Shown: positions 1 to 64,000 of the stretch, in pieces | How positions within the stretch are numbered: position 1 is the first letter of the stretch | How the letters are laid out: every line of letters begins with the position of its first letter | IMG/VR virus record: IMGVR_UViG_2901802297_000002 | Coordinates: 1 to 64,000 of that record | Length of the DNA: 64,000 bases | DNA from: a virus | Lineage: Duplodnaviria > Caudoviricetes | Direction: 5' to 3' (one strand) | Notes under the pieces: model-generated | What the model was told of the DNA's origin: nothing | The model's input: the letters and a program-made list of their open reading frames with translations, nothing else | The model's database searches: none | Translations under genes and position numbers: made by a program

Positions 1-165
1 TCAGCCCTGTGCGCCGCGCAGGCTTGCGGGCAGCGTGTTGACGCTCACGCCTTCCACCAGCAGGGCTTGGCCGTTGCGGGGGGCTGCAATGCATAGGCTG
101 CGTTTTTCCAGCCGCTCTACAATCAGATCGGCCAGCCGGATGAGTTCGCGTTCAGTCATGAACAT
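1..165 (-). CDS. Small conserved lysis-module protein (54 aa, MFMTERELIRLADLIVERLE...VNTLPASLRGAQG)
   Basis: Manual translation (not in ORF track); clear similarity to the ORF at 37464-37637. Confidence 0.7.
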   Translation of the reverse strand: MFMTERELIRLADLIVERLEKRSLCIAAPRNGQALLVEGVSVNTLPASLRGAQG

Positions 166-201
166 GATGTCGCTTTCAGTAGGAATTTTTCAGGAATCGG
201 A

Positions 202-663
202 TCAGCTGGCCCACAGCTGCCATTCGGCACGCCGCCGCAGCGTCAAACCGGCTACGGTGATCAACTGGCCATTGCGGTGCATGTGGTTCCACAGCAGCAA
301 CTGATTGCGGGCGGCATTTCCCTGCCCTGCGTTCAGCAGTTTCAGCAGTGTGGAACCTGCCAGCGCGGGCAATCCGAGGTTGTAGGTAAAGTCCAATAGC
401 GCGGCCTGCTGGCCAGATGTCAGCGGCACACGCACCAGCCGCAGGATCTGCGACAACAGCTTGGCCAGCGTGCCTTGCAGCAAGGCATTGGCGTATTCGG
501 CCGTAATGGGCGCGGTGCTGGCTGTTACGGCGGCCCCGTTGGCCAGAAACCGGCTGCCATAGCCGATTGTCCAATACCCGGCTGGGCACACATACGGGCA
601 CAGGCGCAGGCCTTCAGACCGGCGGCACAGATCTGCCGCCAGCAGGATCGGATCATTCATCAA
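202..663 (-). CDS. Endolysin, GH24 phage lysozyme
   Basis: EGLRLCPYVCPAGYWTIGYG (E-x8-C-x5-T triad), FTYNLG, GLTLRRRAE. Confidence 0.93.
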   Translation of the reverse strand: MMNDPILLAADLCRRSEGLRLCPYVCPAGYWTIGYGSRFLANGAAVTASTAPITAEYANALLQGTLAKLLSQILRLVRVPLTSGQQAALLDFTYNLGLPALAGSTLLKLLNAGQGNAARNQLLLWNHMHRNGQLITVAGLTLRRRAEWQLWAS

Positions 664-675
664 TTTTCCGGATAC

Positions 676-699
676 AAAAAAGTCCGCTCAATGGCGGCC
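676..699 (-). terminator. Terminator-like hairpin plus U-tract upstream of lysozyme
   Basis: CCGC-loop-GCGG followed by a T-run on the minus strand; related to hairpins at 10789 and 12086. Confidence 0.45.
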
Positions 700-755
700 G
701 GAGTGAAAACAAAATGTGATTGACCAGACTCGGACGGTCACATTTGATGAGGCGC

Positions 756-998
756 ATGACGCCTACTGAGAAACTTGTTCATAATGAGCGGCTTAAGCTA
801 CGCGCTAATGCCCTGAATACTTTGGGAACATCCTACTTCACTATCGGTGCGTTAGCTCCATTAGTGAATTTAACGTTTGGAAGTCCTGCACATACACAGC
901 CATGGTATATATATGTATTGTTCCTAGTCAGCTTTAGTGCTGGTGGAATAAGGTTACATAAACTTGGCCAACAAACATTGAATGGATTGATAGGATGA
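756..998 (+). CDS. Small two-TM membrane protein (moron) inserted antisense in the lysis cassette
   Basis: AT-rich ORF with two hydrophobic segments; TTGACC inside an inverted repeat upstream; start uncertain. Confidence 0.7.
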   Translation: MTPTEKLVHNERLKLRANALNTLGTSYFTIGALAPLVNLTFGSPAHTQPWYIYVLFLVSFSAGGIRLHKLGQQTLNGLIG

Positions 999-1246
999 CA
1001 ACAGCAGGATGGATTGCATTTATCTGCTTCCCCCTCGTATCCGTAGTTCTTATTGAGATATGGAACCGCCTTACGGTCAAAAAGCTGTAAGGCACCCACA
1101 TATCTGTTCAACATGGACGAGTTTACAGGTGATCTGGCCCGGATTAGTCCACCGGAGCACAAAACCCGCAGAAAACAGCCCTTTGCAGTGGGCTTATACG
1201 TTGGCAGGTTTTCGTGGTCAGGTTTACAAAAGCCGGTTTTTGGTTG

Positions 1247-1459
1247 TCACGGGTGCATATGCTGGAGCGCCTGAACAATCCCGCTGCCTAGGGCAGAGCC
1301 AAAAATAACCAGGCCGCCATTCACCCATGTCTTGCGGTTGTTGATCCGCTTCAGTTCCGTCCAGATATTGGCGATGCCGGTCTCCAGCGTAGAAAACTTG
1401 CCGTTCACGCTGGTTTCAAACGCAACAAATTCATCCTGCCGCACCACATCATCAGGCAT
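1247..1459 (-). CDS. Holin-like/XhlA-like protein (coiled coil plus C-terminal TM)
   Basis: AAGGA RBS; position between tail and endolysin; C-terminal hydrophobic helix. Confidence 0.65.
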   Translation of the reverse strand: MPDDVVRQDEFVAFETSVNGKFSTLETGIANIWTELKRINNRKTWVNGGLVIFGSALGSGIVQALQHMHP

Positions 1460-1492
1460 GATACTCTTCCTTTCAGGCATAAAAAAAACGGC

Positions 1493-2302
1493 CTAAAGCC
1501 GCTCGGTAATGGTGAAGCTGGTTTGCTGCCGCAGGGCAGCGCCATAAGGGTTGCTCAGATCACCGCGCTGGATGCGGCCAAACAGGCTGCGCAGATTCAG
1601 CGTGGGGCTATCGGCATCCGGATCAGGAACAAACAGCACATTGGCGCCAGATGCCCCCAGCAGCAGGATCTGTTCCAGCACCGGCACGTCCGCCAGATCC
1701 AAGGATTCATGATCCACCACAGCTTTGCGCCGCATCCATGCCGGGGTAACAAACTCGGCCCCGCTCATGCCGGTATTCACCGTCACGGAACTGTCCAACC
1801 CGGTGGTGCTCTTGGTGCTCATGTTGCGCACCGGCTGCCACACCGGCCCGATATAGGCCAGAGACAGGGAAATATAGCTTTCCGATACGCTGCCATTGCT
1901 GGTGACGGTGATCTTGACCGTATCGACCTGAATGTCCTGCGGTGCCACATGCACCATCTGCACCGGGCCAACACCGCCTAGCGTGGCAAAGCTGCCAGAG
2001 GCAGAATACACCGTGTTGCCGCCAGAACTGGCCACAAGCTGCCATGTTGCGGCTTGGCCAAGGTTAGTGCGCCCCACAAAGAAGGCCCGCATGGTCTGGG
2101 CACTGCCCCATTGCGCCTGAAACCATGCTGTGTTGTTGCTATCCCCAACAGACCAGAACGCCGCCGTGGTGTTGCCCTGGTCTGTGGCCAACTGATTCGG
2201 TGAGAAATCCTTGGCGGCCGAAACGCCTGCATAGAATGAAGCGGATCCGCTAAGGTTGGCGGTCTTGATCAGATTGTTCAGGCCGAAAGCACAATTCTGC
2301 AT
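1493..2302 (-). CDS. Tail tip protein
   Basis: Coupled (TGATG) to upstream tail gene; beta-rich; ends in ...FTITERL. Confidence 0.7.
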   Translation of the reverse strand: MQNCAFGLNNLIKTANLSGSASFYAGVSAAKDFSPNQLATDQGNTTAAFWSVGDSNNTAWFQAQWGSAQTMRAFFVGRTNLGQAATWQLVASSGGNTVYSASGSFATLGGVGPVQMVHVAPQDIQVDTVKITVTSNGSVSESYISLSLAYIGPVWQPVRNMSTKSTTGLDSSVTVNTGMSGAEFVTPAWMRRKAVVDHESLDLADVPVLEQILLLGASGANVLFVPDPDADSPTLNLRSLFGRIQRGDLSNPYGAALRQQTSFTITERL

Positions 2303-3894
2303 CAGACCAGCACCGTCAGCACGCACTGGCCTGCGCTAGAGCCGCGCCAGCTTTCACCCACAACCAGACCGCCCAGGCCATCGCGCAAGCCGTCCACATT
2401 GGCAAACAGCACAATCTCATCCCCCATTTCAAAATCAAACAGGCGTTCAAACGGCAGCGTGACGTAAAACACGCGCCGGTCTGCCACCGTCCACAGTTTG
2501 TTAATGACATCGGCTACCACCTGCGCTCCAGCCTGCGTGCGCAAGCTCGTCAGCACTTCGGGCGGGCTGACCACTTCTACCGTTGGGCTATCTGTGCCTA
2601 CTGTCACCGCGCTGCGCTGTGTGCGCAGGGTGGACAGATCTGCCTTCGGGCTGAGCGTGCTGGTGCTCATCACGGTATAATTGCGGCTATAGGTGCAACG
2701 CCCGCAGGTGAGAGGCAGCGCCAGTTCGGACGGCAGATCCGTTTCCTTGATGTCAATCACCTCATCAGGAAGCACCGCCAGCTTTTCCCACTGATGCGGC
2801 ACCAGCTGCAAAAAGCTGTCTGTAATGCCGATCAGCTTCAGCGTGCCATCTCGTGCAACAGCCAGCTTGCGCATGGTGCCTTGCAACAGGGCGGTGATCA
2901 TGTCCTGCCCGGTATAGCTGTCAGAGCCATCCCAGAACGCACCGGCAGCACTCTCCACCTTGCCGAACGGATCTGCCCATGTGCTGGAAATGGATGCGGC
3001 CGGGATGCCGATATCCTGCACCAGCACCTGCCGCACAATATCCGGCAAGCTGGACACATAGGTGCCATCGGGCATTACCCCGGTTGCCCAGCAGGTAATG
3101 GTATAAACTGGCGTGCCACCCAGCCGGAAAAACGCGCCCCGGCTGGAGCTTTCCACAACATAGGTGCCAGCGGCCGGATCTGCGGTGGTGATATCACTGA
3201 CCATGCCCGCATATGACCAGCCGCCATCTGTTGCGGGTGCAGACCAAGCCCCCAGCACGCCGCCCTCCAGCACGGTCAGATCCGGCTGTGTGCCCTGCGT
3301 GCCCATCCAGAACGGCCCATCAGACACCTGATAGATCTGATTGACGCTATCCACACAAACAGGCGTGATATTGAAGGCATAACCCCGCAGGCGCGGCTTT
3401 ACCCGGCCTGTCAGGTCTGATCCACCTTCCACGCCGCCAGTGCCAGCATAGGTTGCCAGTGGCAACTGGCGTGAAAGCACGGCAGGCCCGGAAAGTGTCA
3501 GCGTGCCTTGCGTGGCTCCGGTGCGCCATGCGGTGGCGGATCCGGTAAACAGAGGCTGGCACGCAGAAAGCACCGGATCTGACCACCAGCCGCGTGCCAT
3601 GTCATAACTGCGCAGGCCGGTCAGGATAGACAGATCTCCGGTATGGTTACGCACGTTCATGCTATCGGCCACGCCATCGGACAGATTGACCGTAAGCTGC
3701 CCGAACGATTGCGTCATGCTGCTACCGGAAATTGAAATATCCAGTTCCCTGTCCACGTCAGGCAGGCTTGCCAGAATGGGCAGATATTTCGTGCCGGTGG
3801 CAACATCCACATACCCGCCAGAAGACAGGCATGTGGTCGTGCGGGAAGCCGCAGGCCCGAAGGCCAGCGTTCCCAGAAAACAGCGTTGCTGCAT
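2302..3894 (-). CDS. Tail tip/hub protein
   Basis: Directly after TMP; YAGTGGVEGG..GRVKP..G motif typical of alphaproteobacterial siphophage tail proteins. Confidence 0.75.
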   Translation of the reverse strand: MQQRCFLGTLAFGPAASRTTTCLSSGGYVDVATGTKYLPILASLPDVDRELDISISGSSMTQSFGQLTVNLSDGVADSMNVRNHTGDLSILTGLRSYDMARGWWSDPVLSACQPLFTGSATAWRTGATQGTLTLSGPAVLSRQLPLATYAGTGGVEGGSDLTGRVKPRLRGYAFNITPVCVDSVNQIYQVSDGPFWMGTQGTQPDLTVLEGGVLGAWSAPATDGGWSYAGMVSDITTADPAAGTYVVESSSRGAFFRLGGTPVYTITCWATGVMPDGTYVSSLPDIVRQVLVQDIGIPAASISSTWADPFGKVESAAGAFWDGSDSYTGQDMITALLQGTMRKLAVARDGTLKLIGITDSFLQLVPHQWEKLAVLPDEVIDIKETDLPSELALPLTCGRCTYSRNYTVMSTSTLSPKADLSTLRTQRSAVTVGTDSPTVEVVSPPEVLTSLRTQAGAQVVADVINKLWTVADRRVFYVTLPFERLFDFEMGDEIVLFANVDGLRDGLGGLVVGESWRGSSAGQCVLTVLV

Positions 3895-3909
3895 TATGGT
3901 GATATCCCG

Positions 3910-6900
3910 TTACGCTGCGGCTTTGAGGTTCTGGAACCGTGTTTCCGCAAACAGGTTATTCGTGGCCTGCAGGATCTGCTGCAAGATGCTGGCCAGCGTG
4001 GTGGTGCTGTCCTGCATGATGTCCCGCATGGCGTCTGCTGTCAGGGCATCTGTGTTCATGCTGCCAAGAGATTTCAGCATGTTTAGAACATCCTGATAAT
4101 CTTCCACATAGGCTGCCCCTCCCCCGTTATATTTCTGGGATAGGGACAGATATGTCTGCATATCGGTCTGTAGGGATGCCAGAGCCGTGCTGTTGCCACC
4201 CATGGCCGCCTGATAATCCGTGTGCAGATTATCATTGGCCGCCTTGTACTGATCCTCAACAGACAAAGGCGAAGCGTCAGACGTATCCAGTCCTTTTGCG
4301 TAGGACAGAAGATTGCTGAACACGCTGGAAACCTGCTCGTTGGCCTGATCCTGATATTCCTTTTGCTGCTCTAAAGCCTTTTCCTGATACTCGGTTTGTA
4401 TCTGAAGACGCTCGGCAGCCTGTGTCTTTTCAAGATCCGCCAGCTGCTGCTGATAGGTCACATTGTCCGCATAGTTATCACCCAGGAATCCGCGCCAGTT
4501 CTCCTGCAGCTGCTGCACTTCCTGCGCGGCGGATACCTGCTGATTGAGCAGATCTGCGCCTTCCTGATCACCTGTGGCAGACAGATAACGCGCCTGTACA
4601 GACTGATCAGATTGCGAAAGCGTGGTCTGCTCATTGGCAATCATGGCAGCAGCAATAGCATTGCCCTTATCCAGCAACGCTTGGGCATCCAGACCGTAGG
4701 ATGCGGCCGTGTTGGCGGCGTCCTGATATTTGGCCTTAAGATCATCAACCTGCTGCATCAGGCTTTCGGAACCTGTAGCCGTGACATTCAGCAGCCCCGG
4801 CATTGTGGTGCCCACAAATTCCTCAATGGCCTCAAACTTGCTTTGCAGGTCATCTACGGAATAGGTGCCACCATCCAGCGTTGAAAGTGCCTTGGCCATA
4901 TCCCCCGTGTAGCCGGTGAAATGATCCACCGTAACATGGCTGGAATCATCAAACTTTGAGACAGACACTTTCATGCTGTCCAGTTCATCCGCCAGAGATT
5001 TCAGGCTTTCCAGATCCTGCGTGAACGTATCCACGCTATCGAAACTGGATGGCATGAGCTGCTTCAGCTCCTGCTGCATGGTGGTGTCTGAACTGGTCAG
5101 ATCCAGATCAGGCAGCAGATCTGTCAGGCTGTAGGTGTGGGATTTCTTGCCCTTTTTAGACCATCCCACCTTGCCGATGGTACCCGTGTTTGTGGCAGAA
5201 ACCCCGGTATATCCAAACACATTGTTGATGCTGTCCAGATCACTTTGCAGGCCAGATGCCACATTATCATTGCCATGGATATGCTTGTATACATGGCCAC
5301 TGATATCCAGCATCCCATCGCTGCCTACGGAAACATACTGATAATCCTTCTTCCTTTTGGCAAAGAGCTGCGACAGAAGATTGTAGGCCATATCACCAAT
5401 GCCGAAGGCCGCACCTGCCATGCCCATGTAAGAGCCGATGGAAGAAACAGCACTGCCAACGCTGCTGAATATCCCGCTACCATCAGCTGCCTTTCCAGAA
5501 AACAGGTTTTCCAGACCTGAAAACATGCCGCCACTTTTTGCAGCTGATCCGGCTGGATTGCTGATCTGGTTTTTGACATTCAGGGCTTCCCATGGGGAAT
5601 ATGCCCAGCCGGATGATGTGATGTCGTTCCCTTCACCATATCCGGACAGAATGCTGCTGGCACTGGAAGCATTGCTACCTGCGCCAACTTTACCAAATAG
5701 ATTACCTAGATCTGCCAGAGTGGTACGCGTGCCGCCATCAATGCTGTTGAGCAGCGGATTGATAAGGGCAAAGCGTGCAATCACACTGGCAACAGATGCT
5801 TCCACACCTTGCAACATGCTTTTGAAAGACATGCCGCTAGATGTGCCCTGCATGAAGCCCTGCACCACGCCATCGGACAGCTGATCCGCCATATCGCTGA
5901 TAGAGCCGGTGAAATCATCCATCACCTGCTGCTGATGCTCATACTCGGTAGAAGCTTCAGCAATTTTTGTGCTCAGATCAACATAGTCCTGTGCTTCCTG
6001 CGGCAGAACGATGCCGAATTTGCGGTGTTTCTGAATTTCTGCCTGCATGCGGGCCAACGCAACAGAACGTGCATCTGCATTCTGTCCGATACTGGCCGTT
6101 TGGGCCTGTATCATGCTCAGATTGTCTTGCAGGCCGCTATTCTGCTGCGCCTGCTCAAACCGGGCCTGTGCGTCTGTCTCGCTGTTCAGCGCGGCCGTGC
6201 GGGCTTTCACAGCTTCGGCAAACGCCTGCGATTTCGGGTCAAAATCCTCCAGTGCCTCATTATAGGCTTGCTGATAGTTTGTGGCGTGCTGGATAGCCTG
6301 CTCATCAGAACCGGCAACAGACAGCATAGCTGTCTGTGCCTGGGCCTGCCGCTGCACAGCCACCGTGCCATCATTATATGCGGCCGCCAACTGCTGCTGT
6401 TTGGCAGCAAGCGCCTGTGACAGTGCCGCCTGATCCACACCAGTGCCACGCGCCTCGGTATCAAACTGCGCCACCACTTCCGCCATGCTGCGCCAGTAAC
6501 CACTTTGAGCAGAAAGCCCCTCATTCTGGTCTTTCATGCCCTGGGTGATCTGTTCCTGCGGGCTAAGGGTATTTGCCAACTGAACACGCGCCTGGGTGAT
6601 GCGTTCCGTGGTTTCCTGCCACGCCTTGGATCCAGCCGTCTGCGTTGTCAGCAGCTTTTGCTGTGACTCAATATAGGCGCTGATTTCCGCACGGCTTTGC
6701 GTATAGCTGGACGTGCTGAAGCCACCAGCTGCATCCGCAGCGCCTCCTGTGAGAGACTTCTGATCATCAATCACGGCCGCAGATGTGGCATGATCCACGG
6801 GTGCAACGCTGGTGGGCTTGCTCACCCGTTGATCATACTGGTAGCCGCCACTTTCCTGTAGGGCGATCTTACGCACCACATTGGAAAGCCCATCATCCAG

Positions 6901-9285
6901 ATTGAAATGGCCGCTTTCCTGCTTGATCAGTGCATCGGAATCAGATGGCAGCCTGCTCAGATCCTGCCCATACACACTGGCCGCATACTGGCGGCCACCA
7001 GCAGAACCCACCTTGAAGCCACCATACAACGCCAGAGCATTGTCCAGATTGCCGCCTGTCTGATGCAGGAAATTCTGGAAGCGCGTGATGCCTTCATCCA
7101 CATTTCCCTTGGCGGTGCTGACATCATATTTTGGCGTGAACGCCGTATTAACCTGCATCATCCCGACCATTTCGGGATGCTTGTCGTTTTGCAGAACCTT
7201 GGTGCCCGCCAAGCCACCTGTGGTCTTTTCCGCAGGAATGGGCAGAGATAGAAGAGACGTGATGCTGTTGAGCAGCTTGGTGCCCATTGCCAGCGCCAGA
7301 TCCTGAATGGCATCCACAAGCGGTGATGTCTGCTTGCGCAGCTTTTCCACAGCCTGCTGGAATGGTGTCAGCCCCTGCTCAGCTGCATCCTTTGTGCTGG
7401 CCGTTAGATGCTGCATGACAAGCGCATACGCCTTGCCCTGCTCACCCGCTTCCTGCAACCGTTTCACCTGCTCCACAAGCTGGGCATCCACGCCCGGAAG
7501 GTGCTGCTGGTAAAGCGCCTGAATTTCGGCCGTGGGATCCACCATGGCGGTTTGCACCGACTTCAGCCCATCTTCCAAAGAGCCAAAAACAGCACCGGCA
7601 TCCTGTGCCACCTTGGCGAGTGCCTCAATATCGGACGTGCCGCCCGTGAAATTGTAGGTGCTGCCAATGGTTGTGGCCGCCTGCCGTGCCGTGGTTTTAT
7701 CCCACCCCGGCATCTTCTCCAGGCTATCGGCCGCAGAAGTGATACTATCGGCCATGTTATTGGCGTCAGAACGAGTGGCCCGCAGCTGCTGGCTCAGTTT
7801 GGCCAGCTTGCTTTCTTCCTCTTCCGCATACGCGCCCATCTTATAGAACGCCATGCCCGCAGCGCCTGCGGCAACAGCAATGCCAGCCGGGCCGGTCAGG
7901 GCATTTTTCAGCATGGACAGGCCAGCGCCATAGCCACCGCTACCACCTGCGATTGCAAGGGCATTGGGCGCTTCATAAAACAGCGCCTGCAATGGATTGC
8001 CGCCTGCCAGCACCATATCGGCAAACTTGTGAACATCATCCACAATTTCCGTGATCTGGTAGGCTTCCAGCTTGCCGGATTTTGTGGATTTCTGCTGCGC
8101 CTCATCAAGATCGGATTGCGCTTTGGCCGCTTCCAGCAAGGCATCCCTTTGCGCCTGTAACGCCTCAACCTTGTCCTTGGCGTCCTGCACAACGCTCTGC
8201 TTGACTTGCGGATCCAGCTTATCATCAGGAACGGTGGCGGCTTGCGCCACGACATCGTCATACCGATCCTGTGCGGACATAAGCTGCAACATGACTTTGG
8301 CCAACTGGCTGGCTGCACGTCCTGTCCGCAAAAAGCTGGTCGCGCTCTTGTCCAGGCCAACCTGCAAGCCTGCGTTTATTTCTTGCGACACATTGCCAAT
8401 ATCGGACAACTCACCCGCAACAAGGCCTGCATCGCCCTTGATGTCGTTCAGGCTTTCCTTGAGCTTGTCCTGCTCCTGAAGCGTTTCGGACAGATCTGGA
8501 GCCTGAATATCCACGGTGCCGGAAACATCAGCATGCACATCTGGAGTCGTGATACCGTCCAGAGCATTCTGACCGGTTTCAGCCATGCGCTGCATATCGT
8601 TCATGCCGGATGTAACAGCTTCAGAAACCTGATCCATGGCATCAGGCAGCTTTTCGGCCGTAGATGTCAGATCACCAAATTCCTGGCCAACATCCGCCAA
8701 TGCATCTGCCTGTTTCTCAGCTTCTGCAGCCCCCTTGGCCATGGCAACGGTTGTTCTGTCCAATGCCTGCGCACGGTTGCCTTCTGCTTCGCGGATGCCG
8801 TTTATCAGGGCATTCTGTTCATTCAGCTGGCCGTTCCATGCCTTTTGCCCGGTAGCAGCGGCCTGCAAATTGCTTTGAACTGTTTTCAGTTCGCTCCCTA
8901 CGCGGCCAATCTGGCTTTCTACCTGCTCCAGATTTTCCGTGATGCCAGAGGTATCAAGCCCCTCATCCGTTGCTTTCTGGAAATCTGCCCGCAGGCTGTC
9001 ACGCTGCGCACTCAGGGCAAGTAGCTGCTTGGTCAAGCTATTCACACGAGAAGCAGCCTGCGTGCCCAGCTTTTCAAAAGAGCCTGCCGCTGCATCAGCG
9101 CCTTCTGCCAGCGTATCTGTGGCAGTTTTTGATGCTTTCCCCACGCCAGACATGACATCCGTCAGCGCCACGCCCTTTTCGGCAACCCCATCCAGATGAT
9201 CGCCAGCACTCTTTGTCGCACTCTCGGTCTGATCAACTGCTGTGATCTCAACCTCTAGCGATTCAACCAGATCTGTGTCTGCCAT
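3910..9285 (-). CDS. Tail tape measure protein with embedded (permuted) lytic transglycosylase domain
   Basis: 1791 aa, Ala/Gln-rich helical; GGNPLQAL motif; SLT motifs at 6829-7200. Confidence 0.92.
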   Translation of the reverse strand: MADTDLVESLEVEITAVDQTESATKSAGDHLDGVAEKGVALTDVMSGVGKASKTATDTLAEGADAAAGSFEKLGTQAASRVNSLTKQLLALSAQRDSLRADFQKATDEGLDTSGITENLEQVESQIGRVGSELKTVQSNLQAAATGQKAWNGQLNEQNALINGIREAEGNRAQALDRTTVAMAKGAAEAEKQADALADVGQEFGDLTSTAEKLPDAMDQVSEAVTSGMNDMQRMAETGQNALDGITTPDVHADVSGTVDIQAPDLSETLQEQDKLKESLNDIKGDAGLVAGELSDIGNVSQEINAGLQVGLDKSATSFLRTGRAASQLAKVMLQLMSAQDRYDDVVAQAATVPDDKLDPQVKQSVVQDAKDKVEALQAQRDALLEAAKAQSDLDEAQQKSTKSGKLEAYQITEIVDDVHKFADMVLAGGNPLQALFYEAPNALAIAGGSGGYGAGLSMLKNALTGPAGIAVAAGAAGMAFYKMGAYAEEEESKLAKLSQQLRATRSDANNMADSITSAADSLEKMPGWDKTTARQAATTIGSTYNFTGGTSDIEALAKVAQDAGAVFGSLEDGLKSVQTAMVDPTAEIQALYQQHLPGVDAQLVEQVKRLQEAGEQGKAYALVMQHLTASTKDAAEQGLTPFQQAVEKLRKQTSPLVDAIQDLALAMGTKLLNSITSLLSLPIPAEKTTGGLAGTKVLQNDKHPEMVGMMQVNTAFTPKYDVSTAKGNVDEGITRFQNFLHQTGGNLDNALALYGGFKVGSAGGRQYAASVYGQDLSRLPSDSDALIKQESGHFNLDDGLSNVVRKIALQESGGYQYDQRVSKPTSVAPVDHATSAAVIDDQKSLTGGAADAAGGFSTSSYTQSRAEISAYIESQQKLLTTQTAGSKAWQETTERITQARVQLANTLSPQEQITQGMKDQNEGLSAQSGYWRSMAEVVAQFDTEARGTGVDQAALSQALAAKQQQLAAAYNDGTVAVQRQAQAQTAMLSVAGSDEQAIQHATNYQQAYNEALEDFDPKSQAFAEAVKARTAALNSETDAQARFEQAQQNSGLQDNLSMIQAQTASIGQNADARSVALARMQAEIQKHRKFGIVLPQEAQDYVDLSTKIAEASTEYEHQQQVMDDFTGSISDMADQLSDGVVQGFMQGTSSGMSFKSMLQGVEASVASVIARFALINPLLNSIDGGTRTTLADLGNLFGKVGAGSNASSASSILSGYGEGNDITSSGWAYSPWEALNVKNQISNPAGSAAKSGGMFSGLENLFSGKAADGSGIFSSVGSAVSSIGSYMGMAGAAFGIGDMAYNLLSQLFAKRKKDYQYVSVGSDGMLDISGHVYKHIHGNDNVASGLQSDLDSINNVFGYTGVSATNTGTIGKVGWSKKGKKSHTYSLTDLLPDLDLTSSDTTMQQELKQLMPSSFDSVDTFTQDLESLKSLADELDSMKVSVSKFDDSSHVTVDHFTGYTGDMAKALSTLDGGTYSVDDLQSKFEAIEEFVGTTMPGLLNVTATGSESLMQQVDDLKAKYQDAANTAASYGLDAQALLDKGNAIAAAMIANEQTTLSQSDQSVQARYLSATGDQEGADLLNQQVSAAQEVQQLQENWRGFLGDNYADNVTYQQQLADLEKTQAAERLQIQTEYQEKALEQQKEYQDQANEQVSSVFSNLLSYAKGLDTSDASPLSVEDQYKAANDNLHTDYQAAMGGNSTALASLQTDMQTYLSLSQKYNGGGAAYVEDYQDVLNMLKSLGSMNTDALTADAMRDIMQDSTTTLASILQQILQATNNLFAETRFQNLKAAA

Positions 9286-9294
9286 GGGAAACCG

Positions 9295-10011
9295 TCACTT
9301 TTCTGTCAGGATCAGCGTGGGGTAGAGCATTTGCTCACCTGCCTGCCGATCAGCCCGCCTGCTCACGTAAGCCGCGTGCTTTTGCGTCCATTCTTTTGCT
9401 TTTTTGTCCCACGAAATACCCGAAGCGATCCCTGCACCACGCAGGATGTAGGGAACAGGCTCGCCACGGGCATCACGTCCACCCTGTAGGGGCTTGAAAG
9501 CACGCTGGGCACGAATGCGCTTGAAGCGGCTCATCAGCGGCCTGCGCACGCCTTCCACAATCCCAGGTGGAACGCTGATGCGCTGGCCGCCCACTTCAAT
9601 CTTGCGGGCATAGGGCATGGTGTTCACAATCCATACCTCTGCGCCCATGGGGATCTTGCCCGGTGCATCCGTCCAGCCCTTGCCGTCCACCAGAACCGCC
9701 CAGCTTTTACGGAATGCGCCACTATGGGCTGGAGACCGCTTGCGCAATTCTGCCAAGGCCCAGACAGTGGCCGCCCCAATGGTGTTGAAAATGTAGGTGA
9801 CATTCCCGCCATTGAGCTTGGCGGCTTCTTCTGGAAGGCCGAGCGTGCCATCCACACGCCGGACATATTGCGCCGATGCTGCACCAGACTGAATGAGATC
9901 ATCCCGCTCTTTGCGGATCCTGTCCCCTACAATCTTGTGCGCGGTCGCACTGGTCATGTTCCGGTTGATGGCAACCCGCATGGGTTTTTGCAGACGTGCG
10001 GCCCAGCTCAT
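9295..10011 (-). CDS. Phage virion morphogenesis/neck protein (HK97 gp10-like)
   Basis: SPAHSGAFRKSW and NTMPYARKIE motifs. Confidence 0.6.
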   Translation of the reverse strand: MSWAARLQKPMRVAINRNMTSATAHKIVGDRIRKERDDLIQSGAASAQYVRRVDGTLGLPEEAAKLNGGNVTYIFNTIGAATVWALAELRKRSPAHSGAFRKSWAVLVDGKGWTDAPGKIPMGAEVWIVNTMPYARKIEVGGQRISVPPGIVEGVRRPLMSRFKRIRAQRAFKPLQGGRDARGEPVPYILRGAGIASGISWDKKAKEWTQKHAAYVSRRADRQAGEQMLYPTLILTEK

Positions 10012-10370
10012 TTTTTCAGCCTATTTTCCAGACGTTTGTTGTGGTCGCGAATGAACACACCATCCATGGCAGCGAGGCAGCGATCCAGAAAAGCCATTTC
10101 AGCATGGGTGTAGCCATGATGCTGCGCCCAGGACTTTACAACTTCCCAAGGGATGAAACTTGGGCAGCTTTCGATAATCGTGCCGCCCAAGGGAAGAGCA
10201 ATCCCGCGTGGGATCCATTGGCGTGATGCAGAAAGGCGGTGCCATGCCCGCCAGATCCACATGAACTCCGGCAATGGATCTATGCGGGTATTTTCTCCGT
10301 CTAACATATCCCACAAATCAGGATAACATCCCCAGTTTAGATGCCAGTCCAGGGCCTTGGTCAGTTTCCC
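10008..10370 (-). CDS. Tail assembly chaperone C-terminal extension (gpGT-like, via -1 frameshift)
   Basis: -1 frame is open from slippery G-GGA-AAC (10364-10370) into ORF 10008-10316. Confidence 0.75.
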   Translation of the reverse strand, partial: GKLTKALDWHLNWGCYPDLWDMLDGENTRIDPLPEFMWIWRAWHRLSASRQWIPRGIALPLGGTIIESCPSFIPWEVVKSWAQHHGYTHAEMAFLDRCLAAMDGVFIRDHNKRLENRLKK

Positions 10371-10774
10371 TCAGCTTCCTCGGCATGCTCAGAAGCCTGC
10401 GTGGTCACAAGGGCTGCGGCTTCCCAGCAGGCGGCCATCAGTTCGCGGTAATCAGGATTGCCAAGCAATTCCTTAAACTCATCAACCGTGACAGGATTTT
10501 TCTTTTCCCGGTCATGATGCAGGCCTTTGACATCCAGCACGAGGAAGTCCCGCAGCAGGCCCGCATTGATCTGGCGGCGCACAGCATTTGGGATGGCAGA
10601 AACATCACCACGGAAGCGTTCTGCCGCTTTACGCAGGCGCTGTGCCTGGGCATCCACAAACTGGTCGGTGTAACCACGGCTTTTGATTTCAAGGCCGGGG
10701 TATTTGTCAATTTTTACCCACATCCCATCGGCAATGGCGGCGCTATCGGTTTTCAGGTCAGCAAGAGAAAGCAT
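10361..10774 (-). CDS. Tail assembly chaperone (gpG-like)
   Basis: Between tail tube and TMP; ends EGN at a slippery site. Confidence 0.8.
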   Translation of the reverse strand: MLSLADLKTDSAAIADGMWVKIDKYPGLEIKSRGYTDQFVDAQAQRLRKAAERFRGDVSAIPNAVRRQINAGLLRDFLVLDVKGLHHDREKKNPVTVDEFKELLGNPDYRELMAACWEAAALVTTQASEHAEEAEGN

Positions 10775-10788
10775 GGATCTGCCTCAAT

Positions 10789-10812
10789 AAAAAAGGCCGC
10801 GCTGTGGCGGCC
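10789..10812 (-). terminator. Terminator-like hairpin
   Basis: GGCCGC-N6-GCGGCC followed by T6 on the minus strand. Confidence 0.55.
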
Positions 10813-10841
10813 ATGTTTCAAAAAAAATGGAATGAAAAAAC

Positions 10842-12074
10842 TCAGGGATTGGTGCGGAAAATTGCAAATGTTCCGCCAACACCCGGCATGGGGTTGCACG
10901 TCACGGACACAGTGGACACCACAGTCTGGTTTTTCCCCGAAATGGGTGATTTCGGGTTGCGGATCACGCCGTTCAGCGCGGCAAACGTATATCCTACGCC
11001 GTCAGATCCCTGCACGCCGATTGTGACCGGGCCAGTTTTGCCCGTAGACCATGCCTTGAACTGATCGTAAGACTTGAAGAAATATTCTGCCTCAATCGCG
11101 CATTTGAAGCTGCCGAAGCGCATCCCGCATGCGCCCGTATGGCCCATGCCGAAATCCTGACCAGAACCGTCCCGTGAAAGCGTGATTGTTGCCGAACGCA
11201 TGCAGCCTGCAGGTGTTTGCCCAAAAATGGACATTCCCTGCCACCCCTCAACCGTATCAATCAGAGGCGATGAGGTAAGAGATGCCACAGACGATGCCAC
11301 ATCTGTTTGCGACAGGCTCATGGCCGAACCCAACAGATCAATATCAACTGTGGCAGGCTGGCCTTGCTGAAGCTGGATCTGCACCTGATTGACCATGGTG
11401 CCGGTATAAAGCTCCCACTGATCCAGAAGTTTTTTACGGAATGTAAATGTTTTACCGACAGCGCCATTCTGGATATCAGCCAATGTAATTGTGGCCCCAT
11501 CACTTAATGTTGTGGCGTCCGCAATCGGTAACGTGCCGGGAGAGAATTCCAGACCAGGGTTTGAAATATTGTTTAGAATGTAGGCGGCAAAAACGTCAAT
11601 TCCAGCCACACTGTCCACAACATGTACGATCCCAGATGTTGGGAAATTCGCGAGCGCAGAGGCAGGCATCGTGATAATATCACGCCCACTGTGATAGGCA
11701 TTTTTCAGGTGCACCGTGCCAGTTATGGCCGGAGTGGCTTTTGAATTGATTGTAACAGATGGGGGCGTTGCAGACCAATCCGCCCCCATAATAGCCGCCA
11801 GCATATCATCAAATGTGCCGGCAGACAGGATGCCACCAATGCTGCCACTTGTGCCTTGACTGGTCAGAACGCTTTGCGCGACTTCCGGAATGGCATTGAT
11901 TTCATCCGGAGCACTTTCACTGTCCTGCGGTGCCAGTGTGACACTGGTAAAACGCAAGGGCGTGTAAAGGCCGCTGGGCGCCTGCCCGAAAATTGGCTCC
12001 AGCGCATAATCCACACCAGACAGGTTGGTGTCCTGCCCTGCGGAAACGCCGGTCGAGGGGCCGGAATAGGTCAT
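10842..12074 (-). CDS. Major tail tube protein
   Basis: YALE..FG...LRFTS N-terminus; position; central insert domain. Confidence 0.8.
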   Translation of the reverse strand: MTYSGPSTGVSAGQDTNLSGVDYALEPIFGQAPSGLYTPLRFTSVTLAPQDSESAPDEINAIPEVAQSVLTSQGTSGSIGGILSAGTFDDMLAAIMGADWSATPPSVTINSKATPAITGTVHLKNAYHSGRDIITMPASALANFPTSGIVHVVDSVAGIDVFAAYILNNISNPGLEFSPGTLPIADATTLSDGATITLADIQNGAVGKTFTFRKKLLDQWELYTGTMVNQVQIQLQQGQPATVDIDLLGSAMSLSQTDVASSVASLTSSPLIDTVEGWQGMSIFGQTPAGCMRSATITLSRDGSGQDFGMGHTGACGMRFGSFKCAIEAEYFFKSYDQFKAWSTGKTGPVTIGVQGSDGVGYTFAALNGVIRNPKSPISGKNQTVVSTVSVTCNPMPGVGGTFAIFRTNP

Positions 12075-12085
12075 GTTTACCTCAT

Positions 12086-12111
12086 AAAAAAAGGCCGCTC
12101 ATTGGCGGCCT
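12086..12111 (-). terminator. Terminator-like hairpin
   Basis: AGGCCGC-N6-GCGGCCT followed by a T-run on the minus strand. Confidence 0.55.
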
Positions 12112-12139
12112 GTTGCGCACTGCAAAAAGAATGGCGGGA

Positions 12140-12586
12140 TCAGCTGGTTTTCTGATCCGCTGCATCAGACGTTGCCGCAGGCGTATCTGTGGATACGGGG
12201 GGTGCAGCCGGTTCAGCCGCAGGTTGTGCGTTCTGTGGGATCAGGCCCAGCCGGTAGCCAAAAAACCGCTCCAGAGAGAGGCACATGCCCGCTGCATCTG
12301 CCGCAACAGAGGCAAACACCTGCCCATCCGGTTTGAACACATCGGATGCACCGTCAGCCTGAACCAGCACATCATATTGCTTGCCCGCTTCATCTGCGGT
12401 GGGCGGCACTGCATCAGGTGTTCCTGAAACCTGCCGAAAGGGCCACACGCCTGTGCGGCAACCAGCCGGGGCAGATGCATCAGCAATGGTAAGGGCTGCC
12501 GTAGTGCTTTCTGCATCAATCAAGGTAGAACCCAGAACATACTGTCCAGAGGCCTTGGCGGTTTCATAAAGCGCGTAGAATTTCAT
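12140..12586 (-). CDS. Hypothetical virion-region protein
   Basis: ATGA-coupled to upstream gene; Pro/Ala-rich tail. Confidence 0.65.
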   Translation of the reverse strand: MKFYALYETAKASGQYVLGSTLIDAESTTAALTIADASAPAGCRTGVWPFRQVSGTPDAVPPTADEAGKQYDVLVQADGASDVFKPDGQVFASVAADAAGMCLSLERFFGYRLGLIPQNAQPAAEPAAPPVSTDTPAATSDAADQKTS

Positions 12587-12993
12587 GTCAGAATATCCTG
12601 ATATTCGTAATCAATCCCCAGAGAAAACCGGACGCGATTTCCGGTCTGGCTGAGATCTGGCGGATCAAACATATGGCCGCGATAGATGACGCCCGTTGGC
12701 AGGTTTGTGGCCTGCCTGAAGGCCACGGACATGGCCTTGCGCAATTCCAGAGCTTCCAGCGTTCCGGTGCCCTTGGGCACCATCAGATGCAGCCAGATGG
12801 TGCCATCTTCCAGATCTACCGGCTCACCTGCGCCTGCACGGTCTGCCAATCCGGCCGCCGTTTCCATCACCCAATATGGGCCGTCTGGCACGGTGATGTT
12901 CTGGCCTGCCGGATCCAGAAGTTTCAGCTTCTGGGCTTCAGCAACAGCCTGTGCGCGTGTCCAGGCATCAGAGAAGACTGCTGGCGTTGTCAT
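12583..12993 (-). CDS. Tail terminator-like protein
   Basis: G.IWLHLMVPKGTG motif; GGAGG RBS; position. Confidence 0.7.
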   Translation of the reverse strand: MTTPAVFSDAWTRAQAVAEAQKLKLLDPAGQNITVPDGPYWVMETAAGLADRAGAGEPVDLEDGTIWLHLMVPKGTGTLEALELRKAMSVAFRQATNLPTGVIYRGHMFDPPDLSQTGNRVRFSLGIDYEYQDILT

Positions 12994-13315
12994 GCGTCTC
13001 GCCTCCTGCGGCAATCAATGTCCAGCCGCAGACGGTTGGCCCGTCATAAACGGGCTGCGCATCTGTCAGCGTGTAGGTTTTGGGGCCGTCCTGCACCCGA
13101 TCATCCTGGGCAGGCAGGCCGTAACCGGAAAGCGCATCCGCCATGATCTGCGCCACGAATGGAGCCTGCGCCATGTCGTTCGTGATCTGGGCAGACTGTG
13201 CGGGCGGTGCGTAGGCCATCAGTGTAACGCTGGCCGTGCCGCCTGCCCTGGACAGCACCATCTGGCGGCCTTTGGTAGCGATCTGGCGGCGGCGTGATTG
13301 TGTGATCCAGCCCAT
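12968..13315 (-). CDS. Head closure/head-tail adaptor
   Basis: Size and position after connector. Confidence 0.65.
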   Translation of the reverse strand: MGWITQSRRRQIATKGRQMVLSRAGGTASVTLMAYAPPAQSAQITNDMAQAPFVAQIMADALSGYGLPAQDDRVQDGPKTYTLTDAQPVYDGPTVCGWTLIAAGGETHDNASSLL

Positions 13316-13959
13316 TACAGATGCGCCCCGCGATAACTTGCAAGCATATCGGCCACCTGTTGCGGCAAGCCGCCTGTGCCTGAAGCGATGTTCCAGCTGG
13401 TGGAACCCACGCCCTGCACGCTTTCTGATTTCAGGTTGGGATCTCGCCCTGCCCCCTCCACCATTGCCGCAGCTGCCAGCACCGTAGCGCGTGCAATGGT
13501 TTGCGGCAGTGTGCCTTTGTCCACTGTGCCGTCCTGGGCAACCTGCGGTGGTGCGTATCCGGCCGTATAAACGGCGCTATACACACCATGCTGCCACCTG
13601 CGCCGCGTTGGCGTGGGGTGTGAAAGGATGCCTGCCCGCTTATCCAGAACAAGGTCTGAAATCTGATCAGGCGTCCACGCCTGCCCGTTTCGGGAAATGG
13701 AGGAAATGGAAGCCAGCGGCCGCACTGAAAGAACAATCTCTTTCAGCAGGTCGCCACCTTCAATGACAAATTCCTCTGTCCATTCTCCCGAAAGCAAGGG
13801 CCTGCCGATGTAATCCAGCACCATGCTGGAGGCATCCATCAGCTTGCCTGCCAGCATGGTATCTGTGGTGCCATCAGTGATGCCCAGCTCCGCCTTCAGA
13901 TCCGCCAGCAGGGCCAGCGGAAGCACTGTTGACGGGCCTTCCAGCGAAAGCGTGTGCAT
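13315..13959 (-). CDS. Head-tail connector protein
   Basis: LADLKAELGI, YTAGY, SESVQGVGS motifs. Confidence 0.8.
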   Translation of the reverse strand: MHTLSLEGPSTVLPLALLADLKAELGITDGTTDTMLAGKLMDASSMVLDYIGRPLLSGEWTEEFVIEGGDLLKEIVLSVRPLASISSISRNGQAWTPDQISDLVLDKRAGILSHPTPTRRRWQHGVYSAVYTAGYAPPQVAQDGTVDKGTLPQTIARATVLAAAAMVEGAGRDPNLKSESVQGVGSTSWNIASGTGGLPQQVADMLASYRGAHL

Positions 13960-13961
13960 GA

Positions 13962-15212
13962 TTAGCCGCCTGCTTCAGGAGCTGCGGCGGCCTTCATGAC
14001 CAGTTTCTTGATCGGCTGAGCCGCAGACGGCAGGCCACCACCAAACCGCGCATATCCGAAGAAGCCGGTTTGAAGGAAATCAGCATACCGTTCGTTCAGG
14101 CGCACAATGGACACCTGTTTGGTTACGCGGAACTTGTAGTTCTTCATGTTGCCAAACAGGATCGGGGCACTCCCTGCCGCCACGTCCGCCATGCTTTCAT
14201 TCACGGCAATCGGGAAGCCTGCCAGCACATCCGGGCAATCCACCTGCAAGGACGGGATCCAGAGCGGACGGCCTTCGTTATCCTTCAGCAACGCCAGAGA
14301 CTTGACCGTGTTGTCATTCATCATGAACACGGCACCAGTGCGATATGCACGGTTTACGCTGTGCTTCAGCTCCATGATGTCCTCAAAGGCAATGGCATCC
14401 CCCGCAGAGGTTGTGCCTGCCGCTGCGGCTGTTGCCACACCCATGGGCATGCCGTTGCCGGTGCCATTGGTCAGATCATCTGCCAACGTGCGCCCGAATG
14501 CTGTGCCCAGCGCGGTGGTGATGAAGGCATCCAGATCAATGAAGCTGTCTTCCATGAGTGTCCACGGGACAAGCACGGCATCCGTGGCATACAGAAATGC
14601 CTTCAGGACGGACTGGCCAAAAGTCATGGGGGACTGCCCGATCTGACTGTTTTCCCCAATGATCCGGGCACGGCGGCTGGTATCATCATTGGTGGGCCAC
14701 GGCAGATCTGCACCTGTTGCGGTGGCAACCTCATCAAACAGATCCAGAGCCGAGAAATAATCCTTCAGGGCAACCAGAAGTTGATCGGAAAAGGCAGGCG
14801 GCACCAGATAACCACCGGCAGGCCCTGTGCCTGTGCCATTGGCATCATTCTTGAACTGGGACTGAGCTGCCGACATGCGCTTAACAACATAATCCCGGTC
14901 TTCGCCTGTCAGGCTGTTGATGCCACCCAGCAACCACGAAGCAAACACACGCTTATGGCGGCGCTCTTCATCTTCCTGTTCATCCGGGCTGGTGCCGTTG
15001 TCATCTGCGCGGTTGGCCACTCCCTGCGCCAGTGTGCGCTCAGCATCTTCGGCACGTTCAATGCGATCAATCTGTGCCTTTATCTGGTCAGCTTCAGCCA
15101 TCATGGCATCAAACTGAGCCGCTTGCTCGGCCGTCATGGTGTCGCCAGTAGTCAGAGCGCGTGCGTCTTCAATCAGCTTCGCCCGTTTGGCGCGCAGTTC
15201 CTTGGATTTCAT
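13962..15212 (-). CDS. Major capsid protein, HK97 family
   Basis: N-terminal coiled-coil delta domain, GGYLVP, LKDNEGRPLW, GFFGYARFGG. Confidence 0.95.
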   Translation of the reverse strand: MKSKELRAKRAKLIEDARALTTGDTMTAEQAAQFDAMMAEADQIKAQIDRIERAEDAERTLAQGVANRADDNGTSPDEQEDEERRHKRVFASWLLGGINSLTGEDRDYVVKRMSAAQSQFKNDANGTGTGPAGGYLVPPAFSDQLLVALKDYFSALDLFDEVATATGADLPWPTNDDTSRRARIIGENSQIGQSPMTFGQSVLKAFLYATDAVLVPWTLMEDSFIDLDAFITTALGTAFGRTLADDLTNGTGNGMPMGVATAAAAGTTSAGDAIAFEDIMELKHSVNRAYRTGAVFMMNDNTVKSLALLKDNEGRPLWIPSLQVDCPDVLAGFPIAVNESMADVAAGSAPILFGNMKNYKFRVTKQVSIVRLNERYADFLQTGFFGYARFGGGLPSAAQPIKKLVMKAAAAPEAGG

Positions 15213-15262
15213 ATTCTCTTGTCTCCGGAAAAAATGGGGTGGCCGCTGTTCAGCAGCCGGTG

Positions 15263-16006
15263 TCAGTTTTCAGCTTCAGCCAGCTGAACGATGCGGCGGC
15301 GTGCTGCGATATCGGGCACTGACAGCGTATTCTGGGGCTTTTGCTGGGCCGTGGGCTGCTTGGTGAACATCCCGGCCTTCAGCTGCATTTGCGCCTTGTT
15401 CTGGCTGGCATCCGTAATGCTATCAATAAAGCCAGCCTCTTTGGCTTCCTGCGCCGTAAACCATGTTTCTGCGTTCATCATGTCGGCAATGGCTGGCACG
15501 GTCTGGCCGGTTTTCCCAGCATACAGGTTGGCAAGATTACCATCTATCTTGGCAAGCACTGCGGCTGTTTCCGTCATGTCGTTCTGATTGCCGACTACAA
15601 CGCCCCAGGCATTATGGATCATCAGAAAGGCATTTGGAGCCATGCTGATGGTATCCCCTGCCAAGGCGATGAAGGATGCCGCAGAAGCCGCCAGACCATC
15701 CACCACAACGGAAACTGGCCCATCATGCGCTTCCAACGCATTATAAATGGTCAGACCGTCAAACACATCACCGCCGGGGCTGTTGATGTGCAATTCAATC
15801 GGCCCTGGGCCAGCACTGACAAGGATCTGTGTGAAATCCTGCGCCGTGACGCCCCAGAGGCCGATTTCATCATACAGGTAAATAACGGCAGGCTGATCAG
15901 CTGCGGCACGCGGCCGCATGTCCAATGTCTGGGGCAGACCAGCCTGCGCACACGTCAACAACACACGGTTGGAAAACCGGGCTGCTGGTGAATTATGTCG
16001 GTACAT
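15263..16006 (-). CDS. Prohead maturation protease, ClpP-like
   Basis: INSPGGDVFDG, GLAASAAS, MIHN, ETWFTAQEA. Confidence 0.93.
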   Translation of the reverse strand: MYRHNSPAARFSNRVLLTCAQAGLPQTLDMRPRAAADQPAVIYLYDEIGLWGVTAQDFTQILVSAGPGPIELHINSPGGDVFDGLTIYNALEAHDGPVSVVVDGLAASAASFIALAGDTISMAPNAFLMIHNAWGVVVGNQNDMTETAAVLAKIDGNLANLYAGKTGQTVPAIADMMNAETWFTAQEAKEAGFIDSITDASQNKAQMQLKAGMFTKQPTAQQKPQNTLSVPDIAARRRIVQLAEAEN

Positions 16007-16012
16007 ATTGCC

Positions 16013-17323
16013 TCATTCTTTAGCAGGCGTGGGTGGTGCAGGATCTTTGATCTGCTGTTCCAGCGGCACATATGCGCCATTGATGAACACCGTATCGCCA
16101 CCAGAGACCGGCGGCCGATTATCCTTTGCCCTGCCTTCGTTGATTGTAAGCTGGCCGCTTTGCACCTGCGCTGCCGTGACCTGGGCCGCTTTTAGCGGAT
16201 CCATGGAAAGCAGCCCTTCGCGGTCAAACTCCGCAAAGAAATTCGTGCCTAAAAACAGCTTGGCGTTCAGTTCACTCTCAATGCGTTTGAGATCCGCATC
16301 CAGCGTGAAAATCAGATAGGCTAGCGTATTTTCCGCAAGGCCCGTGCCCCATGATGTGCTCTTGTCCGTGGCATTGAGCATATGAAGCGGCACCCCGAAA
16401 AATCGGGAAATATCCGCCACCTGATAGCCACGGGCCTGAATGGTTTGCAGATCCTGCGGGCTTAACTGGAATGGGGTGTATTTCGCACCATCATCCACAA
16501 TGATGGTTTTGCCCCATTTCCCAACACCCGAATAATTCTGATCCAGCTGCGCCTTCATGCGCCTGAAGGAATCATCATTCATTCGGCTGGGCACCTGCAT
16601 CACCCCGCTGGGCAATGCAGCATTCTGATGCATCCGACCGGTGCGCTCTTCCATGGAATGCGCAAGGCCAATGGATCCACGCGCAAACGCCTGAATGCGC
16701 GATAGCCCCTTCACACCATCAAAACCGGGGCCGGGTATGTGGATCATATCCTCTTGCAGGACTGTTTCCACATTACCGTCCAGATGTGTGCAGACGTAGT
16801 AATTTACACCCGGTTTGGCAGGTAAGCGCACCACCTGCACCTGCCACGGCATGAAGGTTTCAAACCCGATCACCCGTGCAGCGCCGTCATACCGTATGGC
16901 GCTGTAATGGTTGCCCCACAGCAGCACATTCAGGCCCCACAGCTCACGCCAGACAAACGAGGTCAGGGAACGGCCCGGATATGGCACTGTATTGAGCAAC
17001 GGAACCAGCTTGTGGTTCGGCTGCACTTCCCGCTGGCCGCCCGGATGCTGTTTCCAGATCTTCAATGGCAGACCGGCAATCACACCGGCTTCCAATGTCA
17101 CGCACCGATACACGGCCGAACAGGCCATGGCCGTGCGTTCCGTTACCCGTGGTGCCCAATCCATACTCCGGCCACCAGGGTAGCCCAGCCATTCAGACCA
17201 ATCCGGAATATCCGTAAGCGGTGTGCTGGGATTTTCCGGGTTGCCAGAGGCAAAGAACAAGGGTTCCTTACGTTCCTGCTGCGTGTTTTGACCGCCGCCG
17301 AAAATGCTGTTCAAGATTCCCAT
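16013..17323 (-). CDS. Portal protein, HK97 family
   Basis: SAVYRCV, GFDGVKGLS, ISRFFGVP, KSTSWGTG. Confidence 0.95.
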   Translation of the reverse strand: MGILNSIFGGGQNTQQERKEPLFFASGNPENPSTPLTDIPDWSEWLGYPGGRSMDWAPRVTERTAMACSAVYRCVTLEAGVIAGLPLKIWKQHPGGQREVQPNHKLVPLLNTVPYPGRSLTSFVWRELWGLNVLLWGNHYSAIRYDGAARVIGFETFMPWQVQVVRLPAKPGVNYYVCTHLDGNVETVLQEDMIHIPGPGFDGVKGLSRIQAFARGSIGLAHSMEERTGRMHQNAALPSGVMQVPSRMNDDSFRRMKAQLDQNYSGVGKWGKTIIVDDGAKYTPFQLSPQDLQTIQARGYQVADISRFFGVPLHMLNATDKSTSWGTGLAENTLAYLIFTLDADLKRIESELNAKLFLGTNFFAEFDREGLLSMDPLKAAQVTAAQVQSGQLTINEGRAKDNRPPVSGGDTVFINGAYVPLEQQIKDPAPPTPAKE

Positions 17324-19101
17324 AGTTCCTCACGGTCATAAATGCTCTGGATCGGTGGCTCCGGGTTTCGGCTCATGCAGGCCACGGCATCAAACAGCGC
17401 CATCAGCGGGTCGATCTTCTTGCCGCCTGCCATCTGCTTGGTAATTTCGATATTGTTGCCCTTGGCCTGCGCCTTCGCGTTGCCAACCGCCCAGGCCATG
17501 ATCGGACGCGCCCCATGGGAGAACGTGCCATCCGCCAGCTTGCGCTCCAGCGTCTTGATGGCCCCGGTCATTTTCCAGCCCTGGCTGATCCCGACAATCC
17601 GCTCCTGCTCAATGCCACGGGCATGCAGGGCAAACACGATTTCAGCCACACCCGCAGGATCCAGCCCAACCATGGCCAGCTTGCCGGACTGGTCAATCAT
17701 CTCCGCCACGTCCGCCAGCTGCCGATTGTCGTCACGCATTTCATGGACAATGACGAGATCACCCTGCTTCTGGAAATCCAGATAGCGCGGTGCTTCCTCC
17801 TTGCGGTGCTTCAGCACATCCTGAAACACCCAGCTGCGCTGCCAGTGCAGCCAATCGCCACTTTCTTCATCCCGGCCGAGCACAGCCAGAGATAGAAAAT
17901 CGTCCAGACCGCCGCCATCAATGCCGCAGACAATCACATCAGAACATTCCAAAATCAGCTCCAGTGTGACCAGCGGATCACCCTGGCGTTCCCAATATTT
18001 GGCCCCGGCCCATGCCTTTTCGCGCAGGGACATGCCCATTTCCACGTTCAGATGCTTGGCCATCCAGACGCGCAGCACGCCTTCCCCAGCCTCTTTGGCC
18101 TGAGCGTATCTATCCCGCAGGAACTCATCCGATACCGACACCCCCAGATTGGGGTTGGTCATGTACCAGTTATCCGGATTGTGCTCGCCTTTCTTATCCA
18201 GAATTTTCTTGGGAAATTCATAGATAACCGGCAGGAAACGGGGCGAATTGATCTTGCCGTCCCGCACGCCACGCGCATATTCCAGACGGCTCTTAAACAC
18301 ACCGGCAGGCTCTTCATCCGACTGCGTGCTCAGGTAAATGATGAAGCCTTCCGGACGGGAGGCGATGCCGCCAGTGGCTTCCATGAGCATGTTCTCAGCC
18401 GTGGGCTTCTTGCCGAACTCCCACAGTTCATCCACCAGAATGCCGGTGGCTTTCTTGCCCACAACAGAAGATCCATCTGCCGCCACAACCTTGAGTGTCG
18501 CCCCGGTTTCGCGGTGCGTCACGATGCGGGTGTAATCCTGCACATGGAACAGGGCATCCAGTTCCGGATCTGCCTTGATCATGTCCCGCGCAGGCTTGAA
18601 GGCGTTGTCTGCGGCTTCCTTGGTCGGTGCCAGGATCAGGAACTCGGCTGATTGCCGCCAGTTCAGGATCAGCACCGTCAACATTACGCCCGCCGCAATG
18701 GTGCTTTTGGTGTTCTTCTTGCTCACCAGCAGGAAAAACTCGGTGATCATGCGCTTTCCGGTTTCCGGGTCATATGAACCGAAAATGGCGGCCGCAAAGT
18801 CCTTCAGCCAATCACGGCAGGATTCACCAATAGTGGGTTCACCCAGCACGTCCACGATCTTCAGGGCGTTGAAAACAGCCATTCCCTGCGCAGCGGCGTC
18901 CGGAAAAAGCAGATCACATGGCACAAGGCTTTCGCCTGCAATGATGCGCTTTTCCCAATCCCGGCAGGCTGTGCTCCATGACAGGACAGCCTTGGCCGCA
19001 GGCGCTGCCTTGCGCCGTGTGGTGGCTGTTGCGGTCTTTCGCGCGGTGGTTGTCGCCTTGCGCTTGCGTGTTGCGGGCTTTTTCTCGGTTTCACTTGCCA
19101 T
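17311..19101 (-). CDS. terL: Terminase large subunit
   Basis: SKKNTKST Walker A variant, ILVDE Walker B, GIDGGGLDD, KIDPLMA. Confidence 0.93.
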   Translation of the reverse strand: MASETEKKPATRKRKATTTARKTATATTRRKAAPAAKAVLSWSTACRDWEKRIIAGESLVPCDLLFPDAAAQGMAVFNALKIVDVLGEPTIGESCRDWLKDFAAAIFGSYDPETGKRMITEFFLLVSKKNTKSTIAAGVMLTVLILNWRQSAEFLILAPTKEAADNAFKPARDMIKADPELDALFHVQDYTRIVTHRETGATLKVVAADGSSVVGKKATGILVDELWEFGKKPTAENMLMEATGGIASRPEGFIIYLSTQSDEEPAGVFKSRLEYARGVRDGKINSPRFLPVIYEFPKKILDKKGEHNPDNWYMTNPNLGVSVSDEFLRDRYAQAKEAGEGVLRVWMAKHLNVEMGMSLREKAWAGAKYWERQGDPLVTLELILECSDVIVCGIDGGGLDDFLSLAVLGRDEESGDWLHWQRSWVFQDVLKHRKEEAPRYLDFQKQGDLVIVHEMRDDNRQLADVAEMIDQSGKLAMVGLDPAGVAEIVFALHARGIEQERIVGISQGWKMTGAIKTLERKLADGTFSHGARPIMAWAVGNAKAQAKGNNIEITKQMAGGKKIDPLMALFDAVACMSRNPEPPIQSIYDREELWES

Positions 19102-19687
19102 TGTTCACAACTAGTTTGGGGGAAGACATGCGTGAGAACTTGCCGCTGGCTGCTTTTTCGGCAGCTTCCCGGCGCTCTTCCTTCACGCCCTTCTTTTTTC
19201 CGGAACCCGTGACGCCCATCATGTGGGTTTGCCTCAGCTTGTGCAGGCTTTCCGTGCGCTCTTTGATAGTGATGGCCTTCAACATCGCATCGCGCCGGCG
19301 CGATCCGGTATCGTCTGCTGTTTCCAGCTCAATCGCTTTGGAAATCTCGCCAAGATGGGATGTCGTATCCTCAAGTTCACCGAGCAGGCGCGACACCATT
19401 TCATCCATACGTTCATCCACGTTGGCAGCAGATCTGCGCCCGGTGGATGGTAGTTTCTCCCGTGGTAGAGCGGGGTTGCGCTGGGGATTGTGCGCAGGTT
19501 GGTGCGCAGTTTTGGTATTTTTGCGCACTTTTTGCGCAGAAGTGCGCACCCATCCACCGGACGCAATGCGCTTGCGCAGCGTGCTTTCGGCTACGCCATG
19601 TTTTTTTGCAATTTGGCGGTTTGACAAGGCTCCTGCGCGAAAATCAGCCTCTATCGCGTGCCAATCCGTGTCAGTTTTCTTGGGCAT
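19091..19687 (-). CDS. terS: Terminase small subunit
   Basis: DW.AIEADFRAG HTH N-terminus; GKKKGVKEER...GKF...P C-terminus; upstream of terL. Confidence 0.8.
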   Translation of the reverse strand: MPKKTDTDWHAIEADFRAGALSNRQIAKKHGVAESTLRKRIASGGWVRTSAQKVRKNTKTAHQPAHNPQRNPALPREKLPSTGRRSAANVDERMDEMVSRLLGELEDTTSHLGEISKAIELETADDTGSRRRDAMLKAITIKERTESLHKLRQTHMMGVTGSGKKKGVKEERREAAEKAASGKFSRMSSPKLVVNNGK

Positions 19688-19841
19688 TCCCTACCATCCC
19701 GCGCAACAAAAGTGCGCACTTCAAAACGCTGGAACGAAAAATTTTTCACGCGTGCCACTGGCGCGGTTCAGGTGCCATGCGTCAGGCGCACTTTTACCCC
19801 TCCCCCTCCCCGCTAAACGCATAGCTGGGGGATGCTCAAAA

Positions 19842-19894
19842 ATACACACTGATACACACTTTTTGCATTGCTCTTGGTGTGTTTTTGTGTGTAT
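19842..19894 (+). promoter_or_regulatory. hicAB promoter/operator region
   Basis: ATACACAC x2 facing GTGTGTTT/GTGTGTAT; TATGAT -10 lies 7 nt before the hicA ATG (leaderless-like). Confidence 0.6.
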
Positions 19895-19904
19895 GATTAT
19901 GTGC

Positions 19905-20093
19905 ATGGACAGCAGAGAGATCATCAAGAAGATCAAGGCAGATGGCTGGTATCTTGTCGCCACGAAAGGCAGTCATCAGCAGTTCAAGCACCCGACAAAA
20001 CCCGGTCGGGTAACGGTGCCTCACCCTAAGCGGGATCTTCCACTCGGCACTCTGCGGAGCGTAGAGAAACAATCAGGGGTCAAACTGAAATGA
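19905..20093 (+). CDS. hicA: HicA family mRNA interferase toxin
   Basis: 62 aa; DGW...KGSHQQFKHP...VTVPHPKRDLP.GT. Confidence 0.93.
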   Translation: MDSREIIKKIKADGWYLVATKGSHQQFKHPTKPGRVTVPHPKRDLPLGTLRSVEKQSGVKLK

Positions 20094-20479
20094 GCGACTA
20101 TATCGCGATCATCCACAAAGAGCCCGAAAGTGATTTCGGGGTCAGCTTTCCAGATTTTCCCGGCTGCATCACAGCAGGCTCTTCATTGGAAGAAGCCCGG
20201 AAAATGGCCCAGGAAGCCTTGGAATTCCATATCTCTGGCATGACAGAAGATGGTGAGCCCATCCCTGCGCCATCGCCTTTGGATAAGGTCATGCAGGATC
20301 CGAACTTTGCTCAAGGTGTCGCCTTCATGGTTCATGTTCGGCTGCCTTCCAAAGCCGTGCGTGTGAACGTCACGTTGGATGAAAGCCTTGTGTCCGCCAT
20401 TGCAGCTGTCAGCAAAAACCGCTCCAAATTTCTGGCTGAAGCCGCATGGGAAAAACTGAACCGTAATCAGGCTGTATAA
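20090..20479 (+). CDS. hicB: HicB family antitoxin
   Basis: FGVSFPDFPGCITAG...EA; C-terminal RHH (RVNVTLDE...NRSKFL). Confidence 0.93.
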   Translation: MSDYIAIIHKEPESDFGVSFPDFPGCITAGSSLEEARKMAQEALEFHISGMTEDGEPIPAPSPLDKVMQDPNFAQGVAFMVHVRLPSKAVRVNVTLDESLVSAIAAVSKNRSKFLAEAAWEKLNRNQAV

Positions 20480-20492
20480 GCCTGCTTACCGC

Positions 20493-20822
20493 TCAATATT
20501 CCTGCTTATATCGCTCTGCCCGCGCCCGTGCGGTCTTGGCGGTATGGCAGGATCCGCAGAGCAACTGGACGTTGTTCTCGTCTAGCGGTGCGCCGCCGTC
20601 CTTCAGCTCCTGAATGTGATCCCCAAAGAGCCGCGTGCCGGTGCGGCCGCACTGTTCACAGCAATGAGGCCGCTTGCGCTTGATGGATGCCATCAGGGCA
20701 CGCCACTCACGGCTAGTATAAAAGCCGTCAGCGCGTTTGGGTGGCTCTTTGGCTATGCTGGTATCCAGAACGCCTACAAGCGGCCTCATGCACGTCAGAA
20801 CGGCTTTCTTGCGGCTGCTCAT
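20493..20822 (-). CDS. Packaging-associated HNH endonuclease
   Basis: FYTSREWR, CxxC, DHI, N..LLC.SCH..KT. Confidence 0.9.
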   Translation of the reverse strand: MSSRKKAVLTCMRPLVGVLDTSIAKEPPKRADGFYTSREWRALMASIKRKRPHCCEQCGRTGTRLFGDHIQELKDGGAPLDENNVQLLCGSCHTAKTARARAERYKQEY

Positions 20823-21451
20823 GTGGTGGCCACGTCAAGCTTGGACAGGTCAAACGTTACCAGCTCCCACTTGGCATCTGGCGATGGCCGCCGGTGCAGC
20901 CGCACGTAGTCCTTGGTCACATCCACGCGCACGCTGTCAGAAATCGCCTGCATGCCGCGCTGCCATTCCTCATCGTCAATCTCCAGACGCCGCAGCGCGA
21001 GGATCTTGCCAACGTTCATGCTGCCCTGCTTGTCTACGTCAAACGCATCCAGCACCACAGCTTTCAGATTGGCGTTGGCACCTTCAGACCAGCGGTTCAG
21101 GCAACCATGGATCAGCGTTTGCGCCGCCTGAATTTCAGGGCCAAACGAAATGACGTTGCCGACCGCCACAGTCACGCGCAGCGTGCCATCATAGCTGGTC
21201 AGGGTAACGTTGCCTTTCTCGCTGCCCAGCTTGGTGCTGTATTGCTCGGCCACCAGATCCAGAAAGGCGTTGATCTCCGCAAAGCAGAGCCGCTTGAAAT
21301 CCATCATGAACTGCCGCACCGGCTCGGCTTCATGGTGCAAACGGCGCACCAGCTCATCTTGCAGCTTGTCAGATGGTCGGACATTCGCTTCCGGCACCAA
21401 GCGCCCGCGACTGTCCTGCATGAAACCGTCAGGCACGGTTTGCATTGTCAT
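20819..21451 (-). CDS. DUF3164-like phage protein
   Basis: D.RGRLVP...D.LQDE, KGNVTLTSYDG, AF.VDK.G motifs. Confidence 0.8.
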   Translation of the reverse strand: MTMQTVPDGFMQDSRGRLVPEANVRPSDKLQDELVRRLHHEAEPVRQFMMDFKRLCFAEINAFLDLVAEQYSTKLGSEKGNVTLTSYDGTLRVTVAVGNVISFGPEIQAAQTLIHGCLNRWSEGANANLKAVVLDAFDVDKQGSMNVGKILALRRLEIDDEEWQRGMQAISDSVRVDVTKDYVRLHRRPSPDAKWELVTFDLSKLDVATT

Positions 21452-21488
21452 TCTCCATCGTTGTCAGAAACGCCCGCGCCGGTTGGCG

Positions 21489-22364
21489 TCAGGCCAGAAG
21501 GTCAGCGCCCGCAGCATCTGCGCTGGCGTGGCTGTATCGTGTTGTCGTGGCCAGCGAACTGTGGCCAAGCTGGGCCTGCACCCAATGCACCGGCTGCCCC
21601 GCGTCCAACTGGTGTGACGCAAAAGCATGGCGCAGCCAGTGAGCAGAGACATCAGGCGGCAGGCCCGCTCGTTTTGCGGCCCGCTTCACAACGCGATCCA
21701 CAGCGCGTTCATGAAGCAGGCCGCCATCGTGGCCGGGGATAACGGGCGCATCTGGCCCGACATCAGACCGCACAGCCGCGATCTCTTTCCACAACGATGG
21801 TGAAACCTGCACATGGCGGGTTTTGCCACCTTTGCCGAAAACCGTTGCAATGCCGCCCGATTGGCGGCGTGTCATATCGCGCCAGCGTAACGCGCAGGCT
21901 TCTGAAATCCGCAGGCCGGTGCCGTAAAGCAGCGCCAGCAACGCATGGCGGCGCGGATCCTTCTCACCCGCCAGCATGGCTAACACCTGCTGGCGCGAAA
22001 GAATGCGCTCATTCAGATTGTCGCGGCCACGCTCCATGCGGAACGCAGCGCCCGCATCCTGCGGTAGAAAGCCCAGCTTGTGGCCGTAGGTCAGCAGCGA
22101 TTTCACGGCGCTGATCTTGCGCCGGCGCGTGCTGTCCGCCGCATCGGCCATGCTGTCGTTCCATGCCTGAATGTCAGCCAGGGCAACATCTGCCATCGGC
22201 TTGGCAACAAAACGGGCGAACTCCGCAACATTGGTGCGATAGGCCCGCACCGTGTTGCTGCTGCGGTTGTGCAGCCACGTTTTGACCAGCGGAAGATCCG
22301 CACGGTGAATGCCATCATCTGGCACTGCTGGCGCGGCTGATCTGGGCTGATCACCGCTAACCAT
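21489..22364 (-). CDS. Tyrosine recombinase (resolvase-like, XerC/D family)
   Basis: TGLRISE, GKGGK, HWLRHAFASH, LGHSSLATTTRY: catalytic set complete. Confidence 0.9.
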   Translation of the reverse strand: MVSGDQPRSAAPAVPDDGIHRADLPLVKTWLHNRSSNTVRAYRTNVAEFARFVAKPMADVALADIQAWNDSMADAADSTRRRKISAVKSLLTYGHKLGFLPQDAGAAFRMERGRDNLNERILSRQQVLAMLAGEKDPRRHALLALLYGTGLRISEACALRWRDMTRRQSGGIATVFGKGGKTRHVQVSPSLWKEIAAVRSDVGPDAPVIPGHDGGLLHERAVDRVVKRAAKRAGLPPDVSAHWLRHAFASHQLDAGQPVHWVQAQLGHSSLATTTRYSHASADAAGADLLA

Positions 22365-22406
22365 TTGATTTCCCTATATTATCGGGTCACTTCCAACCCT
22401 CAAAAT

Positions 22407-22509
22407 CCGTCAGATAACAGATATTATCTGACGGGTTTGGGGGGTGTTCTGCGGGTTATCTGACACCTTGGCAGGTATGCCGTGTCAGATAATACCGCGT
22501 TATCATGAC
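22407..22509. other. res/dif-like recombination site with accessory subsites
   Basis: CCGTCAGATAA-N6-TTATCTGACGG (22407-22434) plus further GTCAGATAA half-sites at 22456, 22484 and a variant at 22500. Confidence 0.75.
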
Positions 22510-22514
22510 GCTTT

Positions 22515-22664
22515 TTACTGACATGCCTGAATGATTGCAGCCATGCCAGGCAATGCTTTTGCAACTGCAAATGCCAGAGCAACCAGCACAAGAGCAACAA
22601 AGCGCCATGCTTTGAGATCATTCATCACTTGTACCAAACGCCAGAGATCTTTAAGATCAGGCAT
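22515..22664 (-). CDS. Small single-TM peptide (49 aa)
   Basis: AGGA RBS; hydrophobic FVALVLVALAFAVAKALPGM; strong hairpin at 22699-22733 upstream. Confidence 0.6.
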   Translation of the reverse strand: MPDLKDLWRLVQVMNDLKAWRFVALVLVALAFAVAKALPGMAAIIQACQ

Positions 22665-22734
22665 GTTCATTCCTGGAAAGGTCAGGGGTGGATACAAGAA
22701 ACCCCCGCGCTGCTCGAACAGCCGGGGGTTTCGC

Positions 22735-23145
22735 TTAATCGGATGGAGCACCGCCAACCTTGCGGCCGCAATCGCCCCATTTTGGCCCGCACCATGTTGT
22801 TTCCATCACGCCGGGTGGCAACTTCTCCACTGTGCGGGAAGCATGTTCTTTGCGTAGCGCGGCATCAATGCGCTGCATGTCGTGCTCAGCATACACCGCA
22901 CCCGCTGGCAGTTCGCGCAGCGATTGCAGGTGGCCATATTTTTCGCATGCAAGGGCATCACATCGGGCAACCGTATTTTTCAGGCTACCAATGGCCCGCA
23001 AAATCACATCAGCCCGATGCCGTGGCAAACAATCTGGAACCATGCGCACGCAATGCGCCACATTTCCATCTGCCGAAACGACTAGAACAATCTTCTTCCC
23101 GCGCAGCAGAACAGCACCACGGCAGATCTTCTGCCAGTGTTTCAT
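22735..23145 (-). CDS. Hypothetical protein, possibly degenerate PemK/MazF fold
   Basis: VLVVS, ARCDAL, MQRIDAAL pattern. Confidence 0.55.
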   Translation of the reverse strand: MKHWQKICRGAVLLRGKKIVLVVSADGNVAHCVRMVPDCLPRHRADVILRAIGSLKNTVARCDALACEKYGHLQSLRELPAGAVYAEHDMQRIDAALRKEHASRTVEKLPPGVMETTWCGPKWGDCGRKVGGAPSD

Positions 23146-23244
23146 GCGTTCAGCTTTTCAGAAGATACAAAAAAAGCCGTGGCCCAGATGGACACACGAC
23201 TTCGACTATTTTGACAATTTAAACGCGAAAGCTGCCGCAAGCAA

Positions 23245-23736
23245 CTATTTATTGAACCAGAGCTGCCCTGGCATATCTGTATAAAGGTCAGCCAGTTGCT
23301 CCAGGCAGAAATCAATGGCACCGGCTATACGCTCTCGCCGCTTGCCATGCTTTTCAGACATTTTCTGCACAGAAAGACCATTTACCATTAAATCTGTCAG
23401 AAATTTCTCGCCTAGCGGCCCCATATGCTTCCGAATATATCGGCAGCGGTCAGCTGCACGAATACGCGCAATCAAGGCGTTTTCTGGATCTGGCTTTCCA
23501 CATTGTTTTGATGCGTCTGGATCCCGCGCACCTAAAAGGCCGGTTTCATAATCCTGCGCCCACTGTTCTGCTGCCGCAACTTGCGCATCTGACAACGTGC
23601 CAGACTTCTGCAACGCATAAACCGCGCCCGATGAACGCAGGCGCGGCTGTTCTGATTTACAAACCGGATCTTTAATATAGACGCTGGTGATATCGCCTTT
23701 TTCTAGGCGCTCCGGCGTGGGAGGTAGTTCTTGCAT
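23245..23736 (-). CDS. Putative late-gene regulator (DUF6456-like, sigma-region-4-like HTH)
   Basis: PTPER N-terminus, L...G.LS..Q..AA, C-terminal HTH; Q-like position. Confidence 0.6.
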   Translation of the reverse strand: MQELPPTPERLEKGDITSVYIKDPVCKSEQPRLRSSGAVYALQKSGTLSDAQVAAAEQWAQDYETGLLGARDPDASKQCGKPDPENALIARIRAADRCRYIRKHMGPLGEKFLTDLMVNGLSVQKMSEKHGKRRERIAGAIDFCLEQLADLYTDMPGQLWFNK

Positions 23737-23966
23737 GTTGCAGCCCCGCGTTTTTGTGCATATCTTCCTCTGGCATCACGGGGACGGTCATTCTCGTAAT
23801 CGGACAAGCGGCGTGTCAGAGTGGTGACTTCCAATTCAGCCTCTGCACGCCGTTTTTGTTCCTGGGCCAGCTTGGCCCGCAGGTCTTCCATTGCATCAAT
23901 CGGGTTGGGCTTGCCTTCGGCCTTCAACCGCAGGTTTCTCAAAAGCTGCGTGAAGCACCCGCTCAT
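23703..23966 (-). CDS. Hypothetical coiled-coil protein
   Basis: ATGA-coupled; RPRDARGRY motif. Confidence 0.6.
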   Translation of the reverse strand: MSGCFTQLLRNLRLKAEGKPNPIDAMEDLRAKLAQEQKRRAEAELEVTTLTRRLSDYENDRPRDARGRYAQKRGAATCKNYLPRRSA

Positions 23967-25153
23967 GCTGCTTTTGCTTCCGTGTTCTGGGAATTAGCGC
24001 GGTAATACGCGGCATATTCTTCCGCATTGCGCCTTACATGCGCAGGCGGCAGACCATGTGCTTTGGCCTGTTCATTGAATAGGCGCGAACATTTTGTGAA
24101 ACTGCTGTCCTGCTTGAAAAGCGATGCCCACAGCCTGTTTGCTTCCTGAGCTTTCTTCCGGGCCTTAGCCATCTCCGGATCTTCCGCGATGGGCGCTTTA
24201 TCTTGCGCCCTAAATTCATCCAGATCCTGATTGGCCAAGGCGTTTGCCATAGGCTTCACAAACCCGCCCAGATGCTCAACCTTTTTCCCCAGATCACGAT
24301 ATTTCTGCACCGTTTCATGAATTGTGCGGATAATCAGATCTTCAGAAGCCCCGGCATTGAGCCATTCCTTGGCATAACGCATTGCATGAAGGGCCTGGTC
24401 TTTCCGGTTTTCATCAAAAGCCCGGATAATGCTGTAAGCCACCCGCTTGATCTCGGCATCGGGAATGCTGGGTTCTGGGTTTTGGGTTTCGCCAGTAGAG
24501 GAAGAATTAGGTTTATATATATTATTACTCTTCTCTACTGTAGAACCCACGGAACCCAGATTATCCGAAACCGAAACCTGTTGGGTTTCTTGCGTGGGTT
24601 TCTGTGCTGCGGCATTTCCCCCCGCAATAGGCATCATCATGTTCTGCTGGGCACGCTGTGCCGCCTGTTCTCGCTCCTTGCGTGCGTAATATTCTTCGTC
24701 TGACTCGCCTTTGCGTTTCCGGCCGCCCTTTTTGCCGTTTTCACGGGCTGACATAGCCTTGCGGCTTAGACCAGGCGGCACATCACCGCTTTCCTGCTTC
24801 TGCTGCCAGTCTGCATCCGCTGTAGCTGTGCGGGTAGCGCGTTCCTCACGCCGTAGCAGCCGGTCATACATAACAGTGCTGAACAGCGCATTTTCATCAT
24901 CACGCGCCAGCATGCCACGGGCAATCATCTGCGGCAGGTTGCGTTCCAGCTCATCGGCCTGCAATCCGGCCTGTTTGGCAATTTCCGTATCATTCAAAAC
25001 CAGTGTGCCAGCACGAAACACGCAAGAACGCATTTCCTTCAGCGCATCCAGCAGCTTGTCCAGCACGCCGCGCATTTCGCACGGTGCTGAACGCAAGGTT
25101 TTTGGTGATGGTATTTGGCTGCGGTCAAATTCCGCAATGTTGGGGCATATCAT
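23963..25153 (-). CDS. Replication initiator protein
   Basis: N-terminal winged-helix-like region, RENGKKGGR motif, internal iteron cluster. Confidence 0.7.
   Translation of the reverse strand: MICPNIAEFDRSQIPSPKTLRSAPCEMRGVLDKLLDALKEMRSCVFRAGTLVLNDTEIAKQAGLQADELERNLPQMIARGMLARDDENALFSTVMYDRLLRREERATRTATADADWQQKQESGDVPPGLSRKAMSARENGKKGGRKRKGESDEEYYARKEREQAAQRAQQNMMMPIAGGNAAAQKPTQETQQVSVSDNLGSVGSTVEKSNNIYKPNSSSTGETQNPEPSIPDAEIKRVAYSIIRAFDENRKDQALHAMRYAKEWLNAGASEDLIIRTIHETVQKYRDLGKKVEHLGGFVKPMANALANQDLDEFRAQDKAPIAEDPEMAKARKKAQEANRLWASLFKQDSSFTKCSRLFNEQAKAHGLPPAHVRRNAEEYAAYYRANSQNTEAKAA
24469..24602. repeat. Iteron-like repeats (probable replication origin)
   Basis: About nine TGGGTT/GAA(A)CC copies in both orientations around an AT-rich core within the rep gene. 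Confidence 0.7.
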
Positions 25154-25575
25154 GCTGCCGCGCTCCTTGCCGCATACATGTACAGCTTTGCTCTCCTAAT
25201 ACCGACAACGCGCAGCAATGCTTTGGAAAGCCGCCTGCGGTCATTCATCATATTGGAAAGGTGTTTGATATTTAGGCTGTGCAACCGCGCAAAAGCCGAA
25301 TTGCCGCCAGCCTGCCTTATTGCTGTATTCAGTTTTGAATACACTTCCAGCATGGGCAGGATGTTGCCATCCACATCCACATACCGTTCAACTTCAATCA
25401 GGCCCAACGCTGCCAGCAGTTCATCATTCAGCCTGCGGCGTGCATTGGCCATGTTAGACAGTGTTTTGTCGTTCAGGCCCAACATGCGGGCAAAAGCCGA
25501 ATTGCCACCGGCTTTGCGCATGCGTGTATTCAAAAATGAATACACCGCCTCAAGATCAAAAAACACGTCAGCCAT
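25150..25575 (-). CDS. Tandem double-HTH protein
   Basis: Two ~63-aa repeats (AGGNSAFAR...LSNM...RRRL...LL..G). Confidence 0.75.
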   Translation of the reverse strand: MADVFFDLEAVYSFLNTRMRKAGGNSAFARMLGLNDKTLSNMANARRRLNDELLAALGLIEVERYVDVDGNILPMLEVYSKLNTAIRQAGGNSAFARLHSLNIKHLSNMMNDRRRLSKALLRVVGIRRAKLYMYAARSAAA

Positions 25576-26072
25576 CAGAAGCCACTAGCCTCTTGCGGAA
25601 AGGTCACCTGCAATGGCTTGCCTTCTGCAATGATCTTATGAGCTGTGGATTCAATATGATGCAGCGATGTGCGGGCACGTTGCGCATATGTGAGAATTTC
25701 TTGCGCTTCCTGCACATCCACGTTGCCATCCGCCATGCTCTCGAAGCCCTTTTGCAGAACCTCACTGGTGGCCTTGGCAAACTTACCCATATCGTGTGGC
25801 AGTGGGCCGCTTCCGAATTTAACCGGAACCAGAGCAAAGCCCTCTGCATTAGCCATTTCTGAAAGCAGAATGGGCTGCTCCGCACATCTGTCCAGATCTA
25901 TGGCAACGTCTAGTGGAATAACGGTTGGCTGATGCCGGCTGGCATAGGCTTCCAGCTGAGATTTCTGCACGCGCGTAAAACCGGCCGCAGCACGAAAATC
26001 TCCAACAGCTTCAACCGCATGTTTTGTGGCTGTTTTGATGGACGCCAGAAAGCGATTAGAAAATGGTGTCAT
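25575..26072 (-). CDS. Phage regulatory protein, CII-like
   Basis: IPLDVAIDLD...PILL.EMA..EGFALVP; SMADG.VD..EA. Confidence 0.7.
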   Translation of the reverse strand: MTPFSNRFLASIKTATKHAVEAVGDFRAAAGFTRVQKSQLEAYASRHQPTVIPLDVAIDLDRCAEQPILLSEMANAEGFALVPVKFGSGPLPHDMGKFAKATSEVLQKGFESMADGNVDVQEAQEILTYAQRARTSLHHIESTAHKIIAEGKPLQVTFPQEASGF

Positions 26073-26380
26073 GCCGCGGCATTCCTCAACACCAACACAC
26101 GCTGCATTTCACACAGAATTTCCTGCATTAGAGGCATTGCCGCAAGGAGTGCATCAGCCATGCCAAGCAACATCATGCATTGCATCTGCTCTGCATTTGT
26201 ATTCACTTTTGAAGAATTGCGGCACTGTTTCGTGCCCCAATCTACATCATGACCACCACGGGAATCAGTGAAAACGCTGGAAAGAAGATCTGCACGCCGC
26301 GCCTGCAGATCCTTCCGTATATCCAAAGTCCGGCGGCACAGATCGTCTAGATCTTTCATATCCTTACTGAAGAAGCTCAT
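26069..26380 (-). CDS. Hypothetical protein
   Basis: ATGA overlaps at both ends; ends in AAA. Confidence 0.55.
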   Translation of the reverse strand: MSFFSKDMKDLDDLCRRTLDIRKDLQARRADLLSSVFTDSRGGHDVDWGTKQCRNSSKVNTNAEQMQCMMLLGMADALLAAMPLMQEILCEMQRVLVLRNAAA

Positions 26381-26634
26381 GGCGTAAAAAACGCCTTCAG
26401 GCGTGCAAACGTAGGGCAATACAATTTCGGAAAACCGAAAACCCTCACATGGCGCACAAAATCGCGCAGTCTGGGGTAGTAAAAACAAACCGTAACGTCT
26501 TCGCTTTGCCCAAACTTTTGTATGGAAATCTCAGTTATAGCCACACCTAGCAAAAGCCGTGTGTCAGGCTGCATTCGCAGGCTATACCATGGGGCAGAAC
26601 GCAGCCAGAAACGTAGTTCATTCAGCATGATCAA
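26377..26634 (-). CDS. Hypothetical protein
   Basis: ATGA-coupled on both sides. Confidence 0.5.
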   Translation of the reverse strand: MIMLNELRFWLRSAPWYSLRMQPDTRLLLGVAITEISIQKFGQSEDVTVCFYYPRLRDFVRHVRVFGFPKLYCPTFARLKAFFTP

Positions 26635-27140
26635 CCTGCCTGCGTCTCGTCTTGAGCAGGAACGCCAACGGTAAATTCATGCCGGTTGAGTGTACCAATA
26701 TCTTCGGGCCGAAGCGGTTTTTCCAGCCCATACACAGTCGCCAAACAACCTCTGGCCCTATCCTGATAATCCACACCCATAACGTGATCACAAGACATTG
26801 TGGGCCATGCGTTTTGAGCCAAATCACGCAGCTGATACCGAAATTCCTTATTGGCATCAGCGCCATTCTGGAACTCCTGCATGATGTAAAGCAAACGGGC
26901 CAATAGCCATGTTTGTTTGGCATCCAGTTCCAGCACGGTTGCATCTTGTGAAGCATTGTTCACCTGGAGCAATGAGCTGCCGCAATCTGCCACGCTGATC
27001 ATGCAAATCGGATCAACGTCTCTTGAATTGCGCTTCTGGGAATCACTCATGCCTTCACTCCCGGCATTATGTAAAAGTGCCTTGGCTTCCTCCAAAATAC
27101 GATTTAATTCGGCCCCCAATACTTTATGGCAATCAATCAT
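26631..27140 (-). CDS. Hypothetical protein (MIDCH...)
   Basis: ATGA overlap with upstream ORF at a repeated junction. Confidence 0.55.
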   Translation of the reverse strand: MIDCHKVLGAELNRILEEAKALLHNAGSEGMSDSQKRNSRDVDPICMISVADCGSSLLQVNNASQDATVLELDAKQTWLLARLLYIMQEFQNGADANKEFRYQLRDLAQNAWPTMSCDHVMGVDYQDRARGCLATVYGLEKPLRPEDIGTLNRHEFTVGVPAQDETQAG

Positions 27141-27628
27141 GCTGCAACACCAGCATTTGCATTTTGCGGGCAATCTGTAGTGCGGGCAGCGGCGTTGTCG
27201 CCCCTGCCCGCTTCGTCCATCATGTGCTTCCCCAAACCATGAGAGGACGAATTCTTATGAAGCCGACTACGGAAGAACTGGAACGCCGCATTTCCGAACT
27301 GGAGCGTACGCAGGCCAAGATTTTGGAAGCCCTTAAAGGTGCCAACATTCTCATTCCCGGCCTGAACGCCCCGGTCGAAGAAGGAAGTATTTACGATAGA
27401 ACTGACATCTGGAAGGACTGAAGATCCAGTCTTCACGTAAGCAACCAAGCGGGCAGCCCCAACTTCCATGCTGTCCCATGATTTAGGCATGGGGTGCGGG
27501 CTGAGCAGAATTGTCTGCAAGGCCCATTTGCGCAGGGCTTGCTCATTGCTCAAACCTTCGCCCCGGACACCATCCGCGTGACGGCTTCCGGCCTCTGCGG
27601 CATGGTTGGTTTCATGGGAATCAGTCAT
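27137..27628 (-). CDS. Hypothetical protein (MTDSH...HADGVR) spanning an antisense gene
   Basis: GGAG RBS and ATGA coupling; N-terminus paralogous to 27956-28423. Confidence 0.5.
   Translation of the reverse strand: MTDSHETNHAAEAGSRHADGVRGEGLSNEQALRKWALQTILLSPHPMPKSWDSMEVGAARLVAYVKTGSSVLPDVSSIVNTSFFDRGVQAGNENVGTFKGFQNLGLRTLQFGNAAFQFFRSRLHKNSSSHGLGKHMMDEAGRGDNAAARTTDCPQNANAGVAA
27182..27223 (+). promoter_or_regulatory. Hairpin-embedded sigma70-type promoter
   Basis: TTGTCG-17-CATCAT; the -35 starts in the loop of hairpin 27182-27211. Confidence 0.6.
27257..27421 (+). CDS. Antisense mini-gene (54 aa, coiled coil)
   Basis: GAGGA RBS; MKPTTEELERRISELERTQ... Confidence 0.65.
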   Translation: MKPTTEELERRISELERTQAKILEALKGANILIPGLNAPVEEGSIYDRTDIWKD

Positions 27629-27677
27629 GCCGTAACTCCAGCATTCGCATTTTCAGGGGATCGCACCGTGAAGGAAT

Positions 27678-27717
27678 CGGGCGACACGTTGTCATGCCGC
27701 CCGCCATCGTCCATTGT
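27678..27717 (+). promoter_or_regulatory. Hairpin-embedded sigma70-type promoter
   Basis: TTGTCA-17-CATTGT; hairpin 27678-27703. Confidence 0.6.
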
Positions 27718-27752
27718 TTATTTGTCCAAAAAACAAATGGAGACGATTTCTT

Positions 27753-27959
27753 ATGCAGGATGAAAATACCAAGATGCTCAAAGAGCAGGTGCGCATTCTT
27801 CAGGGCGTTGTAAACGCATTGCTGCGCAAACTTCCTGCCAGTGAACTGGAGGATGTTCGCCGTATTGCCGAAGAATACGCCACAGGCTTTCGGGTAGAAG
27901 ACCCCATTACCCACCGCGCTCTGGATGATATTTTCAAACGCACACATCTAGATAATTAA
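27753..27959 (+). CDS. Antisense mini-gene (68 aa)
   Basis: GGAGA RBS; same GACGA.TTCTTATG leader as the 27257 gene. Confidence 0.65.
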   Translation: MQDENTKMLKEQVRILQGVVNALLRKLPASELEDVRRIAEEYATGFRVEDPITHRALDDIFKRTHLDN

Positions 27960-28423
27960 CCGCGCTCAGGAAACGCACGATTTCGCGCCATAAGCAGGCA
28001 TCCAACAGAAGCCTGCGCCGCACGGTCGTGTGTTTTCCTGCCAAGTCCAGCGGCAGTTTTGCCTGCATATTTTATTGCCAGATCCGGGCGGCAATGGCGC
28101 ATTAGCGCCAGAATGCCCTCTTCCAGAATGTGCAGGCGCCGTTCCTTTTCAACCAAAAACGCTCTTACCGGCTCAATCTGCCGAAGTTCGGCTTCTGTTT
28201 TTTCCAGATCAGAACGGCAATCTGCCAGCATGATCTTGAGCATTTCTGCCGTGAAAGACGGCCCATCTTCCAGCGGTTCATTTACAGCAAGGCCAGATGC
28301 AAACGTGTCCTGGTCAAACTGCTTTGCTTCTATTTCGGGAATCCCAAGCTTTTCGCTCCGGACACCATCCGCGTGACTGTGCGTACCGTGATTGGTAGCT
28401 TCATCGTTATGGGAATCAGTCAT
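27956..28423 (-). CDS. Hypothetical coiled-coil protein (MTDSH...)
   Basis: ATGA-coupled to cro. Confidence 0.6.
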   Translation of the reverse strand: MTDSHNDEATNHGTHSHADGVRSEKLGIPEIEAKQFDQDTFASGLAVNEPLEDGPSFTAEMLKIMLADCRSDLEKTEAELRQIEPVRAFLVEKERRLHILEEGILALMRHCRPDLAIKYAGKTAAGLGRKTHDRAAQASVGCLLMARNRAFPERG

Positions 28424-28635
28424 GCCGCAACTCCGGTGGTTTCAGGCTTCAGGAAGATGTCCGGTCGGAGTTCTTCACGAGGAATGCCGAATGCCGCCTC
28501 AATGATTGGGCAATATTGTGGAGGCACAACATCCCATTGGGCCACGGCTCCGCGTGTAATACCCAATTCGGCTGCGATCTTCGCAGATAGGCCTCTGCGT
28601 GACCGTATCAATTCCATTCCGGTGACATCGCTCAT
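28420..28635 (-). CDS. cro: Cro-like repressor (YdaS/Cro family)
   Basis: IAAELGITRGAVAQW..VP...IE...GIPREELRPD; divergent from cI. Confidence 0.88.
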   Translation of the reverse strand: MSDVTGMELIRSRRGLSAKIAAELGITRGAVAQWDVVPPQYCPIIEAAFGIPREELRPDIFLKPETTGVAA

Positions 28636-28642
28636 ATGGAAC

Positions 28643-28695
28643 GCTTAGCGTTACTGAGCGGATAAGGCAAGGAATTTTGCTTAGTGCTGATAAGC
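28643..28695. promoter_or_regulatory. OR-like operators
   Basis: 17-bp palindromes GCTTAGCGTTACTGAGC (28643) and GCTTAGTGCTGATAAGC (28679). Confidence 0.8.
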
Positions 28696-28718
28696 GCCCA
28701 TTAAGGCAGTATCGACAT

Positions 28719-29045
28719 ATGGAATTGAAAGACCTGATACGCACTGCCCGCAAAGCAAAGGGGCTATCCCAGGCTGCTTTGGCTGACCTGATACACGTCA
28801 ATAAAAGTGCAGTTGCACAATGGGAATTAGGATCTACACGCCCAACAAATGAGAGTATGGCAGCACTAAAGTCTGTTCTTTCTATAGGTGAGCAAATCTC
28901 TCCAGTCGGGTCTGCTCCATACGCTGGTGAGATCGTTGAAGATCCTGACGAACTCGCCCTCCTCCGCTTCTGGAGATCTCTGTCTATCGAGAAACGTCGG
29001 GCAGTTGTCGAGCTTCTGCATATTGGCAGACCTTCTGACTACTGA
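28719..29045 (+). CDS. cI: CI-like XRE repressor without S24 peptidase domain
   Basis: GLSQAALAD...AVAQWELG..RP HTH; short C-terminal DE.ALL..WR.L domain. Confidence 0.82.
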   Translation: MELKDLIRTARKAKGLSQAALADLIHVNKSAVAQWELGSTRPTNESMAALKSVLSIGEQISPVGSAPYAGEIVEDPDELALLRFWRSLSIEKRRAVVELLHIGRPSDY

Positions 29046-29155
29046 TTTTCGCTTCTTTCCAGACATCACTCTAAAATCTAAATTAAGTTCACATTATGTT
29101 CTTATTGGCACCTATATCAGGGCTTAGTCAATGAATTTTACGCACTAAGAATTTT

Positions 29156-29209
29156 GCTTAGCATCACTAATTTTTTCTCTTGACTGCTTAGCATTACTAA
29201 GCGTAACCA
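29156..29209 (+). promoter_or_regulatory. OL-like operators and PL-like promoter
   Basis: GCTTAGCATCACTAATT (29156) and GCTTAGCATTACTAAGC (29186) flanking TTGACT (29180). Confidence 0.8.
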
Positions 29210-29241
29210 TTTTCCATCACAACCCGTGGTGGAGAAAAACC

Positions 29242-29580
29242 GTGTCGAATACACGATACAAAATTGAAGAAACCGATGGCGGCTTTGTGCTGGTAGAAGA
29301 GCGCAAAGGGAGATTCCCTACAGAAACCCGCGTGCCCTATTCCATCGCGCAGGAAGCAGAAAGCGGAACAGACGCTGTATCCCATAACGGTGATGGGCTC
29401 AGGGATCAGCGCAAAATAGAAGCGCTTAGGTTAGCGCGATATGCCGCATCATTTTTTATCGAAAAAGATCCAGATGCCCAACACCTACTCAATATCCGTG
29501 AGCGTGTGGAAAAACTGATAACAGCTTCCATTGCGGAATTGCGCAAGAATGCGGCCGTGCCCAGCCAACAAACAGAATAA
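29242..29580 (+). CDS. Hypothetical early protein
   Basis: GGAG RBS, GTG start; first gene after the PL-like promoter. Confidence 0.6.
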   Translation: MSNTRYKIEETDGGFVLVEERKGRFPTETRVPYSIAQEAESGTDAVSHNGDGLRDQRKIEALRLARYAASFFIEKDPDAQHLLNIRERVEKLITASIAELRKNAAVPSQQTE

Positions 29581-29618
29581 TAGGCGCGGCCTATAGTTTA
29601 GATGTTAGGCGTTAGATA

Positions 29619-29810
29619 CTATTTTGGCTTTGGGTAATCTGATTTCAAGCGCTCCAAAAGGTTATAAAACTCACTGGAAACTTTAGAGTGCTCGTATTCA
29701 TCGCTTGGATCACTTCCAGAAGCAGAACGAGCACTTAAATGAGAAGCTGTTAGTATTGCAGCAGCCTGAATAAGAGCCGCCTCAATAGTTGTATCTATTT
29801 CGTCTGACAT
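29619..29810 (-). CDS. Antisense mini-gene (63 aa)
   Basis: AAGGA RBS; AT-rich; MSDEIDTTIEAALIQAAAILTA... Confidence 0.65.
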   Translation of the reverse strand: MSDEIDTTIEAALIQAAAILTASHLSARSASGSDPSDEYEHSKVSSEFYNLLERLKSDYPKPK

Positions 29811-29845
29811 AGAGTTTTTCCTTTCTTGGGTCTGTTGGCGCGCCA

Positions 29846-29886
29846 AGAATGGAAAAAGTTGGGGGAGTCTGGCAACAGGCTTCCCC
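29846..29886 (-). promoter_or_regulatory. Hairpin-embedded sigma70-type promoter
   Basis: TTGCCA-18-CATTCT on the minus strand; 11-bp hairpin 29861-29886 with GCAA loop. Confidence 0.6.
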
Positions 29887-30002
29887 TTCAAAGAGAAGCA
29901 AGATGGTTCATCAGACCAATAGGCCAGAACAGTATGTGTTCTCTCATGCACATGCTACCCTTTGCACAACACCTACACAGCACACCAAAACAGGCTTGCA
30001 GC

Positions 30003-30521
30003 ATGATACAAATACCCAAGACCACAAAATTTGGGAAAACACCCCAATCTGGTCTCAGGCTTTGGAAAGCTGCTCAGGCTATCAGGTTGGCAGAACTGCG
30101 CCTTGCAGCTCAAGCATCTGTTCTCATGGGGGCACAAGCACGCGCCACCAGTATGATTGGTTGGGTAGCCGCCGCTTTGGCCGCTTCAGCCGCCTTAGCT
30201 TTCAGCACTCCGTATCATATAGCCGGAGCGATATTGTTGGTTGGGGAAAGTATTACGGGTATTCTGGCAGTTGTAGCTATTTACCCTTGCAAATGGTCAG
30301 AAACAGGCACGCGCCCGGAAGTGTTTATGGATTCACCAGCGCAAACAGAATTAGCCTGTCAGGAATCTCTTGCTCTTTATTACCAGAATGCCATCCAGCG
30401 GAATATCGAGAGGCTAAATACTATCAGCCTACTTATATCCGCAGGATGGATTATGTTTCTAGCAACGCCAATATTAGCGTGCCTTGTTCAAATGGTAATT
30501 TTTATGCAGAAGGTGCCTTAA
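30003..30521 (+). CDS. Three-TM membrane protein
   Basis: Three hydrophobic segments; start uncertain. Confidence 0.6.
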   Translation: MIQIPKTTKFGKTPQSGLRLWKAAQAIRLAELRLAAQASVLMGAQARATSMIGWVAAALAASAALAFSTPYHIAGAILLVGESITGILAVVAIYPCKWSETGTRPEVFMDSPAQTELACQESLALYYQNAIQRNIERLNTISLLISAGWIMFLATPILACLVQMVIFMQKVP

Positions 30522-30600
30522 TCGGCCACTGCACACGCCCTGTATCATCAGCAGGCAATGGTGCCGGCCGTGGTGGATATGGCTTTTCTTTATCGCTCAT
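30502..30600 (-). CDS. Antisense Pro-rich micro-peptide (32 aa)
   Basis: GAGGA RBS; MSDKEKPYPPRPAPLPADDTGRVQWPIKAPSA. Confidence 0.5.
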   Translation of the reverse strand: MSDKEKPYPPRPAPLPADDTGRVQWPIKAPSA

Positions 30601-30631
30601 CAGTTTCCTCATCGAGTCTTGTGAACGCCCG

Positions 30632-30673
30632 ATGATGGAAAATGCGGGAGAGTACGGCAACCGTCTCTCCCGC
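30632..30673 (-). promoter_or_regulatory. Hairpin-embedded sigma70-type promoter
   Basis: TTGCCG-17-CATCAT on the minus strand; hairpin 30644-30673. Confidence 0.6.
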
Positions 30674-30705
30674 ACTTCAGCCAATAAAATGGCAGGGGCA
30701 AGCGC

Positions 30706-30963
30706 ATGAACGCCATTCCCTGCCCTGCGCATCTCAATGCATTCAAAATGGCACAATCAGCACATCGCCGCGCGGCGCTTATTCGCGTGCAGGCAGATGC
30801 CCTGATGGCGCATTCCTTCATGCTGGAAACCTATCACCGCGCATGTAGGGCCAGTGAAAACCATTATGGCGCGGAATCATGGCGCAAGCTTGCGCACCAT
30901 GCCCGTGAAGAAGCCGAGCTTCTCTATACCCGCGCCAATATCCTCGAAAGCTACATCAAATGA
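30706..30963 (+). CDS. Hypothetical early protein
   Basis: AGGGG RBS; coupled chain. Confidence 0.6.
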   Translation: MNAIPCPAHLNAFKMAQSAHRRAALIRVQADALMAHSFMLETYHRACRASENHYGAESWRKLAHHAREEAELLYTRANILESYIK

Positions 30964-31190
30964 ACAATCACGCCTTTCAGGCTGCCCGCACGCAGCTGGA
31001 GCAGCTCATCCACAACAATGTGGACAGCAAAGAAAAGCTGGCCATGCTTTCCCTGGTCAAAGACATGGCCAACGCCATGGAAGCAGAACAGGACATTGCA
31101 GATACTGCCCTGCGCATCGGCTATGCCAAGCGCCGCACCCCGCTGGCACGCATTCAGGACTTCATTCTGGGTGAAGTGAGGGCTGCATAA
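30960..31190 (+). CDS. Hypothetical early protein
   Basis: ATGA coupling; ends EVRAA. Confidence 0.6.
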   Translation: MNNHAFQAARTQLEQLIHNNVDSKEKLAMLSLVKDMANAMEAEQDIADTALRIGYAKRRTPLARIQDFILGEVRAA

Positions 31191-31525
31191 TGACCACCAA
31201 AAAAGAACAGGCGCTCCGTGAGTTGGACAAAACTTATGCGGAATTCAAGGCGCATATCCAATCTGCCCCACAAGATGCCAATTTCAGTCTGGCAGCAGTA
31301 ATGAATGTAATAGAGAATAAGGGATACCGTCCCGCCATATCTGTAAGCGGAAATAATCCGGGCGATATTGTTTTGGCTGCTGCAACTATATTTGGCTTTG
31401 CTTCTGGTTTCTATCCAACATTCAAAAATCCGGACGATTTCAGGGCAACTATGAATGCAGGCATCCAATGCGGACAAGGCGAATTTCCTGAAGAAGCAGC
31501 ACCATGTTCAACCACCAAGCATTAA
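31190..31525 (+). CDS. Hypothetical early protein
   Basis: TAATG coupling. Confidence 0.6.
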   Translation: MTTKKEQALRELDKTYAEFKAHIQSAPQDANFSLAAVMNVIENKGYRPAISVSGNNPGDIVLAAATIFGFASGFYPTFKNPDDFRATMNAGIQCGQGEFPEEAAPCSTTKH

Positions 31526-31743
31526 CCCGCAAACAGGCTGTGGCACTTTCCATCTTGGCTGCACAGCCGGATGGATACCTTACCCACAGCAAAACAGTGG
31601 CATCAGCATCAGCGCAGCTTGCAGCCAGAAAACTGGTGCGGCGCATCAGAATAGACGGCTTTTGGTACTGTGCCCTTACAGAAACGGCACGACAGGAATA
31701 TCCAATTATCCGCCGTGAGGTCAGAAAATGTTTGGCAGCGTAG
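31504..31743 (+). CDS. Hypothetical (winged-helix-like) protein
   Basis: LTRKQ..AL..L...L..RKLV....ALTE.AR pattern. Confidence 0.55.
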   Translation: MFNHQALTRKQAVALSILAAQPDGYLTHSKTVASASAQLAARKLVRRIRIDGFWYCALTETARQEYPIIRREVRKCLAA

Positions 31744-32126
31744 GAAACATCAATGCGCAACCCTGCACCCTCTCAGCGCCTCACCATGTTGTGGATTTTG
31801 CTGTCAGTTATCGGCATATGCGGAAACACATTCCTATGGCTGCACAGATAGATCTGGAGCAGCTTCTAGGCACCTACGCACCACCACCACAGGTGGAAGC
31901 GCCAAAGCGCATCCGGAACGATAAACGCTTGGGTTTTCGCATCCGCCAGCGCCGCCATGAACTGCGCATGAGCCTGGAACAGCTAGGCCACGCCATAGGA
32001 TGCACCTACCAGCAGATGCAGAAGTATGAAACCGGCAAGAACGCCATAAAGGCAACGCTCCTGCCAACATTCGCCACCGCACTGGACGTGCCGCTGACAT
32101 GGTTTTTTGAAGGATTGGAAGTATGA
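31728..32126 (+). CDS. XRE-family HTH regulator
   Basis: RIRQRR...SLEQLG..IG.TYQQMQKYE.G.N...LDVP..WFFEG. Confidence 0.8.
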   Translation: MFGSVGNINAQPCTLSAPHHVVDFAVSYRHMRKHIPMAAQIDLEQLLGTYAPPPQVEAPKRIRNDKRLGFRIRQRRHELRMSLEQLGHAIGCTYQQMQKYETGKNAIKATLLPTFATALDVPLTWFFEGLEV

Positions 32127-32305
32127 GAAGTCTTGCTAAGGAACTTGCTCTTATTTCCTTAATTGCTGCGCTGGTTGTTTTGATAATGAACGGTCACAGC
32201 GAAGAAGCAGCTGTTCATGCTGGAGAAAACACACGCCTGCACCAGGGCATGCAGGCAGACAAACGCGGCACCCTATCTGAAACAAGCTACCTAGGGAGAG
32301 CATGA
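32123..32305 (+). CDS. Small membrane-anchored protein
   Basis: N-terminal TM; ATGA coupling at both ends. Confidence 0.55.
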   Translation: MRSLAKELALISLIAALVVLIMNGHSEEAAVHAGENTRLHQGMQADKRGTLSETSYLGRA

Positions 32306-32541
32306 TGAGAGGAATGATTGCAGCACCTACCCGCCGTATTCTCAACATGAAGGAAGCGGCTTCATACATGGGTATGTCTGTAACCACATTCAGGGAGCAA
32401 GTCGCGCCGCAAGTAAAAGGTGTAAGGGTGCTGCCGAAGCGCATTAGCTACGATGTAGAGGAATTAAACAGCTTTATTGATCGTATGTCAGGGAAATCAA
32501 CGGATTCTCACGAACAGAATTTCTGGGATAAATTCAGGTGA
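32302..32541 (+). CDS. xis: Excisionase-like HTH protein
   Basis: L...EAASYMGMS.TTF...YD..EL..FID; directly upstream of int. Confidence 0.75.
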   Translation: MMRGMIAAPTRRILNMKEAASYMGMSVTTFREQVAPQVKGVRVLPKRISYDVEELNSFIDRMSGKSTDSHEQNFWDKFR

Positions 32542-33566
32542 CAATCATACGCCTGAAATACGTTCACAAGTTCCCCGGCCGCAATGGGAAGACTCGTTAT
32601 TATCTCAGAAAGCCGGGGCATAAGCAGGCTAAGCTGCCAGATCCATCCAGCCCAGATTTCTATGCCGAATATCTGCGCCTCCTGAATGGGGACGCCCCAA
32701 AGATAGAAGTGCAGAAGTCTAAAACGATTGAAGGCAGCTTGCTTGACCTTATCGTGCAGTGGAAAACATCCCACAAATATAAAACCATCAAACAGAGCAC
32801 GAAACAGGTATATGATCGGCTTCTGAACAGAATAGCTGCAATGGATTGCGCTCAAGGCGCGGTCAAGCATATGGCTCCGCAAAATATTCGCTTCATCATG
32901 CGCCAATATGAAGAGGCAGGCCCCACAACAGCCAACCGCATATTAAGCATTCTCAGCATGATGCTGGACTACGCCATAGATATTGGCTGGCGTGATGATA
33001 ACCCTGCCGTGGGTATTAAGCGCCTGCAAATAAAATCCAAGGGCCTGCATTCTTGGTCTGATGCAGAGATTGAGAAATATCAGTCGCATTGGCCTACAGG
33101 CACAAAGCAGCGTCTGGCATTTGCTTTATTATTATATACGGGCCAGCGCAGAAGTGATGTTGTGCGCATGCGCCCAGATGATGTGTCTAGCGGAAGCATT
33201 AAGGTCACACAGCAGAAAACTGGGGCAAAGCTGGACATCCCCATTCATCCGAAACTTCAGGCAGAACTGAATGCTTGGCAGGATGTCGGTGCAGGAACAT
33301 TCCTTGCCACAGAGTATGGCAAGCCGTTTTCTGTGAACGGATTTTATAACAATTTTTCGGAATGGTGTCAGGAAGCCGGATTGCCCAAAGGATGCAGCCC
33401 ACATGGGTTGCGCAAAGCAGCAGCCAGACTGCTTGCAGAAGCCGGCTGCACCACGCACCAGATCGCATCCATCACAGGGCACAAGACTCTATCAGAGGTG
33501 GAAAGATATACCCGTGCTGTGGAGCAGAAACGCCTAGCTCAAGAGGCCATGATCAAGATTGAATAA
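32538..33566 (+). CDS. int: Tyrosine integrase
   Basis: YTGQRRSD, QQKTG, HGLRK, GH.T..EVERY. Confidence 0.93.
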   Translation: MTIIRLKYVHKFPGRNGKTRYYLRKPGHKQAKLPDPSSPDFYAEYLRLLNGDAPKIEVQKSKTIEGSLLDLIVQWKTSHKYKTIKQSTKQVYDRLLNRIAAMDCAQGAVKHMAPQNIRFIMRQYEEAGPTTANRILSILSMMLDYAIDIGWRDDNPAVGIKRLQIKSKGLHSWSDAEIEKYQSHWPTGTKQRLAFALLLYTGQRRSDVVRMRPDDVSSGSIKVTQQKTGAKLDIPIHPKLQAELNAWQDVGAGTFLATEYGKPFSVNGFYNNFSEWCQEAGLPKGCSPHGLRKAAARLLAEAGCTTHQIASITGHKTLSEVERYTRAVEQKRLAQEAMIKIE

Positions 33567-33598
33567 TTGGCACACATAAAACACGGATTGGCACACAT
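33566..33598 (+). repeat. Integrase arm-type direct repeats
   Basis: ATTGGCACACAT at 33566 and 33587. Confidence 0.65.
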
Positions 33599-33638
33599 TG
33601 GATAAAGTGCCTTGTTTTTATGGAATAAAATAAAGTGC

Positions 33639-33652
33639 TGGCGGATGGGGTG
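33639..33652 (-). other. att core resembling a tRNA-Ser 3' end (CACCCCATCCGCCA)
   Basis: CCA-ending tRNA-Ser-like 14-mer ~70 bp past int; the rest of the tRNA is absent. Confidence 0.65.
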
Positions 33653-33835
33653 TCAGTCAGGATAGGTTAATAAGTATTTGATTATAAGAAATAATTAAAA
33701 ATAAATTATATGCGGATACCCACAGGATTACCCACAAATTTTGAGCGCTTGTATGTGATGCCTAAATGCCTTTCTATATGCATTAAGGTAAATTTCAGAT
33801 CACCAACCAACACTTCCATGAAGCAGAATTTTGTT

Positions 33836-34549
33836 ATGCCAAACGATTCCATCGTCCATCACAATGCAACTTGGCATCCCGGCTCTGTACGTAATGCTGT
33901 CATGGATTCAGCCCGTAAACTGGTAGAATCTAAGATACCTGTGCCTCCGAAGTCCTTTTTTAGAAAGCTAGCTAATGAGGCAGAGACACTAGCTAATGAA
34001 GCAATCGCAGAAGCAATCGCTTCTAAGGATGAAGCACCCGTTGCCCTTAATATTAAAATCGCTCATGACTTGTTTTATAATCTAAGCGATGACATTTTCC
34101 TTGCGACTGAAAATGCTAATGATCCTATCATTGCCCAGCTAGCTGCTTACTTCCTTCTCAATGCGATGGATGGTTATAATAAAGCCATTTACATGGATGC
34201 CTGGAACGGACATCCAGATCCAGAATGGGGTACAATCTGGGGCATCCATCAACGCATTCGGGACTTCACCCCGGCTTTCATATTCAAAGTCTGCATGCAC
34301 GGTGATGTGCGTTTTCTGGCTGTAGAATGCCACGCACCGAATCGTCACCTTCCTGATGATCCTCGTGCACGTCTTCGTGCACGGACAATGATAGTATCAG
34401 GTCTGCCAGTGATCGCGTTTTCTCCAAATGAGATTAAGACAGATCCTGATGCATGTGTTTCTGAAGTGAACGAGGCGCTTGTAACTCTTGCGGAAGAATT
34501 GCTCTCGAATCCCCAAAAATATGATTTTCGTCCACAGACAGGCATATAG
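33836..34549 (+). CDS. Hypothetical protein with degenerate DUF559/Vsr-like C-terminal domain
   Basis: LAVEC...H...R....G..VI.FS.NEI..DP..CV pattern; low GC; start uncertain. Confidence 0.65.
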   Translation: MPNDSIVHHNATWHPGSVRNAVMDSARKLVESKIPVPPKSFFRKLANEAETLANEAIAEAIASKDEAPVALNIKIAHDLFYNLSDDIFLATENANDPIIAQLAAYFLLNAMDGYNKAIYMDAWNGHPDPEWGTIWGIHQRIRDFTPAFIFKVCMHGDVRFLAVECHAPNRHLPDDPRARLRARTMIVSGLPVIAFSPNEIKTDPDACVSEVNEALVTLAEELLSNPQKYDFRPQTGI

Positions 34550-34551
34550 AA

Positions 34552-34602
34552 TCGCCTTCACACGGCGGGGGGTCACAGGTTCAATACCTGTCGCACCCAC
34601 CA
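34552..34602 (+). pseudogene. 3' fragment of tRNA-Val(CAC) (att site)
   Basis: Anticodon arm TCGCC-TTCACAC-GGCGG, T arm ACAGG-TTCAATA-CCTGT, ...CACCCACCA; no 5' half. Confidence 0.85.
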
Positions 34603-34727
34603 CGGTTTTTCCTAGATTTCTGCGACTTTTAGAGAATTTCTGGAATGTTGGTCAGTTCCAGTTAGGATCGTTTTATACCTATCAGAATCGATAAATCATC
34701 ACCAAATCCGTGCACGATTCTCAGGCC

Positions 34728-34756
34728 TTGTACCCGTCCCCACGCCGTACTAGAAT
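34728..34756 (+). promoter_or_regulatory. Sigma70 promoter for a non-coding transcript
   Basis: TTGTAC-17-TAGAAT. Confidence 0.7.
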
Positions 34757-34762
34757 CATGGG

Positions 34763-34991
34763 GCTGCGGCGGGTTTTTTGGTGGGCCGTGAGACGCCGCA
34801 GCACTCTATTCCGGTGCTAGGCGCAATGGTTAGTAGGCACTTCGGGTCATAGGCCCGGTAAAAGCGCGGCGAAACCCTGAACAGGTGAAGCATATTCACC
34901 GACCGGAACCATTTCCTATTTGGAAACAGTTCACTCCCCGTTATAACGCCCGCAAGCCAAGAGCCTGTCCGCTACCTATGGCGGCTCTTGG
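34763..34991 (+). ncRNA. Candidate structured ncRNA containing a tRNA-like domain (34810-34911)
   Basis: 5' 9-bp hairpin, cloverleaf-like domain ending in ACCA, and 3' 9-bp hairpin; no ORF in track. Confidence 0.6.
34957..34991. terminator. Hairpin between converging transcripts
   Basis: CCAAGAGCC...GGCTCTTGG; weak U-tract. Confidence 0.45.
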
Positions 34992-35011
34992 TCTTACGTC
35001 CTGAAAAGAAT

Positions 35012-35170
35012 CTATTCCTGAGAATTCTCGGCAGCGACAGTCTGAGCGCTTGGAAGCGTCTCAATAAACTGCAGGATCTGAGCGGCTTCCTGCGCTGTAA
35101 TTAGAAACGTAGTGCTCACATTCGCTGCACCACTTGGATAAGAGACCATTACAGAAGAGTTCTTTTCCAT
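35012..35170 (-). CDS. Small hypothetical protein (52 aa, MEKNSSVMVSYP...)
   Basis: Manual translation; GGAGA RBS. Confidence 0.55.
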   Translation of the reverse strand: MEKNSSVMVSYPSGAANVSTTFLITAQEAAQILQFIETLPSAQTVAAENSQE

Positions 35171-35287
35171 CTTACTTTCTCCAAATATCATTTTTATTGG
35201 TTAGAAACCGCCAACCTGCGGCAAACATAATGATGGCGAAGGCAGATCCCACGCTGCCGAAAACCATCCCGCACTCAAAGTCCGGTG

Positions 35288-36073
35288 TCATAGCGCCACC
35301 ATCGCGTTCTGCGCTTTCAGGTCGGCTAGATCAGAACCGCTGGGATACAGACCGTTCGCCAGTGTGAGCTGCGGCCAGATCAAGCCATGCGCTTCCATGA
35401 TGCGGGATTTCAGCCAGCCCCACGTTGCCTTCTGCACGGTGCCCCATGTCAGTAGGTCAACCGTATCGGCATCCGTCAGGCCCGTGTAACTCCAGCCCAA
35501 TAGGCAATGGCCGCCGGCACTTCCGGGCGTTGTATCCCCATAGGCACCATTATCAGGTGTGAGCACACATGCACCGTTGGTGGCTTCAATCTGGTTCATG
35601 TCAGACACAGAAAGCTGCACACCCAGATAGGCCGCGCCGAAACCGGCCATCAAAAGTGCCAGACTGTTCCTATCCTGCGGATCAATACTGCCCCAGAGCG
35701 GGAAATATGGTCCACTGCCTAGCGTGTAGCCTTCCCGGCCTGCCGTTGCCAGAACATCAACCTCAATCCCGCCCAGATCTGTGTCCGGATTGCCCGGCAC
35801 ATACCCTGTGCTCCTGGCATAAAACTGCACGGCATTGGCTTGCGTCACGGCAACCTGATAGCCACCCAATGCGGCCACAGCCCGAATGTAGTTACCAATG
35901 CCCGCAGAGGTACAATCCCCCAGCGTATCGTTCCCCAACATCAGCGGCTGCGGGTCAATGTGATCCCGCACCAACTTGGCCGGAGCCTTGCGCGCCATCA
36001 TGTGCAGCTTGTCCAGCCGTGGCTGGTTGGGGATCCGCCGCGCCGGCAGGCAGCCCAGCTTACGTGTGATCAT
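35288..36073 (-). CDS. Papain-like cysteine peptidase
   Basis: LGND.LGDCT.A (Cys), GGHC (His), TWG motif. Confidence 0.7.
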   Translation of the reverse strand: MITRKLGCLPARRIPNQPRLDKLHMMARKAPAKLVRDHIDPQPLMLGNDTLGDCTSAGIGNYIRAVAALGGYQVAVTQANAVQFYARSTGYVPGNPDTDLGGIEVDVLATAGREGYTLGSGPYFPLWGSIDPQDRNSLALLMAGFGAAYLGVQLSVSDMNQIEATNGACVLTPDNGAYGDTTPGSAGGHCLLGWSYTGLTDADTVDLLTWGTVQKATWGWLKSRIMEAHGLIWPQLTLANGLYPSGSDLADLKAQNAMVAL

Positions 36074-36462
36074 TTATGCACAATCCACTTCTCGCATGCC
36101 AGCACCAGAGGTCGGCATGCAGCATACGGGCCGCCCAGCGTGGCACTTGGCCCGGTATATTCAATCTGTGACACCCGGCCCTGTCGCAACCGTGCGACCA
36201 TGTGGCAGGTGCCATGACCGCCTACGTCCAGCTCAAAGCTGAATGGAGTCTTGAGAGTGAGCGGCCCCTGCACTTCCTGATCCTGCCGCCATTCCAGAAC
36301 CTCGCCATCTGGCAGTGATGTGCTGTTGTCAGGCACGCCAGCACAGGAAATCAGATCGGAACGCTGTATGCCGATCAGATCATGCTTGGCCTGCATGGGG
36401 GCAACAGAACATGCCCCCACCAGTAACAGCGGCAGGATAGCCAGCGTTTTCTTCCAGTGCAT
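36070..36462 (-). CDS. Lipoprotein
   Basis: Signal peptide with lipobox LVGAC. Confidence 0.75.
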   Translation of the reverse strand: MHWKKTLAILPLLLVGACSVAPMQAKHDLIGIQRSDLISCAGVPDNSTSLPDGEVLEWRQDQEVQGPLTLKTPFSFELDVGGHGTCHMVARLRQGRVSQIEYTGPSATLGGPYAACRPLVLACEKWIVHK

Positions 36463-37052
36463 TACCGGGCAGCAATGGGCCGCAGGCCATGACGTGCCAG
36501 CAGCGCATTCACCCGGTCATGGCGCCACTGCTCCGGCGTCTTGCCAATGGCATCCAGAGCAACGGAATCCGCCATCGTGCCGATCGCGCTATCCAGCACA
36601 GCAGCAACAGAGGCCACATCGGCAGAAACGGCCTGAACTTTGGCAATCAGATCTGTGCTCAGCGTTCCGGTCTCGGACTGCACCACATTGCCAACAGTTG
36701 TGGCCGCGTTCTGAATGGCCGTGATCACGCTGCTAAATTCAGCCGGCACGCTGTTCTTGTTGAAGGTGATGGAGGCCTTGCCCTGGCTAAAGGTATTCCA
36801 GGCAGAAAGTGCAGCCTGAATACCCGTGATCCCGGTATCAGCCACGGCAACAACAGCGGGCGGAACACCTGTGAAGGCCAGAACGGTTTTGACAATATTC
36901 AGGGCCGCAGTCCCGTCTGCCGTCACTTCCGCAACATTCAGCGTGTAGGTGGTCACGCCATTTGCAGTTGTGCTGGAGCAGGCAGCCAACCCGGCTGCCG
37001 TCAGGCCAAGCGCAGTCGTCCGCAGGAATCCGCGGCGAGAGAGTGATTTCAT
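36462..37052 (-). CDS. Tat-type lipoprotein
   Basis: SRRGFL twin-arginine motif plus lipobox LAAC. Confidence 0.75.
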   Translation of the reverse strand: MKSLSRRGFLRTTALGLTAAGLAACSSTTANGVTTYTLNVAEVTADGTAALNIVKTVLAFTGVPPAVVAVADTGITGIQAALSAWNTFSQGKASITFNKNSVPAEFSSVITAIQNAATTVGNVVQSETGTLSTDLIAKVQAVSADVASVAAVLDSAIGTMADSVALDAIGKTPEQWRHDRVNALLARHGLRPIAAR

Positions 37053-37105
37053 TTTGTGATGTCTTTCGTTTTTCAGATCATTTTCCCGGCGTCAGGAAAA
37101 TGGTC

Positions 37106-37471
37106 TCACTTGCTGTCCTGCGGAATCTGCACAACAGATCCGGGGCCTGCTTGTGGTGCTACAGTTTTGGAAGACATGCTGCCGCGCAACATGATCACTG
37201 CGTTAGCGGCATACTTCCAATTGAGAGCAAGGAAGTTGATAACCCGGTAAAGCAGCCAAAGCTTGCCGGACTGGTTGGCTGGAAGCGGGATCTGGGTTGC
37301 TGCCGCCCCCGCTGCCGCAAACACAACACAGGCATACAGAACCCATGTAGCTTCCGGCTGTGGAAGGGCTGTCACCATGGCAGGCAGAGACAGGCCAGCA
37401 GCAACGGCCTTGGCGGTCTGTGCCAGAACGGCAGAGCGTTTTGGCACTACGGGAACAGGTGCGTCAGTCAT
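37106..37471 (-). CDS. Holin-like membrane protein
   Basis: GGAGGT RBS; 2-3 hydrophobic segments; LYRVINFLALN motif. Confidence 0.65.
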   Translation of the reverse strand: MTDAPVPVVPKRSAVLAQTAKAVAAGLSLPAMVTALPQPEATWVLYACVVFAAAGAAATQIPLPANQSGKLWLLYRVINFLALNWKYAANAVIMLRGSMSSKTVAPQAGPGSVVQIPQDSK

Positions 37472-37637
37472 GTGCCACACCTCCCCGCAAACTGACAGGC
37501 AGCGTGTTGACTTCCACCACCTCAATCATGAGGTTCCCGTTTGGGCTGCGCTGCACATTTTTCCGTAGATCTTCGCGCATTTCTTCCGCCATCATGCGCG
37601 CAATCCTGCGCAGGTCGTTTTCGGTGTAAAACCCCAT
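37464..37637 (-). CDS. Small conserved lysis-module protein (57 aa, MGFYTENDLRRIA...VNTLPVSLRGGVAHD)
   Basis: Manual translation; AAGGA RBS; homologous to the ORF at 1-165. Confidence 0.7.
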   Translation of the reverse strand: MGFYTENDLRRIARMMAEEMREDLRKNVQRSPNGNLMIEVVEVNTLPVSLRGGVAHD

Positions 37638-37697
37638 GGGTTTCCTTTCTAAGTAACTGCCATGCCAACTGGCGCATAAGAGGCAGGAGAACCCGCC

Positions 37698-38186
37698 TCA
37701 TGCATTGATGGCCTGCTGGAATAGAGATGTGTTTGCGCTGGCATTGGCCTGCCCCAGCACCGTGTTGTAATGCTGCTTGTGGTAAGCGCTTAGGGCTGCA
37801 GCATCTATGGCTGAGGGCAATGGTTCGGGAGCGCGCAAGTATTGCACTCTGCACATACAAGCTGAATAAGCCCTGTTCTCCACAAGGCTTTCTGCTTCCG
37901 GCAGGCCAGTCAAACCGCTTGCTGCCAGTATGCGATTAGCAAGATCAGGCCGGTAACGCAGAAAGTTCAGCCAGATATCATCATGGGTTCTGGGCTCCAT
38001 CTGGAACCAGCCCAGTGCTGGCCCATTGATTTGCCGATCATGCATAAATCCACTTTCAACAAGCCCTGTGCCTGTCACCAAATTTACTGCTGAACCCCCA
38101 CCAAGATTGATGGCTTCCAATGCTGGAAGAATAGTCAGGTGCTTGATGACAGAGAGGTTCGCGCCCCATACATTTTTAGTGCTCAT
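37698..38186 (-). CDS. Endolysin, lysozyme-like/transglycosylase fold
   Basis: GT..VESG, GPALG.FQMEP.T..DIW, Y.K.HYNT..G. Confidence 0.75.
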   Translation of the reverse strand: MSTKNVWGANLSVIKHLTILPALEAINLGGGSAVNLVTGTGLVESGFMHDRQINGPALGWFQMEPRTHDDIWLNFLRYRPDLANRILAASGLTGLPEAESLVENRAYSACMCRVQYLRAPEPLPSAIDAAALSAYHKQHYNTVLGQANASANTSLFQQAINA

Positions 38187-38752
38187 GCCACCTCCATTTC
38201 ACGCGGGGGCAGAATGAACTGCGTTGTCTGGGGTTGTGGTAAGGGCTGTGTGGGGGGATGTTTCCGATGCAGGAACTGCACATTCCCAAACGCGTAATCA
38301 TCCCACGTCTGACTGGAAAGAAGCATTCCGCCAACAGCAGTAATAACACCCACCAGAAAGCCAGCTATGGCAATCCAGTATTTGATCTTTGCCGCCGCTG
38401 CATTGGCGTCCGCCTCGGATTCCTGTGCACGCGCCGCATCTGTCTGAGCCTGCAGAAGTTTTTGCTGCTCAATGCGGTTGCGTTCCTGCTGCGCTCCATT
38501 CTGTGCTGCAAGTTGCTGGGAAAGTGTAGCGATTGCTGCGCGGTTCTGGGCTGATTCCTGCGCCCTGTTTCGTTCCCGCTCCTGCCCCTGCGCTTCAATG
38601 GAAATCAGCCGGTCCATCATCGATCTCTGGCCAGACTTGAGGGTATCTACATCGTCCTCAAGTCCATCCAGACGCCGACCATGACCTGCAACAATTTGAC
38701 GCAGGTCATTATCAGCCACGCAGGGGGTGCCCGCGCTCTGTTCATCTGTCAT
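38183..38752 (-). CDS. Coiled-coil plus TM protein (holin/XhlA-like position)
   Basis: H.RRL..LE coiled coil, single TM, coupled to endolysin. Confidence 0.6.
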   Translation of the reverse strand: MTDEQSAGTPCVADNDLRQIVAGHGRRLDGLEDDVDTLKSGQRSMMDRLISIEAQGQERERNRAQESAQNRAAIATLSQQLAAQNGAQQERNRIEQQKLLQAQTDAARAQESEADANAAAAKIKYWIAIAGFLVGVITAVGGMLLSSQTWDDYAFGNVQFLHRKHPPTQPLPQPQTTQFILPPREMEVA

Positions 38753-38776
38753 TAAGTTTCTCGAATGTTTTCGATT

Positions 38777-39610
38777 TTACCCGACAATCAGGCCGTTCTG
38801 CTTCAGAACACGGCGAATTTTCGTTGCCATGTCCTGAATTTCACTCTGCGTCATCGCGCGCTGAAATCCCGCCCAGAACGACAGTTTTGCCCCAAGGCAC
38901 GGGGCATTGCCATTTTGAGCATCATACGAACTGCCAATCAGCAAATTGGTATCCGCCACGTTATACCCGGTCCCCATAGCACCGGCAGACAGCGCGTTAC
39001 CGGGCGCATTTGTCAGATCGTAAAACGTCAGGGTTTTTGTTGAGGTCGTTTGTGTCAGCGCGACTAAAATGGGGGTTTCGGCAATAGGTAGTGCTGCTGT
39101 GGGAGTGAAAATCTGGTGTAGCGTGCTATATCCAGAATATACCCCCTGCGAATACCCCTCCCAGCGAAATGTATTCGAAGATTGCGCATTCGCCTGAACA
39201 CCAACCCCCTGCAATGTTGAGCCACCAACAATATTCCCAAACGGGATAATGCCGGACATACCTGCTGTCACCGGATTACCCTGCCCCGTTGGAGCCGATG
39301 CAGCATTAAAAAAATCTGGTGTGACAACGGCAAATACCGTGAAATCCTCACTGCCAGACAGGTTACTGACAATCTCAGATTTCGTATTGTTCACAACAAT
39401 ATTGTTCTGATTGACAGTAATGCTGCTTTCGCCTGTCACTGTCGGGGATTTTGCCCCAGATGCCTGATTAGTCAGGCTGCTCGTTATGCTGCCTGCGCCA
39501 GTGCGATCACCAAACACATACCAGTCTGTAATTGTGCTGTCCCCGGCGGGATCAAACCCAACAGACGTGGAAAATGATGCACCTGCAATGGTAAGAGAAA
39601 GACCTGTCAT
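38777..39610 (-). CDS. LamG/concanavalin-like virion protein
   Basis: DFTVFAVV, LLIGS, FQRAMT..EI motifs. Confidence 0.6.
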   Translation of the reverse strand: MTGLSLTIAGASFSTSVGFDPAGDSTITDWYVFGDRTGAGSITSSLTNQASGAKSPTVTGESSITVNQNNIVVNNTKSEIVSNLSGSEDFTVFAVVTPDFFNAASAPTGQGNPVTAGMSGIIPFGNIVGGSTLQGVGVQANAQSSNTFRWEGYSQGVYSGYSTLHQIFTPTAALPIAETPILVALTQTTSTKTLTFYDLTNAPGNALSAGAMGTGYNVADTNLLIGSSYDAQNGNAPCLGAKLSFWAGFQRAMTQSEIQDMATKIRRVLKQNGLIVG

Positions 39611-39613
39611 ATT

Positions 39614-42118
39614 TCAGGCTCCAAAATTTGGGATGGGATTACGGATGCACGTCCCGTGCTGAGGATTTGACGGCACTGTTAGGAGTTTTGGGGCAGACCA
39701 TGCGCCGGTCAGGACATCAGGCCATGCGCCAACAGCATCGCTATAGGAAATACCTGCGCCCTGTGCGTCGATATAAATACGGAACATAGTATTCCCGGCA
39801 GCATCTTCACCCAGAGGCATAACGCTAGGCCCTTCTACGCCACTGCCCCAGCCTGCCCAATCGCCCGTTGTCAGGACTGTATATGGGCCGGTTGGCTCAG
39901 ATGCCGTAGCAATCTGGATTTGGCGTGCGCTTTCGTCTTTGAAAAATAGAACCCAACGGTCTTTGTAATAGAATGGGAAGCTATCAATGACGTTTGAATA
40001 TCCGGTCAGCGAAATCAGAACCGGCGTGGACCAATTCAACAGCGTATCGTCAGTCGGGTGCATTTCGTAAATCTGGCTCGCAGCAGAGCCGATATCCAGA
40101 TGCACAACCAAACGCAAAACGCCATCAATGGGGTCATGAAACCATTCCGGAGCCCACGTCTGGTGGGATGCCACACCCCCGACTGTACAAACAACGTCAG
40201 TGACAAAATCCCAATGCCGCCCGTCTGTGGACGAATAGACGGAGAACCGATCCTGATACCCGTTGCCAAAAGAACCCGCCGTGCAGGCCAATAGAAAACG
40301 CCCGTTGTGGTAGGTAATTGTCGGATCACGCATTGTGTGTGCGCTATCAAAAATTAATTCTGTCGGGACATGCTGCCATTCAATGCCGTTATCAGATGAG
40401 AGCATGACAAGGCCCTCAACGCCGCCTGACTCTAAACCCGCCTCTGTTGTCTGAAACGCCCCATACAAAAAACGCCCGAATACCGGCTGCAAACTGTATT
40501 TGCTCTGCAACGCATCAACAACGGCATTGTATTCCCGCTGGCTCAATGCCCGTTGCCAAATCAACAGTTCGCACAGATCGCCCGTGAAATAGTCTGTCAG
40601 AGCGCCAGACGCATTATACGTTGCGCCAATAGTGCCAGATTTTCCACCGGGGGACAGAACCGTTGCTGCTGGGGACTTCACGCACGGGATGCTATGCGTT
40701 TTCCCTGATGCCACGGTGACTGTATCGTTGGAATATGTGGCGCCCAGAACCTGCCAGTGACCGAGAGCGCCAGAAACGCGCCCGGCAAACTCGCCGCCGG
40801 ACAAAGACGTGCCAATCTGATAGCCCTGCGCCCGTGCGAAGCCACCGCCAACGCCCATCGGGATAAACCCACGCAATGCGTACGCAGGAGTGCCAGCCGT
40901 AGGGCTATCGCATGCAATGATTGCGGGCCGTGTTGATCCTGCTGTGGTTGTGTTGCGGTAAACCGCAATCACTGTCCCAGGCGTAAACGGAAGCGAGTGG
41001 GAGAGTGCAGACACGCCGTCAAAATGAATTGCAGGCAATTCCCCAATCGCGTTTGCAATTTTAACAGGATTGCCCGCAACAAATGCAGCAGACCACGGTG
41101 ATGTGGTTTTACTTGTCCATTCCTGCACAGCGCCAGAAGCGGCGTAAGTTAACCCATAATCTGCATCTAGCCAGAGATCTGGCGCGGCTTCTGTAATAAC
41201 TGGATCGGTATCGGGAAGGCCGATATCCATATATGTGCCGTCCGAACCCACCAGCCGTAGCGGTGCAGTCTGGTCTTCCGCCACTTGCAGAATAGAGCCA
41301 TCTGGCAACGTCAAATTGATGGCCAGCATATTTCCGGAGAAATCAATCTCGAACGCGACGTTGCCGTTGCTATCGCAGATAGAGAACCCCGTGCCCCCCG
41401 CAGATAGTCTGTGATCGCCTACCCCCAGCGCATTGAGAGCTACAATTTCCTGCGCCACCGCAGCCCAGCCAGCGCGGGCAAAATAAACCCATTTGCCGTT
41501 TGTAAACCATGCACCGTCACCAACTGACCACGCGACGTTGCCATCCAGATTTGTCGTGCCCGCAACAGAAACAATATAGAGGTCGCCCTCAGTCCCGGTG
41601 CCGCTGGCCAACGCGGGAGAGTTTGTCGCGGCATCCCAGTAGCCACGGTATTCAAGGGGCGCAGATCCGGACAGAGCTGCCGTCAGCAGCACTTTGGCGG
41701 CGTTAGCATCTGCCGTTACGCCTGCAACCGCGTTTTGAGCGCTGGCGGCTGTATCGTTAATACTGGACGCAATAGTAGCAACCTGCACGCCTGTTTGCGC
41801 TGCCTGCGCCGCGCTTGTCGAAGCTGCCGCCGATGCTGTCTGAGACTGGTTAGCAGACGTTTCTGAGGATGCCGCATGCGTAGCGGCCTGTGTGACATAC
41901 TGACTCAAGGCCGAGCCAGAAAGTGCTGCGTTCAGGTCATCCGTTTTTACAACGTCTGATGGTAGTCCCGCATTAACAATATCTTCTGGTTTTGCGAGTT
42001 TTGCGTTGCCGCCAAATACACCAAGGATGGCATCGCTTGCGGCAACATCCTGCGCTTCAGGCAACGACGAAATCGGCGCACCACTCTGCGTGGTCGCCGT
42101 TGAGCTGGTTCCCGACAT
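39614..42118 (-). CDS. Tail appendage/spike with LamG and GH43-like beta-propeller
   Basis: LWLDA...FTGDLCELLIW.RALS (LamG); RDP, WAPE, ID, EGP (GH43-like). Confidence 0.75.
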   Translation of the reverse strand: MSGTSSTATTQSGAPISSLPEAQDVAASDAILGVFGGNAKLAKPEDIVNAGLPSDVVKTDDLNAALSGSALSQYVTQAATHAASSETSANQSQTASAAASTSAAQAAQTGVQVATIASSINDTAASAQNAVAGVTADANAAKVLLTAALSGSAPLEYRGYWDAATNSPALASGTGTEGDLYIVSVAGTTNLDGNVAWSVGDGAWFTNGKWVYFARAGWAAVAQEIVALNALGVGDHRLSAGGTGFSICDSNGNVAFEIDFSGNMLAINLTLPDGSILQVAEDQTAPLRLVGSDGTYMDIGLPDTDPVITEAAPDLWLDADYGLTYAASGAVQEWTSKTTSPWSAAFVAGNPVKIANAIGELPAIHFDGVSALSHSLPFTPGTVIAVYRNTTTAGSTRPAIIACDSPTAGTPAYALRGFIPMGVGGGFARAQGYQIGTSLSGGEFAGRVSGALGHWQVLGATYSNDTVTVASGKTHSIPCVKSPAATVLSPGGKSGTIGATYNASGALTDYFTGDLCELLIWQRALSQREYNAVVDALQSKYSLQPVFGRFLYGAFQTTEAGLESGGVEGLVMLSSDNGIEWQHVPTELIFDSAHTMRDPTITYHNGRFLLACTAGSFGNGYQDRFSVYSSTDGRHWDFVTDVVCTVGGVASHQTWAPEWFHDPIDGVLRLVVHLDIGSAASQIYEMHPTDDTLLNWSTPVLISLTGYSNVIDSFPFYYKDRWVLFFKDESARQIQIATASEPTGPYTVLTTGDWAGWGSGVEGPSVMPLGEDAAGNTMFRIYIDAQGAGISYSDAVGAWPDVLTGAWSAPKLLTVPSNPQHGTCIRNPIPNFGA

Positions 42119-42133
42119 GAGAACTCCGATTAT

Positions 42134-42661
42134 TTATGCAATGAGAAGAGGCTGGCCGTTATCAGCAAGCAAAATTACGCCATCAGGAAGCTGTATGGCA
42201 TTGGGCGGTATCGGTGTTCCGTTTGGTAATATTGGTGTTTTTTGCGGATCTGTAGCAGCGAGCGCGCTACTAACTGGCAGTAATATACTAATCGCAGCGC
42301 GCCGACCTTGCTGGGTCAGCAATTTAACATTGATGTTTTGTTGTGTTCCCGGCTGTCCACTGCCCAGCATAAGACATGCCATGCCATTTATTACGCTAGA
42401 CCACAGACATGATAGGTCATCAGCTTCACCTAAGCATGTAGTTATTTCAACACTTTCAATAAATGACAAATAATCATTTGTTCCAGCCAGCCAATCACTG
42501 GGATCTAGAGAATAATCAAGGTTATCTGCACTGGTCTTTTTAGGCCACACAAGCTGTGTGGGTGGAGAGATAACAGCCCCCCTAACCTGCCCCATATTAG
42601 GCAACAGAAGTGTACGCCCTGGAGCAGGAGACCATCCAATAGACGGAATAGATGGGATCAT
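42134..42661 (-). CDS. Fibre/appendage adaptor-like protein
   Basis: WP.K...D.LDYS.D...WL, L.SG..G, T.QGR motifs. Confidence 0.6.
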   Translation of the reverse strand: MIPSIPSIGWSPAPGRTLLLPNMGQVRGAVISPPTQLVWPKKTSADNLDYSLDPSDWLAGTNDYLSFIESVEITTCLGEADDLSCLWSSVINGMACLMLGSGQPGTQQNINVKLLTQQGRRAAISILLPVSSALAATDPQKTPILPNGTPIPPNAIQLPDGVILLADNGQPLLIA

Positions 42662-43086
42662 GCTGCTGGCGCCTGCGGTAACGCCGTTGCTACGGTGTCT
42701 GTACCATTTTCAATTGCCTCAAGCGCATTGAGATAAGTTATCCACGCTTCAGGAGTAGCAGCGTTTTTAATCGTATAAGCGTTAAGCACATATGACCGGG
42801 CACCTGCCAAAGCTGCAGTAGCTTCTGTTTTCAAATCAGTTGTGGCTGGAGGCGTATAATCAACAATGACACCATCCAGAACACCTTTACCCAGAGGCAG
42901 ACGGAATGATGACTGATCTGCCCAATTTTCTGATGACACAGGTATCATATCAGACGCTAGTGGAACATTCGCCAGATTGGACATTACCCACGTATCATAC
43001 CAACCAGTCACACGGGTGGGCTGCTGAGCTGTCTTATCGTAACTGGCATAGTAACGATCGGGATACAGTGTTTTCACGTCAGTCAT
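42658..43086 (-). CDS. Tail fibre assembly chaperone
   Basis: TGATG-coupled to fibre; C-terminal W..Y..AL..I......LP..P. Confidence 0.75.
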   Translation of the reverse strand: MTDVKTLYPDRYYASYDKTAQQPTRVTGWYDTWVMSNLANVPLASDMIPVSSENWADQSSFRLPLGKGVLDGVIVDYTPPATTDLKTEATAALAGARSYVLNAYTIKNAATPEAWITYLNALEAIENGTDTVATALPQAPAA

Positions 43087-44147
43087 CACGGTGTTCCTGA
43101 TACGAGAAAGTTCACGCTGGTTGCTCCATTTGTCTGAATTTGGAACCCCGTTGCTGTCCACCCGCCCAAAACTGATACAGAAGCGTTACTGCCATTTGTC
43201 AAACCGTGACTGATAACAACTGACGTTGGCGCAGAAGACAGAGCTTGAGGTAGTGTAATGTCGTGCACGCCGCTGCTATCAACGGCCACTACAAAATCCT
43301 GCAAAAGTTTACCGCCGCTGAGGCCTATAATGTAATTACCAGATGGTTGGTAATTACCTGCTGGCTGATAGTTGCCTTTTGGCTGTGCATAATCAGTTAA
43401 AGATTTGGACAAATATGCAAGCGTTGGTACAGCCAGCGAAACGTTACCGCCTGTAACCTGCACATATGAATTATTGGCAGCAGAATCCCAGTTGCAGCCT
43501 TGAATATTTGTAAGTGACGTATTTCCTGAACCAGAAGCCGCGGAGAAATAAGGTAAGACATCAGCTGCCTTTAGAAACTTATTTCCACTCGGATCATAGA
43601 TGTAACCATCGCCACGAAAATAGAAGTTCGTTTGCGTGCCGTCATATGCAGTAAACTGCAGAAGTCCGCCTGATCGGTAATCACCGCCTTTGCCGTTTAC
43701 GTCTGTGACAGATAGCGAAACCGCCATCTTGCCATAGCCGTAAGCCGTTATTCCATCAGACCATACATAATCCCCAGTCTGAATAGCCCCATCTGCTCCA
43801 GAGCCACCCGACATAACACGGGAGTTCCCTGCCACCATCCAACCGTTGGAGGTTACCCAGGCAGCCGTGTCGCCGCTTTTGAGGAAGTATGCACTCTCAG
43901 AGCCTGTAGCTATCTGACTGATAGCCTTGAACAGCTGCGTATTATCCGTTCTGTCTGGAGTTAATTTTGCTCCGACAATAACGTTATATATTTCTGCCAA
44001 CAGGGCATTGTACGCATATGCAGGAAAAACCGTGCGTGCAATTTGCTTAACCGGATCTCCATCCGTTGCCCAACCAGGTGTTCCTGTTTCTGGGGCAGTA
44101 TCAGCTTTGCTGGCATCAACTGTGCCAGGAGCGATTAAAAGATCCAT
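43086..44147 (-). CDS. Tail fibre protein
   Basis: GWATDGDP...N....EI.NVI.......D..QL..AI N-terminus; GNYQP repeats. Confidence 0.85.
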   Translation of the reverse strand: MDLLIAPGTVDASKADTAPETGTPGWATDGDPVKQIARTVFPAYAYNALLAEIYNVIVGAKLTPDRTDNTQLFKAISQIATGSESAYFLKSGDTAAWVTSNGWMVAGNSRVMSGGSGADGAIQTGDYVWSDGITAYGYGKMAVSLSVTDVNGKGGDYRSGGLLQFTAYDGTQTNFYFRGDGYIYDPSGNKFLKAADVLPYFSAASGSGNTSLTNIQGCNWDSAANNSYVQVTGGNVSLAVPTLAYLSKSLTDYAQPKGNYQPAGNYQPSGNYIIGLSGGKLLQDFVVAVDSSGVHDITLPQALSSAPTSVVISHGLTNGSNASVSVLGGWTATGFQIQTNGATSVNFLVSGTP

Positions 44148-44150
44148 CGT

Positions 44151-44699
44151 TTAACCTGTATATTCAAAATATATGGTTGTTCCTGCTTGGGATGCGCGCC
44201 GCATTTCATATTCGAACACCGTGTGATCATCCGTGCTGGGTGAATCTACAGTGATGACATAGACAAAATTCCACTCCTCCCCACCAAAGGGAGAGCCAAA
44301 TGTCATGCCAAAATAAGATGCTCTGCACGGCGTAACTGTTGCGCTATACCCAAGTGTTTTCGCCAGATCTTCCAATGCAGGTATGCTGATACTTTGATCA
44401 CCGCATAACCGCGCCACTACCTGCCCTTGCGCCTGTGCAAGCGTAGGTGCTGTGGTTTGAACTGCATCGGGAAGCCCCAGCGTTTTCTGCCACTCAGGAA
44501 GAAGCTCATCTGTTGTAGCTGGGAATGCATCAGTCAGCAGGTTGGAAGCTCTCTCTCCATTGCGTTGGAAAGTCTGAGCCCAAATCCCAGCTAGTTTGTA
44601 TAAAACGCCATCAACGGAACGAGACCAGATTGGACCACGCGGCAGGAGAGATAAAACGGCGCTACGGAAATTCTCAACAGAGAAGAGAGGAGCCGCCAT
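44151..44699 (-). CDS. Baseplate wedge protein (YmfQ/DUF2313, Mu gp48-like)
   Basis: LLPRGP.W, P.TT.ELLPEW...LGLPD. Confidence 0.85.
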   Translation of the reverse strand: MAAPLFSVENFRSAVLSLLPRGPIWSRSVDGVLYKLAGIWAQTFQRNGERASNLLTDAFPATTDELLPEWQKTLGLPDAVQTTAPTLAQAQGQVVARLCGDQSISIPALEDLAKTLGYSATVTPCRASYFGMTFGSPFGGEEWNFVYVITVDSPSTDDHTVFEYEMRRASQAGTTIYFEYTG

Positions 44700-44702
44700 A
44701 TA

Positions 44703-45818
44703 TCAGCTCTCCGTTGTCAGTGTTCCAAGAACAGGCATGGACCCTGCTGTTTCAGGAACAATAGGGCCTGATGGACTGGTGATATCGTAAGACGACAGCC
44801 CGATGGCCGCGACAGCTTCTTGCCATGCATTTTCATGAATGGTCACACCTGGGCCGCTCAAACGCAGAAACATATCCTGCAAAGCGGCTTTGATGAGGGC
44901 CTGATTGGCTTCAGTATTCTCAGACCCAAGATCTGAGATCACAAAGTCTGTCGCCTGGGCAATTGGCGCACACACAACCACTAGCGGTGTTGCCGGCTCT
45001 TTTTCCCATACAGCGTTTGCTACCGTGAGCTGGTCACCTGTAGCAGTTGTATAGCGCGTATCATTGCTGGACGCGCCATCTGTTCCCTGTGGGAAGCCAC
45101 CCTCTGCAGCATTTGCATCATCCATCATAACGTAGATGACTACAGAGCCAGATCCAAAGCCGTTAGGCACAACCCATGCACGGGTTACGCCCGCCACTGC
45201 TTCGGCCCACTCCTTGTAATCTGCTGCCGTGCCGTATCCACCGGGGTTCTGATAGGCATCCAGAACGCGGGAACGGAACTCATCCTGCGTTTCAATATCT
45301 GCCCCACCAGTAAAGGCAGTGCTAACGGATCCAGTCGTCTGCACACCTTCAACTGGGCTGGACAACGTAGCCAGAGATCCGGCTGCAATGTTACCGGCAG
45401 CGCCAGTGCTGGAGCACTCAGCCTGGGCAACTGTTTGACCATTTATCGTAACTGAATCTGCAGTCGTTATGGCTGAAAGCGCCCCGCCTAGAATGATTGT
45501 GGTTCCGGCCGGAATAATGTTGTTACCAGTGACAGTGAATGTAACGCTACCAGAAGCCGCTGTGGCATCCTTCAGGTAAATCCCCTTCAATGCCCCCCAT
45601 GCGGCCAGATACTCGTCTGTAGCCGTCCATGGCACGGCCTGCTTGGCTATCCAGTCCAGGTATCCATAATGCAGCCACGCCAGCCCAGCTAAGGCATAGG
45701 TAATGACAGTGATGACAGAAAAACGCAAAACGGCGGAAACATTGCTGATTCCGCCGTCTAGAACATCCTGTAATGCCTGCTGGCGCAGCTGCGTCAGCGT
45801 AGGCCGTGCATATGGCAT
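44703..45818 (-). CDS. Baseplate J/Mu gp47-like protein
   Basis: MPY.RPTL, GGADIE, DY..WA..V.GVTRAW. Confidence 0.9.
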   Translation of the reverse strand: MPYARPTLTQLRQQALQDVLDGGISNVSAVLRFSVITVITYALAGLAWLHYGYLDWIAKQAVPWTATDEYLAAWGALKGIYLKDATAASGSVTFTVTGNNIIPAGTTIILGGALSAITTADSVTINGQTVAQAECSSTGAAGNIAAGSLATLSSPVEGVQTTGSVSTAFTGGADIETQDEFRSRVLDAYQNPGGYGTAADYKEWAEAVAGVTRAWVVPNGFGSGSVVIYVMMDDANAAEGGFPQGTDGASSNDTRYTTATGDQLTVANAVWEKEPATPLVVVCAPIAQATDFVISDLGSENTEANQALIKAALQDMFLRLSGPGVTIHENAWQEAVAAIGLSSYDITSPSGPIVPETAGSMPVLGTLTTES

Positions 45819-45821
45819 CTA

Positions 45822-46322
45822 CTAGCTCATCCCTTCCCATGCCCACGAGAACAGGAATTCCTGCGTGGCCGTTTTTCCAGGTTCCGTAATTTTCACTGTG
45901 AATAGAAGTGCTGGCGCGGATCCACTGGCCCATTCTGCCGTCACGTTAATCGATTGAGCCACACCGTCCGTTACAAGCCATTCCAGTGCTTCGTAACATA
46001 TGGCCTCAACCTCACGCAGCGCAGACGTTTGGTCAGCCTTAATGGTACGCGCCATTTGCCATAGGCGAGATCCAATAGGCATTTCTGCATACGCATCTGC
46101 CCACCAGCCGCGCCGATCTTCCTTATTGGAACCAGCGGCGTCTGGAGCGCCACGAATGCCAACTGCAGCCGCATCTGCCGTAACTGTTTCTGGTGCCACG
46201 CGGTCAGTAAACAGACTGACCATAACCGCAGATTTTAACGGGCTATCAAGCGCAATATCTCCGCCCTCAATAACAAAATCGCCGCAGCATTCATTTGGTA
46301 TCCAGCGGATTGCAATGTCCAT
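45822..46322 (-). CDS. Mu gp46-like baseplate protein
   Basis: SLFTDR, RRGWWAD, GSRLW, EAL.WL..DG. Confidence 0.88.
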   Translation of the reverse strand: MDIAIRWIPNECCGDFVIEGGDIALDSPLKSAVMVSLFTDRVAPETVTADAAAVGIRGAPDAAGSNKEDRRGWWADAYAEMPIGSRLWQMARTIKADQTSALREVEAICYEALEWLVTDGVAQSINVTAEWASGSAPALLFTVKITEPGKTATQEFLFSWAWEGMS

Positions 46323-46323
46323 A

Positions 46324-46854
46324 TTATCCCTCTGGCGCGCCTGTTTCACCTGGTGCATCCGTAACTGGATGCGTGTGGTCTGTTAGGCTGATGCTGCCAG
46401 CCACAACGTCTTTCTTCCCGGTGATTGTTCCCGTAGAGGTTATGTCTCCTGAAACATCCATACCACCGCAGGTCACATTGATTTTGTTCTTACCGGTATC
46501 AATAGAAATGCTGCCATCTTCCTTCAGGATGATGGAGCTTCCTGACGTTGGGTGGAAAAGACAAACCTCTCCAGGCTGTAGACCGGGAGGCAGATGACGT
46601 TGATCACCTGTGGCAATCACAACGCCCCGTGTTCTATCGCCACCTTGAAACAGGACAGCAGCATCACAACCGGACGTTGGCCTGCTGCGAAAACCATATT
46701 GCTGCATGAGGGGAACGTCAGAGCGCATTTCACCAGCAGCCAATGCCAGCTGCATGGTAGGTGTGGATTTGCTTTCATCTGTATCTGATGTCTGGCGTGC
46801 CAGACCCAAGGCCATCATCACCCGGCGCCCAAGGCGCTGTAAAGGAGATGCCAT
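46324..46854 (-). CDS. Baseplate spike (Mu gp45-like)
   Basis: QYGF.SRP, GGDR, L.PGEV, terminal HTH iron-binding motif. Confidence 0.88.
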   Translation of the reverse strand: MASPLQRLGRRVMMALGLARQTSDTDESKSTPTMQLALAAGEMRSDVPLMQQYGFRSRPTSGCDAAVLFQGGDRTRGVVIATGDQRHLPPGLQPGEVCLFHPTSGSSIILKEDGSISIDTGKNKINVTCGGMDVSGDITSTGTITGKKDVVAGSISLTDHTHPVTDAPGETGAPEG

Positions 46855-48002
46855 CAGTCCCTGCTCACTGCTGCGGTAACTTCATTCTGTTCAGCAGGAA
46901 GCACCAAGGGCTCTGGAACAAATGCATCAGATGGCATCAACACCATATTGGCATGCGTTCCGTCTTCTCCCTGCACTAGTTCCAATTCGCCCAACAGCAG
47001 ATCATTCCGGCTGCTAGACGCGCGTGTAAGAGGGATGAGCGTATTGGGAGCCCACAATGTACCTGATCCATCCCGCCAGCTGCTAACAGTTGCCTCAATC
47101 ACCTGGGAACGCCCATAGCGCCGTGCCACTTCCCACTGCACGCGTTTACGCGCAACGCTGTAATTATCATCGGCCAACTCCACCGGGATAAGGAGTGGCC
47201 TTCGGCGTGGGACACCCGGATCTGATGCACTGGCATTAACTGGTGCTGTTTGCGCCTGCATTTGCTGAGCATGTTTGTCCCCATCAGCTGGAGGCGTAAA
47301 CAAAATGGCCGGGTTTTGAATAATGGCTTGCACACTGGAAAAACGGCCTTCCAATGATGAAAGAGAAACAAGCCGTTCCATATTAACGCCCTGCTGCACG
47401 CCTCCACTGGCAACCGTTGTTCCAACAGGACTGAGCACAATGGTGCCATCAGGCTGATCATAGAAAATACAGCCTGCCAAACGGCATACGCGTTCAATAA
47501 CCTCGTAGGCAGTTTCCGTCAGAATAACGGAAAACTGCTGTATCTGGATATCGCCCGCCCCACCTACCGCTGAAACACTGATGCCAAATGGCTGACAAAC
47601 CTGCTGGGCAATGCCCAAGGCCGTTGTGTTATTCATCTGGTATGTGGAAAACTCAGCCGAGCATTCCACCAGATCCACCGATCTGGAAGCAATGACCACA
47701 CGATATACGTGCTCCTGCGGCGTAAGCTCTTCTGATACGCTCTGCACGTATCCGGTAAGCACCGTATCTCCGCCAATAGACAGAACACACGCCGCTCCGG
47801 CAGGGATATCCACGCTGGCTCCTGTATCTGGCTGATACAGAGTTGTTTCCAGCATGGCTGTCCAGGGCATGATATCCACCCCCATGCGAATGGAAACTCT
47901 ACCCCAGCCTGAAATTTGGTTCCCATTGACTGTGATTGAAACTGCATTGGATGCTGTCTGATCATAGCCAACAAATTCAGATACTGTTGAAAGCACAGAC
48001 AT
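46854..48002 (-). CDS. Baseplate hub (Mu gp44-like)
   Basis: GW..VSI, VLTGYV, DLVECS, LWAPNT. Confidence 0.85.
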   Translation of the reverse strand: MSVLSTVSEFVGYDQTASNAVSITVNGNQISGWGRVSIRMGVDIMPWTAMLETTLYQPDTGASVDIPAGAACVLSIGGDTVLTGYVQSVSEELTPQEHVYRVVIASRSVDLVECSAEFSTYQMNNTTALGIAQQVCQPFGISVSAVGGAGDIQIQQFSVILTETAYEVIERVCRLAGCIFYDQPDGTIVLSPVGTTVASGGVQQGVNMERLVSLSSLEGRFSSVQAIIQNPAILFTPPADGDKHAQQMQAQTAPVNASASDPGVPRRRPLLIPVELADDNYSVARKRVQWEVARRYGRSQVIEATVSSWRDGSGTLWAPNTLIPLTRASSSRNDLLLGELELVQGEDGTHANMVLMPSDAFVPEPLVLPAEQNEVTAAVSRD

Positions 48003-49300
48003 CAGGAAGACAAAGCCTCAAACTGCGTGGGCATAAATGCGGGATGTATGGGATCTGCCCGCCGGATCAGATCTGGCGCCCTGCTGGCATCTGCATATAG
48101 CTGCTGCCCCAGAACCAGAGCTGGAACCGGTGCGTTGCGTGTGACGGTAATCTGGTCAGGCAGTTGGCTTGCACGCTGCGACAGATCTGTTGTGACCTGA
48201 ACACGAAGTGAGCGAAGAGCCCGCCACATATCATCAAGCCCTGCATCTGCTGCCTCTGTGGCGGCATCATCCAGCAAGGTAGCCACACGCAACCGTAGGT
48301 TTTCTGCTTCCTCAGCTGATGTTGGCTGCCAGGTGGCACATGCCAGCGCGATAGACGTAAAGGCCATCCAGCAGCAGATCTGCGCGGTAGATGTAGATGC
48401 CGTGGCAATAGCGGATCCGATAGGTGCTGATGATGGCGTAACATCAATCTTATACGTGGCCATTGGCAGCAATACGCTAATCTGCGTGCCCGGATCATTG
48501 ATGGCTTGACGCAGTTGCTCGGTAACATTCAGCACAGCATCAGCTAGGGAAGTTGCTGTAGTTTGCTCTTGGGCATTTTCAATCAGGCTATCAATTTTCG
48601 TTCGGGAAGCTGTTAGATTCTGCAGGACGGAATCAACGGTTGCCGTGCTATCTATTGTCCCGGCATTCCCCGCAGCATAACGCCCATTATTGCCTGGTAG
48701 CGTAGCAATGGCCGCACTGTTTACACGTGGTGAACGTATGGCAGAACTGGCCAAGTTTCCCCATCCACCAACAACGCTTTGAGCTGCGGAAATAACCGGG
48801 CTGCCAACAGACAGGGATGATGTGACCGCACCTGAATACGTGGTGCTGCCGACCATCTGTGCGGCCAAAGCTGCCGCGCCAATGGCTGCATCCAGAGATG
48901 TTTGAATGATTGTGCTGAGATAGTTTTTCTGTTCCAGAAAATCGAAATCAACATCAATACGGCCCATAATGCCGTCTGGTTCCATCCATGAGAAATTGCT
49001 TAATGTAACCCGCAAAATCCCAAGTGTTGGGTGAACCAGCAAACCGGCATCTGCCGCTTCTGCTGCGTTAATCAGCAGATCTCTCTGCGCCATATATTCA
49101 GGCCCGCACACAAACCCACGCACATGATACATCCGGGCACGGCGCCCCAGATCTTCTGTCCATACGCCATCACGGTATGGATAATCATGCACAGCCTGCT
49201 TGCGGCCTGCCTGCCCGCCGCTGCCCAGCACAACAAACGGAACGCCCCAGAAGGAGCATTGCAAATACTCTTCTGCCAGAGTGGTAAGTGTGCCGGACAT
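48002..49300 (-). CDS. DNA circularisation/tail initiator protein (Mu gp43-like)
   Basis: SF.GVPF, H.YPYRD, EDLGR, LVHPTLG, HPAFMP. Confidence 0.88.
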   Translation of the reverse strand: MSGTLTTLAEEYLQCSFWGVPFVVLGSGGQAGRKQAVHDYPYRDGVWTEDLGRRARMYHVRGFVCGPEYMAQRDLLINAAEAADAGLLVHPTLGILRVTLSNFSWMEPDGIMGRIDVDFDFLEQKNYLSTIIQTSLDAAIGAAALAAQMVGSTTYSGAVTSSLSVGSPVISAAQSVVGGWGNLASSAIRSPRVNSAAIATLPGNNGRYAAGNAGTIDSTATVDSVLQNLTASRTKIDSLIENAQEQTTATSLADAVLNVTEQLRQAINDPGTQISVLLPMATYKIDVTPSSAPIGSAIATASTSTAQICCWMAFTSIALACATWQPTSAEEAENLRLRVATLLDDAATEAADAGLDDMWRALRSLRVQVTTDLSQRASQLPDQITVTRNAPVPALVLGQQLYADASRAPDLIRRADPIHPAFMPTQFEALSS

Positions 49301-49304
49301 GGCG

Positions 49305-51242
49305 TTAATTCCCTATGGAACTGTTTTCAGGATCCATCGCACGTTGCTGCTTAACGCTGGCAACATGCAGATTATCGCTACGGCTGGTTGCTTTTACCGT
49401 GGTGCCTGCTGGTGTTTTCGCAGTAACGTGCACATCCATTTGCACCTTCCCTGCAGAAGCATCTGTTAAAGCTGCTGGTCTGGAAGAAAGATCCGCCTGA
49501 AACCCAGAAATGAACCCGCGACCACGTTGGATATCATCTAGCGTTCCGTCTCCTGGTCGCAGAAAATCCGTTGTGAAGCGGCTCATTGCCTCTTCGGGAC
49601 TACGAGAGGTGGCAAACCGCGCAAACTGCGATGGATAATGCTTTTTGTAATAAGCAAGGGCAGCCTGTGTTTGGGTAGGCACATCAGCTCCCCATACATC
49701 TATGCCTTGCTCCTTAAGAATTTCATCACGTGTGCCTTGCAGAAATTGATAGGCACCCCGCGCTGATGAAACTGGATTAGCTGCATTTGGATCAAGATGT
49801 GATTCTGCAACGCCTGCCGCGGCTGTGCCTATAATGGCATTATCATTGATTCCTAGACGGTTATTCTGGCGCAAATATCCGACAAGGTTTCCACCACGAA
49901 GTTGATCTTGGGCTGAAGATCCATAGCCTGGAGGATCATAACCGTAGATCTTCCGGAACATCCATGCGTAACCGCTTTCAATTTGAGAGACACCCGGCAG
50001 ACTTTCTATCCAATCTCTATTTGCGGCCTGTTGATCTGGCGTCGTTCCTTGCTGAAGCGTTTTCCATGCTTGGAACGCTGCAAGCAATGTCATCACGCGG
50101 CTTAAACCGCCACGCTGGGCAACAATGCCTCCGACTGCCTTGCTAACCTCCAGCAACCCCCATGTGAGTGATGCAATACCCGTAATAACTGGCGCGGCCC
50201 ATAGAACAGCTATGCCAATAAATGCATCTTTTGCAGCAGCTTTCCATCCTCCCAGATAGTCAACGACACTTTTTATATGCTGCATTACGCCAGAAATTTG
50301 GGATTTTATCTTATCCCAGCCACCTGTTTGCAGCCATTTCACCACACGTCTGACGTAACCTGCCAGATCCTGCGCTATCCAGTCCCTGTTGGCTGCAATC
50401 CATTCTGCCATCTGGTGCAGCACGGGAGTGATAACTGGTGCTAACGTCTGAGCTATGGAGTATCCAAACCCCTCCACAGCCATAGAAAGCTCTTGCTGGG
50501 ACTTTTGCAGCTTGGCTGCTGCATCGGCCCCTTCCTCATTCATCACGCCATAGCGTTTGGCCAGACGAATGTTATCTTGGAACGCGCGCCCTGTTTGCTG
50601 GAAGATTGGAAGCAGCCCTGCCCCTGCCTCTCCAAACAGTTTGGTAGCTGCTATTGTTTGGGCCGCTGGTGTTTTGAGAGACCGGATGCGGGCAGCAATA
50701 CGGGCAAAAATCTGATCTGGGGAAAGCTGCTTCAGCTCTTTCATGCTGATGCCCAGCGCCTGAAATTGTGCAGCAGCTTCTGGAGCAAACCCGTTTACGG
50801 CTTCCCACTTCTGGGTAGAAAGCTGCCCCAGGGCACTGCTCATGGCATCGGCAGATCCTCCCGAAAGCCGAGCCGCGTTGCGCAGCGCCATCAGCCGGCC
50901 CGGGTTCATTCCGATACTACGCGCAGTTGTGCGCAGATTAGTGCCAAAAGTAGCCCAGGCAGAAGCCAGCTTGTACACACCAGCAATAGAGGATGCGCTG
51001 GTAAGGATACCCATTTCAGGCACCAGACGCCCGACAGATCTAAATGCGCTCAATGTAGAGCGCGATAGATCTGCCATGCCCTTACGCATGCGCGTAACGC
51101 CGGTGATATCAAAAAACCTCTTTAGGCTCCGCTGTGCATGACGCACTGGAGCCTGCAGAGAGGCTATTTTGTTATTGATGCCATCCAGCTTGCGACTGAG
51201 CTTGTCATTGGCACTGAGCGTAAGACTAACGGCTGCGCCCAC
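49305..51242 (-). CDS. Tape measure protein with C-terminal lysozyme-like domain
   Basis: Helical repeats; AES.LDP.A.N....A.GAYQF motif. Confidence 0.85.
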   Translation of the reverse strand: MGAAVSLTLSANDKLSRKLDGINNKIASLQAPVRHAQRSLKRFFDITGVTRMRKGMADLSRSTLSAFRSVGRLVPEMGILTSASSIAGVYKLASAWATFGTNLRTTARSIGMNPGRLMALRNAARLSGGSADAMSSALGQLSTQKWEAVNGFAPEAAAQFQALGISMKELKQLSPDQIFARIAARIRSLKTPAAQTIAATKLFGEAGAGLLPIFQQTGRAFQDNIRLAKRYGVMNEEGADAAAKLQKSQQELSMAVEGFGYSIAQTLAPVITPVLHQMAEWIAANRDWIAQDLAGYVRRVVKWLQTGGWDKIKSQISGVMQHIKSVVDYLGGWKAAAKDAFIGIAVLWAAPVITGIASLTWGLLEVSKAVGGIVAQRGGLSRVMTLLAAFQAWKTLQQGTTPDQQAANRDWIESLPGVSQIESGYAWMFRKIYGYDPPGYGSSAQDQLRGGNLVGYLRQNNRLGINDNAIIGTAAAGVAESHLDPNAANPVSSARGAYQFLQGTRDEILKEQGIDVWGADVPTQTQAALAYYKKHYPSQFARFATSRSPEEAMSRFTTDFLRPGDGTLDDIQRGRGFISGFQADLSSRPAALTDASAGKVQMDVHVTAKTPAGTTVKATSRSDNLHVASVKQQRAMDPENSSIGN

Positions 51243-51411
51243 GGGCCATGCTCTCCTTGCGCTGTTTTTCCGCTATACGGTTGGCCTGCTTTACCCAGAA
51301 CATCATCTGGCTACCGCTCAGCCCTTCAACATCAGATAGAGACCAGCCCGAGAACACGGTGCAGAGATCTGCGGTCAGTTGTTCCCAGTTGTCCGGCCAT
51401 GCATAAAAAAA
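51226..51411 (-). CDS. P2 gpE'-like extension produced by -1 frameshift
   Basis: T7 run at 51405-51411; -1 frame reads ...ADLCTVFSGWSLSDVEGLSGSQMMFWVKQA. Confidence 0.75.
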   Translation of the reverse strand, partial: FFYAWPDNWEQLTADLCTVFSGWSLSDVEGLSGSQMMFWVKQANRIAEKQRKESMARGRSR

Positions 51412-52025
51412 CCGGTCAGATAATCCGCTGCACGAGCAAACTTACTAATCGGCATCTTGAGGACTGCTGCCTTTGGCCAGCAGCTGATCCGTTCTACGAG
51501 ATCGATCTCGCCAGACATGAGCCCTTCAAACGTCTGGCGTGATTCAAACGATTTGAATGCACGGCGTTCTGACACTACCGGCTCACGCAGTTCCATAACG
51601 TTGAAGGTTTTGCCCACAGCCTCAATGCCAGGCTTAAACGTGATCGTCAGTTCTGGTGTGAGATCCGGTTCCTCGTCAGGGTTCCGCCGTGCATCTTCCT
51701 CAAAATGACCAAGGAAGTCAGTTGCTGCATCCAGAATATGAGAGGGCAACTGATCTACGGCTAGACGAGGCCATTTACTGATCTGGCAAACCATACTGAT
51801 CTGGGAATCATAAATGCTTTCCAGAGTAGGTTTGCGACCAATAACCTTGGTGGCCTGTAGCGCATGAAACACAGCAGGCTCATGCAATTTCAGGGTTTCG
51901 AATGTTTCTCCACCCTTGATTGTAATCGGCTTTTCCAGATGAAAAACACCAGGAATTTCCTCGACAACTTCCTCCTGAGGATCACTCATGGCAGACAGAA
52001 CATCTTCATCGCTCAGCATGGTCAC
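51375..52025 (-). CDS. Tail assembly chaperone (duplicated gp41/gpE-like domain)
   Basis: Two copies of KP.....TF....L.EP.V...IS.WP..AV..(L/M)P. Confidence 0.8.
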   Translation of the reverse strand: MTMLSDEDVLSAMSDPQEEVVEEIPGVFHLEKPITIKGGETFETLKLHEPAVFHALQATKVIGRKPTLESIYDSQISMVCQISKWPRLAVDQLPSHILDAATDFLGHFEEDARRNPDEEPDLTPELTITFKPGIEAVGKTFNVMELREPVVSERRAFKSFESRQTFEGLMSGEIDLVERISCWPKAAVLKMPISKFARAADYLTGFFMHGRTTGNN

Positions 52026-52405
52026 GATACAGTATCCTCGGTCATGGTGTCGCTTTCCACCCGGAATTCAAACGTGCCTTCCTGAGTGTTGACGTTGATG
52101 ACTTCAACCTGCCAGCCATTGACACACGTAATAATCTTGCCATTTGCCAAGGTTGCCACCACGTCAAAACCACTGCCGCCCTGCAAGTCAGAAATCTTCA
52201 TATCCCGGCGGTCACGCAGGGTTGCCTGAATGAACCCCTGGTTGGGCATGGACGAAAAACCCTCAACGGTTGTCTGACCTTTGAGGGTTTCATTCTGGTT
52301 TCCTGAGGGCTGCCATTGCAGTTCCCCCACTACGTTAAACGGCACACCATTGATTGTAAGGGATGCGACACCCGCTAGGGGGCCGCGATAAAGAGAACCC
52401 GACAT
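52022..52405 (-). CDS. Tail tube protein
   Basis: ET..GQ..V.GF, LANGK; follows sheath. Confidence 0.85.
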   Translation of the reverse strand: MSGSLYRGPLAGVASLTINGVPFNVVGELQWQPSGNQNETLKGQTTVEGFSSMPNQGFIQATLRDRRDMKISDLQGGSGFDVVATLANGKIITCVNGWQVEVINVNTQEGTFEFRVESDTMTEDTVS

Positions 52406-52416
52406 ATTTTCCCCGT

Positions 52417-53892
52417 TCAGGATGTCACAAACTGGGCATCGCCTGCGATAACCCAGAGCTGATCAGCAAATTTGAATGGCAGCAGCATTTTCACCACACC
52501 ATTCCCGGCATTTTCAGAGACCAGATTGGCAGAGAACGTGCTGGGGTCTTGCGCCCAGAGCTGCTGGCATTGCCAGTTGTAGCGGGCTGCTGCGGCTTTT
52601 CCGACCAACTGTGCCGTAGTTGCCTTCGCGCCAGCAGGAATTTTGCTGCCATCAACAACCAGAATGAACCGATTAAACGTGGATGCCAGATACGAACGCA
52701 TATCCTGCAGGCAGACTTCTGCCGTCAGAAGACGTTCAATATCCAGATAGCTATTGTCGGACACACCCGCACTGTTGGTCTGATAGGTTGTGATCAGACG
52801 TTCCGTCAGTACCGTATTATCATCGGCCACGGTGAAGGTGGACAGGCCATCATACAGCAGGCTGGCACGCTCATCGAATGTGAAGCGCCCTGCATCCGTT
52901 GGTGGCAAAACGGAAAGGGATAGGCCGCGAACAGGAAGGGCAGGATTTTCCCGCATGGACACTGCCGTAACAGCCATCAGCTGGGCAGCCCAGATCATGG
53001 GAGAAGATGGGCTATCCGAAATAGGCATGATGGTGCCGTGCGGATCATTCTGCGTAATGCCGAACGCTGTTGCCTGCCCATATGTGCCACGATACGCTGC
53101 GATATGGTGACCATAAAGCTGCCTCATGGGAGACCAGTTACCGCTTGTATTGTCAAACAGCTGCTTGAACGCGTTCAGGCTCGCTGTATCGACATACGGA
53201 TGGGCATAGAGGTCATAGACACGCTCCCCCAGATTAGCCAGTGCTGTAGCCAGCGTGGTGGGGTTTTGTGTGCCACCAGACATCTGGGTGATGGCAACAG
53301 ACAAGCCTGCAGGAACAGACTGCCCCCCAGCGGTGCCCAACAGGCAGGAACCCAACAGGATATCATTCCCGGCCAAGCCTTTGTTCAAGGCCGTTGCCGT
53401 GATTGTTCCATTAGATGCAGTAAGGGAAACTGGCAGCGTGGTAACAGACTTGGCTGCAGTGATCACATTGGCGGCAACTGTTGCGGCTGTATCCCCAGAG
53501 GAAACGCCTACCGGGATCAGAACATCCCCAACATACAGAGGCAGTGTACCATCAGCTGTTGCTGTGCCAGTAATGGCCCATGTGCCACTGGCCGCTTTTG
53601 AGGCGGCATCATCTTCCAGAGGCAGCACCCACAGTTCACCGGAGCTATCCAGATCACGGTAGGCTTTGACCATCAATGCACACTGGGAGCCAAGTCCATA
53701 TTTGGCTACAGCGTCTGAATAGCCTCCAGATATCTCGGCAACGTTAGCAGTGGCACTGCCAGTGCTAAGCATCTGGGCAACAATAATGACGCGCCGTGCA
53801 GCGCTGGCAGTATTGGCTGCAGAATTATCCAAGGCAAAATAGAAGCCCGGAACACGGTTATTGTCTGAATAACCGGGGATTGTAACAGTCAA
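52417..53892 (-). CDS. Tail sheath protein (Mu-like)
   Basis: RVPGFY...DNS.A, G.GS, ER..LL.DG.ST, ITTYQ.N..G..D.SYLD. Confidence 0.92.
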   Translation of the reverse strand: MTVTIPGYSDNNRVPGFYFALDNSAANTASAARRVIIVAQMLSTGSATANVAEISGGYSDAVAKYGLGSQCALMVKAYRDLDSSGELWVLPLEDDAASKAASGTWAITGTATADGTLPLYVGDVLIPVGVSSGDTAATVAANVITAAKSVTTLPVSLTASNGTITATALNKGLAGNDILLGSCLLGTAGGQSVPAGLSVAITQMSGGTQNPTTLATALANLGERVYDLYAHPYVDTASLNAFKQLFDNTSGNWSPMRQLYGHHIAAYRGTYGQATAFGITQNDPHGTIMPISDSPSSPMIWAAQLMAVTAVSMRENPALPVRGLSLSVLPPTDAGRFTFDERASLLYDGLSTFTVADDNTVLTERLITTYQTNSAGVSDNSYLDIERLLTAEVCLQDMRSYLASTFNRFILVVDGSKIPAGAKATTAQLVGKAAAARYNWQCQQLWAQDPSTFSANLVSENAGNGVVKMLLPFKFADQLWVIAGDAQFVTS

Positions 53893-54096
53893 TTACGCCC
53901 CCTTGTCTGTTTGCGCCTGAGCAGGGGCTGCAGCCGGCACGCTCTGGCTGGTTGTTGGGGTTGCTTTCTGCACATCGCCACGCGCCAGCGCACGCAGCCA
54001 GAAGCTTGTGTCGGGCACATTTTCACCTGCTGCATTCAGCAGGCGCTTTGTGCCAGGCCACCGGACCGATCGGCCCTGTGCCGGTTTTACAAACAT
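53893..54096 (-). CDS. DUF2635-like small tail protein
   Basis: MFVKPA.GR.VR.P...G..VP...FW.R....GDV. Confidence 0.85.
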   Translation of the reverse strand: MFVKPAQGRSVRWPGTKRLLNAAGENVPDTSFWLRALARGDVQKATPTTSQSVPAAAPAQAQTDKGA

Positions 54097-54105
54097 GGAG
54101 AATTC

Positions 54106-54624
54106 CTATTGAGGAAAATCAACGCGCAGGCCGGGAGTGGTCATGCCTTCATCCGCAGTACCTACACGGCCAGTAATTTCTTGAAGATCTACACCGGGAA
54201 CAGGGTAGTCCTGCTGGTATTCCAGACCGAATGTGATTTTTACAGCACCCAGATGATCTTCCGCCTCATCCAGCAAACCTTGTTCCAGATTGAAATCTGT
54301 TACCTGCGATATAGATCTTTGCAGATCCTGATCGCACATCACGGACATTTCGATCTGCTCGGCGATATGGTCCATATTCTCCCGAACCTGTTCGGGAGTG
54401 CCACCAGCAACTTTTGCCACAACCTCAACTTTTACAATCTTATTGAAGCCCGGTTGAGCACGCCCAAATGACGTGCCCGTTTCGGAAGGTATGGCAACAA
54501 AGATAACCGGAAGCATTTCTGGTTTTACAGGTGCCGTGCGATGCGTAAAAACACTTTGTCCGGCGTCAGTAGTCTTCCGGAGCAATGCCGCAATTTTGTC
54601 GCGGAACATGACCCGATACAGCAT
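54106..54624 (-). CDS. Tail terminator/completion protein
   Basis: T.AG..VF..R..P; position. Confidence 0.7.
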   Translation of the reverse strand: MLYRVMFRDKIAALLRKTTDAGQSVFTHRTAPVKPEMLPVIFVAIPSETGTSFGRAQPGFNKIVKVEVVAKVAGGTPEQVRENMDHIAEQIEMSVMCDQDLQRSISQVTDFNLEQGLLDEAEDHLGAVKITFGLEYQQDYPVPGVDLQEITGRVGTADEGMTTPGLRVDFPQ

Positions 54625-54967
54625 TTTCACCGTCCGCCTTGTTCAGCAGAATGTCAGCAGCACCATGGCTATCAGGCTGGACCTCACGCACACGGTATTG
54701 TTTCCCGCGTATGACGAAAAGATCACCCTGCTGTGGTGCTGACACAAACTGCGAGAGTTGAACACCTAACCGCGCATCTGCCGTAGTCACATGCGTTGGA
54801 GAAAGGCCGTCCACAATTTCGAGTGGCATGGCTTTATAGCCATTATCGAAAATACCGGTAACGGGAACAGGATCTGGATTGAGGGAGGAAATCCATTGGA
54901 CTTCCTCCCCGAACACATTCTGGCATGGGGCCAGAACCAGTTGATCCCAATCTACTGGGCCGACCAT
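54566..54967 (-). CDS. Head-tail joining protein
   Basis: GIFD, P.QGD...I.G..Y.V.EV.PD..G. Confidence 0.75.
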   Translation of the reverse strand: MVGPVDWDQLVLAPCQNVFGEEVQWISSLNPDPVPVTGIFDNGYKAMPLEIVDGLSPTHVTTADARLGVQLSQFVSAPQQGDLFVIRGKQYRVREVQPDSHGAADILLNKADGENAVSGHVPRQNCGIAPEDY

Positions 54968-54968
54968 A

Positions 54969-55250
54969 TCAGGCCTGTGTAGCCGGTGGTGCTTTCATGT
55001 CCGGCGCAGGCGGCATGGATGCGGCCTGCAATGTATTGGGAGCAGGCTGCTCACCATCACGGGCCACACGGGCAATCTTGCGCGCTACCCACAGATCTGC
55101 ACGATATTTGGGAACAGGCATCTTGGTGCCTACAGGCCACGGACGGCGCCCAACCTGCGGATAAACAGGGATAAGCGTGACGACATCAACTGTGTCGCCC
55201 TTCTGCACACTCTTCTTGGGTGCATCAGGCGTTGTGTTTTGTTCTGTCAT
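54969..55250 (-). CDS. Hypothetical head-region protein (gpFI-like position)
   Basis: Follows major capsid gene. Confidence 0.6.
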   Translation of the reverse strand: MTEQNTTPDAPKKSVQKGDTVDVVTLIPVYPQVGRRPWPVGTKMPVPKYRADLWVARKIARVARDGEQPAPNTLQAASMPPAPDMKAPPATQA

Positions 55251-55253
55251 TTA

Positions 55254-56363
55254 TCAGGTTCCTGTCGGTCCAGACACTGCAGCACCCGCTTCCATGACGG
55301 TTGCCGACAAGGAGCAGTTCACACGAGAAGGAATGACGATTGGAGCAGACTGCATCATCAGATTGATGGTTGCAGGGTTTTCTTTGTACCAAATCTTTGG
55401 TGCGTAAGCGAGCGCACCATAGGCAAAAGCAGGGTCGAGAATAAGACCGAAACCACGGGTACCTTCCAGACCAGGGCCTGTCAGAATAACCGTCCCATCC
55501 GGGATCATGGGTTCTTCTTCATCTGTATCTGGATCAACATACCAGTCGTTATACAGCCAAAGATTAAACTGGCCCCATTTCCCCATAAAGATGGCGCCCT
55601 TATCAACGCGGCCACCGAGATCAACATCGGAGCCACCCACCTTACCAGGCCAGATAATGGCATTCAGAACCTTGATATCGCTTTTGAACGCATTCCATGT
55701 GGAATTTGTAAACACGATGTCTCGCGGTGCGATACCAGACTTCTGTAAGACCAAGGCTGCCCAGGTTGTGATGTAATCCGAAGGATAAACACCACTCTGC
55801 CCCCACTGAGCAGCACCTGTAAGCGCAATGGTAAGGGCTGGATCACGTTGGAAATCAACGACTGTTGCCGGGTAACCTTCGCCTTTAACGGTGACTGTCC
55901 CGTACACCAGAGCAGACGCTGCCATCCATTCCAGGCGACGATTGATCATATCAATCTGGTCTGTCATCTCATACGCGAGATTGGCTTCCAGACGTTGTGC
56001 CGGGGTCATGCCACCCATCAACCGTTCGCCAATGTTCCGGCGCACGGGTTTCAACAGATCTGGATTACGCCAGTCTTTAACGTAAGCAGGCTTGAACAGG
56101 TTGGTCTGCCACCGGCGACTTTCCACCATTTTCCCCTCGACCAAGGGGGAGCAGAAAGGCGACATACGCCGCTTACCAACATCGACATCAATCGCCACTT
56201 CTGGCGCATCAGATTCCACGATATTAGGAAAGAAATTGTCCAGCAGGAAGGTCTGTGCTGTTTTGGCATTTTGGACAAAATAAACGAGCTCAGCTACGCT
56301 ATATGCACTGAGCAGCGGCAGAAGTGCCTGCTGCACCCCTGCTGCGCCGGTTGTTCCGGACAT
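55254..56363 (-). CDS. Major capsid protein, lambda gpE family
   Basis: FLLD.FFP, PF.SPL..G, FKPAYVK, RLEWMA, QSAP. Confidence 0.93.
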   Translation of the reverse strand: MSGTTGAAGVQQALLPLLSAYSVAELVYFVQNAKTAQTFLLDNFFPNIVESDAPEVAIDVDVGKRRMSPFCSPLVEGKMVESRRWQTNLFKPAYVKDWRNPDLLKPVRRNIGERLMGGMTPAQRLEANLAYEMTDQIDMINRRLEWMAASALVYGTVTVKGEGYPATVVDFQRDPALTIALTGAAQWGQSGVYPSDYITTWAALVLQKSGIAPRDIVFTNSTWNAFKSDIKVLNAIIWPGKVGGSDVDLGGRVDKGAIFMGKWGQFNLWLYNDWYVDPDTDEEEPMIPDGTVILTGPGLEGTRGFGLILDPAFAYGALAYAPKIWYKENPATINLMMQSAPIVIPSRVNCSLSATVMEAGAAVSGPTGT

Positions 56364-56397
56364 TCAGTATTTTCCTGAAACTATTGGAAAAACGCTA

Positions 56398-56787
56398 TCA
56401 CACGATAGCGTTGGACTCTCCGGTCTTCACAAAGATGGAGAACTGACGCAGAGCCGGTTTCAGGGTATCCACCGTCCAGCTTGCATCAAAGATCATGTAA
56501 TTCGAGTTGAACTCGCCCATCTCATAGATGGCACCTGTGGCATCAGCCGCAGAGGCATCTACCTCATCAACTACAATACCGCATGGGGTCTGGGACCCGT
56601 CTGTAGCCGTTTTGACGCACGGGATATATTTTCCGGTAGCAGTTACCTGCCCGACAACCTGACCCCGCTGGAGCGTGTTGCCTTCGGCAAAGGTGACTGT
56701 CTCCGTGACCAGCTTGAGGTTTCCGGCAATGAGCTGATCCGGAACAAACACAACCTGCTGTGCGCTGGGGTAAAAACCATAGCTCAT
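56398..56787 (-). CDS. Head decoration protein (gpD-like)
   Basis: L.RG.V.G......K......A.DGSQ.P..I; GEFN. Confidence 0.85.
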   Translation of the reverse strand: MSYGFYPSAQQVVFVPDQLIAGNLKLVTETVTFAEGNTLQRGQVVGQVTATGKYIPCVKTATDGSQTPCGIVVDEVDASAADATGAIYEMGEFNSNYMIFDASWTVDTLKPALRQFSIFVKTGESNAIV

Positions 56788-57383
56788 CGGCTACCTCCCA
56801 TACGGGCATGGTTCAAGCGGACCATGCGGGCTCCAGGGCGTTCATCTTGCTGGCTGCTACCCTGCGGGGCTACGGGGGCATGCCCTTCGTTCTGCATGCG
56901 CGTGCGCAGTGCAGCGTAGCCTGCCTGATCTGCGGCGGGTGCAGGTTCCTGCTGTGCAGATGCTGCGGGAGCAACCGTGCGCAACAGGTTGACTGCTGCC
57001 GTACGCGTCATGCTGGTGCCAAATGCAATTTCAGCAGCGGCAGCAGGATTGCGGCCGGCAGCGGCAGAACGGAAAATGGCAGCGCACCGGCCACGTTCGC
57101 GCATGCGGATGGCGCGGGCCTTCGGGTCCTTTTCGTCATCCTCATCGTCATCATCGGTGCCGTCCGGATCTTCATTGTCCGTATCTTCGGCACGCTTGGA
57201 TTTTTTGCCATTTTTGCCACCCGTATCTTCCTGATTGTCTTCGCTATCAGGATCCTTGTTTTCTGGATCGGCCTCAGCTGCAGGGGTTGCGCTGCTGCCG
57301 GCAGCATTTGCACCTACTCCAGAGGAAGCAAGATGCGCAAATGGACTGATAGCAGAGCTGCTCATCAGCGCTGGTTTTGGCAT
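56784..57383 (-). CDS. Capsid scaffolding-like protein (Nu3-like)
   Basis: Acidic low-complexity region then RER.RC.AI; between protease and decoration genes. Confidence 0.7.
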   Translation of the reverse strand: MPKPALMSSSAISPFAHLASSGVGANAAGSSATPAAEADPENKDPDSEDNQEDTGGKNGKKSKRAEDTDNEDPDGTDDDDEDDEKDPKARAIRMRERGRCAAIFRSAAAGRNPAAAAEIAFGTSMTRTAAVNLLRTVAPAASAQQEPAPAADQAGYAALRTRMQNEGHAPVAPQGSSQQDERPGARMVRLNHARMGGSR

Positions 57384-57409
57384 GCTCTATTTTCTCCGAT
57401 ATGGAAAAT

Positions 57410-58240
57410 TTACTTCAGATGCGCCAGAAAATCTAAAAAGGCGCTATCGCGTGACATGACAGCATCTGCCAAACCTGCAGATACGGCATCCTGCCCATAA
57501 AAAACGGCGGCTTCCATGTCCTGCACATCTTGTGCAGACAACCCACGGTTTCGTGCCACTGTTTCAAAAAACAGCTTGCCCATGCTCTCAATGTCGCTCT
57601 GGATGATTTTCTGGGCATCTTCGGACATGGGCGTGGTTGGATATGTATCCGTTTTGCGTGCCCCGGTCTGAAATGTCGTGACCTTGATGCCCGTTTCATC
57701 CAGAAATTTCGTGATATCAGCATGGAGATAAACCACACCGATTGATCCCACCTCACCCGTGCGCGGCAGGACAATTTTTTCTGCAGAACAGGCCAGAGCA
57801 TATGCGGCAGAACAGGCCTGCTCATCCACAATTGCAATTACGGGCTTGCTTTCCCGCGCTGCGTAAATGCGGTCTCCCGTATCAAAGCAGCCGGCAACAG
57901 CACCGCCTGGGCTGTTCACATGTAGGATAATACCGCGAACAGTTTCATCCTGTGCAGCCAAATTGATGGCGTTGCTGATGTCATCGTAGAAAGTTGCACC
58001 ACCCCACCACCAGCCATTGCTGCTGCCTGGGAGCAAAATGCCCTTGATGGATATGACAGCAATGCCCGAAACATTCTCTGTGATGCTTTGGGCTGCATAG
58101 CGGGCATCATCATCAACAGGGCCGAACAGTGCTTTATCATCGGCACCGCTGGCCAAGAGCCCCCGGACAATATCCAGCTTGCGGCTGGAAAGCGCCAGCG
58201 GTGCCCCGATCAGCGCCTGTGTATGCGCGTATTGTTTCAT
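57410..58240 (-). CDS. Head maturation protease, S49 family (gpC-like)
   Basis: SPGG.V.G, ACSAAY.LA, GSIGV, G.DAV..GLAD. Confidence 0.92.
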   Translation of the reverse strand: MKQYAHTQALIGAPLALSSRKLDIVRGLLASGADDKALFGPVDDDARYAAQSITENVSGIAVISIKGILLPGSSNGWWWGGATFYDDISNAINLAAQDETVRGIILHVNSPGGAVAGCFDTGDRIYAARESKPVIAIVDEQACSAAYALACSAEKIVLPRTGEVGSIGVVYLHADITKFLDETGIKVTTFQTGARKTDTYPTTPMSEDAQKIIQSDIESMGKLFFETVARNRGLSAQDVQDMEAAVFYGQDAVSAGLADAVMSRDSAFLDFLAHLK

Positions 58241-59886
58241 TCTGCGTCCGGTTTCTTATCTGCTTTGTCTGCTGGATCTCCGCCGCTCCATTCAGGCAAT
58301 GGCAAGCCACGGTCTTTGAAGGCCTGCATTTCGATTGCACGCTGGGCAACGTTCTCTTCCCAATCGCGCCCTTCATTTTCAGCGCATTCATCTTCCAGAG
58401 TGGACAGCGCACCATCCATGCCAAGAATGGCCCCTTGGCGTTCGGCAACTGGATCAATCCAGCCGCGACCAGGACCAAGCCATCGGCACCGTGCATAAGC
58501 ATGCCGCGCCTCTAGGAAGCTGGGAGCGCCTGCAGGCAACGGCAGGTTATCGGCCTCCATGGACTCTTCCAGCCATGCCAGACGCACGGGAGAAGCAAAC
58601 CCTATGGAGAATTCTTCGCGCCGCCGCTTCATGGTTTTCCATGCCTCCAGCAGCGCACCACGAGCCGATGAATAATTGACATCGGACCAGTCGTTACTGA
58701 GCTGCATGGGTGCAAGGCCAGCACCACTGGCGATGTTGTTCAGGGTTGCTCTTTCAAACTCCCTGAAGTTGCTGGCGGGACGGGCCGCAGTGACTGTGTT
58801 GATCTTTTCGCCAGGGAACAAGATTGGCAAACGTGATCCCTGCATGGAAATATTATGCTGCTTATGAAACACCCCGCGCATTTCCTGATATGCACCTAGT
58901 GTTTCATCCCCTCCTTCCAATGCCTCGGCAGTCATCCCCTGATCATATGGGCTTTCAATATACGCCGCGAAAATGGCATTCAGGATGGCTGAGTCCATTT
59001 CAGCACCATCATATTTGATCAGCATTTTCAGGCGTTGCAGGACAGGCGTGAGCATTCCTGTTCCGCCCGTATGCTGGCCACCACGATGATGTTCAAAGAA
59101 ATGCACAACCTGCGGGCGTCCCCACGATGTTTCCCGCGGGATACGAGACCAGGTTACCGCCTCTGATGCGCTATACCAGTCACACTCATGGGCGTTCCGG
59201 ATGTGATAGGCGATAGGAACGCCTGCATCATTGATCTCAACCCCATTGCGCATGTTTTTGAGATCAAACTGGTTCTGCGGGTTGCTGAGCCTATCTGGAT
59301 CAATGATCTGCACTGCTGTGCCATATCTGGCGCGCCCCAGACCGATATTCTCCTCCAGCCACGGGATATGGGCCAATGCATCCCCATCCACGATGAGATG
59401 GCGAAATGCCAAATGCATTTGCTGGGAGAACGTCAGCATCCGTTCGGCATCATTGAACCGCAATGGATCATTCGCCCATGAGCGCCAGTTGCTATCTACA
59501 GCACGCGCAAACTCATGCGCCCATGTGGCATCAAACGCCGAGTTGCCGGTAATATGGGCAAGAAAGCGATAATCTGGTTTGCTGATCGGACGTAACGTGA
59601 CGCCCACAGCATTATCCAGAACACGCGTGACTGCCCCGGAAGCCCAGCCATCATTGCGCACCAGATCGCGCACACGGCTGACAATCCGGTTACGCCACGG
59701 GCTACGTTCAGTATCGGCAGAAAACAGGGGAGGATTCCACCCCTGCATACGTTGTCCATAAATATCTGCCGCGTCATACGGCAGACCTGGCCAACCTGTA
59801 AGAGCACTGAACCCCCGGCGAGAGGGAGGGCTCTTTTTTCCTGCATCATTACTGAACAAGCGCGCGAATGTATCGCGCAGCCCCAT
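58237..59886 (-). CDS. Portal protein, lambda family
   Basis: R.RDLVRND, DWS.VNYSSAR, W.GP....IDP..E. Confidence 0.93.
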   Translation of the reverse strand: MGLRDTFARLFSNDAGKKSPPSRRGFSALTGWPGLPYDAADIYGQRMQGWNPPLFSADTERSPWRNRIVSRVRDLVRNDGWASGAVTRVLDNAVGVTLRPISKPDYRFLAHITGNSAFDATWAHEFARAVDSNWRSWANDPLRFNDAERMLTFSQQMHLAFRHLIVDGDALAHIPWLEENIGLGRARYGTAVQIIDPDRLSNPQNQFDLKNMRNGVEINDAGVPIAYHIRNAHECDWYSASEAVTWSRIPRETSWGRPQVVHFFEHHRGGQHTGGTGMLTPVLQRLKMLIKYDGAEMDSAILNAIFAAYIESPYDQGMTAEALEGGDETLGAYQEMRGVFHKQHNISMQGSRLPILFPGEKINTVTAARPASNFREFERATLNNIASGAGLAPMQLSNDWSDVNYSSARGALLEAWKTMKRRREEFSIGFASPVRLAWLEESMEADNLPLPAGAPSFLEARHAYARCRWLGPGRGWIDPVAERQGAILGMDGALSTLEDECAENEGRDWEENVAQRAIEMQAFKDRGLPLPEWSGGDPADKADKKPDAE

Positions 59887-60188
59887 TAGAACACCGGCCT
59901 AAGTGCACGCCTGCGTGTGCCTGGCATACCAAGCTGCCGTTGCAATGTTTTGATCATCGCAGATAGATCTCCAACATTTGCCTGACTGTACGTGACAGCA
60001 CGGCTGCCATCACCCTGAGAGTAGCTGACAGAAGCCACACGCTGACCACCCTGCAGGGCAATCAGGGCCATCTGGCAGTTGGTTAGCGCCTGTTGCAGCT
60101 GCGCCTTGCTCAGTCCTGCCAAGAGGCTACTGGCTGGCTCAAAATGAGCCTGCGGTAAACGATACCCAAACGGGCCATAACCACACAT
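59886..60188 (-). CDS. Head-tail connector, gpW-like
   Basis: G.RV.SVS......R.V.Y..AN...L...I..L...LG...RR. Confidence 0.85.
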   Translation of the reverse strand: MCGYGPFGYRLPQAHFEPASSLLAGLSKAQLQQALTNCQMALIALQGGQRVASVSYSQGDGSRAVTYSQANVGDLSAMIKTLQRQLGMPGTRRRALRPVF

Positions 60189-60199
60189 TCTGTTATCCC

Positions 60200-62218
60200 C
60201 TACCCTGCAAGTTTGGCAGCAAGCCGTTCCATGCGGGTCATTTTCTTCTTCGGTTCTGCGGTTTTTCCCTGAGCCGGCGTATCAGTGATTGCCATTTTCA
60301 CAGGTTCTTCCGCGAAAGGATCCACCTCTTCCTGCACTGGCTCTGGTGCGGGTGGATGTTCTGTTGTTTCGGCTTCCAAGGCATCGGCCCGTTTGTTCAG
60401 CTTCAGGCCCATGTAAATCAGACCGCAGAGGGCAGCGTAGCTGTAAACCGCGATATCCAGCGCTTCATTCCGTCGCCCTGGCAAAAGCTCCCAAACACGC
60501 ACGATTGTGCCGTTGATGCTTTTACGCACAGACCTCTCGGACACCATCTGCGCGAAATAGTTTACATCCCGGTCTGCCGGAAAGTGCATATACCCTGGGG
60601 CTGGTTGACCGGGCTCTGGTTGCGGCAGATGCAGACGCGCCCTGATGACATCCTTGGCGGCGTTCACCCCAATGATGACGGGACGAAAGCTTGCCTTGTT
60701 ACGTGCGCTGGGCCGTTTGGTTGGCCACACTGGAGATCTAGCACCCCCACGTGCAGACTCACCCTTGATCGCCCAAATGCGACGGCCAAGCCGAGCGCGG
60801 CAGAATTCATACACCCTCTGGGTGTGATGGCCGCCTGAATCGATACACGCCGCCATAATGGTGAATGGTCTGCCATCCGCACGGTACCATGTGCGCTTCA
60901 GCACATCGTCCACGCGTGCCCAGGTTTCGGGCATTTCAGGATCACCATCCACCACAATAACAGCGATGGACCAGCGTTCCTCATTACGGCCCCAGCCGAC
61001 AACCTCTATTTCAATACGGTCGTCCTGCGTATCTGCCCCGGCTGTCAGAACCACGACACCGAAAGGCACCTCGCCTTCCCAGACCTCTACGCGTGCAGCC
61101 AGTGACAGCTCATTAAGAGCACCGTCCCCTTTATCCTCATAAGGAAGCCCAAGGGTTGTGTTGATGAATGTCTGGCGCCGGATTGGATCCCGATAAACAT
61201 CCAGCCATTCCTCCACCAGCTTTGCCCATGTGGCATTGGGAGAAAGGGAATAGCCTGTCCAGATATGGAAAGAGGCATGCCCCTTGAAGGGCTTGGAAGC
61301 TATCCACTTCCCTTTTGCCACCATATCGGCCTTTTCGGCTTCTGTGATGATGCAGCCGTTATGCCGACACACGTAATAGGCCGTTTCCGGTAGCGGCTTT
61401 CCCTTCTCGTCACAGTCCCATTTTATGCCATATGGGGTTTCCTTTTCACCCCATTCCAGAACCTGCATATCTCCGCAATGCGGGCATGGAACATGAAACT
61501 GGCGGCAGTCTCCTTCCTCATAGAGTTTTTCTATTCGGCTCAGGCCTGTAACCGTGGGTGTGGATCCTGCGATGATCTTGCGGTTCCAGAATGTCTCTGA
61601 ACGCTTGGAACCAAGAGATATCTGATCACCTTCAGATCCCGCACCACCTACCGGATAACCATCCACCTCATCAAAAATAACGATACGCACGGTGATACGG
61701 CGGAAACCACCCGGAGAGTTGGCCCCTACCAACTTCAGAGATGAGCCATTCCGCATCGTCTTGGACAGCAGAGTGTTCTCGCCACTTTTGGCCTTGGTGT
61801 CCGGAGCAATGGCAGCCAGCACAGGGGTATCCCTGAGCATGGGGGCTATTTCCGTTTTACTGTAATCCTCGGCGTCAGTTTCGCGGGGCTGCACAACCAG
61901 AATGGGGCATGGATCCTGCTGCAGAAAATACCCTACAGCATTATCCACAATCTTTGTGTAGCCAACACGCGCTGACTTCATCACAGACACTTTCTCTACG
62001 GTATCATCCGTAATCGCATCCATGATTCCGATCTGGTAGACGTAAGCCTCAAACCGTCCGGTCTGTGCGCTTGTCTCCCGAGAAAGCACTGCATATTCAG
62101 CTGACCACTGGCTTAACGTCAGCCGTGGCGGGGGTTTCAGGTTCTCAATCTGTGCTCGGTCTAGGAGCTGGAGGAAAAACTTATACCCCTCTGGATAATC
62201 CGTTGGTGGGATCTGCAT
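60200..62218 (-). CDS. terL: Terminase large subunit, lambda GpA family
   Basis: KSARVGYT, FDEVDGYP, STPT, CPHC, IDSGG, RNEALD. Confidence 0.95.
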   Translation of the reverse strand: MQIPPTDYPEGYKFFLQLLDRAQIENLKPPPRLTLSQWSAEYAVLSRETSAQTGRFEAYVYQIGIMDAITDDTVEKVSVMKSARVGYTKIVDNAVGYFLQQDPCPILVVQPRETDAEDYSKTEIAPMLRDTPVLAAIAPDTKAKSGENTLLSKTMRNGSSLKLVGANSPGGFRRITVRIVIFDEVDGYPVGGAGSEGDQISLGSKRSETFWNRKIIAGSTPTVTGLSRIEKLYEEGDCRQFHVPCPHCGDMQVLEWGEKETPYGIKWDCDEKGKPLPETAYYVCRHNGCIITEAEKADMVAKGKWIASKPFKGHASFHIWTGYSLSPNATWAKLVEEWLDVYRDPIRRQTFINTTLGLPYEDKGDGALNELSLAARVEVWEGEVPFGVVVLTAGADTQDDRIEIEVVGWGRNEERWSIAVIVVDGDPEMPETWARVDDVLKRTWYRADGRPFTIMAACIDSGGHHTQRVYEFCRARLGRRIWAIKGESARGGARSPVWPTKRPSARNKASFRPVIIGVNAAKDVIRARLHLPQPEPGQPAPGYMHFPADRDVNYFAQMVSERSVRKSINGTIVRVWELLPGRRNEALDIAVYSYAALCGLIYMGLKLNKRADALEAETTEHPPAPEPVQEEVDPFAEEPVKMAITDTPAQGKTAEPKKKMTRMERLAAKLAG

Positions 62219-62705
62219 CCAGCGTCAGTTCCTCTAGGGCACGAAAGATCAGTTTCTCCAGACGGTCCCGCAGTTCCCTTGGCGTTTTGCACCGTGCCAG
62301 TGTGGGTGCCTGCTCTGCAGGGATGGCCAGAAGCTTTGTTCTCACTGTGGCGAACTTGGCACCCACGGCCTTGGCAATCAGGTCAGCATCTACAACACGT
62401 CCGGACTTCTGATCATATTCCAGCTTGCGTTGGAGGGCCTTGTAATTCTGCTCAACCTGAAACGCTGTTGCCGTGGGCATAAGCCCTTTTGCCAACAGAT
62501 CAGCGGCTTCTCCTTCTGCAACCTTGGTTGCATCCGGTTGCGGGTCTGGTTGCACCCCTGAACGGGTGGTCATCCATTCCTCAAAAGAAGCAAGGATTAC
62601 GCGACCGCCGTCTGATTTAATCTTGCCGGCATCAATGTTTTTTTTGATAGCGGGACGGCTGATGCCAGCGCGGCGCGCCGCCTCGCTCTGGCTGATCGTC
62701 GTCAC
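62181..62705 (-). CDS. terS: Terminase small subunit (Nu1-like)
   Basis: N-terminal HTH; G..VD....R..LL.IP...A..LA C-terminus. Confidence 0.8.
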   Translation of the reverse strand: MTTISQSEAARRAGISRPAIKKNIDAGKIKSDGGRVILASFEEWMTTRSGVQPDPQPDATKVAEGEAADLLAKGLMPTATAFQVEQNYKALQRKLEYDQKSGRVVDADLIAKAVGAKFATVRTKLLAIPAEQAPTLARCKTPRELRDRLEKLIFRALEELTLDADPTNGLSRGV

Positions 62706-62754
62706 TATCTCACCTGCAACTGCAACCTAAAAAAATTGCCATATCTAGGGAACA

Positions 62755-62801
62755 AACGGGCTGGCGCAATCCCCGCGTTTCAAGGGGTCCAGGAAGGACC
62801 C
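62755..62801 (-). other. Probable cos region with lambda cosQ-identical heptamer
   Basis: GGGTCCT (62795-62801, minus strand) ~90 bp upstream of terS. Confidence 0.55.
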
Positions 62802-62850
62802 AAGCCCCTAGGGGAGGGGGCACCATCCAAACGCATAGCAGCCATGCGCT

Positions 62851-63507
62851 TCATCGCGCCGTCCTCACGGCCCTCTGGATGGCGTCTGCCAATGCCTGAC
62901 CCCCTCGGGTAGCGACGATCTCCATGCCCCTCTCCGCAAAGCCTAGGCGTTTATTGACTGGCCTGTTGGGAGCAAAGCGAAGAAGAAGCCGCCGCCTATG
63001 TTTTTCAGCTCCCTGCCCAGATCCTGCTTTACCCCGACGTTTGCGTTTCGGCTCCGGCAACCGTTGCCAGACCAGACCACGTGCTTTGTCAATATATACG
63101 TCAGTGCGAGCACTCAGGAGCGCCATGACGCGCTTGAGTGTAGCTCGTGGTATCTGCCCATATGGATCGCGCTTGATATCAACCGGCACAAGTAGGTTAC
63201 CCTGGTTGCCGTTGGTTGCATGATCTCCGCCTGTCTCATACGGTTGCAGGTATCGTTCCTGAGCAGGTCGCAATGAGACAACTGCTGTCAGATCGCTTTT
63301 GGTCGCCTTCTTTTCAACCTGTGTTGCACGTAACGTAAACGGGCGCGGATGTTCGAAAATCTTGCTGAATGCATCGTTCTCACCGCGCATGATCTGAAAT
63401 GCCAGATCATTCAATGCAGAGGCCTGCGCGAATGGGATTTGCTTTTGCATGTCTGATAATGCGCGCTGGGCTTCTGATGTATCCAGCTTGATATCAATAT
63501 CAGCCAA
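62851..63507 (-). CDS. Conserved phage protein upstream of terS
   Basis: Q.PFA...ALN..A, F..P.PFT, YL.P...GG, D.YG.I. Confidence 0.7.
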   Translation of the reverse strand: MADIDIKLDTSEAQRALSDMQKQIPFAQASALNDLAFQIMRGENDAFSKIFEHPRPFTLRATQVEKKATKSDLTAVVSLRPAQERYLQPYETGGDHATNGNQGNLLVPVDIKRDPYGQIPRATLKRVMALLSARTDVYIDKARGLVWQRLPEPKRKRRGKAGSGQGAEKHRRRLLLRFAPNRPVNKRLGFAERGMEIVATRGGQALADAIQRAVRTAR

Positions 63508-63515
63508 TTGGCAGT

Positions 63516-63743
63516 TTACCCATTACGCACAGCAAAGGCATGCGCAGAGCATTCCTGAGCACGCTGTTTAGCCCACACCCGAATACCAGGAAAACGTGCA
63601 CGAGATGCCAGGCGCTCATAATGATCTGCTGCCCGTGCCCACACACTGTAATCAGATGTCATTTTGGTGCCGCGCGCAGGGCCATGCTTTTGTGGTCGCC
63701 GTGCGCCAACAGCCCCAGAATGGTTCATTTCTTTACGTCGCAT
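63516..63743 (-). CDS. Hypothetical protein
   Basis: ORF in operon orientation; start uncertain. Confidence 0.45.
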   Translation of the reverse strand: MRRKEMNHSGAVGARRPQKHGPARGTKMTSDYSVWARAADHYERLASRARFPGIRVWAKQRAQECSAHAFAVRNG

Positions 63744-63922
63744 GACATCCCCGATTTTATGATGATGTATTGCAGCCGCCGTATTTCACGGTGCTGCTCT
63801 TCTAACTGGCGAGATTTACGGCCCATTTCCCGGCGCAGTTTGAAATTCTCACGCCGCGCAGAAAGCACATCCGTCAGCCAGCGCTTCATGCCTTTGCCAG
63901 ATCCAGCGATAACATTTGCCAA
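63725..63922 (-). CDS. Hypothetical protein
   Basis: ORF in operon orientation; start uncertain. Confidence 0.45.
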   Translation of the reverse strand: MANVIAGSGKGMKRWLTDVLSARRENFKLRREMGRKSRQLEEQHREIRRLQYIIIKSGMSCDVKK

Positions 63923-64000
63923 GCCTGCTCCGGCGTTTCTCGCTTATGAAGCCGAAGATATGCCTTGCTGCTGTCGATACGAATGCTATCTGCAATAGCA

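Follow-up and report, generated by a model that had tools for sequence, protein, structure and literature searches.

A recurrent cassette of promoter-like boxes and an RNA hairpin ahead of antisense genes in the early operons of Acetobacter prophages

The window, the whole stretch of 64,000 nucleotides analysed here, covers positions 1 to 64,000 of the Caudoviricetes record IMGVR_UViG_2901802297_000002, whose full length is 79,715 b. A cI-like HTH repressor gene lies at 28719..29045 on the + strand (HTH_3, E = 5.5e-11). The left early operon begins with a Cro/YdaS-like gene (28420..28635, - strand) whose stop overlaps the next ATG, and it also encodes a CII-like activator (25575..26072, - strand; phrog_101, E = 2.1e-18) that scores 18.7 bits against Pfam Phage_CP76, under the 26-bit cut-off. 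Four antisense genes are present at the starts given by the initial annotation, 27257(+), 27753(+), 29810(-) and 30600(-), and encode 54, 68, 63 and 32 aa. As claimed there, all four oppose their own operon, point toward the cI-like gene and have good RBSs, each being preceded by an AGGA/GGAG-type Shine-Dalgarno site.

Antisense gene 1 (27257..27421, + strand) sits within an open sense frame (27628..27137), and its RBS and start codon follow 62 nt past the TTG of the motif described below. Comparison with its homologue at related locus L159 showed 14, 8 and 32 substitutions at codon positions 1, 2 and 3, a third-position bias. Antisense gene 2 (27753..27959, + strand) has three relatives of 81-85% identity, each of 68 aa. 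Antisense gene 3 (29619..29810, - strand) carries the motif EAALIQAA and has homologues at loci L152, L155, L157, L179, L162 and L156. Antisense ORF 4 (30502..30600, - strand) is proline-rich and is the least convincing gene among the four; at locus L180, a 168-aa gene lies behind the same element subtype as that of ORF 4.

The motif TTGYCR-N17/18-CATnnT occurs ahead of the four genes exactly at 27195(+), 27689(+), 29875(-) and 30660(-). Element 1 (27175..27234, operon-sense on the - strand; covariance-model match of 69.7 bits) has the boxes TTGTCG (-35, 27195-27200) and CATCAT (-10, 27218-27223) on the + strand and an RNA hairpin with the loop ACAA on the - strand (27182-27211). Element 2 (27669..27728, - strand; 65.4 bits) has TTGTCA (27689-27694) and CATTGT (27712-27717) on the + strand, and its - strand hairpin (27678-27703) has the loop ACAA and two to three G·U pairs. 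Element 3 (29835..29895, + strand), a covariance-model match of the subtype with an 18-nt spacer, has TTGCCA (29875-29870) and CATTCT (29851-29846) on the - strand, and its + strand hairpin (29861-29886) has a GCAA tetraloop and two G·U pairs in the fold. Element 4 (30621..30680, + strand; 56.4 bits) has TTGCCG (30660-30655) and CATCAT (30637-30632) on the - strand and a + strand hairpin (30643-30672) with the loop (G)CAA.

All four hairpins are GC-rich and place the TTG within the loop and their 3' arm within the spacer, the arrangement that had been described as a -35 in a hairpin loop. The sense loops also agree with the reported stem-loops centred on G(A/G)CAAC on the lytic transcript. Operon-sense folding of elements 1 to 4 gave -28.3, -23.5, -22.0 and -26.7 kcal/mol, with z-scores of -5.8, -3.0, -3.5 and -5.0; the other strand gave -14.6 kcal/mol for element 2 and -11.6 kcal/mol for element 3. 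In the whole record the motif has 6 matches vs 2.7 +/- 1.6 in shuffles, 5 of the 6 reading TCCAT. When the 132 G[AG]CAAC sites of the record are ranked by hairpin stability, the top five are the four elements and one at record position 69862, outside the window, and a covariance-model search of the record gave 6 matches, two of them beyond the window. The original observation is confirmed as correct and far above chance.

Related loci were retrieved with the CII-like gene as query; public runs containing the region held only assembled contigs of related prophages. The covariance model that had been proposed as a check was built, and it found 59 copies (E < 1e-3) in the window and 36 related viral loci (37 sequences). 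All matches are operon-sense in orientation and lie on both sides of the immunity region; each operon contains at least two, every one directly following an antisense gene. The published phage phiAP1 has two matches, directly upstream of its two annotated antisense early genes. A search of Rfam gave no match for the element. The cassette is shown to recur as a family in early operons of Acetobacter prophages.

The claim that the stem sequences differ while the architecture is kept is borne out by strong covariation with compensatory changes. Paired cells make up 90.9% of the stem alignment, vs 66.1% in shuffles and 35-53% with the partners slid; 12 of the 13 stem pairs have changes on both sides, and the covariation score of 0.612 (vs 0.219) was reached by none of 500 shuffles. 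Read operon-sense, 38 unique stems contain 380 Watson-Crick, 70 G·U, 6 A·C and 32 other pairs, and in the inner 10 pairs G·U outnumbers A·C by 51 to 1. In a strand-neutral re-detection, the sense strand gave the more stable fold for 46 hairpins and the other strand for 12. Because the stem covaries and its G·U pairs fall almost only on the sense strand, the structure belongs to the lytic, operon-sense transcript as an RNA hairpin and is not a DNA palindrome. An inverted repeat centred on the -35 could also be a protein operator or a cruciform; however, the same strand bias and covariation already contradict a palindrome acting at the DNA level, and even within one phage the arms differ between copies while pairing is kept, which makes such a palindrome extremely unlikely.

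The stems are 11-13 bp long and capped by tetraloops, frequently GCAA, with the loop choice limited to NCAA rather than extending to stable loops generally, and an A-rich run lies 5' of the hairpin in the alignment. Close to the base of the stem, two positions keep a G-C pair in a fixed orientation (50/53 and 51/52 sequences), which RNA stability alone does not account for.

The sense strand carries a second feature, missed by the initial annotation: a short reading frame through the hairpin. On this strand, the -10 CAT reads in reverse complement as a start codon, which varies only among ATG, GTG and TTG. Of 49 unique standard copies, 42 have a frame of 16-37 codons that begins with this codon and runs through the hairpin to a stop touching the next start, and 7 lack such a coupled frame. 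The overlap is xTGA in 39/49, and a GGAG-like RBS is embedded ahead of the junction. The coupled frames have 15 different lengths, and coupling phase is kept by 26 of 31 downstream genes that were found independently. In the window, the frame of element 1 (27137..27223, - strand; MMDEAGRGDN...GVAA*) ends in a TGA overlapping the ATG at 27140, where the next sense gene begins, that of element 2 (27625..27714, - strand; 29 codons, MDDGGRHDN...GVTA*) overlaps the ATG at 27628, and that of element 4 (30632..30709, + strand; MMENAGEYGN...GASA*) overlaps the ATG at 30706. Element 3 has no short frame: its sense ATG at 29849 shares a frame with the ATG at 29903, and the frame spans 286 codons through a different gene. 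The stop/ATG overlap of the Cro/YdaS-like gene is made by the same repeated junction. At the short-frame start codon the alignment shows an RBS that is weak at best, and the stable stem starts ~10-13 nt past this codon, which could impede rather than aid initiation.

The phase of the short frame tends to stay open across the antisense coding sequence. Long shadow antisense frames are common in this genome (stops in the codon-aligned shadow frame amount to 1.62% in 17 control genes vs 1.43% in the antisense genes); the excess therefore rests on a phase-specific test. With codon usage borrowed from structural genes and loci that are mutually related, this test found the phase stop-free in 34/58 cases vs 10.2 expected, or 17.3/25 vs 5.1 expected when weighted by protein cluster, and the other two phases open in 2 and 4.

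These features bear on what the hairpin does on the lytic transcript. Its reading as a boxB-like antitermination (nut) site, paired with a promoter on the opposite strand, drew on the G(A/G)CAAC loops and on the presence of elements in both repressor-controlled early operons. However, a boxB has a 5-bp stem and a pentaloop, whereas the stems here measure 11-13 bp and end in tetraloops; each operon has at least two copies, which always directly follow an antisense gene and are not close to the operon promoter. Matches to a boxA-like motif show no enrichment (26 vs 35 expected) and lie within 100 nt upstream of just one of the four elements; no N-like family was found among the 20 early proteins scanned, and Rfam again offers no match. 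Stem and loop size, copy number, position and the boxA count all speak against antitermination, which is very unlikely. The dual-use element itself is real and conserved, with signals on both strands; what finds no support is the nut function of the sense strand. It is also possible, if rather unlikely, that the hairpin serves mainly in processing or stability of the lytic mRNA with the short frame secondary, either as a protective 5'/3' stem-loop beside an A-rich RNase E-type site or as a survivor of RNase III cleavage of the sense/antisense duplex. A GC-rich sense-strand RNA hairpin of this length, often with GCAA, that follows an A-rich run and is located immediately beyond the region where the antisense mRNA would pair would suit such a role, but it leaves unexplained the NCAA restriction, the 15 frame lengths that all keep the coupling phase and the opening of the same phase across the antisense gene.

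On the antisense-gene strand, TTG and, 17-18 nt downstream, CAT..T are invariant, as is the spacing, and the only other fixed features are the two oriented G-C pairs at the stem base. The invariant alignment columns are A12, ATGG at 15-18 and CAA in the loop. In a report on Gluconobacter oxydans (PMC5756330), the promoter consensus is given as ttGnnn / 16-23 nt / nAtnnn, with a first -10 base of c in 39% and t in 40%. The TTG and CAT..T boxes fit this Acetobacteraceae consensus, and a start codon with RBS follows 59-66 nt past the TTG in 50/57 unique copies, supporting the proposed promoter. Alternatively, the element could act in RNA only, the TTG being the loop and the CAT the start codon, with the antisense genes transcribed from elsewhere. 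Loop and start codon are both sense-strand features, and the start-codon position indeed varies only among ATG, GTG and TTG. Neither RNA nor reading frame explains the invariant A three bases 5' of the start codon, which is the T at the last -10 position, nor the constant 17/18-nt spacing; the RBS and start of a different gene recur at the fixed distance, and both annotated antisense early genes of phiAP1 have the element. This alternative is quite unlikely.

Whether the predicted promoters are constitutive, as first proposed, is uncertain, and the CII-like gene leaves room for activator dependence. They could form an establishment regulon switched on by this protein, as lambda PRE/PI/PaQ or 186 pE are, firing only after infection and toward cI so as to damp lytic expression, with part of the inverted repeat serving as the two half-sites of the activator around the -35. 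The half-sites of 186 pE have a two-turn spacing. PMC8538670 describes 186 CII as a product of the lytic transcript that activates pE through promoter-distal and promoter-proximal half-sites. The left operon encodes the CII-like protein (with its Phage_CP76 score below cut-off), the element often lies directly upstream of the CII-like gene in relatives, every copy is antisense to lytic operons and toward cI, and the two oriented G-C pairs flank the -35 at a mutual distance of roughly two helical turns. However, the boxes already match the host consensus at ideal spacing, so that an activator is unneeded on paper. The conserved 'half-site' is merely 2-3 bases and the remaining stem varies, even among the four copies of one phage. 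Such a regulon also leaves the G·U strand bias and the sense reading frame unexplained, and an accessory-like protein gene with a good RBS stands behind each promoter. We regard it as rather unlikely.

The genes behind the element in the relatives are diverse and encode 28-290 aa, wider than the micro-proteins first described. They include phrog_3983 (E = 1e-44) in 4/38 and WYL in 6/38, and only these domain-level WYL hits point to the suggested role in defence. At the level of sequence, family matches, third-position-biased substitution and the conserved 68-aa protein show that the cargo genes are real, and the cargo looks like prophage accessory genes.

Taken together, the cassette is probably a conserved, compact means by which a temperate Acetobacter phage carries backward-facing accessory genes (morons) in repressor-controlled early operons, combining a promoter with a sense-strand coupling device. 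On the antisense strand, TTGYCR-N17/18-CATnnT would give the moron a host sigma-70-type promoter. The role of the cassette on the sense strand would be to keep ribosomes moving along the lytic mRNA, or to bring them back, over the stretch occupied by the inserted antisense gene, the short frame handing ribosomes to the next sense gene by coupling. Downstream lytic genes would thereby be shielded from polarity by a natural 'bicistronic design' leader, and the hairpin would be a structural part of the device. Most likely it would act as an insulator or pause site, allowing ribosomes to load, or to catch up, where the frame begins; less likely, it would be a 5'-proximal stabiliser after cleavage of a sense/antisense duplex; and least likely, it would make the lytic polymerase pause on top of the moron promoter.

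Several known systems share parts of this arrangement. The nut sites of lambda and P22 consist of boxA and boxB and likewise place a stem-loop with an A-rich, GNRA-like loop on early lytic transcripts, but they differ in stem length, loop size, copy number and position, and neither boxA nor an N-like protein was found here. Lambda PRE, PI and PaQ are CII-activated antisense promoters; as with these and 186 pE, several promoters of one design lie antisense in lytic operons toward cI, with a CII-like gene in the early operon. Unlike them, the hexamers here are near-consensus and each predicted promoter heads its own protein gene, and inspection of elements 1 and 2 by eye revealed no repeat of the lambda TTGC-N6-TTGC type. 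The trp leader attenuator, with its leader-peptide and pause-hairpin arrangement, likewise has a short frame beginning immediately 5' of a stable hairpin, an order that could keep ribosome and polymerase in step; here, however, no terminator or U-tract follows the hairpin, there are no regulatory codons and the frame ends in a coupling overlap. Translational coupling by ATGA stop/start overlap and the synthetic 'bicistronic design' leader share the short leading frame, the embedded RBS and the stop overlapping the start of the expressed gene. In contrast to that design, the start of the natural leader falls within the reverse-complemented -10 of a predicted promoter; this leader holds a conserved 11-13-bp hairpin and is usually continuous with a frame open antisense through another gene. 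Morons with their own promoter are a concept from the lambdoid phages HK97 and HK022. In Pseudomonas phage Fc02 (PMC9936078), antisense early-region genes that lie upstream of the repressor and opposite an early lytic gene are expressed in lysogeny and give superinfection exclusion. As in these cases, the genes here are extra genes in phage operons with their own predicted promoter and are presumably expressed in the prophage. Unlike them, they oppose the early operon and share one stereotyped cassette (59 copies) that also bears sense-strand signals.

The motif TTGYCR-N17/18-CATnnT stands at 27195(+), 27689(+), 29875(−) and 30660(−) (elements 1 to 4), at the positions given in the initial annotation. 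Under each copy lies a GC-rich hairpin with the TTG in its loop and the 3' arm filling the spacer, and 60-65 nt past the TTG starts an antisense reading frame with a good ribosome-binding site (genes 1 to 4 at 27257(+), 27753(+), 29810(−) and 30600(−), of 54, 68, 63 and 32 aa), both as first described. The whole record contains 6 matches to the motif, compared with 2.7 ± 1.6 in shuffled sequences, and five of the six carry TCCAT. Ranking of the hairpins at the 132 G[AG]CAAC sites of the record showed that the most stable five are the four elements and a copy at 69862, which falls in a second, related immunity region beyond the window. A record-wide search with a covariance model of the element gave 6 matches. 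The second immunity region (68000-72200 of the record, corresponding to the viral loci L178/L001; the record itself is G000) contains cro-like, cI-like and CII-like genes and carries two further elements, at 69838-69897 and 70609-70636. Thus, the 'provirus' record holds two related prophages or prophage remnants.

The covariance model was built from 27 unique elements on the operon-sense strand, that is, the strand of the lytic early transcript, and 36 related viral loci were retrieved with an alignment of the CII-like protein. A search of the kind that the initial annotation had proposed, run on the window and these loci, gave 59 matches at E < 1e-3, all 59 of them operon-sense and distributed on both sides of the immunity region. 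Two matches lie in Acetobacter phage phiAP1, directly upstream of both of its only two annotated antisense early genes. The 59 matches and the phiAP1 copies indicate that the elements form a family rather than a coincidence. PhiAP1 has been published as an A. pasteurianus phage inducible by mitomycin, and the searched text of that paper makes no mention of the element (PMC8566455). No description of the element was found in the published literature searched, and Rfam covariance models gave no match at E ≤ 1 in 26500-31500 of the window. The element was also not found in 151 alphaproteobacterial genomes sampled by class and searched with the model. Weak matches of at most 29.5 bits occurred in 20 of these genomes; three of the four inspected are ordinary terminators with GCAA loops and one has no comparable hairpin. 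Scans of viral contigs with single proteins of 68, 155 and 172 aa found no relatives, and a 40-nt degenerate DNA pattern was run on contigs from genomes (49 loci) and from metagenomes (99 loci). Hairpin filtering showed that these matches were due to chance, two viral loci being the only true hits. One subtype has the −10 sequence CACGAT, with a GTG start on the sense strand (L169:3956, L170:3080 and 4640, L171:4939, L174, L176 and L178:2055). It contains a second perfect 10-bp inverted repeat (CTCACGATGG...CCATCGTGAG) over the −10 and the predicted start region, and stands ahead of membrane WYL-domain genes of 150-290 aa.

The record, of which the window is the first 64 kb, is a 79.7-kb IMG/VR provirus. 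Its closest named phage is phiAP1 (83% identity over 418 bases), and Acetobacter malorum is the source named for a relative of one mini-protein. The elements surround an immunity region with a cI-like HTH gene (28719-29045, +) and a Cro/YdaS-like gene (28635-28420, −). The left early operon includes the CII-like gene of the conserved 'IKTATK' early protein (26072-25575, −), and the right early operon (+) runs from 29242, behind the second set of operator-like palindromes, to near the integrase gene (32538-33566). These palindromes, GCTTAGC...ACTAAGC, were seen by eye at 28640-28700 in the cro/cI gap and at 29140-29205 past cI and before the right operon, a lambda-like two-operator layout by the same inspection. 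A gene junction with an embedded ribosome-binding site and an ATGA stop/start overlap is repeated at 27034-27061, 27123-27170, 27611-27658 and 28406-28453; it also holds the start of MTDSH/MSDSQ-type proteins and links cro to the next gene too. The early frames 27956-28423 and 27137-27628 (−) have a paralogous N terminus in common (MTDSH..HADGVR). The latter, of 163 codons, is gene-like in approximately its first 70 codons only, the remainder being an open frame antisense to gene 1. The 24 public runs listed for the region are all assembled contigs, and none shares more than 0.24 of the sampled words. Four contig sets examined are related prophages with module rearrangements, whose joints lie at the repeated junctions (27613 to 28409, skipping 795; 27036 to 27615; 27024 to 27619). 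As the contigs join junction copies directly, whole modules between the copies are gained and lost by recombination.

The stem structure of the hairpin belongs to the RNA of the lytic, operon-sense transcript, and the asymmetry between the strands is decisive. The 38 unique stems contain 380 Watson-Crick, 70 G·U, 6 A·C and 32 other pairs, and the inner ten pairs alone contain 51 G·U compared with one A·C. The main constraint can therefore not be a palindrome or operator at the DNA level. Since the complement of a G·U pair is an A·C mismatch, elements 2 and 3 fold better on the sense strand (−23.5 vs. −14.6 kcal/mol and −22.0 vs. −11.6 kcal/mol on the other strand, the latter with z about −0.1). 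Strand-blind detection gave 64 hairpins: the sense strand is the stabler in 46 and the opposite strand in 12, which are mostly unrelated sequences, and 6 show no difference. Covariation of the stem, whose absence was to count against the original proposal, is present: 12 of 13 stem pairs show changes on both sides, the covariation score is 0.612 vs. 0.219 and was equalled in none of 500 shuffles, and 90.9% of the cells are paired, compared with 66.1% after shuffling and 35-53% with slid partners, figures that lean toward structure as the alignment was fitted to it and the sequences are related. Two G-C pairs at the stem base (A3 alignment columns 27/65 and 28/64) keep one orientation in 50/53 and 51/52 cases, although the neighbouring pairs flip freely; pairing alone does not account for this. 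The position of the hairpin is fixed relative to the promoter hexamers, and its distance to the gene junction ranges from 30 to 87 nt. An intrinsic terminator was rejected, since no U-tract follows the hairpin on the sense strand; genuine terminators in the 151 genomes scored at most 29.5 bits against the model. Inspection of the alignment by eye found no X XXY YYZ slippery heptamer, as used in programmed frameshifting, before the stems.

On the antisense strand, the element fits the sigma-70-type promoter consensus of the Acetobacteraceae and is a predicted promoter. Outside the stem, the invariant positions are the loop CAA, which reads TTG in the antisense direction, and ATGG with an A three bases upstream of it, which together read C-C-A-T..T. 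Neither TTG nor C-A-T..T varies among the 27 unique copies, and the two are spaced by 17 nt, or by 18 nt in one subtype. No sense-strand feature was found that explains the invariant A, which is the T at the last −10 position. In a primary-transcript mapping of Gluconobacter oxydans, a member of the family whose consensus is applied here, promoters read ttGnnn and nAtnnn separated by 16-23 nt, with t (40%) or c (39%) as the first −10 base and 5'-UTR lengths peaking at 10-40 nt (PMC5756330). The implied leader of the antisense genes is ~23-30 nt. The main live rival is that the elements could be activator-dependent establishment promoters rather than constitutive ones. It is suggested by the CII-like gene of the left operon (phrog_101, E = 2.1e-18), whose match to Pfam Phage_CP76 is weak (18.7 bits, under the 26-bit cut-off). 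A check for half-sites of the type expected of such promoters showed only the two orientation-fixed G-C pairs as conserved, and the −35 is good rather than poor. Lambda-type TTGC-N6-TTGC repeats were not seen by eye in elements 1 and 2.

The genes behind this predicted promoter are, at least in part, real genes, as judged from their sequences. The unique antisense reading frames behind the element number 57, range from 28 to 290 aa and start 59-66 nt past the TTG in 50 cases. Among 38 antisense proteins scanned, phrog_3983 was found in four (best E = 1e-44), phrog_6785 in seven and the Pfam WYL domain in six. The initial label of 'mini-genes' is therefore too narrow; the cassette would drive accessory genes that are diverse in size and kind. 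Between gene 1 and its homologue in the related locus L159, 14 substitutions fall on first, 8 on second and 32 on third codon positions, and these third positions serve as first positions in the overlapping sense frame. For protein 2, three relatives were found, each of 68 aa and with 81-85% identity. The least secure of the four as a gene is frame 4, whose 32-aa product is proline-rich. A real protein gene with its own predicted promoter within an operon would place these genes among the morons. Terminator-like hairpins lie past gene 3 (29594-29580, − strand) and, weakly, past gene 2 (28019-28032, + strand); none was seen after genes 1 and 4 in the window. The short GC hairpin past gene 3 lies between that gene and the convergent gene 29242-29580 (+), and its site is the sole place without any sense frame open across the antisense gene.

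The sense strand contains a second code, which the initial annotation overlooked. The reverse complement of the −10 is exclusively a start codon (ATG, GTG or TTG) in the unique copies. In 42 of the 49 unique standard copies, it opens a short frame of 16-37 codons, in 15 different lengths, that runs through the hairpin, reads the loop as Gly/Asp-Asn and stops overlapping or abutting another start; the overlap is xTGA in 39 of the 49. A GGAG-like site embedded in the short frame lies 7-8 nt ahead of the ATG of the next gene. When downstream genes were found without regard to frame, 26 of 31 were in the coupling phase, compared with one third expected. Elements 1, 2 and 4 of the window have a coupled short frame, with the next genes at 27140, 27628 and 30706. 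The start codon of the subtype with the 18-nt spacer (element 3) differs in that it shares its frame with the start of the downstream gene itself, which lies 18 codons further along. The stop/start overlap and the embedded ribosome-binding site together point to a translational-coupling leader.

The frame in phase with the short frame is frequently open across the antisense gene as well. It is stop-free over the entire antisense coding sequence in 34 of 58 unique cases, compared with 10.2 expected from synonymous-codon resampling with the phage's own usage, as taken from structural genes and among loci related to each other. The remaining two phases are stop-free in 2 and 4 cases, and weighting by protein cluster gave 17.3 of 25 compared with 5.1 expected. 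An open shadow frame by itself was rejected as proof of translation, as shadow-frame stops are equally scarce in 17 control genes (1.62%) and in morons (1.43%). The open frames, however, fall into phase classes of 32, 12 and 14 and so do not always coincide with the codon-aligned shadow frame, and the stop-poverty of shadow frames thus does not account for the excess. In the right operon of the window, a 286-codon frame (29849-30709, +) has no stop where it crosses the same-strand membrane-protein gene 30003-30521, which is read in a different frame, and it closes at the ATGA of the next gene at 30706 (P = 0.011 by synonymous resampling); its equivalent in locus L157 has 449 codons. The excess of open frames, together with the conserved phase of the short frame, is indirect evidence for obligatory read-through translation of the antisense genes, and we infer from this excess a selection for unbroken ribosome traffic on the lytic mRNA.

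In the mechanism considered most likely, host RNA polymerase would use TTGYCR/CATnnT in the lysogen, and the antisense accessory gene would be expressed. After induction, the lytic transcript would be translated across the antisense gene, or ribosomes would re-initiate at the start codon of the cassette. The ribosome would then pass the hairpin, terminate on the start of the next gene and re-initiate there, and this coupled re-initiation would let the downstream lytic genes escape polarity. The hairpin may act as a structure that pauses or insulates where the footprint of the initiating ribosome ends, as a 5' stabiliser once the sense/antisense duplex is cleaved, or as a pause site that holds the lytic polymerase over the moron promoter. 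It is conceivable, though rather doubtful, that the element represents a new class of two-strand cis-element, which this phage lineage uses as a portable 'insertion adaptor' for any antisense accessory gene between translationally coupled lytic genes without polarity. Three codes would then share ~60 bp, the promoter on one strand and the start codon and structured RNA on the other. Ribosomes on the lytic mRNA would continue directly across the antisense gene, as suggested by the frame that is open in more than three times the expected cases. The hairpin would be the switch tying both strands together, for example by pausing the lytic polymerase-ribosome complex over the moron promoter, which would turn the promoter off in lytic growth and re-load ribosomes for the next gene.

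If the insertion-adaptor reading is true, it would show how a temperate phage can carry accessory genes of opposite orientation in its essential lytic operons and leave these operons intact. The element would rank among the rare, well-supported cases in which one short sequence carries signals on both strands, here a promoter, a start codon and a covarying RNA hairpin, and selection on the antisense-overlapping frame would favour translation as such rather than a protein product. In acetic acid bacteria, a group of industrial use, the covariance model is a practical marker for accessory genes of prophages together with their promoters, and the presence of the cassette in the inducible phage phiAP1 makes direct testing possible.

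The element is assembled from known parts, namely a moron promoter, translational coupling and a structured RNA; their three-way overlap is unusual. The initial annotation was right in spirit in proposing use of both strands, but the RNA function it specified, a boxB-like signal, does not hold in stem length, loop size, copy number, position or boxA. BoxA-like motifs gave 26 matches compared with 35 expected and lie within 100 nt upstream of only one of the four elements. A lambda-type nut site would occur once beside each early promoter, whereas both operons here have two elements, all placed behind antisense genes. The early proteins scanned contained no N-like arginine-rich antiterminator family, small N proteins being hard to detect. 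Lambda nut sites have a boxB of a 5-bp stem with a GNRA-like pentaloop and an upstream boxA, whereas the stems here are of 11-13 bp with 4-nt loops. The proposed solution to polarity and convergent transcription would also be unlike lambda antitermination, in that the lytic message would stay translated and coupled to the next gene. The lambda promoters PRE and PaQ are activator-dependent establishment promoters. The activator-dependent alternative would liken the antisense promoters to these and to 186 pE (PMC8538670).

What the first reader, a model, noticed from the sequence alone, without database searches (positions are those of the whole stretch)
34728..34991. Promoter-driven, CCA-ending tRNA-like RNA at the edge of prophage 2
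Seen: a near-consensus promoter (TTGTAC-17-TAGAAT) precedes an ORF-free structured region. It has a 9-bp hairpin (34763-34802), then a 102-nt domain (34810-34911), then further hairpins. The domain has an acceptor-like stem TCCGGT/ACCGGA plus A-CCA, a D-loop-like CAATGGTTAG, and an initiator-tRNA-like arm TCGGG-TCATAGG-CCCGG whose CAT is out of register. It also has a ~25-nt extra arm and a correctly placed 5-bp/7-nt T arm with a non-canonical loop (AGCATAT). Pairing is preserved while decoding determinants are not, which argues against simple decay. Established: P1 C4 and P4 CI immunity RNAs and bacterial Y RNAs are tRNA-like processed RNAs. Inference: an undescribed tRNA mimic, either a decoy for tRNA-targeting toxins or anticodon nucleases, or an RNase P-processed regulatory RNA expressed in the lysogen.
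Basis: partly seen in the sequence, partly recalled or inferred. Interest (0 to 1): 0.78.

Follow-up and report, generated by a model that had tools for sequence, protein, structure and literature searches.

The report
Weak copy of phage cloverleaf RNA
A promoter-driven, gene-free stretch near the end of an Acetobacter prophage holds a degraded copy of a small, previously uncatalogued cloverleaf-shaped RNA that, in related phages, sits exactly where real tRNA genes sit in a shared small-RNA operon.

Summary
The sequence features are real, but the tRNA reading of them is only partly right. The 102-nt domain (34810-34911, called W here) belongs to a small RNA family: 7 loci, and 3 of 57 Acetobacter species genomes. 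The family has six helices, and 6 base pairs keep pairing through compensatory changes. ARAGORN and Rfam find no tRNA or known family.

The "anticodon arm" is a 7-bp stem with a 3-nt loop. The "D loop" is a hairpin stem. Loops vary while junction strands are invariant, the opposite of tRNA.

The window copy is the weakest member. It carries all 4 broken pairs of the family alignment, and its fold is no better than shuffled sequence (z -0.93; relatives -3.2 and -4.8).

The promoter matches only 8 of 12 consensus positions but recurs in 14 of 15 related arrays. In relatives it drives real tRNAs (Asn, Met, Gln) and other structured modules. W occupies the same slot as tRNA-Gln, with an identical 3' flank.

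The 9-bp hairpin is the remnant of a second, widespread, Rfam-less phage RNA, "Module A" (51 viral contigs).

Best reading: a tRNA-shaped RNA in a phage tRNA/small-RNA cargo operon, probably matured like a tRNA. Its function is unknown and expression is only weakly indicated. The scan noted this stretch before (e1-6205933).

The parts
34728..34756 (+). Promoter: -35 TTGTAC (34728-34733), 17-nt spacer, -10 TAGAAT (34751-34756). The transcript probably starts near G34760-34763.
   Evidence: Sequence read. Not listed by the consensus scan (8 of 12). The same layout, TTGYRC-N17/18-TAnnnT-5 nt-GGCTG, occurs in 14 of 15 arrays. The start site is inferred.
34763..34802 (+). 9-bp 5' hairpin. It keeps only the closing stem (GCUGCGGCG/CGCCGCAGC) of 'Module A', which is a full cloverleaf-like RNA in relatives.
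   Evidence: Searches show the same stem closing Module A in 9-10 arrays. The reduced form is shared with L011 and L010.
34810..34911 (+). W domain, a six-helix cloverleaf-like RNA:
- H1 34810-34815 / 34902-34907
- H2 34817-34824 / 34829-34836 (2 pairs broken here)
- H3 34837-34841 / 34863-34867 (A.C here)
- H4 34842-34848 / 34852-34858, loop AUA
- H5 34868-34870 / 34875-34877 (C.C here)
- H6 34884-34889 / 34895-34900
- 3' tail ACCA 34908-34911
   Evidence: Alignment A2 and pair counts. Model R1 scores the window copy 107.2 bits and relatives 119-123 bits. G.U pairs at 6 columns fit the + strand only.
34906..34932 (+). Hairpin Y (GAAC-C-AUUUCC / UAUUU / GGAAA-C-AGUUC). It overlaps the last 6 nt of W. 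Relatives have UUGG/CCAA in place of UUUCC/GGAAA.
   Evidence: read by eye; not counted formally.
34933..34955 (+). Conserved linker containing the 10-nt palindrome CGTTATAACG (34939-34948).
   Evidence: Shared with L003, L021 and L010. Function unknown.
34956..34992 (+). Hairpin T (GCCAAGAGCC ... GGCTCTTGGT). It is the right boundary of the variable cargo slot and faces the end of the minus-strand operon.
   Evidence: The exact 29-mer occurs in 7 viral loci, in phiAP1 (L001) and in 6 genome loci: L011, L013 (same G001 contig as L011), L014, L021, L025 and L028. The upstream content is unrelated between them. The terminator scan did not call it.
34552..34608 (+). Context: the 3' part of a tRNA-Val gene ending in CCA, about 120 nt upstream of the promoter.
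   Evidence: RNA/DNA contigs of relatives continue 5' of position 34569 with the rest of a tRNA (GAC anticodon region) (table 7).

Best explanation
The stretch is the reduced version of a phage small-RNA cargo operon. The operon lies near the end of a phiAP1-like Acetobacter prophage, between the attachment-site end and a conserved boundary hairpin.

A conserved sigma-70-type promoter transcribes, in this order:
1. the remnant closing stem of a tRNA-like RNA (Module A);
2. W, a 102-nt six-helix RNA with the outline of a long-arm tRNA;
3. two hairpins.

W's closing stem is 6 bp plus a G.G layer and is stacked on a 5-bp hairpin. This gives the 12 layers of a tRNA acceptor/T minihelix, followed by N-CCA.

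In related phages the same promoter drives real tRNAs and several other structured modules, and W sits in the tRNA slot.

Inferred mechanism: the transcript is cut by the host tRNA-maturation enzymes (RNase P at U34810, 3' trimming to CCA). This would release a stable, non-decoding, tRNA-shaped RNA of about 100 nt that engages some factor reading the acceptor end of tRNAs. The invariant sequence of the closing stem points to this.

Shown: the family, its structure, its strand, its slot and the promoter conservation.
Inferred: processing, stability and function.

The copy in this window is the most degraded member and may work poorly or not at all.
For: - Homologues: L022, L023 and L024 (3 of 57 Acetobacter genomes), L035 (viral contig), L063/L077 (soil metagenome, 36.9 bits) and L083 (77.8-kb viral contig, 32.7 bits).
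- Structure: 34 pairs, 97.1% of cells paired, 0 of 500 shuffles as high, 6 pairs changed on both sides. The T-like helix has UA/GC/AU and AU/UA/GC/UG pair types across 6 sequences.
- An RNA-library contig variant carries C34865T, which turns the window's A.C mismatch into A-U.
- Relatives fold into the consensus as their minimum-energy structure, with z = -3.24 and -4.81.
- Slot: the 3' end of Module A plus 4-7 nt is followed by W in 4 arrays and by tRNA-Asn, tRNA-Met or tRNA-Gln in 3 arrays. W (L023) and tRNA-Gln (L039) share an identical flank of about 44 nt starting at GCCA|GTTTCAGG.
- Promoter present in 14 of 15 arrays.
- The closing-stem sequence UCCGGUG...GACCGGA is invariant in all 7 loci. 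In L063 and L083 one strand was not part of the search pattern.
- Sibling phages hold protein cargo in the same slot: glycosyltransferase PF04488 and DUF1796.
- RNA-library contigs of a related array have depth 447 and 1262, against 37-316 for flanking contigs.
Against: - ARAGORN never calls W a tRNA, even at 60% threshold. The single call in the window is in another register. The Rfam tRNA model gives nothing at E<=5-10.
- There is no 7-nt anticodon loop. The Acetobacter T-like loops (AGCAUAU, GGCGGAU) lack the U1...A5 T-loop rule. Loops vary while junction strands are invariant.
- CCA is replaced by CCG in L035 and CCC in L063.
- The closing stem never covaries, so its pairing is not proven by covariation.
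- The window copy has 4 broken pairs and z = -0.93.
- Hairpin T is not a canonical terminator.
- Only 4-6 distinct sequences exist, and they are related, so shuffle controls overstate significance.
- Expression evidence comes from assembled contigs only. One of those contigs also spans the promoter and the upstream tRNA fragment.
- No RNA ends are known.
Confidence: 0.5

Rival explanations
1. In this prophage the locus is a decaying remnant. The family is functional elsewhere, but here Module A is gutted, the other modules are lost and W is drifting. What is seen would then be a relic that merely keeps a promoter.
For: All 4 unpaired cells of the family alignment lie in the window copy. Its free energy is -33.6 kcal/mol against -45.8 and -47.6 in relatives, and z = -0.93. 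Module A is reduced to its closing stem. Modules B, C and D, found in most of the 15 arrays, are absent. L023 shows that tRNA decay does occur in these arrays, since it carries a tRNA-Gln remnant.
Against: The promoter is intact. H4 and H6 are perfectly paired through changes specific to this copy. A close variant restores H3 with A-U. The reduced 5' hairpin form is shared with L011 and L010, so it is a maintained variant rather than a unique lesion.
Confidence: 0.2
2. W is a cis-acting element of the operon with no trans function of its own. It would serve as a processing 'punctuation' signal or a stabilising or insulating structure.
For: W always lies between other modules or hairpins. It is present in only a minority of arrays: 5 of 15, 2 of 51 viral contigs that carry Module A, and 0 of 51 further sources searched. 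The tRNA-like minihelix geometry is what RNase P needs.
Against: Punctuation needs only a minihelix, yet about 70 of 102 columns are invariant, including junction strands such as CUGAACAGG, even in distant L063 and L083. In the window there is no neighbouring cargo RNA to release.
Confidence: 0.14
3. W is a junction RNA of another kind, such as a small ligand-binding or self-cleaving RNA. Its resemblance to tRNA would be superficial.
For: Conserved junction strands with variable peripheral loops are typical of aptamers and small ribozymes. In L083, W ends 22 nt before the ribosome-binding site of a DUF7831 gene.
Against: W is not consistently upstream of a gene. In Acetobacter arrays it is followed by hairpins or other RNA modules, and in L063 by a terminator-like hairpin and a convergent gene. 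No Rfam ribozyme or riboswitch match was found.
Confidence: 0.08
4. W is a dead class II tRNA gene (pseudogene) with no selected structure.
For: Overall length and arm order resemble a long-arm tRNA. tRNA remnants do exist in these arrays.
Against: 6 pairs show compensatory change and no broken pair occurs outside the window copy. The triloop arm is shared by all members. The same architecture is found in distant L063 and L083.
Confidence: 0.04
5. W is an antisense immunity RNA like P4 CI or P1 C4, processed from a tRNA-like precursor, that pairs with phage leader sequences.
Against: There are no reverse-complement matches of 13-14 nt elsewhere in the 64-kb window, and 2 matches of 12 nt against 1.1 in shuffles. 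No Rfam match at E<=10. The hypervariable H4 arm shows no visible partner.
Confidence: 0.03

Closest known systems
Small stable RNAs co-transcribed with tRNAs in phage tRNA clusters (T4 'species 1 and 2' / rnaC, rnaD). Recalled from memory; a literature search turned up no paper I could read on them.
   Same: A phage operon mixes real tRNAs with tRNA-sized, non-decoding structured RNAs of unknown function that presumably share the tRNA maturation pathway.
   Different: The host is an alphaproteobacterium, the phage is temperate, and the operon is a cargo unit at the prophage end. Processing is not shown.
GOLLD and ROOL RNAs (Rfam; Weinberg et al. 2017, PMC5737381, passages read)
   Same: These are phage or prophage non-coding RNAs often located near tRNAs. 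The paper suggests the proximity may arise from co-transcription.
   Different: They are 500-800 nt ornate RNAs. W is 102 nt. No Rfam match was found.
Bacterial Y RNAs (YrlA) with a tRNA-like module
   Same: Non-decoding RNA that copies part of the tRNA shape.
   Different: No Rfam match. No Ro/TROVE gene in the 79.7-kb record. The RNA termini sit at the acceptor-like stem rather than at a Ro-binding stem. W lacks the T-loop/D-loop elbow signature.
tmRNA tRNA-like domain
   Same: Acceptor-like stem plus T-like arm, with the anticodon arm replaced by other structure. This resembles Module A more than W.
   Different: ARAGORN finds no tmRNA. There is no tag reading frame and no G3.U70.
P4 CI and P1 C4 immunity RNAs
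   Same: Small phage RNAs matured by RNase P (established knowledge, recalled).
   Different: No complementary targets in the window. No Rfam hit.
Phage-encoded tRNAs that rescue translation from tRNA-cleaving defences (for example T5 tRNA versus PARIS; PMC11455837, seen only as a search listing and abstract)
   Same: The relatives' arrays carry real tRNAs (Asn, Met, Gln) as phage cargo. W shares their slot.
   Different: W cannot decode, so any role would be as a decoy or binder. Nothing here tests that.

Membership tests
Canonical tRNA (Rfam RF00005 / ARAGORN) | Recognised by a tRNA covariance model or by ARAGORN | tested here: not met
   0 tRNAs in the window. No RF00005 match at E<=10 on 34300-35200 or at E<=5 on loci holding W. 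ARAGORN relaxed to 60% never calls W in register in 4 of 4 sequences.
Canonical tRNA (Rfam RF00005 / ARAGORN) | 5-bp anticodon stem with a 7-nt loop carrying U33 and an anticodon | tested here: not met
   A 7-bp stem with 3-nt loop (AUA, GCG, GCA) in 4 of 4 distinct sequences.
Canonical tRNA (Rfam RF00005 / ARAGORN) | D-loop GG and T-loop UUCRANY forming the elbow | tested here: not met
   The first hairpin has a 4-nt loop AAAG/AAUG. The last hairpin loops are AGCAUAU and GGCGGAU. Only the distant L083 (UGGAACU) and L063 (UGCAAAU) fit the U1...A5 rule.
Canonical tRNA (Rfam RF00005 / ARAGORN) | 7-bp acceptor stacked on a 5-bp T stem, followed by discriminator and CCA | tested here: inconclusive
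   6 bp plus a G.G layer plus 5 bp gives 12 layers. N-CCA is present in 5 of 7 loci, CCG in L035 and CCC in L063.
tmRNA | tRNA-like domain plus tag reading frame, detected by ARAGORN or Rfam | tested here: not met
   (ARAGORN run with the tmRNA option on 13 arrays: 0).
Bacterial Y RNA (YrlA/YrlB) | Rfam model match and an associated Ro (TROVE) gene | tested here: not met
   No Rfam match. PF05731 absent from the 79.7-kb record, while the control genomes gave hits.
P1 C4 / P4 CI antisense immunity RNA | Complementarity to target sites in the phage's own leader, and a family model match | tested here: not met
   0 matches of 13-14 nt and 2 of 12 nt against 1.1 expected. No Rfam match.
GOLLD / ROOL | Rfam model match; 500-800 nt multi-domain RNA | tested here: not met
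Sigma-70-type promoter | Two hexamers near consensus with 16-18 nt spacing | tested here: inconclusive
   8 of 12 positions, below the scan's threshold. Position, spacing and TAnnnT are kept in 14 of 15 arrays. No transcription start has been mapped.
W family (defined here, model R1) | Six-helix consensus with invariant UCCGGUG, CUGAACAGG and CCGRCCGGARCC | tested here: met
   The window scores 107.2 bits. This is partly by construction, since it is one of 5 training sequences. L063 (36.9 bits) and L083 (32.7 bits) are independent.

The most novel reading that the evidence does not exclude
W and the much commoner Module A may be two members of an unrecognised toolkit of phage 'tRNA top-half mimics'. 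These would be non-decoding RNAs that keep an acceptor-like stem and, in Module A, a tRNA elbow. They are carried as promoter-equipped cargo beside real tRNAs. They would act in trans on host machinery that reads tRNA ends or elbows. Examples are tRNA-cleaving defence nucleases, for which they would be decoys, or synthetases, CCA-adding enzyme or RNase P, which they would titrate.
Probability: 0.2. Interest if true: 0.85.

Novelty: new variant of a known kind. Interest (0 to 1): 0.6.

Why it matters
Phage tRNAs have recently been tied to escape from tRNA-cleaving defences. Non-decoding, tRNA-shaped RNAs carried in the same operons are almost unstudied.

This work defines a small RNA family (W) with covariation support. 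It also defines a widespread second family, Module A:
- exact 22-mer in 51 viral contigs;
- present in 18 of 57 Acetobacter genomes;
- present in Caulobacter and Komagataeibacter phages;
- all 5 pairs of its first hairpin covary.

Neither family is in Rfam 15.

These are concrete, testable candidates for tRNA mimicry in temperate phages of industrial acetic acid bacteria. phiAP1 and its cured host already exist as a genetic system (PMC8566455).

For this particular window the value is lower, because it holds the weakest copy.

Tried and rejected
- E. coli genomes: no match to the region.
- Family-level DNA search of 401 Acetobacteraceae genomes: only weak chance-level hits apart from G001.
- First metagenome scan with a 22-mer: 0 hits.
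- Second metagenome scan with a 17-mer: 33 stretches, of which only 2 (L063 and L077, the same sequence) passed model R1. The other 31 are taken as chance.
- Class-level pattern search in 401 genomes with 1 mismatch: 9 hits against a similar number in reversed-pattern controls, none with a hairpin. Rejected as chance.
- Model R1 on 51 further sources that carry Module A: 0 hits.
- A weak 'skipping-rope' Rfam hit in L042 (24.8 bits, below the cut-off of 36.7, E = 0.078) lies downstream of Module A. It was not pursued.
- Co-variation between W's variable arm and Module A's hypervariable insert: rejected by eye, because L023, L024 and L035 share an identical W but have unrelated inserts.
- A host tRNA with the same acceptor stem: pattern hits in 5 genomes were at control level. 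Apart from W itself, none looked like a tRNA in the 80 letters shown. ARAGORN was not run on them.
- HNH reading of the ORF inside L039's Module A: Pfam gave only zf-FCS below cut-off, so 'HNH-like' is my impression only.
- Window ORFs right of hairpin T gave no Pfam family. The 'lysis cassette' label of earlier notes is therefore not verified here.
- A first script for Module A pair counts was mis-registered and is discarded. It was replaced.
- RNA runs: only assembled contigs were available. Parts without cover and contig ends say nothing about RNA ends, and shares of 0.06-0.08 are no evidence of habitat.
- Literature: no paper in the held library holds both 'tRNA-like' and 'Acetobacter'. 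The phiAP1 paper (PMC8566455) was read only as 'find' passages, and 'non-coding' occurs 0 times in it. Searches found no description of these RNAs. Supplements were not available and could hold annotations I did not see.

Full report
**What is in the window**

The window belongs to a 79,715-base provirus record. Its closest named relative around the finding is the temperate Acetobacter myovirus phiAP1 (94% identity over 37% of a 601-nt query).

- TTGTAC-17-TAGAAT at 34728-34756;
- a 9-bp hairpin at 34763-34802;
- a 102-nt domain at 34810-34911 that ends in ACCA;
- two further hairpins, at 34906-34932 and 34956-34992.

No ORF longer than 47 aa overlaps the region. ARAGORN finds no tRNA or tmRNA in the whole window. 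Rfam finds nothing at gathering scores and nothing relevant at E<=10. The consensus scan lists neither the promoter (8 of 12 positions) nor a terminator at the last hairpin.

**Place in the prophage**

The phiAP1-type attachment core occurs once, at 33639-33652. It lies between a tyrosine integrase (32538-33566, PF00589) and an ORF without family (33710-34549). The ORF is followed by the 3' part of a tRNA-Val gene (34552-34608) and then by the finding.

Contigs from related strains continue 5' of position 34569 with the rest of that tRNA. phiAP1 has the same order of elements, so "near the end of prophage 2" is fair.

**Conserved frame, variable content**

phiAP1 and the window are nearly identical up to the promoter and again at the last hairpin ("T"). 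Between those points they are unrelated.

The T 29-mer is exact in 7 viral loci, in phiAP1 and in 6 genome loci: L011, L013 (same G001 contig as L011), L014, L021, L025 and L028. The upstream content varies:
- RNA arrays in the window, L001, L003, L010, L011 and L021;
- protein genes in L005, L006, L009, L014, L025 and L028. In L006 these are a glycosyltransferase (PF04488) and a DUF1796 protein.

The slot is therefore a cargo site.

The promoter layout TTGYRC-N17/18-TAnnnT-5 nt-GGCTG is found in 14 of the 15 arrays I collected. Those arrays came from 8 of 57 Acetobacter species genomes and from viral contigs.

**The operon in relatives**

Behind this promoter, relatives carry a modular series of structured RNAs. 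In 3 of 15 arrays they also carry real tRNAs: Asn-GTT in L004, Met-CAT in L024 and Gln-TTG in L039.

Most arrays start with "Module A", which consists of:
- a 7-bp closing stem GCUGCGG/CCGCAGC;
- a 2-nt linker;
- a 5-bp hairpin with loop GAWGGA;
- a hypervariable body of 45-150 nt;
- a 5-bp hairpin with loop UAUCAAGC that abuts the 3' strand of the closing stem.

The window's 9-bp hairpin is this closing stem with the interior replaced. L011 and L010 share that reduced form.

**The 102-nt domain (W)**

Homologues at about 80% identity occur in three Acetobacter genomes, as L022, L023 and L024. R1 finds W in 3 of 57 genomes, plus one weak hit at E = 0.045. W also occurs in viral contig L035.

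More distant copies are in a soil metagenome (L063 = L077, 36.9 bits) and in a 77.8-kb viral contig (L083, 32.7 bits).

The five Acetobacter rows (four distinct sequences) give a six-helix consensus of 34 pairs. Of the cells, 97.1% are paired, 0 of 500 shuffles reach that value, and sliding the partners drops pairing to 27-40%. Six pairs change on both sides, all in H4 and H6. With L063 and L083 added, two pairs of the T-like helix show three or four pair types. G.U pairs at six columns fit only the + strand.

Caveats: there are few sequences and they are related. The closing stem never varies, so its pairing is not proven by covariation.

**How tRNA-like is it?**

The arm order is the outline of a long-arm tRNA: closing stem, first hairpin, long arm, small GAAA hairpin, then a last hairpin next to the 3' strand. 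The 6 bp + G.G + 5 bp stack equals the 12 layers of an acceptor/T minihelix.

The details do not fit a tRNA:
- The "anticodon arm" is 7 bp with a 3-nt loop in every member.
- The "D loop" is a stem.
- The T-like loop of the Acetobacter copies lacks the T-loop signature.
- Loops vary while junction strands (UCCGGUG, AAAAG, CUGAACAGG, CCGRCCGGARCC) are invariant. This is the reverse of tRNA.
- CCA is present in 5 of 7 loci.
- ARAGORN relaxed to 60% and the Rfam tRNA model do not recognise W.

**Slot equivalence**

The 3' end of Module A plus 4-7 nt is followed by W in the window, L022, L023 and L035. In L004, L024 and L039 it is followed by a real tRNA.

W in L023 and tRNA-Gln in L039 are followed by the same sequence of about 44 nt, beginning GCCA|GTTTCAGG. 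This is the strongest argument that W is handled like a tRNA, or at least exchanged as a tRNA-sized cassette.

In L083, W lies 15 nt downstream of another tRNA-like RNA. That RNA has a canonical T arm, a 7-bp acceptor stem, ACCA, and an insert of about 45 nt in place of the anticodon loop. The pairing of such an RNA with W therefore recurs in a distant phage.

**State of the window copy**

All four unpaired cells of the family alignment are in the window copy: G.A and C.U in H2, A.C in H3 and C.C in H5. Its minimum free energy is -33.6 kcal/mol with z = -0.93. The values for L023 and L022 are -45.8 (z = -3.24) and -47.6 (z = -4.81), and their minimum-energy structures equal the consensus.

A close variant seen in an RNA-library contig carries C34865T, which makes the H3 pair A-U. 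The window also lacks the other modules. It is the most reduced array of the 15.

**Expression**

Only assembled contigs were available. Two RNA runs of one study hold a related array on short contigs of depth 447 and 1262, against 37-316 for flanking contigs. One of those contigs also spans the promoter and the upstream tRNA fragment. A third run holds a near-identical copy of 34726-34912 at depth 43.9.

This is a weak hint of expression. It says nothing about RNA ends.

**Function**

Nothing in the window pairs with the RNA. There are 0 matches of 13-14 nt, and 2 matches of 12 nt against 1.1 expected. The record has no Ro gene. No host tRNA with the same acceptor stem turned up in 5 genomes, though this was a weak test.

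I therefore commit to the following reading. W is a non-decoding, tRNA-shaped RNA of a phage tRNA/small-RNA cargo operon. It is probably matured by RNase P and 3' trimming, and it acts through its invariant acceptor-like end. The processing and the function are inference.

**Known comparators**

The general theme is known: phage or prophage non-coding RNAs lie beside tRNAs and are possibly co-transcribed with them (GOLLD and ROOL; PMC5737381, passages read). T4's stable RNAs in its tRNA cluster are recalled from memory only.

I found no description of W or Module A in Rfam 15 or in the paper searches. Supplements were closed.

**Module A, beyond the finding**

- Its exact 22-mer occurs in 51 viral contigs.
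- At 2 or fewer mismatches it occurs in 18 of 57 Acetobacter genomes, with 0 hits in controls.
- It occurs in Komagataeibacter phages phiKX1 and phiKX2 and in Caulobacter phage DMCA.
- Across 23 distinct sequences, all 5 pairs of its first hairpin change on both sides, 99.1% of cells are paired, and the loop GAWGGA is invariant.
- Many copies have a -10-like hexamer just upstream.
- Only 7 of 53 copies have a tRNA within 1.2 kb.
- Muramidase-type genes are the commonest neighbours: clusters of 8, 4 and 3 of 55 copies. Representatives match PF00959 and PF00182, with a weak transglycosylase match.

**Verdict**

The tRNA-mimic reading is partly supported at family level. The copy in this window is degraded, and function remains open.

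Noticed in passing
window 34763-34802; L094 1393-1530; L095 383-527; L096-L144: 'Module A' is a widespread phage RNA absent from Rfam. It has a 7-bp closing stem, a hairpin with invariant loop GAWGGA, a hypervariable body, and a hairpin with loop UAUCAAGC. Its exact 22-mer is in 51 viral contigs, and it is in 18 of 57 Acetobacter genomes, Caulobacter phage DMCA and Komagataeibacter phages phiKX1/phiKX2. All 5 pairs of the first hairpin covary (23 sequences).
   Followed up: partly
window 34956-34992: Hairpin T is identical, loop included, in more than a dozen loci whose upstream content is unrelated (RNA arrays or protein cargo). It is not a canonical terminator on either strand. It may be a protein-binding or recombination boundary of the cargo slot.
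   Followed up: partly
L004, L010, L022, L023, L037, L038, L039, L001, L021 (arrays in /scratch/arrays.fa): Further recurring RNA modules without an Rfam match:
- B (GGUGCCAGACCCG...CUGGAAGUCGUC...GGCGCAGA).
- C (phiAP1, L021, L004, L039, with compensatory changes in L039).
- A 3' motif GCAG-N-CGG-UGGAAGC-CCG.
- U (GUGACAG-stem-GAGAGA-stem), which precedes W in L024 and L063.
- Spacer hairpin S after CCA.
   Followed up: partly
L083 2449-2560 and 2574-2671: A distant phage contig has a tRNA-like RNA with a canonical T arm, a 7-bp acceptor stem, ACCA, and an insert of about 45 nt in place of the anticodon loop. ARAGORN does not call it. W follows 15 nt downstream, and then comes a DUF7831 gene (1.5e-41).
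   Followed up: partly
L039 1033-1443 (- strand): Module A of this array holds an insert of about 480 nt with a 136-aa Cys/His-rich ORF. It looked HNH-like to me, but Pfam gave only zf-FCS below cut-off.
   Followed up: partly
window 34552-34608: A tRNA-Val 3' fragment lies inside phiAP1-type phages, although their mapped attachment site is in tRNA-Ser (core at 33639-33652). It may be a relic of an older integration module next to the RNA array. In L038 and L042 the arrays start 130-170 nt after complete host tRNAs.
   Followed up: partly
L023 (reverse strand, about 330 nt downstream of W): A decayed remnant of the tRNA-Gln found intact in L039 (TGTCGTCTAATCGGTAG...). tRNA genes in these arrays do decay.
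   Followed up: no
L006 5209-7011; also L005, L009, L014, L028: In sibling phages the same slot before hairpin T carries a glycosyltransferase (PF04488) and a DUF1796 papain-like protein. This is typical lysogenic-conversion cargo.
   Followed up: partly
window 34939-34948: A 10-nt palindrome, CGTTATAACG, lies in the conserved linker before hairpin T. It is shared with L003 and L021.
   Followed up: no
window 35012-39610 (- strand): None of the nine minus-strand ORFs tested has a Pfam family. One (35288-36073) matches only PHROG 19005 of unknown function. The lysis-cassette label of earlier notes could not be verified.
   Followed up: partly
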